Shown here: in pieces, positions 1 through 46,314 of the stretch | How positions within the stretch are numbered: the stretch's first letter is position 1 | Layout: every line of letters begins with the position of its first letter | IMG/VR virus record: IMGVR_UViG_2909303794_000006 | DNA length: 46,314 nt | From: a virus | Taxonomy: Duplodnaviria; Heunggongvirae; Uroviricota; Caudoviricetes | Direction: 5' to 3' (one strand) | Position numbers and translations under genes: made by a program | The notes under the pieces: generated by a model | Seen by the model: only the letters and a program-made list of their open reading frames with translations | Database searches by the model: none | Told to the model about the DNA's origin: nothing

Positions 1-10156: not shown

Positions 10157-10855
10157 TTACTGCGAAAGTTTGTTAATGGAAAGGAAGCCGCCAAAGTTGC
10201 CGACGTTATTGCGAAACTTACAGCCACTCAGGCATTTGCTGCATTTATCTTTCGTGATATCGGACGTCGGCTGGTCATATTCATCCGCGACAGCCGGACC
10301 GCTATAACCGCACTCATCACCGCGATAGGTCCAGGTGCAGGTGTTGGCCAGCATGATGCGCCCCGGAAAAACAGCGCCGTCCGTTTCCGTCGGTGTGGAC
10401 AACACAAAGGAGGCACTGACCGCACTCAGTTCGCTGCACTGCTCGATGCGCCAGCGGCTGATCACCTCCTGCTCCGGATCGGCGTCGCTGTTTCCGTTGA
10501 CGAAGTTCACCGCATCCAGAAAACGGGCGTAAACCTTACGCCTGACCACCGTTCCGCCGACCAGACTCTGCAGGTCTTCCGCCATCCCCGTGACCATGCC
10601 GTGCAGGTTAGAAACCGTCAGTGTCGGACGGGCAGCACTGCCCTTGCCGTTCAGTTCAAATCCCGTCCCCTGAATGGGGTATGCCTGATACTGCCGCCCC
10701 TGCCAGGTAACCGGCTCACCTTTTTCGTTCTGCTCATTACAGAAAAAATAACGTTCACCACCGACCTCTGTCAGATCGATTTCCCAGAGCACCACCTGGG
10801 CTGACTGAGTGAGGCGTGTCGTCTCATGATGTGTTTCCTGTGGAATATCCTGCAT
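10157..10855 (-). CDS. L: tail tip protein L
   Basis: lambda L-like 232-aa ORF with C-terminal Cys cluster. Confidence 0.9.
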   Translation of the reverse strand: MQDIPQETHHETTRLTQSAQVVLWEIDLTEVGGERYFFCNEQNEKGEPVTWQGRQYQAYPIQGTGFELNGKGSAARPTLTVSNLHGMVTGMAEDLQSLVGGTVVRRKVYARFLDAVNFVNGNSDADPEQEVISRWRIEQCSELSAVSASFVLSTPTETDGAVFPGRIMLANTCTWTYRGDECGYSGPAVADEYDQPTSDITKDKCSKCLSGCKFRNNVGNFGGFLSINKLSQ

Positions 10856-10864
10856 CAGAGCCTC

Positions 10865-11194
10865 CTATGCCACGACCTGTTCAAAATCTGCCGTTATGGT
10901 TACCCACAGCGCCCCCACGCTTGCCGACCATTTACGACAAACCACCCTGATCGGCTTCCAGTCATAAGGTGGCGTCCACTGAAATGCGCGGACGCCACCG
11001 TGCCGTTCCAGAAAGGCTTTTAAAGATGGGTGTTCACATTTACGAACACGTATCGTCACGCTGTAAGTCGACAACTGGTTATTCAGTCCCGCCGCACGAC
11101 GCTGTTCATAACCATCGCCCAGCTTCACTGTCACCACTTTCGGCTCTGATACCACATTCATATCCGGGCGCACTTTCCAGTGAAACGTCTCCAT
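10865..11194 (-). CDS. M: tail tip protein M
   Basis: lambda M-like 109-aa ORF. Confidence 0.9.
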   Translation of the reverse strand: METFHWKVRPDMNVVSEPKVVTVKLGDGYEQRRAAGLNNQLSTYSVTIRVRKCEHPSLKAFLERHGGVRAFQWTPPYDWKPIRVVCRKWSASVGALWVTITADFEQVVA

Positions 11195-14100
11195 TACCGA
11201 TATGCTCCACTTAACCGACCACCATCACGGGCCTGCTGTTGCATAAAGTCCGCTGCCGCTTTTTTCCCGAGGTCATAAACCGCCTTCAGGGCAGCCGGAC
11301 CTATCTGCCCGTTCGTGCCATCGTTATTGATCTCGATGTTGTACTGCGGGGAAAACCTCGCCATACCTGAACCCCCAATATCCGCCACAACCCCCAGCTT
11401 ACCGTCAGCACCACGACGCAGTGGCAGAATGGCTTCAGGTCCAGCTTCCCCCATCACACCCGCGCCTTTTGCAAAAGCAAAAAACGTCGGACGGTTAACC
11501 ACCGTGCCACTGTAGCGACTCAAATCAGCCGACTGATAAACACCGCCATCAGCATTAGCCGTGATGCCGAATAAAGAACCGACGCCCTTTACCGCCTGCA
11601 TCATAGCCATCTGTGCCATAATTTTTGCCATATCAGACAACAGAGAAGAGGTGAAGGATTTGAAATTGAGTTTGCCAGTGGTACAGAATGTCGCCAGCCC
11701 GTCGCTCGCACTGCTGAATGCCGATGTAAACATTTGTTCAGCAGTTCCTGCCGCATTATCCGCATCTGCCGTAAAATTCTGAAACGCCCGCATGGCACCG
11801 TTTTTCCAGTTACCCTGCACAACTTCAAGCTGTTGCCAGTAACGGCGATTCTCATTCAGTTGTCGGTTCAGGCTCTCCGTCAGCGCCTGCTCGGCCTTTC
11901 TGTAGTCATCCGTGTTATATGTCCCTTTCTGCTCACTATCCCGCCTCAACTGCTCCAGCTGTTGCTGGTATTTCTGGCGAAGACTCAGTTGTACCTGATA
12001 TCGCTGTCGCTGCTGATCACCCATACCCACCGTGGCGATATCCAGGTCATGTTGCTGACGCTGAGCGCGCTCTTCTTCAGCCAGTTGACTGGTCAGCTGA
12101 ATTGTTTTTTTCTTCAGATCGTTGAGTGCCGTCTGTTTCTGAAGCTCCTGCTGTTTTACATCCAGTAGCGTCAGTGCCTGAATCAGTTCATCTTTACGGG
12201 CCAGCACACACTTTTCATCTGCCGTCAGTTTTTTCCCGTCCAGGTCGCTGATGCGCTGCTGCAGAGCCAGAAGCTGTTTATGCGCTTCTGTCATCCTTTC
12301 CGTGGCAATGCCTGCTGACTGTCTGGCAGCAGCAATCTGTCCTTCCACCTGTGCCTGTTGCTGACTGTACTGCAGCAATAACCGGGTGGCCTCATCATTA
12401 CGGGTTTCGCGTGTTTTTTTCTTACCGGATGCCTGGGCTTTCTCGTAACGTTCATTTTCACGTTGTATCGCCGCATCCCTGACAGCCTGATCGGCGTACT
12501 GCATGGCATTAATACGCGCAATTTCACGCTGATGTCGTGCTGCTTCCGTTTCATTCATCCGGTTCAGTGCAGCATTTTCAGCATTACGGCGTTTCTGTTG
12601 CTCCTGATAATTCCGCTCTGCCTGCTCTTTTGCATCCTGCAAATCCTTCTGGCGTTTTTTCTCCTGAAGATCGTTAAGACGCTGCTGATCGTATTCAACC
12701 TGAGAAGATGATGCCGTCCAGGGGAGTCTTTTCGCCCGCGACACTTTCTCCTGCAAAGTGGCAATCTGCGCATCCAGCGAATCTTCACGACCAATATTCA
12801 TGGCCGCATCCCAGAACTGCTTCCACCAGTCAGACAAGGTTTGCAGCGTACTACCCAGCGCATTGAGGTTATTATCAATATCCGCAGTACGCCGACCGGT
12901 TTCCTCCGCCAGTGCAGACATGGCTATCCGTGCAGCATCACTGGACCGCCCCTGCTCCCCAAGGACGCGTATCTGCTCAAGCTGAGTGGCAGTAAGAAAA
13001 TGCAGCTCATTGTCCAGAGCCTTCGCGGCATTTACAGGATCATCCTTCAGCCGCTTAAACTGATTTATGGTATCGCTGACCGACTGGCCAACCGATCGCT
13101 CCATCTGTGCGGCAGCTCTCGCCACCATACCGATATCGTTTCCACGAAATGCACCACTCCCCACCACCTGAGCCAGCGCACCGGCTGCAGCATGTTGCGT
13201 GATACCATTCCCGGAAATAGCACGACTGAGCGTCCACAGCTGCCCGGCAGTGACTCCGGCATAATGCCCCGTCAGCGACAGCTGGCGGTTAAATTCTTCC
13301 CCCTCCTTCTGACCGTCATACCAGGCTTTACCCAGACCATAGACGGCCGCGGCAATACCGCCAATAACCCCGCCGGGCATCATGCCTTTCGGTGACATCA
13401 GTGTGTCTATCCATCCGGCACGGTTAGCCAGCGTTATCCCGGATCCCCTCAGCGCCCCTAAATTGCCGCGGGCCAGTTCACCTATCAGAACGCCTATCTC
13501 CTGGCGGGCTGCTGCACTTTTCAGACCCAGCGAATGCGTGGCTTTTCCTGCCTGCTCCATTTTGCGGATATACACTTCTGCAGCACTGCTTACCCCCAGC
13601 TGGGCTGCCTTAGCACGAAGCAACTCAGAAGATGAAAGATTCTGGCGGGTTGCCTGCTCTTTGAGCTGACGGATAAACGCCACTTTCTGTCGGGTAGCCT
13701 CTTCCTCAGCCTGTGTAAGAACACGGGTTTTCGCAGCAACCTCAGAAATCAGCGCCAGATAATCCTGCTGACCAATCCCGCCACTGTTTCTGGCCTGTCG
13801 GATCTGCTGCTGAATACGCTGTAATTCCTGCAGCCCCGCACTGGCCTGTTTCACACTGTCAATCTGACGATAAAACGCAGCAGCCGCTTTATCCTGAGCC
13901 TCCGCCAGAGCCATGGCCAGCGCCTGTTCCTCGCGCATTTTCTGGCTCAGTGCCTCCATGCGCTGGCGGGTTTTCTCCACCTCGCGGGCCATGCGTTCAT
14001 GAGCCTGTGCGTTTTTCTCCACCGTCTGCGCATGGACGGATGCGGCTGTTGCAGCCGAAGAAGCCGCCTGCGTTGTCTGCCGGGCGGCCTGAGTCTGACG

Positions 14101-14244
14101 CTCCATAAAACGCTGCATACGGGCAGAAGACCGTTCTGCATCGCTGGCTGCACCATTCAGAAGGTTTTTGATACGGGGAATTTCATTTTTAAACTCTGCC
14201 GCATCAATCCCCAAATCAATGACCAGGTTGGCTATCTGGTCCAT
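11194..14244 (-). CDS. H: tail tape measure protein H
   Basis: coiled-coil-rich 1016-aa ORF; C-terminus NNDGTNGQIGPAALKAVYD matches lambda H; start at Met11 with GGAGGTG upstream. Confidence 0.9.
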   Translation of the reverse strand: MDQIANLVIDLGIDAAEFKNEIPRIKNLLNGAASDAERSSARMQRFMERQTQAARQTTQAASSAATAASVHAQTVEKNAQAHERMAREVEKTRQRMEALSQKMREEQALAMALAEAQDKAAAAFYRQIDSVKQASAGLQELQRIQQQIRQARNSGGIGQQDYLALISEVAAKTRVLTQAEEEATRQKVAFIRQLKEQATRQNLSSSELLRAKAAQLGVSSAAEVYIRKMEQAGKATHSLGLKSAAARQEIGVLIGELARGNLGALRGSGITLANRAGWIDTLMSPKGMMPGGVIGGIAAAVYGLGKAWYDGQKEGEEFNRQLSLTGHYAGVTAGQLWTLSRAISGNGITQHAAAGALAQVVGSGAFRGNDIGMVARAAAQMERSVGQSVSDTINQFKRLKDDPVNAAKALDNELHFLTATQLEQIRVLGEQGRSSDAARIAMSALAEETGRRTADIDNNLNALGSTLQTLSDWWKQFWDAAMNIGREDSLDAQIATLQEKVSRAKRLPWTASSSQVEYDQQRLNDLQEKKRQKDLQDAKEQAERNYQEQQKRRNAENAALNRMNETEAARHQREIARINAMQYADQAVRDAAIQRENERYEKAQASGKKKTRETRNDEATRLLLQYSQQQAQVEGQIAAARQSAGIATERMTEAHKQLLALQQRISDLDGKKLTADEKCVLARKDELIQALTLLDVKQQELQKQTALNDLKKKTIQLTSQLAEEERAQRQQHDLDIATVGMGDQQRQRYQVQLSLRQKYQQQLEQLRRDSEQKGTYNTDDYRKAEQALTESLNRQLNENRRYWQQLEVVQGNWKNGAMRAFQNFTADADNAAGTAEQMFTSAFSSASDGLATFCTTGKLNFKSFTSSLLSDMAKIMAQMAMMQAVKGVGSLFGITANADGGVYQSADLSRYSGTVVNRPTFFAFAKGAGVMGEAGPEAILPLRRGADGKLGVVADIGGSGMARFSPQYNIEINNDGTNGQIGPAALKAVYDLGKKAAADFMQQQARDGGRLSGAYR

Positions 14245-14566
14245 AACGCACACCTCCGGAAATACCTTCCCCAAGATGCATCAGTTCTTCGTCCGTTCGC
14301 TCCGGTATCCCGTTCTCTTCCGGTAAAAGGCTGAAATCAGCCACCGCAGCATCACTGCTGCCGGACACCATTCTCACGATCAATGCCTTCAGCGAGGCAA
14401 ACTGCGCATCCATCCACACATCACTGAAGCTCTGCATCCGGAAATAATCGCCCCACTCACCAAGCTCAGTAGCCGACATTTCCGACAGCATCCGCCGCCA
14501 GTCTGCTCGCCTGAACTCCCGGGCAAGCCGCATGACAAACTGCATTTCCCGCGTCAGGACTTTTCC
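14216..14566 (-). CDS. T: T-frame portion of tail assembly chaperone GT (reached by -1 frameshift from G)
   Basis: ORF in -1 frame relative to G, overlapping G 3-prime end; GGAAAAG slippery-like heptamer about 14560..14566. Confidence 0.7.
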   Translation of the reverse strand, partial: GKVLTREMQFVMRLAREFRRADWRRMLSEMSATELGEWGDYFRMQSFSDVWMDAQFASLKALIVRMVSGSSDAAVADFSLLPEENGIPERTDEELMHLGEGISGGVRYGPDSQPGH

Positions 14567-14943
14567 GGCGTCAGCACCTCATGCTCCAAATCCCCGGCAT
14601 TCTCAATGGCTCCCATACCGCTCAGCGACAGAACCATCTCCGCCCCCGCTCCCAGGGCATCATACGACCATGTTGTAATAACGGATGCGCAAAGCGTCTC
14701 AACATCCTGAGACTGTTCCGCATTCCACAGTGAGCGGGAAACCAGCCAGGCATTGATATCCATCCCCATCCGCAGAAAAGCAATCTGTCGTTCAGCCTCC
14801 GGCAGTTCTCCCTCTTCGGCATCAAACTTTGCCGTTCGCTGCTGAACAAACGCCAGATATTCAATTCTCTGCAGCCCGGACAGCTCACTGAGCACCACGG
14901 ACTGCTTTTCATAATTAAACGTGCCCTGTTTCAGAAACATCAT
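14554..14943 (-). CDS. G: tail assembly chaperone G
   Basis: lambda G-like (…TLSELSGLQRIE…); GGTGGAG before the tandem ATG ATG. Confidence 0.85.
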   Translation of the reverse strand: MMFLKQGTFNYEKQSVVLSELSGLQRIEYLAFVQQRTAKFDAEEGELPEAERQIAFLRMGMDINAWLVSRSLWNAEQSQDVETLCASVITTWSYDALGAGAEMVLSLSGMGAIENAGDLEHEVLTPEKS

Positions 14944-14954
14944 GTTCTCCACCT

Positions 14955-14980
14955 GCAAAAAAGCCCCGGATAACCGGGGC
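14955..14980 (-). terminator. hairpin/terminator between V and G
   Basis: gccccgg-ataa-ccggggc stem followed on minus strand by T6. Confidence 0.6.
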
Positions 14981-15000
14981 AAATGATGAGTATCGTCCTG

Positions 15001-15744
15001 TTAACCTGCGGCGCTGACAGCCACCGCAGCCACTGCCACAAAATCGCCGTCAGAAGTCATGCCCACAATGCTGACACTGCCCTGCTTCACGCCTTTCACC
15101 ATGGCCACAAGCCCGTTCAGGGTCACCGTGGCAGTCTGTGGATCTGTCGAATGCACACTGATCGCTTTGTCACTGGCTCCGTCAGGTTTTACTGTAAAGG
15201 TCAGCGTGGTGGTTGCTCCCACTTTTACACTGGCAGATGCCGGTGCCACCGTCAGCCCGGTAACGCTCACTGTTTCAGTGCCTTCCTCTGCCAGATACGG
15301 ACGCCCCACACCGCTGATTTTCACTGTGCGGGTCATCACGTCTTTTGAGGCAATGGTTTTACCCAGTGAGCTCAGCCAGCCACGGAAAACATCAACAGTG
15401 CCGTTGGGATATTTGATACGAAACGCGCAGACTTCACCGGAGTCGAACAACTGAACCAGTTTTTTCTGCCCGCTGTCACCCGGACGCCAGGCCAGCGTCG
15501 CCGAAGTATCACCGACGGATTTCTGCCCCTGGGTTGTCGTTTTCCAGTCTGCATCTTCATCATCGAGATAAGTGTCATCTTCTGCATCAGCGGTCATTTC
15601 GCCAGGTTGCAGATCCTTCACCATCGCAAGACGCAGCCAGTCAGTGTCCGATAAAGGGTTCGCAAACGCATCGCCCTTGCCGGTGTACATCCAGAACGTC
15701 GTTCCCGCACCTTTCGTTTTTGCCAGTGGATTTGGTGTGGTCAT
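15001..15744 (-). CDS. V: major tail tube protein V
   Basis: lambda V-like incl. C-terminal Ig-like region; start at Met26 with AAGGAGGTG. Confidence 0.9.
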   Translation of the reverse strand: MTTPNPLAKTKGAGTTFWMYTGKGDAFANPLSDTDWLRLAMVKDLQPGEMTADAEDDTYLDDEDADWKTTTQGQKSVGDTSATLAWRPGDSGQKKLVQLFDSGEVCAFRIKYPNGTVDVFRGWLSSLGKTIASKDVMTRTVKISGVGRPYLAEEGTETVSVTGLTVAPASASVKVGATTTLTFTVKPDGASDKAISVHSTDPQTATVTLNGLVAMVKGVKQGSVSIVGMTSDGDFVAVAAVAVSAAG

Positions 15745-15754
15745 TGCCACCTCC

Positions 15755-16156
15755 TTAATTCGTGTACGTGATCTGGTACGTGATTTCCGCCATCGCCCAG
15801 GTGGCCATCTCATTATCACGTTGATAGTTAAAACCGAGTGGGATCAGGGTGTCGATGAGTCCGGAAAGTGCCGGTACATCATTCAGGGCCGGGAAAATGG
15901 TGCTCTCCATCCACATATCCAGCTCTGAATCCGGTGCCTGTGCCCGGATGAAGACAGCAATATGCAGAACAGCCTGCCAGTCATCTTCATCCGTCATTTT
16001 TCCGGTGTACTGAGCATCACTCAGCCACACCGCCACGGCAGGCAGTTCCTGCGCATCAATAAATGCCGGAAGCCCGTCAAAAAACGTGGCGCTGTCTCCA
16101 CACTGTTCCCGAAGGCGTGCCAGTACGACCTGGCGGATTTGTGTATGTCGGTTCAT
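15755..16156 (-). CDS. U: tail tube terminator protein U
   Basis: lambda U-like; ATGA start/stop overlap with Z. Confidence 0.85.
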   Translation of the reverse strand: MNRHTQIRQVVLARLREQCGDSATFFDGLPAFIDAQELPAVAVWLSDAQYTGKMTDEDDWQAVLHIAVFIRAQAPDSELDMWMESTIFPALNDVPALSGLIDTLIPLGFNYQRDNEMATWAMAEITYQITYTN

Positions 16157-16731
16157 CGGGTCAGCCATAATCTCAGTTGTTGTTTCAGTGCATACCCCAG
16201 CTGTTTCGGCATTTCCGCAGCAATGATGCGGTCGCGGGCATCTTCAAATGCCTGTGTCAGCGGTCCGGACAGCGGGACTTTCACCACATCAATGGGGTAA
16301 CGATTTTTGCCATCAATACGCCGCATCACATGCCAGCGACCATTCGCCAGTTGCTGAATAAACGCATCCCGGAAAAGATATTTCCCCACCTTCAGCACAC
16401 TGCCACGGTACCGCAGTTTTCCGCCACGACGGGCCAGTCTGACCCGGGCTGCCCCCAGCTTAATGGCGGGCAGGTTGCCCCGGTTAATGCGAATGCGGGC
16501 ATACATTTTTCCTGACGGACTGGCTTTCAGTACCCGGACACGTTCTTTCACCAGCCGGAAAGGGATCCCCTTCACCCGGTTATCCCCTGCCACGGTATTC
16601 TGTGCGACCTTATGTGTGGCAACCGAAACGGCTTTCTGTGCCACACGGTTTATCGCCCATGCACTGGCCTGCGGTACCATCCGGGTATCAAGGCTGTTCA
16701 GATTACGGATGGCATTCTCAATCCCCTTCAT
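16153..16731 (-). CDS. Z: tail completion protein Z
   Basis: lambda Z-like 192-aa ORF. Confidence 0.9.
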   Translation of the reverse strand: MKGIENAIRNLNSLDTRMVPQASAWAINRVAQKAVSVATHKVAQNTVAGDNRVKGIPFRLVKERVRVLKASPSGKMYARIRINRGNLPAIKLGAARVRLARRGGKLRYRGSVLKVGKYLFRDAFIQQLANGRWHVMRRIDGKNRYPIDVVKVPLSGPLTQAFEDARDRIIAAEMPKQLGYALKQQLRLWLTR

Positions 16732-16742
16732 CCCATACCTCT

Positions 16743-17018
16743 TTACTCAATAAAGATCATTGGCTTACCGTTAAAGCGTTCATGCCGTGTGACCGTCCAT
16801 TGTTGTCCGTCATAAACAACGCGATCCCCGCGCCGTGGGCGGTATCCCGAAGAAAACACCACCAGAGAGACCGCAGGTCCGGACAGAGCATTCAGCTCTG
16901 CCAGTGTTTCTCCCGGGATCACAGTCATATCGGCATCATTAATCGAGGCTGTCTTTCCCATCTTTCTGACCGTGATCGTATCCATACGCGCTGCCAGCCG
17001 GGAAAAGGGATCAGACAT
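16743..17018 (-). CDS. head-tail connector / head completion protein in the FII position (Gifsy-2-like family)
   Basis: 91-aa ORF between head genes and Z; not lambda FII by sequence. Confidence 0.55.
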   Translation of the reverse strand: MSDPFSRLAARMDTITVRKMGKTASINDADMTVIPGETLAELNALSGPAVSLVVFSSGYRPRRGDRVVYDGQQWTVTRHERFNGKPMIFIE

Positions 17019-17334
17019 TGAGTTTTACCGGCACTTCTTCTGCACTGGTTCCGGCATCTGCCCAGACAACCCCGACCAGCGGATCAGAGCCGCTGTTAGT
17101 CAGCTGAACTTTTCCTGACTTCAGATAAACCTTCTTACCCGTTTTCATGTCATCCGTTTTCAGCTTAGGCAGCATAAACACACCTTCGGTCATGCCGTCG
17201 CCTGTTTCACCCTGTGGAATATCGGTCAGCGCCACCGCAAAAACATCACCCACCTGCACCAGATCTCCGCTGCTGATGGCTGCACTGGCAACAATCGCCA
17301 CCGTTTTTCCTTCTTCTACAAAATTCTTTGCCAT
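17011..17334 (-). CDS. small head-associated protein (possible decoration/cement protein)
   Basis: 107-aa ORF directly downstream of the capsid gene; GGAGA Shine-Dalgarno. Confidence 0.5.
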   Translation of the reverse strand: MAKNFVEEGKTVAIVASAAISSGDLVQVGDVFAVALTDIPQGETGDGMTEGVFMLPKLKTDDMKTGKKVYLKSGKVQLTNSGSDPLVGVVWADAGTSAEEVPVKLNV

Positions 17335-17377
17335 AACTGTCTCCGCACAGCCCCGTTCAGGGCTGATTTCAGGTACA

Positions 17378-17400
17378 AAAAAAGCCCTTACGGGCCATCA
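17378..17400 (-). terminator. possible terminator/stabilising hairpin after the capsid gene
   Basis: gccc-ttac-gggc followed on minus strand by T7. Confidence 0.4.
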
Positions 17401-17419
17401 GAGTTGTTGTCTGCGACGT

Positions 17420-19378
17420 TTACGCCGTACATTTCACCAGACCGCGGTGATCAACTGGCGCGACACCGGCGTCAATACGCACTTTCGTTGTCACGCCATC
17501 CACACTGAAGCCCTCCATCTGATCAATATATGGCGTATCCACACCGTTGAGATAAGCCACTTCAATCGTATCGGAGCCTTTTGACGCAGCCAGGTAGAAG
17601 GTGGTCTGGCTGTTATCATCAAGACGAGGCTCTGCAATAACGGTCGCAAAATCTTTCACCGGGTTAATAATACCGGCGTTAATGTCAGCCCCCTTGACAC
17701 TTGAGGAGCGAATGACCTGGTTAGCAACAGACTCCATCGCCGTCGGTACCAGTACGAACGCAGGACGAATATTCAGATGACGCTCCCCCTCTTTCTGAAC
17801 GCGCATCAACTGGCGGGCTTTATCCAGCGATGCCACGTCCATTGCAGCGCTCTCCAGTACGTTTGCATGTTTCGCTTTATCGAACAGACTTACATTATCT
17901 GTGGAGATTTTCGGGTTAGACGTCAGAATGGCATAAACCAGATCGGCAATAGTGGATTTCGCCGCACGGCCCAGTTTCATCGGGACATCGGTCAGCATAT
18001 TCAGATCATCATTGATAATGGCCTGACGGGTGATACTGAACAGCTCGCCATAGGTCGCCAGTGCAATAGTGGCCTGTTTATCTCCGGTGGTGACGTATTT
18101 ATATTCCGCCCCTTCACGCACCTGACGCAGAGCACTGAAGCCCCCCATACCCACACGATGGGCAATTTTAAAATCAGACAACTGACCTTTCCGCGTCCAC
18201 TGTTCATAGGTTTCAGGGGCATCTTCCCAGCCCTGCAGAATGGCTTTGTTCGCAACATCCAGCAGAATATTACCGAAGTCAGACGTACTGTGTGTGAACG
18301 CCGCACCGACCATCTGCATCGGGTTATAACCGGAAACCCCAATACCCCGTTCAGTCAGTGACATACGGGCATATTCACGCAGGGTCATCCCGTTGTAGAC
18401 ATTATCACGTTCGGTTTTTTCAAATCCGGCACGCGCCATCAGCGCCTGGCGGATCCCGTCCCCCACAAAATTACCGTTACCGGCATAAATATGAGCCGGG
18501 GTATTTTTATTGGATGGCGTGGACTCGCGCCCCATCTCGTTCAACAGCTTTTCGCGGGCCTGCTCCAGCGAACATTCAGGATCGGCAAGACACTGAGCCT
18601 GCAGCATCTGATAACGCCCGCCAAACATGGCAAACAGATCATTAATACCATTTACACGCGCTTTTTGCTCTGCCAGTACCTGCGCACGGATACTGTTTTC
18701 ATCCACCACGGGTGCTGCTGCCTGCACTGGCGTCCGGGAAGCTGCAGGTTCATTATCCTGTACGCGTGGAGCACTGTTGCGTGGCGGAGTAATCATGTTT
18801 CGAATGGATTCCGGCATCTTTTTAAATTCCTCTGTACGTTTTGACTGAATACATGCCATTGCCTTAACGGCTGGCGTCACCTGATCAGCAAATCCCTGTG
18901 CCAGACATTCGGCACCGGACATCCAGGTCTCATCCGCCAGCATGGCAGCAATTTCATCGGTGGTTTTCCCGGTTTTCTGTGCATAAGCGGGTAACAGAAC
19001 CGCCTCAACTTTATCGAGCAGGTCGGCATAGGTGCGCATGTCCTCCGCATCACCGCCCGTAAAGCCAAATGGTTTATGAATCATCATGAAGGTGTTTTCC
19101 GGCATAATGACCGGGTTTCCCACCATCGCAATGACCGACGCCATTGATGCCGCCACACCGTCGACATAAACGGTAATGGACGCACCATGTGTTTTCAGCG
19201 CATTAAAAATGGCGATGCCTTCAAAGACATCGCCACCCGGTGAATTGATATGGAGATTAATGTGGGTGATATCGCCCAGTGCATTCAGATCACTGATAAA
19301 CTGCTTCGCTGTAACACCCCAGAAACCAATCTCGTCATAAATATAAATATCCGCGTCACTCTGGTGACCAGCCTGCAT
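17420..19378 (-). CDS. fused prohead protease (ClpP/S49-like) - linker - HK97-fold major capsid protein
   Basis: N-terminal INSPGGDVFEGIAIFNALK protease motif, Pro/Ala-rich middle, C-terminal capsid-like domain; start at Met88 (MQAGHQSD...). Confidence 0.75.
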   Translation of the reverse strand: MQAGHQSDADIYIYDEIGFWGVTAKQFISDLNALGDITHINLHINSPGGDVFEGIAIFNALKTHGASITVYVDGVAASMASVIAMVGNPVIMPENTFMMIHKPFGFTGGDAEDMRTYADLLDKVEAVLLPAYAQKTGKTTDEIAAMLADETWMSGAECLAQGFADQVTPAVKAMACIQSKRTEEFKKMPESIRNMITPPRNSAPRVQDNEPAASRTPVQAAAPVVDENSIRAQVLAEQKARVNGINDLFAMFGGRYQMLQAQCLADPECSLEQAREKLLNEMGRESTPSNKNTPAHIYAGNGNFVGDGIRQALMARAGFEKTERDNVYNGMTLREYARMSLTERGIGVSGYNPMQMVGAAFTHSTSDFGNILLDVANKAILQGWEDAPETYEQWTRKGQLSDFKIAHRVGMGGFSALRQVREGAEYKYVTTGDKQATIALATYGELFSITRQAIINDDLNMLTDVPMKLGRAAKSTIADLVYAILTSNPKISTDNVSLFDKAKHANVLESAAMDVASLDKARQLMRVQKEGERHLNIRPAFVLVPTAMESVANQVIRSSSVKGADINAGIINPVKDFATVIAEPRLDDNSQTTFYLAASKGSDTIEVAYLNGVDTPYIDQMEGFSVDGVTTKVRIDAGVAPVDHRGLVKCTA

Positions 19379-19391
19379 CCTGAACCAGGAA

Positions 19392-20900
19392 TTATTCTTC
19401 GGACTGGTCGTCGGTGTACTGCGGCTCCTGTCGTTTCGTTGCGGCACTGCTGCCTCCTTTATCACTGGCCGGATCGGTATCAAATACCAGGTCCAGCTTG
19501 CGGTTTTCATCAATTTCGGCCTTGCGCCGACGTTTGACATCATCCGGATTACGACCACCTGCACGTACCCAGTCTGATTCTGTCGCCGCTCCACCACGAA
19601 TCTGGATTTTCCAGGCCTCAGCCTCCTTAACAGGGTCAATCCACGGCATCACCGGTCCGGAATACACCGCGGTATACAGTGAAGAACGGTCAAGATCGCG
19701 GGGTAGCCTGATAACACCGGATGCCACAGCCTGTTTCAGCCAGGCACGATACATCGGGCGGGTGACGGCACCAATAAACCAGTCCTGCAGGATCAGGTAG
19801 CCATCAGTGGATTCAACCAGCTCCTGACGCTGGGCGCTGTAAGTGCCGTTATAGTTGCGCGCTGTACTGGAAAAACTCAGACGACTGCCCGCCGCCACGG
19901 CACGCAACTGACCATTACGAAAAGTTTCAAGGTTAGGATTTGGGCGATCCGACTTCACCATTCCGATTTCTTCGCCGGGTTTCAGATCGTCGTAAATAAT
20001 GCCTGGCTGAATGGTAAGCTCGCGTTCATTCTCCTTGCTGTCATTACCATCCGTTTCATAGCTCTGTCCGTCGCCTTTGCGGATGTACATCCCCAGAGCA
20101 GCGGCGATCCTTGCTGCAGTCAGCTCAGAATCTTCATACTCTTTCAGGGCGCTGAGGCGGATCAGCACACCGGACAATAAAGACGTCCCGCGCATCTGGT
20201 GCAGACGGCGAACAAATTTAAGATGCAGCATTCGCTCTGCATCCACTTCTTTGGTTTCCATCTGCCGTCCGGATACAGGACGACTTTTATACACCAGATA
20301 TTTTTCGGGACGCCCCCAGTCATCAACAAACACGCCCTGATTCAGCCTGTTGCTCTCATCACTGGTCATGGGAATAAAGTCCGGCTCAAGCGCCTCCAGC
20401 CAGAAATGAACACCGGCAGAAGGCGTCAGGCTGTTTATGCGCCCGGAAACCATCTGGGCAAACACCTCACCATCGCGCAGCCAGGTACGCAGCATCAGAC
20501 GTTCCAGCATCGGACGGGTAAACTGCCCGGTGACCTCCGGACTGACAGACCATTCACTCCATCGGGTACGTATCTCCGCTGCCAGATCACGGGCAATGGC
20601 CCCATTGCGTAATACCGGATGTGGCTCGACAATAATCCCGTTTTTCCCCACCACCCGTTCTTCCAGCTTGTCAAATACACCAATGACCAGATCGTGGTTG
20701 TTATCAAGGTAACGGGCCTGCTCACGTAACGACACGGCCCCGTACTGGCTTAACTGGTCGGCAGTTCGGTTCTCCCGTCGGGCTTTGTGTGTCCGCGTCG
20801 TTTTTACGGCCTCATAAGCCTGGATCACCGCACGGGAACGCAGCCTTGCCGCTTTCCATCCTGGTGAAAAAACGCCAATCACATCATCAAGAATTGCCAT
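19392..20900 (-). CDS. portal protein
   Basis: 502-aa portal-like ORF; start ATG overlaps W stop (TGATG). Confidence 0.85.
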   Translation of the reverse strand: MAILDDVIGVFSPGWKAARLRSRAVIQAYEAVKTTRTHKARRENRTADQLSQYGAVSLREQARYLDNNHDLVIGVFDKLEERVVGKNGIIVEPHPVLRNGAIARDLAAEIRTRWSEWSVSPEVTGQFTRPMLERLMLRTWLRDGEVFAQMVSGRINSLTPSAGVHFWLEALEPDFIPMTSDESNRLNQGVFVDDWGRPEKYLVYKSRPVSGRQMETKEVDAERMLHLKFVRRLHQMRGTSLLSGVLIRLSALKEYEDSELTAARIAAALGMYIRKGDGQSYETDGNDSKENERELTIQPGIIYDDLKPGEEIGMVKSDRPNPNLETFRNGQLRAVAAGSRLSFSSTARNYNGTYSAQRQELVESTDGYLILQDWFIGAVTRPMYRAWLKQAVASGVIRLPRDLDRSSLYTAVYSGPVMPWIDPVKEAEAWKIQIRGGAATESDWVRAGGRNPDDVKRRRKAEIDENRKLDLVFDTDPASDKGGSSAATKRQEPQYTDDQSEE

Positions 20901-21112
20901 CAGAACCTCGCCAGCCGGTACCCGGGATGCCCACGTCGTCGTGTAATCAGAGCCGCAAGGCGGCGCTCCCACTCCTGCCGCCCCTGCCGGATCTCAGATA
21001 AGTTTTCCATGGTCATCTGCTGACCATTAAAAGTGACGGATTTTCCGTCAAGCACCGCCATTTCAGCTTCCGTATAACGCTGAATCATGGCTTCAATATC
21101 ATTCTGATTCAT
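20900..21112 (-). CDS. W: head-tail joining protein W-like
   Basis: 70 aa, resembles lambda gpW; ATGA overlap with terminase stop; GGAGG upstream. Confidence 0.7.
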   Translation of the reverse strand: MNQNDIEAMIQRYTEAEMAVLDGKSVTFNGQQMTMENLSEIRQGRQEWERRLAALITRRRGHPGYRLARF

Positions 21113-23211
21113 AACCATCCTCCGGAAGTCAGCCAGGGGTTAACATCGTCAGTTACTGTTTTCTTCCGTTTTTGTTTTTTAACAGGCGTGGATACCGGTT
21201 CCGGTGAGGGTGACGGTTCGGTACTGTCCGGGACACACTCCAGCCAGGTTTCCCGGCTCGCCCACTCCGGTGCATCCGGCCAGCGGATCTTTTCGTATCC
21301 ATGCAGAATGACCAGAGCCTCGGCATACACCATCAGGTCAAAAGCTTCGTTGGCACCGCGACCCGGCTTACTCCATTTCCCGTCACTGCTCCGCTCTTCA
21401 TACGTCAGTTCGTCGTAAAACCAGCTCCCCAGCCAGTCAGGGAAATGCACATAGCCGGGACCTGGCGAGTCACGCCATAACGCGTTATTCACCCGGTCTT
21501 TCAGGGCATCCGTCTGAAGAAGCCAGAGCGGCACATCACCTGCGGCCTGCGCCCGTCGGCCCGTTCGTCCGGTGTTATCAGGGAATGTACGGGTGATCAG
21601 TTTTGCGCGCCGGATGCTGTCGCCCTTAAACAGGTAAATACGTTTGCCAAGGCCATCACGACGGCAACGACGCCAGAATTTATAGGCATTATCAGTGACC
21701 CCGTCTTCACCGCCGGAGTCCACCGCCATTGCCATCAGTCGCATTTGTTGAGAAGGGTCGGAGGCCAGCGGCCAGCTTTTATGAAAAACATCCGTCAGCA
21801 GGACATCCCAGTCTTCCGGATAGCTGGCCGGATCAATTCGCTGGCTCTCCCCGTCGCTGTCACCGCGCAATGACTGCGTGATGTTGTAACGATCAATAAT
21901 CCAGCGTTCGCCACGGCTGCCATAGCCCGTTACCTGAACCACAAAACGGCGATGACGTCCCGCCTGCACATCCACTGTCGCCACAAGGAAATTAACGCCA
22001 TCCGGCACACTGCGGGAAGGAACTGGCTCTGCCCGCTGCTCAAGCAATTCACTTTTTCGTTGCTCCATGCTGGCGCGGGGAAGATAAGGTAATCCCCAGT
22101 CGGTATTGATAACCGCCCTGAGTGTCTCTTCACTTCCGGTTGTCTCGTATTCCTGTTCTGCAGTAAGCAGTTTGTAAACGAGTTGCGAGAGTGTCTGATA
22201 AGCAGCTGCCGGACCCTCCATCCAGAATGACGCAATACGTGAACGCCGGGGATCACCATAACGACTGCCATCTGCATTGATGGATTCACCATCCCGTAAC
22301 CAGACCCCACGTCCGTTCAGCTCGCGTTTTTGTTCAGGCAAAATCCGTCCTGAACAGGAAGGACACTGAATATAAGCCGCCTCACTTGCCAGCACAGGAT
22401 CGGCAATATCACGGAAACCAGCAACCACATCGCCGCAGGGCTGAAAATACTCACCACAGTGTGGACAGGGCCAGTACCAGCGACGGCGATCGCCACGGTT
22501 ATAGAGCGACAGGATCCCCGTGGTTGGTGGAGCCTCATGCGGTGAAGTCCGTCGCCATTTCACATCCTTCACATCCCTGCCGGGGGAACTCTCCACCAGC
22601 GTCATACCACTGGACATAAATGTGGTGGTACGTTTTGAGGCAAGAGAGAAGGCATCCCCCTCACCATCAATATCTTCCGGAAAACGGTCATAATCCGTCA
22701 GCGCCACGCATTTATAATCTGATGAAGACATGATATTGACTGACGGCCAGCCGATTTTCAGGTAGTTGCCAGCAAGGAATGTTCTGTCATAAACGTTGTT
22801 GTCATTTTTGTTCGGACTCAGGCGACTGACCACTTCCGGGCTGACGCGAAACGTTCTGGCGAGTCGTTTTTTGGAGTGTTCGCGGGCTTTTTCCTCCGTC
22901 ATCTGAATGATCAGCATATCAGCAGGATCGCAAATCACGTTGTAAATCACCCAGCCGTCAATCAGGCCGATAGTCTTGCCGGTTCGTGCCGGGCCAACAA
23001 ATATCACTGCGTCGTATTCACGCGAGGCCAGGCAGTTCATAGGCTCAATAACATACGGTGCCACCAGCGGATCCCACGGGACTGAGTTCCCTGCCCCCAT
23101 GGGCACCCGCATATACTGAGCAACGGCATCAGCAACCCGCATTCGTCTCGGTGCGCGAAGGATATAACCTGAATCGGTTCGTGCTGCCTTTGCGGTTTCC
23201 TGATTCAGCAT
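21109..23211 (-). CDS. terminase large subunit (GpA family)
   Basis: 700-aa ORF with ATPase P-loop region (GPARTGKT) and WYWPCPHCGEYFQ motif. Confidence 0.9.
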   Translation of the reverse strand: MLNQETAKAARTDSGYILRAPRRMRVADAVAQYMRVPMGAGNSVPWDPLVAPYVIEPMNCLASREYDAVIFVGPARTGKTIGLIDGWVIYNVICDPADMLIIQMTEEKAREHSKKRLARTFRVSPEVVSRLSPNKNDNNVYDRTFLAGNYLKIGWPSVNIMSSSDYKCVALTDYDRFPEDIDGEGDAFSLASKRTTTFMSSGMTLVESSPGRDVKDVKWRRTSPHEAPPTTGILSLYNRGDRRRWYWPCPHCGEYFQPCGDVVAGFRDIADPVLASEAAYIQCPSCSGRILPEQKRELNGRGVWLRDGESINADGSRYGDPRRSRIASFWMEGPAAAYQTLSQLVYKLLTAEQEYETTGSEETLRAVINTDWGLPYLPRASMEQRKSELLEQRAEPVPSRSVPDGVNFLVATVDVQAGRHRRFVVQVTGYGSRGERWIIDRYNITQSLRGDSDGESQRIDPASYPEDWDVLLTDVFHKSWPLASDPSQQMRLMAMAVDSGGEDGVTDNAYKFWRRCRRDGLGKRIYLFKGDSIRRAKLITRTFPDNTGRTGRRAQAAGDVPLWLLQTDALKDRVNNALWRDSPGPGYVHFPDWLGSWFYDELTYEERSSDGKWSKPGRGANEAFDLMVYAEALVILHGYEKIRWPDAPEWASRETWLECVPDSTEPSPSPEPVSTPVKKQKRKKTVTDDVNPWLTSGGWL

Positions 23212-23705
23212 TACTCCTCCTGCTGTAATTCCTCCTCATCATCCGCACCTGCTTCAGTCACCCGCAGGGCTATCTGATCGCGCAGATCATCAATAATGGA
23301 CTGAACACGGCTCACAGCGGCAGGCTGCAGACCGCAGTCACGTTCAAGAATATCCGGTAATGTCTCCAGCACCTGCACGACCGCTTTTGCCCAGATGGCA
23401 AACTCCCGTCTGACATCACTGGCCGGAATGAGTTGTGCCGTTTCCTGTTCGAACTTAAGACGCTCACGTTCAGACTGATACCAGGCTTTGCGCTCATGCG
23501 CGTCCATTTCGCCTTCTGCAACCGGCGGTGGTAATGCCAGAAATGCCGACACAATATCAACCACCCGATAAAGCTTGAGGTTGCTTTCATGCCCCCCTGC
23601 AACGGGTAGATTTTGCAGCCTTGCCGCAGCAGTCTGGCGATGTACACCTGACAGTGCCGCCAGTTGACTGATATTCAGCGTCAGATTTTTTAACTCTCGA
23701 TCCAT
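23211..23705 (-). CDS. terminase small subunit (N-terminal HTH)
   Basis: 164-aa acidic-tailed ORF immediately upstream of and overlapping the large subunit. Confidence 0.8.
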   Translation of the reverse strand: MDRELKNLTLNISQLAALSGVHRQTAAARLQNLPVAGGHESNLKLYRVVDIVSAFLALPPPVAEGEMDAHERKAWYQSERERLKFEQETAQLIPASDVRREFAIWAKAVVQVLETLPDILERDCGLQPAAVSRVQSIIDDLRDQIALRVTEAGADDEEELQQEE

Positions 23706-23859
23706 ACCCGCTCCAGAATGTTTTAAACATGCATCTTGCGAACAACTTTAGGCAAACGGTGTTAGTGATGAACAAAAAACAATCATAATCGACACCATGA
23801 AAATAAAACCACTGTAATATCAATCAATTACGGTGGTGGTGATGACGAATAAAATTTCA

Positions 23860-23900
23860 AAAACTAGCCTTTTTCCGCGACGCTCCCGCCCCGTGGCAGG
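23860..23900 (-). other. cos site (cosN-like GC-rich cohesive-end region) of the phage genome
   Basis: minus-strand sequence ...ACGGGTCCTCCCGG...GGGGCGGGAGCGTCGCGG resembles lambda cos (…ACGGGTCCTTTCCGG…GGGCGGCGACCTCGCGG). Confidence 0.6.
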
Positions 23901-24062
23901 CCACCCCACCGGGAGGACCCGTCAGCCTGACAGCTCTGACGAACGTCTGATACAACGCCTTGCATGAATGGCATCGGGATAATCCAGAAAGGCATAGCAT
24001 CGTGCCCACAAGAATCTGTGTAAGTGTCCTGTTTCTTACACCCCCGCACAGGACTGGCGAGC

Positions 24063-24239
24063 ATGAGGGACAAACCCGCGAACCATAAACGCGGTAAAAA
24101 CCCGGTGTGCATCGTTTTTGATTATTCCCGCACACTCGCGCAGAAGGAGTTCCCCGTCGGGCTACGGTCTCTGTTAATACGGGAATACGGCGACGATACA
24201 GCGCATGATGTGTCAGGCTTGAATACCTTTATCTGTTAA
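24063..24239 (+). CDS. hypothetical small protein next to cos (start uncertain)
   Basis: ORF followed by a hairpin terminator; weak Shine-Dalgarno. Confidence 0.3.
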   Translation: MRDKPANHKRGKNPVCIVFDYSRTLAQKEFPVGLRSLLIREYGDDTAHDVSGLNTFIC

Positions 24240-24286
24240 AAGGGATATCAGTTAAGCTATCCCGTGTAGGGTATAAGCCATTATCA

Positions 24287-24313
24287 AAGCCACTCTGGAG
24301 GGAGTGGCTTTTG
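24287..24313 (+). terminator. rho-independent terminator
   Basis: gccactc-tggagg-gagtggc followed by TTTT. Confidence 0.55.
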
Positions 24314-24520
24314 TAATGGCAATAAAAAGCCCCGCGAATGCGAGGCTAAATCCCGGTATTTGTAATGACTGGCTCTTATCTCAACGCAGCCCCTTACCGC
24401 GCGCAAGATGCTCAATATCAAGCATCAGCAATGAGATGTTTAATCTGGATTCACTCCAGAAGTGATCACCATCCTGTCTACAGAGCCAGATGTGAAGGAT
24501 GATGAGTAAAATCATCGCTA

Positions 24521-24970
24521 TCATCGAAGGCATTGCGTCCTGATGTATTCCTGCAGGTAGTTAACCTGCGCGGTTATCCTGTCGATTCCACTTCGGAGAC
24601 GGTAATAATTGAGTTCAGCATCTGCTGTAAGTCCTGGGCTTTCTCCATCGCCCATGCCGCTGGCTCCGGTCGTTGACTTTGCACAGGTGGCGGCGACTTG
24701 CAGGCGCTTACGACCAGCAGAAACATCAGCACGGAGACTTTCGATAGTCGCGTTAGCATCAGCAAGCTCCTTTGTATATCTGGCGTCGAGTTCTGCTACA
24801 TCACGTTGACGCTTCTGCATATCAGCGATGATGGATGTGGCTTTATCGCGCTGTTCTTTGTAAGCGATGGCGTTATCACGGTAATGATTAACAGCCCATG
24901 ACAGACAGACGATGATGCAGATAACCAGAGCGGAGATGATTGCGGTTACCCTGCTCATTGCTGCCCCCAC
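24521..24970 (-). CDS. Rz: i-spanin Rz
   Basis: N-terminal TM helix plus coiled coil, lambda/P21 Rz-like. Confidence 0.85.
24574..24765 (-). CDS. Rz1: o-spanin Rz1 lipoprotein embedded in Rz in another frame
   Basis: lipobox VSAC followed by Pro-rich segment; fully inside Rz. Confidence 0.7.
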
Positions 24971-25452
24971 AAACAGACTTCACGCTCAATCTCACGACGA
25001 GTCATCAGGCCTTTCCATTGCTTACCGCCAGCGTATGTCCAGCGCCGTAACTGATCACATGCACCTTTAATATCGCCCTGGTTTATTTTGCGAAGAAGCG
25101 TCGATGTTCTGAAATTACCAGCGCCCACGTTGTAAACGAACGAGTAAAGAGCGCCGCGCGTTGTTTCCGGTATATCGACTTTGATGTACGGGTTAATTTG
25201 TCTGGCGACCATGGCAAGGTCTTTATTCAGGAGGGCTTTGCATTCTGCTTCGGTATACGTTTTACCGGGAATGATGTCTTTTCCGGTGTGTCCGTGACAT
25301 ACAGTCCATACGCCAACGATATCTTCGTATGGTATGTAGCTGACACCTTCCAGGCCATCGTCACCACTCGGACCAGTGATGAGCACAGACGCTATGGCAA
25401 CAGCCCCACCACCAATAGCAGCAGCAACAGCCTTGCGTAATGATGGCGACAT
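24955..25452 (-). CDS. R: SAR endolysin (phage lysozyme, P21 R-like)
   Basis: N-terminal Gly/Ala-rich signal-anchor-release helix; close to P21 R. Confidence 0.9.
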
Positions 25453-25667
25453 TATTCACCTCTCGCAGCCTTACGCTTATCTTCTTTAATCTTGAAATAA
25501 AGGTTTGTCAGATACGTCAGCAAGCCAAACACCAGGCTACCCAATACGCCTATTGCCACCCACTGGGATGGGGAGACTTTGTCCAGCAACTGCAGTAGCC
25601 AGTATCCCGTCCCCACCGCTGACGTGGTGTATGACACACCTGTTGTGATTTTTTCCATCTGGTACAT
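25452..25667 (-). CDS. S: pinholin (P21 S-like), probable dual start (MYQMEK)
   Basis: two TM segments and C-terminal [13 protein letters not shown] as in S21; start/stop overlap with R. Confidence 0.85.
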
Positions 25668-25700
25668 ACCCCGTCTCCCGTTATCCGGAAGCTGACAACA

Positions 25701-25730
25701 ATAAAAAGCCACCAGTTAATTCCTGATGGC
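25701..25730 (-). terminator. tR-prime-like terminator just upstream of the lysis cassette
   Basis: minus-strand hairpin GCCAUCAG-GAAUUAA-CUGGUGGC followed by UUUUUAU. Confidence 0.5.
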
Positions 25731-26532
25731 CCTGATGCATAAACGTCATAATACCTGACTGTTATGATTGACAATAATGATAATGTTTATATAGAAAGGT
25801 TCCCGATGTGTGTTACATATCATTTCTCCACGGGGAATATCCCCACGCCAGCGCAGACTCTTTTACCCGTTCTCTTCTGCGCTGGCTCTTTTTTATTATG
25901 CTGCTGCATTTACCTCTGGCACCAGGCTTTCTATCTCAACACAATACGTGGTACTTCTTGTAACCAATATCATAACGATTAATCGACATAGAATTTCTCC
26001 CGTGTACAGGAACAGAGTTAAAAAGCCGGAACCGGAATCAAATCACAGGATGACCATCTGCCAGTGGCAGGTCATAAAAAAAAGGCCGCGCCATGCGCAG
26101 CCAGAACTCACAAGGAAAATGATAGAAGGAAATAACATTAGTGATGTACGCATGGCGCCTCCCGCTAAGTTCTGCAATGATCAAACAGAACTCGCTACGT
26201 GCCCTTAAAACTCGATCATTTAGCCCCTCCAAGGAGGATTCACCATGCGGTTGATTTTTTAATAAACAGTAAACAAAAAAGTCAAGAATTATTCATTCTG
26301 TTCTTTCATCATCGGCCACAGCAATACCACAATGCCGCAGACCAGAGCGCCATCAGTCAGTACCAACATTATCCTGCTGGTGAAATCCATCATCACCATC
26401 ACTAAAAGCAGGATCACAACAGCAAGCAGACACAGTTTATAAAACAATGTTCAGAAAACGCATTCAGCATGCCTAAGGTTCTATTCCTACGAATAGCCAA
26501 CTTGCAACTTAAAATATTATTTATGCAGCCAA

Positions 26533-27291
26533 TTAAATTCTGGTCCTTACAATATCAACCTGAAGATTCTTATCTTGTGCTGATTGATAAATGACAAACC
26601 TTTTACTACCTGCATTGAAAGAAGTAGACAAAACCAGACAATTATCATAACGAGCAAGAACATAATACCAACCATCATTATAATTAATCATTTCATATTC
26701 TTTCTTAAACTGCGGTTTGTAATATCCTGTCAGAAATGAAAAAAGCCAGAAATATGCCACAAAAGCAATCATCACAATCTCAAAAAAATGTTTTTTTATA
26801 AATGGCTTATCATAGAAGCATGATACCGATAAAAATCGCCCATAAGATCTTATCGAAATTGTAACCGCCAGCGCAATCGCTGCTGACAGTAGCAAAAGAG
26901 GTACCTGAATCTTCTGTCTCAATATAGAAAACTCAATAATTGCCGGCACAAACAATAATTCCACAGCAAAATAAAGGCGAAATACATTTAGCTCTTGCAT
27001 AGAATGTTTTCTTTTCACTGCGAAAAAGAATACAACACCAATACCCCAACCGATAAGAAATATAGCAATGACGATAACTGCAAAAAATAAACTTCTGGCA
27101 ACATCATCAACACCTGCACCTACAATCCACCATGGGAAGCCGTAGTAAAAAGAAGTACCCCATCCATAGAAATAAGCACTCCCCCATCCAAGGCATCCCA
27201 TGTAGGCAATAAAAAGTGAAGAACTCCTGAGCAGCGCACCATCCTTCATAACCACCCCAATACAAGATGATAACATTGGCTTACAACTCAT
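26533..27291 (-). CDS. AT-rich polytopic membrane protein of unknown function (late-operon moron); start may be internal Met15 at 27249
   Basis: 252-aa ORF, several hydrophobic segments rich in W/Y/F/G plus C-terminal soluble tail; GC visibly lower than flanking phage genes. Confidence 0.65.
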   Translation of the reverse strand: MSCKPMLSSCIGVVMKDGALLRSSSLFIAYMGCLGWGSAYFYGWGTSFYYGFPWWIVGAGVDDVARSLFFAVIVIAIFLIGWGIGVVFFFAVKRKHSMQELNVFRLYFAVELLFVPAIIEFSILRQKIQVPLLLLSAAIALAVTISIRSYGRFLSVSCFYDKPFIKKHFFEIVMIAFVAYFWLFSFLTGYYKPQFKKEYEMINYNDGWYYVLARYDNCLVLSTSFNAGSKRFVIYQSAQDKNLQVDIVRTRI

Positions 27292-27449
27292 AACAAAAGC
27301 AATTCAATGCCGTCAAGAGGTTACAGGCTAAAAAACTCTATTACATTGCAGTCAGCATGTTTACTACACAAATACAATTCAGAGCATAAAAACTACTCGG
27401 CGGCAGGTTATTGAGACTCATCAATGACATGTAAAAAACGCCCATTATT

Positions 27450-27485
27450 GGTGTCAAGTTTCCCCAAAGTTATTCAAAAAGTCAA
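27450..27485 (-). promoter_or_regulatory. late promoter pR-prime / qut region downstream of Q
   Basis: TTGACT -35 and spacer resemble lambda pR-prime as I recall it; -10 reads GAAACT rather than TAAATT. Confidence 0.5.
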
Positions 27486-27527
27486 TATTATGCCGTTAAT
27501 ATGTTGCCATCCGTGGCAATCATGGCG

Positions 27528-28151
27528 CTAACGTGTGATCGCATTCAAAATGTTGTCTGCGATTGACTCTTCCTTGTGGCATTGCACAACCAGAGCGTCA
27601 TACAGCGGCTTAACAGTGCGTGACCAGGTGGGTTGGGTAAGGTTTGGGATTAGCATCGTCACAGCGCGATATGCGGCGCTTGCTGGCATTCTTGAATAAC
27701 CGACGCCTTTACATCTTCCGCACTCTTTCTCAGCAACTCTCCCCCACAGCTCTGTTTTGGCTATATCAACCGCACGGCCTGTACCGTGGCAATCTCTGCA
27801 TCTTGCGCCCGGCGTAGCGGCACTACGGCAATAATCCGCATAAGCGAATGTTGCGAGCACTTGCAGTACCTTTGCCTTAGTATTTCCTTCAAGCTTTGCC
27901 ACGCCACGGTATTTCCCCGATACCTTGTGTGCAAATTGCATCAGATAGTTGATAGCCTTTTGTTTGTCGTTCTGGCTGAGTTCGTGCTTACCACAGAATA
28001 CAGCCATTCCGAATCCGGCTTGTGATTGCGCCATCCCCATAGCAGCCATCACATCAGTACCGGAAAGAGAGTCAGAAGCCGTGGCCCGTGGTGAGTCGCT
28101 CATCATCGGGCTTTTTGGCGAATGAAATTTAGCTATGCTTTCGAGTCTCAT
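27528..28151 (-). CDS. Q: late antiterminator Q (lambda type)
   Basis: 207 aa, near-identical to lambda Q. Confidence 0.95.
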
Positions 28152-28813
28152 GCGCCTTCTCCCTGTACCTGAATCAATGTGAGGTTTCCGCAGAACACTG
28201 CGCCAGTATCGATATACATCTGGTTGGCAAATTTGAGTGGTTTCACTGCTGGCGTATGACCAAAGATGAACGTGTCCGCGCCTTTGATTTCTTTCACGAT
28301 CCCGTCTTGTGAGTTGCTGATTCGTTCGCGGTTCCAGATTACCTGCTGATGATCAACTGGCTTTCCAAACTCGTATTCGTCACAAGGATAATCGGCGTGG
28401 CAGATGACATATTTTTTATCTTTGCTCACCAGTTCGATGATTAACGGAAGTTCTTCTGCTTTATGGGCAAGAGCTTTAGCCAGAATTTCTTTGTCGTAAT
28501 CGAGATTAAAGAACCAGCCACCGCCATTAAGCAGCCAGTGATTGACGTTTCCACGCTCTGATAAGCCATCAATCATCATTTGCTCATGGTTTCCACGTAC
28601 AGCTCTGAACCAGGGGAATGTGATTAATTCCAGGCATTCTACGTTCTCTGTACCGCGATCAACCAAATCGCCCACCGAGATAAGCAGGTCTTTTTTGGTG
28701 TCGAATCCTATCGTCTCCAGTTTTTTCATCAGGTTCGTGTAGCATCCGTGCAGATCGCCAACTACCCAAATATTTCGGTATTTGCTGCCATCAATTCTTT
28801 CGTAGATATTCAT
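28148..28813 (-). CDS. ninI: Ser/Thr protein phosphatase (lambda orf221/NinI)
   Basis: metallophosphatase motifs GDLHG, GDLVDRG, GNHE. Confidence 0.9.
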
Positions 28814-29421
28814 GCAACCTCACTTCTGCTGTTTCGCAGTTTTTTAAGTTTCTGTTGATACTCCGCCTTGATGGCCCTGCACTCTTCGACAGTCCAGCGA
28901 TAGCGGTTATGGTTTGATTCGATTTCCTCTACTGCTTCCTGCCCGATGCGGCTAATCAGTTCGACGCGATACGGAACGAGATTTCCGCTTTTGTGCTGGT
29001 TGCACACCACGCATTGCTTGTGAATATTGCGTTCATCAAATCGGAGTTGAGGCGCCGCAGCAGTTGTCCGGTAATGCCCGGCATCCCACTGAGCAGACGT
29101 GAGCGTTCCGCACGAGATACATGGTAAGTCGCGGTCTCTTTCTCTGATGAAGGCGTTTACGGCTTGTTGGGCTTGTTTAATCCAGTAACTGCGGGGCTTT
29201 AAGGCGAGTTTTCGAATCTTAAGTTTATCTTTCTGTTTCTGCTCCTCTCGTCGTCGTTTCTTCTCTGCTGCCTTTTCCGCTTTTTCGCGTTCTTTGCTTC
29301 GTCGTTCGAGAGCTATCTTGGTTCCACACTCTGGAGAGCACCACCACTGATTGGCGAATGCAGGGTGAAACCATTCCCGACATTCATCGTTTTTACATCG
29401 TCTTCGCGCTGGTTTAGCCAT
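28810..29421 (-). CDS. ninG: NinG (Rap) recombination/junction-resolving protein
   Basis: 203 aa, lambda NinG-like with Cys clusters. Confidence 0.85.
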
Positions 29422-29584
29422 CGTCTTCTTCCTCGTGCATCGAGCTATTCGGATCGCTCATCAGTTCTGCGCAGCAGTGCTCACACACGTGAACTTCCAG
29501 CACATGCAGCTTCTGACCGCAGTTAGCGCACGTTAAAGCTCGCTCGACACTTCCTTGTTCGTAACTTCGATTTTGGTCAATCAC
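29414..29584 (-). CDS. small Cys-rich Nin-region protein (NinD/NinE-like), GTG start
   Basis: 56 codons not in ORF track; sequence ...[41 protein letters not shown]; start overlaps NinF stop, stop overlaps ninG start. Confidence 0.5.

Positions 29585-46314: not shown

Follow-up and report, generated by a model that had tools for sequence, protein, structure and literature searches.

A Gifsy-2-type fusion gene for protease, putative scaffold and capsid protein in the late region of a lambdoid prophage

Does a single gene of this virus encode the prohead protease, the linker and the capsid protein as one polypeptide, as was claimed in an earlier note on this DNA, and is such a gene a genuine unit? 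A domain search was proposed there as the check, and a failure to detect both domains, or a frameshift caused by a sequencing error, was named as what would speak against the claim. The locus was analysed within the window (the whole stretch of DNA, 46,314 nucleotides), and all coordinates are those of the window. As background, the lambda protease is of family S49, coat protein E of lambda has a gene of its own and Nu3 is produced from a nested internal start; in HK97, an N-terminal scaffold-like segment (the delta domain) is fused to the coat protein and is removed by the phage protease inside the prohead. The locus is very probably a 'tripartite' capsid gene, belonging to a lambdoid (pro)phage of the Gifsy-2 type.

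Gene identity and domain organization

The gene was found as an uninterrupted ORF on the minus strand, closed by the stop codon at 17420..17422, with the following extent.

17420..19447, minus strand: fusion CDS (ClpP-like prohead protease / scaffold / major capsid protein), 675 aa plus stop, matching NF045540 and identical to the RefSeq span

The search with Pfam was performed on the 652-aa version of the protein (start at ATG 19378), and both a protease and a capsid domain were detected, i.e. CLP_protease at residues 23-168 (E 6.6e-36) and Phage_capsid_4 at residues 352-649 (E 1.1e-54), E-values by which chance is far exceeded, together with a weak match to Mu-like_gpT. Residues 1-652 were spanned in a single stretch by PHROG 133. 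From the GTG start, the fusion protein has 675 aa (73.5 kDa), the numbering used below unless indicated otherwise, and belongs to the NCBIfam family NF045540 'ClpP-like prohead protease/major capsid protein fusion protein' with 985.3 bits against a cut-off of 475, residues 32-674 being aligned to profile positions 2-651 of 652. The one chain opens at its N terminus with a ClpP-like serine protease, continues with a flexible linker of Pro/Ala type and a small domain of helices, and closes with a major capsid protein of the HK97 fold; the dN/dS values of the protease, helical and capsid parts were 0.03-0.32. The claim of a single polypeptide made of a protease, a Pro/Ala linker and a capsid domain was thus borne out by the Pfam domains and by the composition of the linker. 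It also held that one chain stands in place of the separate C, Nu3 and E genes of lambda, similarity to lambda C, Nu3, D, E, FI and FII being absent by BLASTP.

Protease domain

The protease domain and the residues predicted to be catalytic were located as follows.

18875..19312, minus strand: ClpP-like (MEROPS S14) serine protease domain, residues 46-191, Pfam CLP_protease
19145..19147, minus strand: predicted catalytic Ser101 in the motif GVAASMAS, at the catalytic Ser position of ClpP, unchanged throughout alignments A1 and A2
19076..19078, minus strand: predicted catalytic His124 in the motif MMIHKP, aligned to MIHQP of ClpP, invariant in A1 and A2
18929..18931, minus strand: Glu173 in the motif ETW, where the ClpP triad has its third residue (Asp), invariant in A2

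The score of the PF00574 domain was 124.3 bits (gathering threshold 20.2), NF045542 'head maturation protease, ClpP-related' was matched with 216 bits, and solved ClpP structures were matched with a best E of 1e-15. The ETW motif was retained in the consensus of 109 representatives; Asp172, next to the invariant Glu173, was not conserved. Of the former description as a 'ClpP/S49-type protease', the ClpP (S14) part stands on Pfam and NF045542 and the S49 part has to be dropped, since no Pfam match to Peptidase_S49 was obtained at E<=0.01 and the SppA_dom model TIGR00706 gave only 22.3 bits where 155 are required. Peptidase_S78 was not detected by Pfam in the fusion protein either.

Linker, helical segment and capsid domain

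Downstream of the protease domain, four parts of the chain were delimited.

18704..18787, minus strand: Pro/Ala-rich flexible linker, residues 221-248 (28 residues, 43% Pro+Ala)
18518..18703, minus strand: three-helix small domain, residues 249-310, putative scaffolding (delta-like) segment, from the AlphaFold model
18470..18517, minus strand: variable loop, residues 311-326, candidate maturation-cleavage region, model pLDDT about 62
17423..18469, minus strand: major capsid protein region, residues 327-675, with the Pfam Phage_capsid_4 core at 17432..18325

The content of Pro+Ala in the linker (PPRNSAPRVQDNEPAASRTPVQAAAPVV) was 43%, compared with 16% in the whole protein. The length of the linker was variable among the homologues, with many indels, all of them in frame; its pLDDT in the model was 52-57 and its dN/dS about 0.39.

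Structure prediction by AlphaFold was performed for residues 211-675 with an alignment of 109 diverse representatives as the input, and the pLDDT of the model was 91.1. A model of the full 675 aa, made with 20 relatives (75-96% identical), had a mean pLDDT of 34.7 and was discarded. Helices with pLDDT above 94 were predicted at model residues 40-63, 70-78 and 84-97, and dN/dS of this three-helix domain was 0.08-0.29; the domain is putatively the scaffolding segment. Insertions at the loop of residues 311-326 were present in Gifsy-2 and Fels-1.

By Foldseek, the model was matched with a probability of 1.00 to HK97, Head II included (2ft1, 1ohg and 2gp1), D3 (9ous), SaPI1, other phage capsids and encapsulins, with target TM-scores of 0.5-0.68, and major capsid proteins of BFVD were matched down to 6e-20. 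The C-terminal domain, as modelled, is therefore an HK97-fold major capsid protein; gpE of lambda has the HK97 fold as well. No Pfam match to the sequence family of HK97 (Phage_capsid, PF05065) was obtained for the fusion protein, and the nearest solved sequences to the capsid domain were Mu GpT-domain capsid proteins (8rkc, E 1.7e-4). Judged by its sequence, the capsid domain belongs to the Phage_capsid_4 / Mu-gpT-like family and not to that of HK97.

Translation start

The features around the 5' end of the gene were as follows.

19453..19459, minus strand: Shine-Dalgarno sequence AAGGAGG, five nt upstream of the GTG start (19447..19445)
19391..19447, minus strand: N-terminal extension, residues 1-19, variable and basic, overlapping the portal gene at its 3' end in another reading frame
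19382..19390, minus strand: SW[F/Y] motif, residues 20-22, conserved, upstream of ATG 19378
19392..20972, minus strand: portal protein (lambda family), 3' end overlapping the fusion gene, Pfam Phage_portal_2 5.6e-82

The start at ATG 19378, given previously, was not upheld. The S and W of SW[F/Y] were invariant across seven phages and the Met of ATG 19378 was aligned with Ile in Gifsy-2, Fels-1 and Pseudomonas phage MD8, so translation must start further upstream, most likely, as judged from the alignments and the initiation signals, at GTG 19447 (69 nt or 23 codons upstream). The duplex energy of AAGGAGG to the anti-SD was -11.6 kcal/mol, the strongest within the gene, and the motif was also found in mEp213 and 1720a-02. 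From this GTG, the gene shares 56 nt with the portal gene (portal stop at 19392), and the RefSeq/PGAP annotation has exactly the span 17420..19447. The dN/dS of the N-terminal extension (versus 1720a-02, Gifsy-2 and MD8) was about 0.9-1.1, which indicates weak constraint.

Distribution and alternative explanations

The fusion gene was found in 2124 of the 5426 complete E. coli genomes (about 40%) and at 80 IMG/VR loci. Nucleotide comparison gave the uninterrupted ORF in 28 phage records, and protein comparison matched 74 phage records with coverage of at least 80%, including Pseudomonas phages at 57% identity. Both ClpP and major capsid protein domains were contained in 84 of the 147 distinct 50%-identity clusters. 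Two proteins, P0130 and P0136, had appeared as products of unfused genes starting at the conserved 'MP' after the protease and were rejected as such: at the DNA level, one locus (L156) holds a fused gene broken by a frameshift within a prophage remnant, and the other (L157) is a truncated 1.5-kb contig, and the two proteins are therefore no evidence for a stand-alone scaffold-capsid gene. In the scan of viral contigs seeded with P0130, only MD8/F10-like Pseudomonas loci were found, all alike at the examined site.

A fusion produced by a sequencing error, or by a recent frameshift or stop-loss joining separate protease and capsid genes, would have to be repeated in all of these phage records, IMG/VR loci, clusters and E. 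coli genomes, where the ORF is the same and intact; the variation of linker length with the frame always retained argues in the same direction. Nothing in favour of an artefact was found, the 'split' relatives L156 and L157 being the reverse case, and its probability is close to nil; a sequencing-error frameshift in particular is excluded by the conservation of the fusion across thousands of independent sequences. The fusion thus being taken as real, its ClpP-like domain might be catalytically dead and serve as a mere scaffold or spacer, any cleavage being left to a protease of the host or to a different one of the phage. The Glu at the third (Asp) position of the triad would fit such a loss, but Glu is able to supply the acid of a Ser-His-acid triad, and the catalytic Ser and His were invariant in all examined fused homologues, both close and distant. 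Moreover, the dN/dS of the domain (0.06-0.16) corresponds to strong purifying selection and no second head protease gene was found between the terminase and the tail genes, so that a dead domain is highly improbable and an active protease is the preferred reading.

A further alternative concerns the number of products and depends on one internal codon.

18815..18817, minus strand: in-frame ATG (Met211) preceded by GAGGA, candidate internal start, judged unlikely to be in use

Translation from both GTG 19447 (the full chain) and the ATG at 18817..18815 (a protease-less scaffold-capsid chain of 50.7 kDa) would give two products, as in the nested translation of lambda C/Nu3 and Mu I/Z; the protease-to-coat ratio in the procapsid would then be set by nested translation and only some of the subunits would carry the protease. 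An ATG with GAGGA or AGGAG 9-11 nt upstream was present exactly where the protease module ends in 7 of the 7 phages compared, and the enterobacterial/Pseudomonas subfamily retains Met211 with this upstream sequence. Homology to the families with a different protease also begins there (phrog_4523 at residue 186 in 652-aa numbering, NF045541 at residue 222), and, as a rough estimate, the internal parts of 415 copies at 36-42 kDa would take up about half of the T=7 procapsid, which is tight but not impossible. However, Met211 was conserved only in the close subfamily, the column being mostly Thr, Ala, Val and Ile in the 109 representatives, in 97 of which the following Pro was kept. The spacing from GAGGA to ATG is long, and GAGGA is present because of the conserved Glu-Glu-Phe codons. 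Synonymous divergence around the site was normal (pS 0.57-0.61 versus mEp213 and Gifsy-2), with no suppression; the pS of 0.07 in codons 196-220 versus 1720a-02, a value not reached against mEp213 or Gifsy-2, was read as a recombination patch. The apparent stand-alone genes beginning at Met211 were gene-calling artefacts. Across the family, the evidence speaks against two starts, which are unlikely, and a single product from GTG 19447 is preferred.

Comparison with Gifsy-2 and related phages

The genes downstream of the fusion gene were inspected together with the portal gene.

17383..17396, minus strand: GC-rich hairpin with a T-run behind it, in the gap separating the genes of the capsid and cement proteins
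17011..17334, minus strand: head decoration / cement protein of 107 aa, partner of the capsid protein, Pfam Phage_cement_2 9e-21, PHROG 122 'head decoration'

In mEp460 and mEp213, the annotation places a rho-independent terminator at the site homologous to the hairpin. The STM1034.3n protein of Gifsy-2 is a full-length homologue of the fusion protein (70.1% aa identity over query residues 1-651) with the identical order of ClpP-like protease, linker/scaffold and major capsid protein, and synteny extends from the terminase to the tape measure: the terminase, a small gene in the W position and a lambda-family portal gene upstream, and a 107-aa cement protein and lambda-type Z/U/V/G/T/H tail genes downstream. 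By homology and gene order, the head module is accordingly of Gifsy-2 type. The Gifsy-2 protein (696 aa as annotated) differs by a longer, unrelated N-terminal extension and by insertions in the linker and the pre-capsid loop, and the host is Salmonella there and E. coli here. The cement protein was 61% identical to STM1034 of Gifsy-2; its sequence fell under Pfam Phage_cement_2 instead of the lambda gpD family, and a sequence search of solved structures gave nothing meaningful for it. As stated in PMC8538268, the Gifsy-2 cement protein is trimeric and located at the 3-fold axes, and the decoration protein of lambda is likewise small and trimeric; PMC8814770 gives T=7 for the Gifsy-2 capsid.

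No substantial difference from this gene was found in the E. coli phages mEp460, cdtI, phi458, Tritos, Ayreon and PhiR55_1, which were 98.8-99.5% identical in nucleotides over the whole ORF, with 99.5% for phi458, mEp460 and cdtI, and 95-96% identical to the late region of the window over about 20 kb. The fusion arrangement is already known, and the gene is an ordinary one among Gifsy-2-like lambdoid phages; the tripartite capsid gene of Gifsy-2 was reportedly described by Effantin et al. in 2010 (Virology 402:355).

The likeness to HK97 gp4/gp5 is in the coat-protein fold and, putatively, in a scaffold-like segment that precedes the coat protein in the chain and is removed by a phage protease. 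HK97 differs in that its protease is a separate gene product of family S78, not ClpP/S14, that its major capsid protein falls in another Pfam family and that its capsid is cross-linked without a cement protein, which the present module has. Of the 'Gifsy/HK97-like lineage' assigned earlier, the Gifsy-2 part was confirmed by identity and synteny, and HK97 can be kept for the fold but not for the sequence family or the protease. The homologous scaffold and Phage_capsid_4 portion also occurs in fusions with an S78-type protease (NF045541 and phrog_4523; 402 bits over residues 222-672, below the NF045541 cut-off of 525), which share the design of a protease fused upstream but have an N-terminal Peptidase_S78 of the HK97 type instead of ClpP (P0236 and P0210).

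With lambda, the module shares the position in the late operon, between a lambda-family portal gene (21% identity to gpB) and the Z/U/V tail genes, and the joining of the protease to the scaffold; it differs in the decoration protein family and in showing no sequence similarity to C, Nu3, D and E. Downstream, tail genes in the lambda order were detected (Pfam Minor_tail_Z, Phage_tail_U and lambda TTP), and the identities to the lambda tail proteins by BLASTP were 49%, 53%, 54% and 33% for Z, U, V and G, respectively. The head module had been described as joined to a lambda tail: the tail is of the lambda family, but, since Gifsy-2 has the same tail genes, this is the normal architecture of the group and not a new mosaic joint. 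An IS21-family element was observed within the early region of the prophage, and this prophage copy may accordingly never be expressed within a viable phage.

Proposed maturation and annotation

The proposed assembly steps are modelled on Gifsy-2, by homology, and on the pathway by which HK97 and lambda heads are generally assembled; in the literature searched, which did not include the primary Gifsy-2 paper, processing data for the gene family were present as citing statements only. The C-terminal domains would assemble around the portal as a procapsid shell of T=7, with the protease and helical (scaffold-like) parts facing inward, so that each subunit would carry its own tethered protease. 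Enclosed at high local concentration, the proteases would remove everything N-terminal of the coat domain, cutting in the same chain or in neighbouring chains; the processing, put forward as cis in the earlier note, may be intramolecular, or the tethered proteases could equally cut their neighbours. The cleaved fragments would then exit, the shell would expand as the DNA is packaged, and the 107-aa cement protein would bind to its exterior in the form of trimers. In this design, covalent linkage would guarantee the co-packaging of protease and scaffold with the coat protein and thus replace the non-covalent targeting of protease and scaffold in HK97 and lambda.

As a discovery the gene carries little weight, given the Gifsy-2 precedent of 2010, its own NCBI family model and its place among the commonest prophage head genes of E. 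coli, and its practical value is in the annotation of such genes. The records of the mEp460/cdtI group mostly start at the equivalent of ATG 19378 and name the product 'protease/scaffold protein', 'Nu3' or 'major head protein'; in many phage records the start is 23 codons too late and misleading names ('Nu3', 'terminase protein', 'putative protease' and 'head-tail preconnector') are used, by which the coat protein of these phages is easily missed.

Domain organization of the fusion gene

The fusion gene (17420..19447, minus strand) is a single long ORF with its stop codon at 17420..17422, and the earlier note's account of a protease, a linker and a capsid domain on one polypeptide is correct, with domain statistics far beyond chance. 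In the 652-aa version read from ATG 19378, the Pfam search gave two strong, non-overlapping matches, CLP_protease at residues 23-168 (E 6.6e-36) and Phage_capsid_4 at residues 352-649 (E 1.1e-54), together with a weak match to Mu-like_gpT, and PHROG 133 spanned the entire protein uninterrupted (1184 bits). The two domains are separated by the linker PPRNSAPRVQDNEPAASRTPVQAAAPVV, which is Pro/Ala-rich as proposed (43% Pro+Ala vs 16% in the whole protein).

The N-terminal domain matched solved ClpP structures (E down to 1e-15). Ser101 (AASM) and His124 (MIHKP) occupy the ClpP catalytic positions and are invariant in alignments of relatives, and the third triad position is taken by an invariant Glu173, where ClpP has Asp. 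Of the suggested "ClpP/S49-type" protease only the first half stood: on sequence the domain is assigned to the S14 ClpP-like type and not to S49, as the fusion protein matched no S49 model in Pfam and scored 22 bits against the SppA domain model, whose cut-off is 155.

A first structure model, of the full protein from close relatives (pLDDT 34.7), was set aside, and a second one was built for residues 211-675 from 109 diverse representatives (pLDDT 91.1). In this second model the linker is disordered and leads into a three-helix unit that is compact (249-310), followed by a variable loop modelled with lower confidence (311-326) and finally by a large alpha/beta domain. This last domain matched HK97 Head II, HK97 Prohead II, D3, SaPI1, encapsulins and numerous further phage capsids (probability 1.00), and predicted major capsid proteins of viruses matched it too. 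Among proteins of solved structure, those closest in sequence are Mu GpT-domain capsid proteins (E 1.7e-4). The C-terminal part is thus an HK97-fold coat protein of the Phage_capsid_4/Mu-gpT-like sequence family, not of HK97's own.

Translation start

The start at ATG 19378, from which the gene had been read earlier, is probably not the true one. In an alignment with the homologues of Gifsy-2, Fels-1, mEp213, 1720a-02, Providencia PSTCR8lys and Pseudomonas MD8, an S-W-[F/Y] motif is invariant 3-5 residues upstream of this Met, which is itself replaced by Ile in Gifsy-2, Fels-1 and MD8. The nearest in-frame start upstream is GTG 19447, preceded at five nucleotides by AAGGAGG, which pairs with the anti-SD more strongly (-11.6 kcal/mol) than any other site in the gene. 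From this GTG the protein has 675 aa (73.5 kDa), and the gene overlaps the 3' end of the portal gene by 56 nt in a different frame. The identical span is annotated by RefSeq in an E. coli chromosome, and 675 aa is the length in the large NCBI clusters. The 19-residue N-terminal extension is weakly conserved (dN/dS ~1). A short inverted repeat, TCCTG-GTT-CAGGA (19378..19390), overlaps the SWFR codons and abuts ATG 19378; it could occlude this ATG, which would fit its not being the start.

Conservation of the fusion

A frameshift or sequencing artefact behind the fusion is excluded, the uninterrupted gene recurring across phages and E. coli genomes. It is found at 98.4-99.5% identity in 16 phage records (among them phi458, mEp460, cdtI, Tritos and Ayreon), and at least 80% of the protein is covered in 74 phage records from Escherichia, Salmonella, Klebsiella, Providencia and Pseudomonas. 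The gene is also present at 80 IMG/VR loci and in 2124 of 5426 complete E. coli genomes, with up to six copies each and the PGAP product name 'ClpP-like prohead protease/major capsid protein fusion protein'. When 50%-identity representatives were searched exhaustively with the last 445 residues of the protein, 10,634 clusters matched, and a ClpP domain was also present in 84 of the best 147 of these. The linker varies in length among homologues with the reading frame kept throughout, and every folded part is under purifying selection (dN/dS 0.03-0.32 for the protease, helical and capsid parts); dN/dS of the linker is ~0.39.

Codons 196-220 of the 675-aa gene (18743..18862) have a pS of 0.07 vs phage 1720a-02, with flanks at 0.41 and 0.67. 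Because the dip is missing vs mEp213 and Gifsy-2, it is probably a small recombination patch and not a constrained element. The VT1-Sakai copy is broken by IS629.

Candidate internal start at Met211

Nested initiation at an internal ATG (Met211), giving a second product as in lambda C/Nu3, was considered because an ATG with GAGGA at the module end coincides with a homology boundary: in 7/7 phages compared, the in-frame ATG and upstream GAGGA mark precisely where the protease module ends, and homology to families with a different protease starts at this same point. However, most of the 109 representatives have Thr, Ala, Val or Ile at the Met211 column, whereas the following Pro is kept in 97; conserved Glu-Glu codons account for the GAGGA, and synonymous divergence around Met211 is normal vs mEp213 and Gifsy-2. 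Seeming stand-alone scaffold-capsid genes starting at Met211 were rejected, the DNA showing one to be a remnant with a frameshift and the other a contig cut short. A second product from Met211 is therefore unlikely.

At locus L156 of a relative (2357..4332; GCA_000755365.1, contig BBMQ01000056), the gene is frameshifted into a 201-aa 'ClpP' and a 443-aa 'capsid', in a setting that resembles the degraded remains of a prophage. Restarts of gene callers at the conserved Met-Pro give rise to spurious 'unfused' proteins in databases.

Gene neighbourhood

Gene order from terminase to tape measure
23211..23705, small terminase, first in order
21109..23211, gpA-type large terminase
72-aa gene in the position of lambda W
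lambda-family portal
17420..19447 (minus), fusion gene
107-aa Phage_cement_2 protein
91-aa Gifsy-2-family/FII-like protein
Z, U, V, G/T and tape measure

This order is the same as in Gifsy-2, gene for gene, and likewise in mEp460, so the Gifsy-2 part of the proposed "Gifsy/HK97-like" head lineage holds, and the HK97 part holds for the fold but not for the sequence family. As also anticipated, the fusion gene stands in place of lambda's separate C, Nu3 and E beside a lambda-type tail: the fusion protein (its protease against C included), cement and FII-like proteins had no BLASTP similarity to lambda C, Nu3, D, E, FI or FII, and Z, U and V are 49-54% identical to lambda, with TerL and portal at only 21-24%.

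Between the fusion stop and the cement-protein gene, a GC-rich hairpin, GGCCCGTAAGGGCT, is followed by a T-run (17383..17396, minus strand); the homologous site is labelled a rho-independent terminator in the mEp460 and mEp213 annotations. In a Q-antiterminated late operon it could serve for attenuation or as an mRNA 3'-end stabiliser.

Proposed assembly model and comparison with known systems

Effantin et al. (2010) reportedly modelled mature Gifsy-2 capsids with an HK97-like coat domain and gpD-like trimers, and are said to have proposed the middle region of the Gifsy-2 protein as scaffold. Protease, linker, helical unit and HK97-fold coat lie on one chain with conserved Ser/His, and the gene shares homology and synteny with Gifsy-2. 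From the Gifsy-2 homology and the general HK97/lambda assembly pathway, a mechanism can be proposed in which the coat domains would assemble with the N-terminal parts facing inside, the tethered proteases would then cut off everything upstream of the coat domain in cis or trans, the shell would expand and the cement protein would bind. Candidate cleavage regions are the variable loop (311-326) and the residues that follow it as far as ~387, the point from which Mu-gpT-type coat proteins align; the computed mature coat protein would be 38.0 or 31.4 kDa. The Gifsy-2 capsid is T=7 (PMC8814770) and its cement protein is trimeric, at the 3-fold axes (PMC8538268).

The fusion gene belongs to NF045540 and to the Gifsy-2-type head module. 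It resembles HK97 in a scaffold fused to the coat protein, and lambda in a protease fused to the scaffold and an external cement protein, but is unlike both in uniting the three functions and in the sequence families involved. In the sister design NF045541, an S78 protease is fused to the same coat family (related proteins P0236 and P0210). In these and in P0157, P0164, P0189 and P0199, from other clusters, Phage_capsid_4 follows an S78 or Pfam-less N-terminal domain, not ClpP; the protease module was therefore exchanged or fused independently.

The finding as a whole is already known; near-identical copies occur in named phages and ~40% of complete E. coli genomes. Of practical use are the correction of the start and a reminder of how often phage records misname the gene; deposited names include 'head-tail preconnector protein Nu3', 'head-tail preconnector protease C', 'terminase protein', 'putative protease' and 'major head protein'.

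Other features of the window

The window overall is classed as a lambdoid mosaic, with the late region 95-96% identical to the mEp460/cdtI/phi458 group and the early region ~94-95% identical to 2B8/434/lambda-type phages. An IS21-family element (30042..31843, plus strand) with an IstA-like transposase (rve domain, 340 aa) and IstB (260 aa, Pfam 9.9e-112) lies in the early/nin region in opposite orientation to its neighbours and may make this prophage defective. Two ORFs without Pfam match (26533..27291, minus, 252 aa; 25810..26208, plus, 132 aa) have the lysis region on one side and the Q antiterminator gene (27528..28151) on the other; they lie where the GC content of the window is lowest (0.385 at 26001-27000). 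A side tail fibre gene, whose product combines collagen triple-helix repeats with the N- and C-terminal domains of prophage tail fibres, and a gene for an Ail/Lom outer-membrane protein occupy 3197..4510 and 4662..5261 (minus). The tail-fibre genes have downstream of them a low-GC (0.42) gene for an NleG-family type III secretion effector (1396..2085, minus; Pfam 3.8e-44), cargo typical of attaching-effacing E. coli prophages.

Follow-up and report, generated by a model that had tools for sequence, protein, structure and literature searches.

Setting of the Tract in a Lambdoid Prophage

The window analyzed here, a 46,314-nt stretch of viral DNA (IMG/VR record IMGVR_UViG_2909303794_000006), derives from an Escherichia coli lambdoid prophage. 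The tract under study, positions 25701-26532, is bounded upstream by the gene of a membrane-protein moron ("STM1630 family," phrog_1521; 26533..27291, minus strand) and downstream by the holin gene S (25452..25667, minus strand), a class II holin of the phage 21 type by Pfam (PF04971, E = 2e-32) and PGAP; Q lies at 27528-28151 and the lysozyme gene at 24955-25452. Its GC content is 41.9% versus 50.9% over the window, in agreement with its preliminary description as AT-rich, and a tRNA scan found no tRNA. At least 80% of the interval 25650-26600 is present in 562 of 5,426 complete E. coli genomes (~10%). The gene order Q, membrane protein, DUF3927, PasD1, and holin recurs in E2348/69 PP4 and in Sakai Sp3; the Q allele of this prophage is the 624-nt one of PP4, not that of Sp3.

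Tree et al. 2014 (PMC4104026) reported that the moron site 3' of PR' holds convergent sRNA pairs in Sp3 and six other prophages. By sequence comparison, the present tract reads as such a pair, PasD1/EcOnc13 and EcOnc32, accompanied by a DUF3927 gene and what is left of a deleted esterase, and ~270 of its ~830 bp coincide exactly with RNAs that northern blotting, Hfq-CRAC, and RIL-seq have revealed in two pathotypes. Small RNAs, small membrane peptides, and a decayed remnant of cargo had been offered beforehand as possible contents; all three are found, as two sRNA genes, one membrane-protein gene of the DUF3927 family, and an internally deleted esterase gene. Every feature of the preliminary description is there at the position given, in a grouping other than the one proposed. 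This content is real, yet it has essentially been described before.

PasD1 on the Late Strand

PasD1 is a 173-nt gene on the minus strand (26076..26248), 100% identical to NC_011601.1 1060260-1060432 of EPEC E2348/69, for which the coordinates and northern probe (Table S6) and the seed have been published (Pearl Mizrahi et al. 2021, PMC8550237). The probe, CATGCGCAGCCAGAACTCACAAGG, is found on the window plus strand, the EHEC Hfq peak EcOnc13 maps exactly to 26142-26092 within the gene, and PasD2 is 97% identical to window 26248-26076 (minus strand). The copy in the window thus differs at no position from EPEC PasD1, and it shares with PasD1, PasD2, and EcOnc13 the seed, the terminator, and the neighbors Q, DUF3927, and holin, with Q upstream and holin/lysozyme directly downstream, a placement next to holin and lysozyme that is also reported by Zhu, Shabalina & Storz 2026 (bioRxiv 10.64898/2026.05.13.724894), who give LpxR as the other conserved neighbor. 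An expressed, Hfq-associated RNA of ~170-190 nt is documented for the identical EPEC and EHEC sequences only; for the strain of this window we infer the same.

The RNA folds with a closing helix that joins 26248-26241 to 26157-26150 (GCAUGGUG/CGCCAUGC), a 5' hairpin at 26238-26225, a UGUGAG seed at 26112-26107, and a terminator with its stem at 26102-26084 followed by U8, and the fold as a whole is only modestly more stable than that of shuffled sequences (z = −2.07). This terminator, the strongest of the tract, does not figure in the preliminary description.

The Rfam model of STnc100 (RF02076) aligns over its full length (1-206 of 206) at 37.7 bits (E = 4.5e-6), below its gathering score of 47. 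The long-range closing helix, C-rich 5' hairpin, and terminator of the STnc100 architecture are all present in PasD1, as is the inner hairpin; PasD1 differs in lacking ~35 nt of the central domain and in its seed region. A relationship of PasD to STnc100 is likewise reported by Zhu et al. Six alleles of the PasD/STnc100 type share a consensus fold with one compensatory pair each in the closing helix and the inner hairpin, the G-C pair of the closing helix being A-U in the L018 allele.

A candidate promoter-like stretch for PasD1, read from the sequence, occupies 26257..26285 on the minus strand and begins 4 nt past the DUF3927 stop codon. It combines a good −35 box (TTGACT, 26285-26280) with AT-rich −10 candidates at the right spacing (TATTAA at 26264-26259 or TTAAAA at 26262-26257), both of them weak. 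The weakness of these −10 candidates, the start of PasD1 only 41 nt past the DUF3927 stop codon, and the bracketing of PasD2 with its upstream gene in Table S6 of PMC8550237, the notation used there for UTR-derived sRNAs, are what one would see if PasD1 were instead released by processing from the 3' UTR of the moron mRNA that encodes the membrane protein and DUF3927, and the late strand a single transcription unit. On the other hand, phage Evi keeps the promoter-like stretch amid diverging flanks, the RNA body downstream having diverged, and in EPEC PasD1 exceeds the upstream gene E2348C_1012 ~60-fold (baseMean 8652 versus 147), an excess that RNA stability could explain too. We consider processing from the moron mRNA unlikely, with perhaps one chance in a few, and favor initiation of PasD1 at a promoter of its own.

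EcOnc32 on the Opposite Strand

Convergent with PasD1, EcOnc32 lies on the plus strand at 25805..25897, and its 5' end may be located up to ~15 nt further upstream. Window 25812-25900 (plus strand) is an exact match to Sakai 901574-901662 (minus strand), the Hfq-CRAC cluster EcOnc32 of prophage Sp3, which has the same position and is likewise convergent with EcOnc13. Table S2 of Tree et al. 2014 gives this RNA a northern signal of ~112 nt and its presence in 5/5 Hfq-CRAC sets; it is listed there only, neither named nor characterized, and the literature searched yielded no main-text mention of it.

The sequence folds into hairpin 1 (25805-25821), a single-stranded anti-Shine-Dalgarno seed AUUUCUCCAC (25822-25831), hairpin 2 (25832-25844), and a terminator stem (25847-25886) with its U-tract at 25889-25894, and the predicted structure is far more stable than that of shuffled sequences (MFE −35.1 kcal/mol, z = −9.05). 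The perfect 10-bp inverted repeat noticed earlier on the plus strand together with a T-run (arms at 25848-25857 and 25876-25885, T6 at 25889-25894) is this terminator. Two candidate promoters precede the RNA. One, TTGACA (25768-25773) plus TATAGA (25790-25795), is colinear with that of Esr41; the other pairs CTGACT (25755-25760) and GATAAT (25779-25784) and lines up with the −35 of PasA/PasC. The TTGACA box is unchanged in 5/5 family variants. In the phage database the EcOnc32 module occurs only in phage Evi, at 98.8% identity and hence free of covariation, and the divergent variants used here came from an IUPAC pattern scan of IMG/VR.

The Rfam model of Esr41 (RF02676) aligns with EcOnc32 over positions 1-74 of 74 (32.3 bits, E = 0.0012), its gathering score being 102. 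Nothing in the tract reaches an Rfam gathering threshold, and both this lead and that to STnc100 came from the E-value scan only. The other weak Rfam matches (asX2, SorX, GcvB, suhB, and others) all fall on the PasD1 terminator, and we dismissed them as terminator look-alikes; no match to AgvB or AsxR was found in the window. Esr41-type cmscan matches near PasD are also reported by Zhu et al. 2026 (bioRxiv 10.64898/2026.05.13.724894).

Comparison with the authentic Esr41 locus and five prophage variants reveals a colinear promoter box, hairpins, seed, and terminator. In Esr41/EcOnc14, a −35 TTGACA, a 5' hairpin, the single-stranded UUUCUCCA, a GGGG..CCCC hairpin, and a GCCRGC..GCUGGC terminator with its U-tract follow in the order seen in EcOnc32. 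Compensatory changes are found in hairpin 2 (GGGG/CCCC to GAGG/CCUC) and in the terminator (C-G to U-A). The two RNAs differ in that they are only ~53% identical, in the terminator loop (25 nt in EcOnc32 versus 7 nt in Esr41, 18 nt longer), and in location, Esr41 residing in the SpLE1/OI-43 island and EcOnc32 in a lambdoid prophage beside the holin gene. Together these features, read at the sequence level, identify EcOnc32 as a divergent relative of Esr41.

The EcOnc32 homologue of EPEC is represented in RIL-seq data under the name E2348C_1013, whose RNA corresponds to window 25836-25895 (plus strand). It is always RNA2 in the chimeras, with entC, the nlpD/rpoS leader, dnaK, and the IE2 intergenic region as partners, among which the entC leader is the best supported (263 chimeras, p = 4e-165), and it falls 7.5-fold in Δhfq EPEC (padj = 1e-23). 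Known Esr41 targets are cirA, chuA, and bfr (Sudo 2014, 2018; Waters et al. 2017, PMC5286369), and the regulation by seed pairing ascribed to it also takes in the LEE or flagella; both RNAs thus have a link to iron-acquisition mRNAs. A seed-only RNAduplex prediction places EcOnc32 over the Shine-Dalgarno sequence and AUG of entC at −18 kcal/mol, a value without significance relative to shuffled targets (fraction 0.17), and full-length RNAduplex calculations that paired EcOnc32 or Esr41 with the leaders of entC and rpoS were uninformative.

On balance, we lean slightly toward EcOnc32 being a functional prophage paralogue of Esr41 that represses iron-acquisition mRNAs (entC, possibly cirA, chuA, and bfr) through the same anti-Shine-Dalgarno seed. 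Within that reading, and held with the same slight preference, EcOnc32 would rank among the most abundant Hfq ligands of EPEC and EHEC and be present in about one in ten E. coli genomes, and it would have stayed unnamed because its reads were filed under a spurious CDS, ECs_0817 or E2348C_1013. If so, EcOnc32 could mask the phenotypes of esr41 deletions in EHEC. The link of EcOnc32 to Esr41 and to the EPEC RIL-seq chimeras is the sole, modest addition made here; current understanding is unchanged, and the one testable lead is redundancy between the two RNAs in the physiology of iron and colicins.

Open Reading Frames Overlying the sRNA Genes

Two reading frames lie over the sRNAs. A 132-codon GTG ORF on the plus strand (25810-26208) corresponds to the RefSeq hypothetical protein WP_012578864.1 (ECs_0817, E2348C_1013), and a 64-codon TTG ORF on the minus strand (26038-26232; 62-64 aa) is annotated in phage 434 as a "putative membrane protein"; the latter overturns the initial statement that the late strand has no ORF above ~60 codons. 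Their presence in public records, together with the CDS name E2348C_1013 carried by the EPEC transcript and its RIL-seq counts, invites the view that one of these proteins is the product of the region and that the RNA signals stem from its mRNA. Against this view, neither ORF matches Pfam or PHROG; indels of 6, 1, 12, 8, 13, and 3 nt in phage Evi disrupt both frames but spare the RNA helices; the 132-aa frame crosses the EcOnc32 terminator, the esterase stumps, and antisense PasD1; and its homologue in E2348/69 PP2 is a frameshifted pseudogene. Moreover, RIL-seq coverage is confined to 1060613-1060672, the 60 nt nearest the terminator, and the constant appearance of these reads as RNA2 is an sRNA signature. 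We therefore judge a coding function very improbable. Both ORFs look noncoding, the CDS name that holds the EPEC chimeras is probably spurious, and the RNA signals are better assigned to the two sRNA genes.

On the plus strand, AAGGAGGA (26231-26238) precedes a mini-ORF, MRLIF (ATG through TAA, 26245-26262; the unit spans 26231..26262). The preliminary description had read this as a mini-ORF with a perfect Shine-Dalgarno sequence; the sequence is indeed there, but as a gene we rejected it, since it mirrors, in antisense, the 5' end and promoter of PasD1. Its Shine-Dalgarno sequence is complementary to the arm UCCUCCUU of the PasD1 5' hairpin, its ATG to GCAUGG in the closing helix, and its TAA falls in the PasD −10 region; at the same site phage Evi encodes MQKCF*, such that the peptide is not conserved. 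As protein readings, the 132-aa, 64-aa, 72-aa, and MRLIF frames were all discarded, none having a family match and each being broken or altered in Evi.

A RefSeq "hypothetical protein" in hundreds of E. coli genomes should accordingly give way to a pair of sRNA genes plus a pseudogene stump. Under the present annotation, a CDS name conceals the interactome data of an RNA that ranks among the most abundant Hfq ligands.

The DUF3927 Gene and a Deleted Esterase

Upstream of PasD1, a minus-strand gene at 26289..26447 with a TTG start encodes a 52-aa small membrane protein of the DUF3927, or "TciB-like," family. Residues 7-50 match Pfam PF13064 (DUF3927) at 53 bits against a cutoff of 25 (E = 3.4e-14), and the protein matches phrog_1470 (E = 2.5e-17); the gene is DUF3927 in the PGAP annotation and TciB in phage 434. 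Its homologues number 74 in E. coli and E. albertii, are 50-70 aa long, and extend down to ~46% identity. The hydrophobic minus-strand ORF ending at 26289 that had been noted beforehand is thus real; its length of 36 codons was too short, as it represents the C-terminal part of this 52-codon gene.

Between the two sRNA terminators, the alignment with phage 434 and E2348/69 PP2 (98% identity) runs from 26650 to exactly 25965, a position 25 nt into the 1851-nt esterase CDS of 434 and PP2. This 5' stump (25965..25989, minus strand) comprises the ATG (25989-25987) within the first 25 nt of the gene, and its frame begins MSINRYDI... versus MSIKHYDV.... It is followed at once by a 3' stump (25896..25964, minus strand) of approximately the last 20 codons (~70 nt), ending at the stop codon TAA (25898-25896), with 82-83% identity to the 3' ends of the PP2, 434, and PP5 esterase genes and the terminal translation YCVEIESLVPEVNAAA versus YGVEIESLMLEINAPAA; many genomes match this region as "SASA family carbohydrate esterase." An intact esterase of the SASA/NanS-p type would be an ORF of ~615 aa with a SASA domain. 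In comparison with the NanS-p/SASA 9-O-acetyl-sialic-acid esterases of Stx and 434-type phages, the flanks, start codon, and C-terminal ~20 codons are recognizable here, ~1.75 kb of the 1851-nt gene is gone, and the stumps, joined at 25964/25965, hold no reading frame. From this alignment, the stumps are the remnant of an internal deletion.

Terminators and the Organization of the Moron Slot

A second late-strand intrinsic terminator (25696..25733, minus strand), an 11-pair stem at 25733-25705 followed by TTATTGTTGT, lies 29-66 nt upstream of the holin ATG at 25667. A minus-strand terminator before S had been recognized at the outset and likened to tR'; the terminator stands, but we reject its identity as tR' on position. 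Lambda tR' is the first terminator past PR', a short distance away and directly after Q, and the present hairpin is ~1.8 kb downstream of Q, past two genes and another terminator. A simple scan of 27292-27527 found no terminator. Phage 434 has a different sequence before S that is also annotated as a terminator, and the hairpin at 25733-25705 may act as one that is overridden by Q. As a pattern count, terminator-like sites are at chance level in the tract (three found versus 2.2 expected); we judge the terminators to be above chance because they are exactly identical to those of experimentally mapped RNAs.

A reading of the tract as inert, the AT-rich remains of a cargo gene now deleted with hairpins and mini-ORFs that are chance or fossil, would fit the true reduction of the esterase to 25 + ~70 nt, terminator-like motifs no commoner than in shuffles, and the lack of family matches for the MRLIF and 64-aa ORFs, but it is highly improbable in view of the exact matches over about a third of the tract to RNAs detected in two pathotypes, the hairpins kept with compensatory changes across divergent alleles (the comparison with related prophages that had been proposed as a check), and the conserved DUF3927 family.

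We propose instead that the tract is, very probably, a moron slot downstream of Q and PR' that carries a convergent pair of genes for Hfq-dependent, trans-acting sRNAs. On the late strand, the small DUF3927 gene is followed by the 173-nt PasD1, with its structured 5' domain closed by GCAUGGUG/CGCCAUGC and a single-stranded UGUGAG seed predicted to pair with CUCACA motifs in target mRNAs. On the other strand, EcOnc32 (~90-110 nt) presents its anti-Shine-Dalgarno seed AUUUCUCCAC between two short hairpins, ahead of the long terminator hairpin, and most likely pairs across ribosome-binding sites to repress translation; in the gap between the sRNA terminators, the usual esterase gene has been deleted internally. 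In the lysogen, each sRNA would be transcribed from a promoter of its own, and the late-strand terminators at 26102-26076 and 25733-25696 would shield the lysis genes from transcription; once the prophage is induced, both terminators should be passed by Q-modified RNA polymerase coming from PR'.

In lambdoid prophages, the moron slot between Q and S acts as an exchangeable cassette site, with alleles (PasD1 versus the STnc100 type; EcOnc32 versus PasA/PasC) swapped by recombination at sharp boundaries. RNAs of the PasA/PasC and AgvB/AsxR "anti-sRNA" group are likewise antisense to the late operon, between a moron or esterase gene and the holin gene, and they share the slot and orientation of EcOnc32, just past the stop codon of the esterase gene and in convergent orientation to it. 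The region upstream of PasA/PasC aligns to that of EcOnc32, with their −35 falling on window 25755-25760. As an identity for the plus-strand RNA itself, PasA or PasC was rejected: blastn-short matched at the level of the terminator only, forced alignment gave 43-48% identity, and the seed differs, the slot being the same. At the PasD position, phage Evi has a typical allele of the STnc100 type, set in precisely this slot between flanks that are near-identical.

Results and Discussion

An almost entire E. coli lambdoid prophage makes up the window. In its late operon, which runs on the minus strand, antiterminator Q (27528-28151, minus) and a 252-aa membrane protein (26533-27291, minus) precede the AT-rich tract, and a phage-21-type holin (25452-25667, minus), lysozyme, and Rz follow it. 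The GC content of the tract is 41.9%, versus 50.9% for the window. Several hundred complete genomes of E. coli have the 951 bp around it at ≥99% identity, and at least 80% of this block is present in 562 of 5,426; carriers include prophage PP4 of EPEC E2348/69 and Sp3 of EHEC Sakai, with the same gene order. Every feature in the preliminary description is present in the sequence, including the minus-strand terminator before S (stem 25733-25705), which by its position is not the equivalent of lambda tR', as had been suggested; that description had left out the strongest of the terminators, which is found at 26102-26084 (minus) and followed by T8. Counted simply as motifs, the terminators do not outnumber those of shuffled sequence, and their significance rests on the identities of the sRNAs described below.

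An Rfam E-value scan revealed a full-length match to the sRNA family STnc100 (26278-26073, minus; 37.7 bits, E = 4.5e-6; below the gathering score of 47). Window 26248→26076 (minus) is 100% identical to the 173-nt PasD1 of NC_011601.1 (1060260-1060432, plus), for which a northern probe is given (Pearl Mizrahi et al. 2021, PMC8550237, Table S6), and PasD2 is 97% identical to it. A preprint on prophage "Pas" sRNAs (Zhu, Shabalina and Storz 2026) relates PasD to STnc100, places PasD1 directly beside holin/lysozyme genes, and names Q as a conserved neighbor. Window 26142→26092 is identical to EcOnc13, an EHEC Hfq-crosslinking peak (Sakai 901332-901382; ~187 nt by northern; Tree et al. 2014, PMC4104026). 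The PasD1 fold comprises a long-range closing helix, an internal domain, a single-stranded stretch containing the published seed UGUGAG (26112-26107, minus), and a terminator; a candidate, unmapped promoter combines a -35 TTGACT (26285-26280, minus) with an AT-rich -10.

Since 26248→26076 is PasD1, the "perfect Shine-Dalgarno" AAGGAGGA (26231-26238) proposed for the mini-ORF MRLIF (26245-26262, ATG to TAA) is not a coding signal; it is the complement of the PasD1 5' hairpin arm, UCCUCCUU. The MRLIF ATG complements GCAUGG of the closing helix, and its TAA falls within the AT-rich -10 of the candidate PasD promoter. At the same place, phage Evi has a five-codon ORF encoding an unrelated peptide, MQKCF. 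We therefore rejected MRLIF as a gene; RNA and promoter constraints account for it.

Across six PasD/STnc100-type alleles, from phage 434, Evi, E2348/69, and IMG/VR contigs, the closing helix, 5' hairpin, inner hairpin, and terminator are kept, and one allele has A-U in place of a G-C pair of the closing helix, both positions having changed. Evi (locus L002, 3001-3800) and window 25600-26420 are near-identical over the holin, EcOnc32, and the PasD terminator; from about 26104 to about 26230, Evi has a typical STnc100-type body with many indels, flanked on both sides by almost identical sequence. The PasD locus therefore behaves as an exchangeable cassette, and exchange by recombination is suggested by how sharply the similarity breaks near 26104 and 26230. 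In the slot that holds PasD in PP2 and PP4, the E2348/69 prophage PP5 (locus L007) has a truncated 28-aa DUF3927 gene (33-119) and an iraM anti-adaptor gene (385-720), another example of variable cargo. A second stem-loop, AUGACCUGCCACUGGCAGAUGGUCAU (~26041-26067, minus), lies directly 3' of the PasD1 U-tract in the former esterase gene's leader and is partly altered in Evi.

On the plus strand, the same scan gave a full-length match to Esr41 at 25807-25896 (32.3 bits, E = 0.0012; below the gathering score of 102). In Sp3 and six further Sakai prophages, Tree et al. (2014) described "convergent sRNAs" at the moron site 3' of PR'. EcOnc32 of Sp3 appears in their Table S2 (Sakai 901574-901662, minus; found in 5/5 datasets; ~112 nt by northern), and window 25812-25900 (plus) is identical to it. 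The perfect 10-bp inverted repeat noted earlier (arms 25848-57 and 25876-85, then T6) is real and, with its T-run, forms the terminator of EcOnc32. This long hairpin follows hairpin 1 (25805-25821), single-stranded AUUUCUCCAC (25822-25831), and hairpin 2 (25832-25844), all on the plus strand; the predicted fold has an energy of -35.1 kcal/mol (z = -9.05). Two unmapped plus-strand promoter candidates precede it: TTGACA (25768-73) with TATAGA (25790-95), and CTGACT (25755-60) with GATAAT (25779-84).

Comparison with the authentic Esr41 locus and a degenerate-pattern scan of IMG/VR yielded five sequence types, all with an invariant -35 TTGACA, 5' hairpin, UUCUCCA seed, hairpin 2, and terminator. 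Hairpin 2 shows a compensatory GGGG/CCCC to GAGG/CCUC change, and the terminator of one type a C-G to U-A change. EcOnc32 and Esr41 are about 53% identical; judged by these shared elements, EcOnc32 is a genuine but distant Esr41 relative below the Rfam membership score. Other EcOnc32 variants have an intact esterase gene and lie directly 3' of its stop codon, a slot occupied in E2348/69 by PasA and PasC, which are only 43-48% like EcOnc32.

The esterase gene itself survives here as two stumps. Identity to phage 434 and E2348/69 PP2 is 98% from 26650 to exactly 25965, 25 nt into their 1,851-nt SASA-family esterase gene, and 25964-25880 matches the last ~70 nt of esterase genes of this family plus 15 nt beyond at 82-83% identity; the stumps translate as MSINRYDI (5') and YCVEIESLVPEVNAAA followed by a stop (3'). 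With only the first 25 and last ~70 nt left, an internal deletion has removed about 1.75 kb of the gene. The esterase stop codon (25898-25896) is immediately beyond the U-tract of EcOnc32, inside the 3' flank of the sRNA, in keeping with a convergent arrangement.

The hydrophobic minus-strand ORF is also real; the 36 codons first ascribed to it are part of a 52-codon ORF with a TTG start (26289-26447, minus). Its residues 7-50 match Pfam DUF3927 with 53 bits, and it also matches phrog_1470, "TciB-like", a name that comes from phage P1 annotation. Homologues of 50-70 aa, the most distant about 46% identical, occur in E. coli and E. albertii; the Evi copy shows 73% protein identity. The preliminary reading of the tract as sRNAs, small membrane peptides, or a decayed remnant finds support in each of its three parts.

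In RefSeq, Sakai, and E2348/69, window 25810-26208 (plus) is annotated as a "hypothetical protein" of 132 aa (WP_012578864.1, ECs_0817, E2348C_1013; positions 1801-2199 of L005 and 16267-16665 of L010). This probably spurious ORF covers EcOnc32, both esterase stumps, and PasD1 in antisense. In EPEC RNA-seq, "E2348C_1013" has a baseMean of 2,064 (neighbors, 147 and 5) and is 7.5-fold lower in Δhfq (padj = 1e-23). The EPEC RIL-seq fragment 1060613-1060672 (minus), which is window 25836-25895 (plus), has about 808,000 single fragments and is always the second RNA of its chimeras, with the entC 5' UTR (263 chimeras, p = 4e-165), the nlpD/rpoS leader (537, p = 4.3e-78), the IE2 intergenic region (72, p = 1.3e-22), and the dnaK 5' UTR (28, p = 0.004). 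Such a pattern marks an Hfq-dependent sRNA and not an mRNA. Base pairing of the seed with GUGGAGGAUGAU is possible over the entC Shine-Dalgarno and start codon (predicted -18 kcal/mol, not significant against shuffled targets, fraction 0.17); entC repression by EcOnc32 is a supported lead rather than a result. Since Esr41 represses cirA, chuA, and bfr, an iron-related role is plausible.

What the tract contains has been described before: PasD1/EcOnc13 has a name and experimental validation, EcOnc32 has been detected and listed, and DUF3927 is annotated. This analysis adds the true owners of the hairpins and mini-ORFs, the junction of the esterase deletion, the EcOnc32-Esr41 kinship, and the EPEC interactome data filed under a probably spurious CDS. 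We propose that, most likely, PasD1 and EcOnc32 are transcribed convergently in the lysogen, each from its own candidate promoter, and that both would act in trans with Hfq. On the late strand, terminators at 26102-26076 and 25733-25696 would block sRNA and any moron transcription from entering the lysis genes; after induction, by analogy with established lambda Q biology, Q-modified polymerase from PR' would read through both.

Elsewhere in the window, the plus-strand ORFs 30042-31064 (340 aa) and 31061-31843 (260 aa) run opposite to the neighboring nin-region genes and may be another moron. In E. coli 2022H047 (L003), whose tract is a 100% match, NleG-family and EspJ type III effector genes follow the holin (58-2518); because they replace the expected lysozyme and Rz, this copy is probably lysis-defective. 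Rfam marks the cIII start region by the lambda cIII thermoregulator element (37905-37963, plus; 88.5 bits) and finds an ALIL pseudoknot (38354-38470, plus; 120 bits) with an ORF at 38399-39286 (plus). This pseudoknot directs the programmed frameshift of an IS3-family insertion sequence; the prophage early region therefore carries an IS, only about 400 bp downstream of the thermoregulator element.

Follow-up and report, generated by a model that had tools for sequence, protein, structure and literature searches.

What is the AT-rich open reading frame at 26533..27291 on the minus strand, between the antiterminator gene Q and the holin gene of a lambdoid prophage, how would it be expressed, and what might its product do? 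An earlier note on the window (the whole 46,314-nucleotide stretch of viral DNA analysed here, IMG/VR record IMGVR_UViG_2909303794_000006), made from the letters of the sequence, had singled out this gene as a recent, Q-controlled acquisition encoding a membrane protein without recognisable relatives, and had proposed a toxin or an exclusion/defence function for it.

From position 22000 to its end at 46314 the window is 100% identical to Escherichia coli strain 14EC007 (NZ_CP024131.1). In the region of this record that was retrieved to match the whole window, RefSeq places its genes at the coordinates of the window's ORFs. The RefSeq annotation describes a nearly complete lambdoid prophage with int, xis, exo/bet/gam, cIII, sieB, cI, cro, cII, O, P, the nin genes, Q, lysis genes, head and tail genes and lom; ral, an exclusion gene like sieB, is also present. 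Two insertion sequences interrupt the prophage. An IS100 lies in ninB (30042-31843) and so breaks the nin region that separates pR from Q, while cIII carries an IS3-family element (38073-39286). Strain RM14723 matches the window over 24530-29956 only. The genes surrounding the ORF are the following.

27528..28151, minus strand: antiterminator Q, lambda-type, 207 aa (Pfam PF03589 Antiterm, 6e-58; RefSeq "antitermination protein", identical sequence)
26533..27249, minus strand: tfpB-family gene, most likely extent, 238-aa inner-membrane protein (PF27470, phrog_1521, start fixed by homologues, dN/dS, AlphaFold2 model)
26289..26447, minus strand: DUF3927 (P1 TciB-like) membrane mini-protein, 52 aa (Pfam PF13064, 3.4e-14; phrog_1470)
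25452..25667 (or ..25712), minus strand: P21-type class II holin, gene 1 of the lysis cassette (Pfam Phage_holin_2_1, 2e-32; RefSeq)
24955..25452, minus strand: phage lysozyme, SAR-type (Pfam Phage_lysozyme, 2e-45; RefSeq)
24521..24958 (or ..24970), minus strand: Rz (Pfam Phage_lysis, 7e-35; RefSeq)

The ORF begins 237 nt downstream of Q, and the S21-type lysis cassette has its holin, lysozyme and Rz genes all separate from it. ORFs, Pfam and RefSeq thus agree with the placement proposed in the earlier note, on the late-transcript strand after a lambda-type Q and pR' and before the lysis cassette. In phage mEp234, the path from Q through pR', a U-run hairpin without terminator annotation and a 51-aa ORF to the holin gene takes ~430 bp; the same Q-to-holin interval measures 1.86 kb in the window, an insertion between genes that related phages carry side by side. 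Such an insertion, an atypical GC content and a downstream terminator of its own (26075-26102) are among the hallmarks of a moron, and the locus shows all three.

The ORF is real. Its GC content is 36.4% (31% at third codon positions), as compared with 50-52% in the neighbouring Q, lysozyme and Rz genes and 50.9% in the window overall. While this confirms that the gene is AT-rich against its surroundings, the recent acquisition read from it does not follow: the GC content of the family is 32-38% in every genomic context compared, so that low GC is a family trait and no evidence that this prophage gained the gene lately. The start was probably placed too far upstream at 27291. All 44 of 44 aligned homologues (236-240 aa) share as their common start the Met at 27249, which follows GGGGTGG, and the coding sequence is therefore most likely 26533..27249 (238 aa), as judged from the alignment. 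RefSeq starts the same gene at 27276 (26533..27276). The family is under strong purifying selection: dN/dS is 0.05-0.09 between the window gene and alleles of 94-97% identity, 0.15-0.19 between it and the Shigella, ETEC and Salmonella homologues, and ~0.07 among Salmonella subspecies. A spurious ORF is ruled out by these values (0.05-0.19) together with the depth of the family (well over 100 homologues).

Contrary to the earlier impression that it matches nothing, the protein is already catalogued, as an exact copy of a phage 434 gene product and a member of a family without assigned function. It is 100% identical to CPT_434_68 of phage 434 ("putative membrane protein", OL657226) and to RefSeq WP_001302581.1 ("hypothetical protein"), and the Salmonella protein STM1630 is its orthologue. 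The profile search that had been called for returned phrog_1521 of PHROGs (unknown function) with an E-value of 2.1e-154, aligning residues 31-252 of the 252-residue ORF to positions 1-222 of the 222-position profile. Pfam family PF27470, named TfpB, is precomputed for the identical protein and for all 104 matches in a large protein database. On the structural side, a profile search against all PDB sequences gave a single chance match (E 0.67). Scans of the protein with NCBIfam and with a copy of Pfam-A that does not hold the PF27470 model gave no match, and when all 21 proteins of the deep alignment were run against Pfam, only scattered single-member chance matches came up. An exhaustive HMM search of 1.84 billion representative sequences yielded 71 clusters, which makes this a small family. 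Distant full-length members come from Neisseria, Actinobacillus, Gallibacterium, Avibacterium, Pasteurella and Haemophilus ducreyi, and further ones from Mangrovibacter, Enterobacter and Klebsiella aerogenes. Within E. coli the gene is present in 692 of 5426 complete genomes (about 13%), almost always with at least 99% DNA identity. Among the member names found, one record reads "protein tfpB" and one "TfpB protein". The name presumably goes back to an ORF of the pilin-inversion region of Moraxella, for which these two record names are the only support found. A link to type IV pili, as hinted by the name, was considered and rejected.

Hydropathy analysis identifies four strong transmembrane segments (54-78, 92-110, 115-135 and 155-176), preceded by an aromatic and Gly-rich N-terminal helix (12-31) and followed by a soluble C-terminal region. 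The AlphaFold2 model, built from 56 sequences (pLDDT 73.6, pTM 0.65), contains long helices at 3-36, 47-78, 89-111, 116-136 and 155-181, two short helices within 143-153, and a C-terminal domain of roughly 55 residues that forms five strands (184-235). Together, the two analyses describe four to five transmembrane helices plus a C-terminal beta domain and support the earlier description of a polytopic membrane protein with a soluble C-terminal part. This architecture is kept down to 12-30% identity in the family: an N-terminal AYxYGWGxxxYYGxPWW motif, four more transmembrane helices, a GxY(K/R)P motif and the C-terminal beta domain. Lysine and arginine are enriched family-wide in the loops 79-91 and 136-156. 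By the positive-inside rule, from which alone the outward placement of the C-terminus comes, we infer a topology with the N-terminus inside, five transmembrane helices and the C-terminus outside, which answers the earlier call for a topology prediction. The periplasmic face would then present the aromatic motif AYxYGWGxSxYYGxPWW, a DDxARS loop and the small beta domain. No invariant charged residue was found in the deep alignment of the family, which favours a role in binding or structure over catalysis.

The elements that bear on transcription of the gene are the following.

27456..27484, minus strand: pR' late promoter and Q-binding element (TTGACTTTTTGAATAACTTTGGGGAAACT), by base-for-base alignment with the annotated pR'/qut of mEp234
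27388..27409, minus strand: decayed terminator allele (aacctgccgccgagtagttttt), without a stable hairpin, homologous to the phage 434 terminator located before the gene
27287..27316, minus strand: promoter-like element borne by the cassette (-35 TTGACG, 27316-27311; extended -10 TG, 27295-27294; TATGAG, 27292-27287)
26075..26102, minus strand: first strong intrinsic terminator past pR' (GGCUGCGC-AUG-GCGCGGCC plus U8; -16 kcal/mol, z -2.8; terminator scan; annotated terminator in phage 434)
25698..25733, minus strand: second terminator-like hairpin, directly upstream of the holin gene (-13 kcal/mol plus a U-tract)

The region equivalent to pR' is annotated as promoter/qut in HK97-like phages. 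A terminator scan tool and a separate scan, the latter covering the whole pR'-to-holin transcript, found no canonical intrinsic terminator between pR' and the gene, the first being that at 26102-26075; both tfpB and the DUF3927 gene lie upstream of it. The 38-nt stretch containing 27388-27409 folds at -4.6 kcal/mol, no better than shuffled sequences. The corresponding terminator of phage 434 and other Q82 alleles (aacccgcu-gccg-aguggguu plus a U-run), located just upstream of the cassette, reaches -13.3 kcal/mol over a 42-nt stretch (z -3.75), and the Escherichia albertii allele -9.1 kcal/mol. Among the IMG/VR upstream variants listed, all lambda-Q alleles have the decayed form.

As no terminator stands between pR' and the gene, Q would be unnecessary for transcription to reach it. 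In addition, a CTTGAC-N16-TGn(T/A)AT block is invariant, at a fixed distance (~70 nt) before the start codon, in six cassettes that encode proteins of 56-100% identity and lie in differing contexts. The persistence of this block where synonymous divergence is saturated argues for an extended -10 promoter belonging to the cassette itself. The -10 hexamer does not end in the usual T, so that the promoter may be weak or activator-dependent, and silencing by H-NS is likely for so AT-rich a gene. A promoter scan also flags an overlapping candidate, TTGTTA-18-TGtTATCAT, at 27296-27267. Taken together, these sequence features suggest that tfpB is probably expressed without Q in this allele, from its own promoter and by read-through from pR', although pausing or Rho-dependent termination within the leader of roughly 200 nt could stop the latter. 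The view that the gene is switched on by Q antitermination is thus not supported, given the unobstructed path from pR', the conserved promoter-like block and the IS100 insertion in the nin region.

To see what travels with the gene, we turn to the 80 IMG/VR loci that encode an identical protein. The gene always follows Q, which is lambda-type in about 46 loci and Q82-like in about 33; in the latter, lpxR lies upstream wherever the contig reaches that far. In 79 of the 80 loci tfpB is followed by the DUF3927 gene and then, before the holin gene, by a NanS-p esterase gene or its deletion remnant. DUF3927 travels only with the prophage allele of at least 94% identity and is absent at the Salmonella, Shigella, ETEC and H. 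ducreyi loci. This restriction to the closest prophage allele means that it is no obligate partner, and an obligate two-gene system was accordingly ruled out. Obligate linkage to LpxR was likewise ruled out, as lpxR is absent from all lambda-Q alleles of the 80 loci.

Homologues occupy still other settings. A scaffold of the Stx-phage type encodes a 68%-identical homologue in the order Q, N6/N4 methylase, two tRNAs, TfpB, LpxR, NanS-p esterase, DUF1378, DUF826 and holin; its Q belongs to PF06530/DUF1133, and pmrD lies alongside once. The position of the homologue in this scaffold is equivalent to the stx locus, and the suggestion that the gene sits in a stx-equivalent moron slot therefore holds. 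On ETEC plasmids a homologue lies divergently beside eltAB, and the Shigella pINV homologue is found in 106 plasmid records in PLSDB, including pWR100. The C. rodentium homologue adjoins an lpxR pseudogene in the adh-trg-LysR chromosomal position that the Salmonella gene also occupies, one homologue group lies beside iroBC, within that island and among small unannotated ORFs, and in H. ducreyi, Avibacterium and Neisseria the gene is solitary on the chromosome among housekeeping genes. Four Q types (lambda-Q, Q82-like, PF06323 and PF06530/DUF1133) were found upstream of the cassette. This is a mobile cassette, which recombines behind at least four unrelated Q modules, occurs also in virulence plasmids and islands and has no obligatory partner gene.

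The closest described relative of the locus is that of phage 434, where the same 238-aa protein is encoded after Q and followed by DUF3927 ("TciB"), a small lipoprotein-like ORF that contains a terminator, and the lysis genes. In phage 434, Q is Q82-like with lpxR upstream of it, the terminator just before the gene is intact and a NanS-p esterase gene precedes the holin gene, whereas the window has a lambda-type Q, the decayed terminator and no esterase gene. Other accessory genes of atypical composition between late regulatory and lysis or morphogenesis genes include bor, lom, the lc/nmpC porin genes, stx and nanS-p (Q-S region). The cassette shares with lambda-type morons a promoter-like element of its own, a downstream terminator and an envelope product. 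In contrast to the genes just listed, with which it has no sequence relationship, tfpB encodes a polytopic inner-membrane protein and not an outer-membrane protein, lipoprotein or secreted toxin; moreover, the window cassette lies upstream of the first late terminator, whereas the named lambda-type morons lie downstream.

Within the family, only STM1630 (SL1560) has experimental data, on H-NS binding, SPI-2/macrophage induction and a replication phenotype. It resembles the window gene in family, length (238 aa) and AT-rich composition; it has its own promoter and belongs to a horizontally acquired virulence islet. It differs in being chromosomal, between the effector genes sseJ and steB, outside any prophage and without DUF3927. 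The primer sequence and gene table of PMC6785131 identify STM1630 as the 717-bp Salmonella homologue, and S1 Text of the same paper lists it as H-NS-bound. As described there, the gene is on in medium that induces SPI-2 (InSPI2) as well as within macrophages and has its own promoter, transcription start site and -10 element; two SNPs inactivate the -10 in ST313 strains, and deletion of the gene in strain 4/74 increases intramacrophage replication (PMC6785131). The account given in that paper places no STM1630 in S. Typhi and assigns the gene no function. It also cites signature-tagged STM1630 mutants as attenuated in calves and chicks (Morgan et al. 2004, as cited in PMC6785131). The lack of transposon insertions that made STM1630 look "required" in TIS is attributed to H-NS binding (PMC6785131; PMC3632133). 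A deletion mutant was hypermotile in one screen (PMC4219756); a follow-up with clean deletions re-made the STM1630 mutant, and the list of altered-motility mutants in its abstract omits it (PMC4534456). The STM1630 transcription start site lies ~200 nt upstream of the gene, in a promoter sequence that differs from the block in the prophage cassette. The Salmonella phenotypes are modest, and the window protein is 46% identical to STM1630.

Weighing this evidence, we lean, without great assurance, towards an autonomous lysogenic-conversion moron whose TfpB-family inner-membrane protein acts at the envelope. The cassette would consist of promoter, tfpB, DUF3927 mini-gene and terminator, set between pR' and the lysis genes. 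In the lysogen, tfpB would be transcribed from its own conserved extended -10 promoter, and in the lambda-Q allele constitutive transcription from pR' would probably reach it as well, with no terminator intervening. At induction, Q would boost tfpB and let RNA polymerase pass both terminators in front of the holin gene. TfpB would act on the envelope of the lysogen, in lysogenic conversion or host adaptation and not in phage development, with STM1630 as the model. For the E. coli and phage protein, we infer both expression in lysogens and any phenotype. What STM1630 offers as a model for an envelope or host-adaptation role is its binding by H-NS, its induction under SPI-2 conditions and in macrophages, and its restraint of intramacrophage replication.

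A different reading, which we regard as unlikely, is superinfection exclusion or anti-phage defence, with the inner-membrane protein, possibly together with DUF3927, blocking DNA entry or aborting infection. P22 SieA, T4 Imm and HK97 gp15 are single-gene inner-membrane superinfection-exclusion proteins, and TfpB resembles them by analogy. Action as a single gene would fit the absence of conserved neighbours, and the gene occupies a known accessory-gene slot of a prophage that also carries sieB and ral, with expression that is probably Q-independent. However, no homology to SieA, Imm or gp15 was detected and the family has spread well beyond phages; the distant members in Pasteurellaceae and Neisseria stand alone among housekeeping genes, and carriers among phage records number only 3 in 50,697. 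PADLOC-DB gave no family at E<=1 for either TfpB or DUF3927, the latter is no conserved partner, and the Salmonella orthologue is described as co-regulated with intracellular virulence genes (PMC6785131). For a toxin, Pfam finds no toxin domain, A or B subunits of AB5/Shiga-type toxins included, and the product is a polytopic membrane protein. The toxin or exclusion/defence function proposed at the outset thus loses ground, on the PADLOC and Pfam results and on the solitary chromosomal members beyond mobile elements.

An accessory role in lipid A or envelope remodelling, where TfpB would work with or regulate LpxR/PmrD, or protect the envelope under host stress, seems to us distinctly improbable. 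It draws on the presence of lpxR next to tfpB homologues in three arrangements. The two genes converge in Stx-phage-like prophages, in one case with pmrD alongside, and they diverge in the chromosome of C. rodentium; in the Q82 module, known from phage 434 and from EPEC and O157 prophages, lpxR lies about 1.3 kb upstream, an arrangement that makes up 33 of the 80 IMG/VR loci.

It is very improbable that TfpB confers immunity, as an orphan protein, to a contact-dependent toxin or a bacteriocin that targets membranes. Its small size, polytopic inner-membrane nature, solitary action and scattered occurrence on mobile elements would suit such a role, as would the homologue group in the iroBC island among small unannotated ORFs, and PHROGs labels the DUF3927 family "TciB-like ... 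resistance to colicin". This label is a mere name, taken over from the annotation of phage P1; none of the contexts examined has a gene for a cognate toxin next to tfpB, and known immunity proteins resemble TfpB neither in sequence nor in fold. A late phage function, as a Q-switched antiholin or holin-like lysis regulator or a virion-release factor, is hardly credible: a membrane protein encoded on the late transcript just before the holin gene invites it, but the lysis cassette (holin, SAR-type lysozyme, Rz) is complete without TfpB, related lambda-Q phages run from pR'/tR' almost straight to the holin, the family occurs on plasmids, islands and chromosomes without lysis genes nearby, and Pfam matches TfpB to no holin or lysis family.

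Returning to the lysogenic-conversion reading, it can be extended into a broader proposal to which we give only a small chance. TfpB would be an unrecognised single-gene envelope determinant of enteric bacteria, Pasteurellaceae and Neisseria under host-associated conditions, modulating intracellular growth, envelope or lipid A, or blocking entry of phage or toxin. It would have been repeatedly mobilised beside toxin, effector and lipid A genes, and in lambda-Q prophages it would have been captured in the constitutive pR' leader, turning a "6S-like" transcript into a lysogenic-conversion mRNA.

As found, this is an ordinary catalogued hypothetical membrane protein, with no evidence for a toxin or a defence system. 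Working out its function would annotate a protein of about 13% of complete E. coli genomes, of phage 434, of Shigella plasmids and of LT-encoding ETEC plasmids, as well as STM1630. The two prophage alleles are informative as a pair: the cassette behind a terminator should be Q-dependent, whereas that inside the constitutive pR' leader should be Q-independent, and the pair would show how mosaic recombination re-wires conversion-gene expression at a stx-equivalent locus. A separate observation is the association of the family with virulence loci, which is striking.

In several ETEC plasmids, a homologue of the inner-membrane protein gene tfpB with 58% identity is oriented divergently from the genes for heat-labile enterotoxin, eltAB, about 870 bp upstream of them, and the STb and EAST1 toxin genes are found within a few kilobases of this pair. 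On the chromosome, one shared site beside adh and genes for an MCP and a LysR protein holds tfpB in both Salmonella (L003) and Citrobacter rodentium (L021), with the cargo order sseJ-tfpB-steB in the former versus lpxR pseudogene-tfpB in the latter. Occupation of the same site in both suggests that this islet is old and that its cargo can be exchanged. Homologues of tfpB repeatedly have lpxR, the gene for a lipid A deacylase, beside them, in three different arrangements and in one case with pmrD also present; the two genes could be linked in function or could share moron hot spots. The positions are as follows:

L011 and L014-L017 (ETEC plasmids), 2987-4134 and 5001-5714: eltAB and the tfpB homologue, respectively
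L018-L020 (Stx-phage-like prophages), 5970-6919: lpxR associated with tfpB
L021 (C. rodentium), 3863-4823: lpxR associated with tfpB
L001, L002 and L012 (Q82 module): lpxR ~1.3 kb upstream of tfpB

According to the RefSeq annotation of the identical record, the window prophage is nearly complete apart from two IS insertions; it may be impaired both in induction and in the N-dependent transcription that reaches Q. It also carries, as a second cargo locus, a gene of DUF1076, the NleG-type type III effector family. Since sieB and ral are present in the immunity region, known exclusion functions are already carried by this prophage.

30042-31843: IS100 (istAB), interrupting ninB, between pR and Q
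38073-39286: IS3-family element, interrupting cIII
1396-2034 (-): DUF1076 gene, beyond the tail-fibre genes, with IS elements on its flanks
36299-36880 (-): sieB, superinfection exclusion protein B
37094-37294 (+): ral, antirestriction

Between DUF3927 and the holin gene lies a remnant, where other alleles have a NanS-p esterase. The 132-aa ORF annotated there looks spurious. A short late-strand ORF, within which the strong terminator falls, has its counterpart in phage 434 annotated as a 62-aa membrane protein.

25810-26208 (+): 132-aa "hypothetical protein" (RefSeq), on the strand opposite to the late genes
26043-26177 (-): short ORF starting MRTSLMLFPSIIFLVSSGC, with a lipoprotein-like signal

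Among related records, a 3,054-bp contig labelled MAG: Veillonella sp. (L004) carries a tfpB-DUF3927 cassette 100% identical to that of E. coli, most likely as a result of contamination during metagenome binning. E. coli RM14723 (L022) harbours a related prophage without its immunity region, in which the major capsid gene is interrupted by a P4-like or satellite-type element (5669-17320) encoding integrase, primase, Icd-like and capsid genes.
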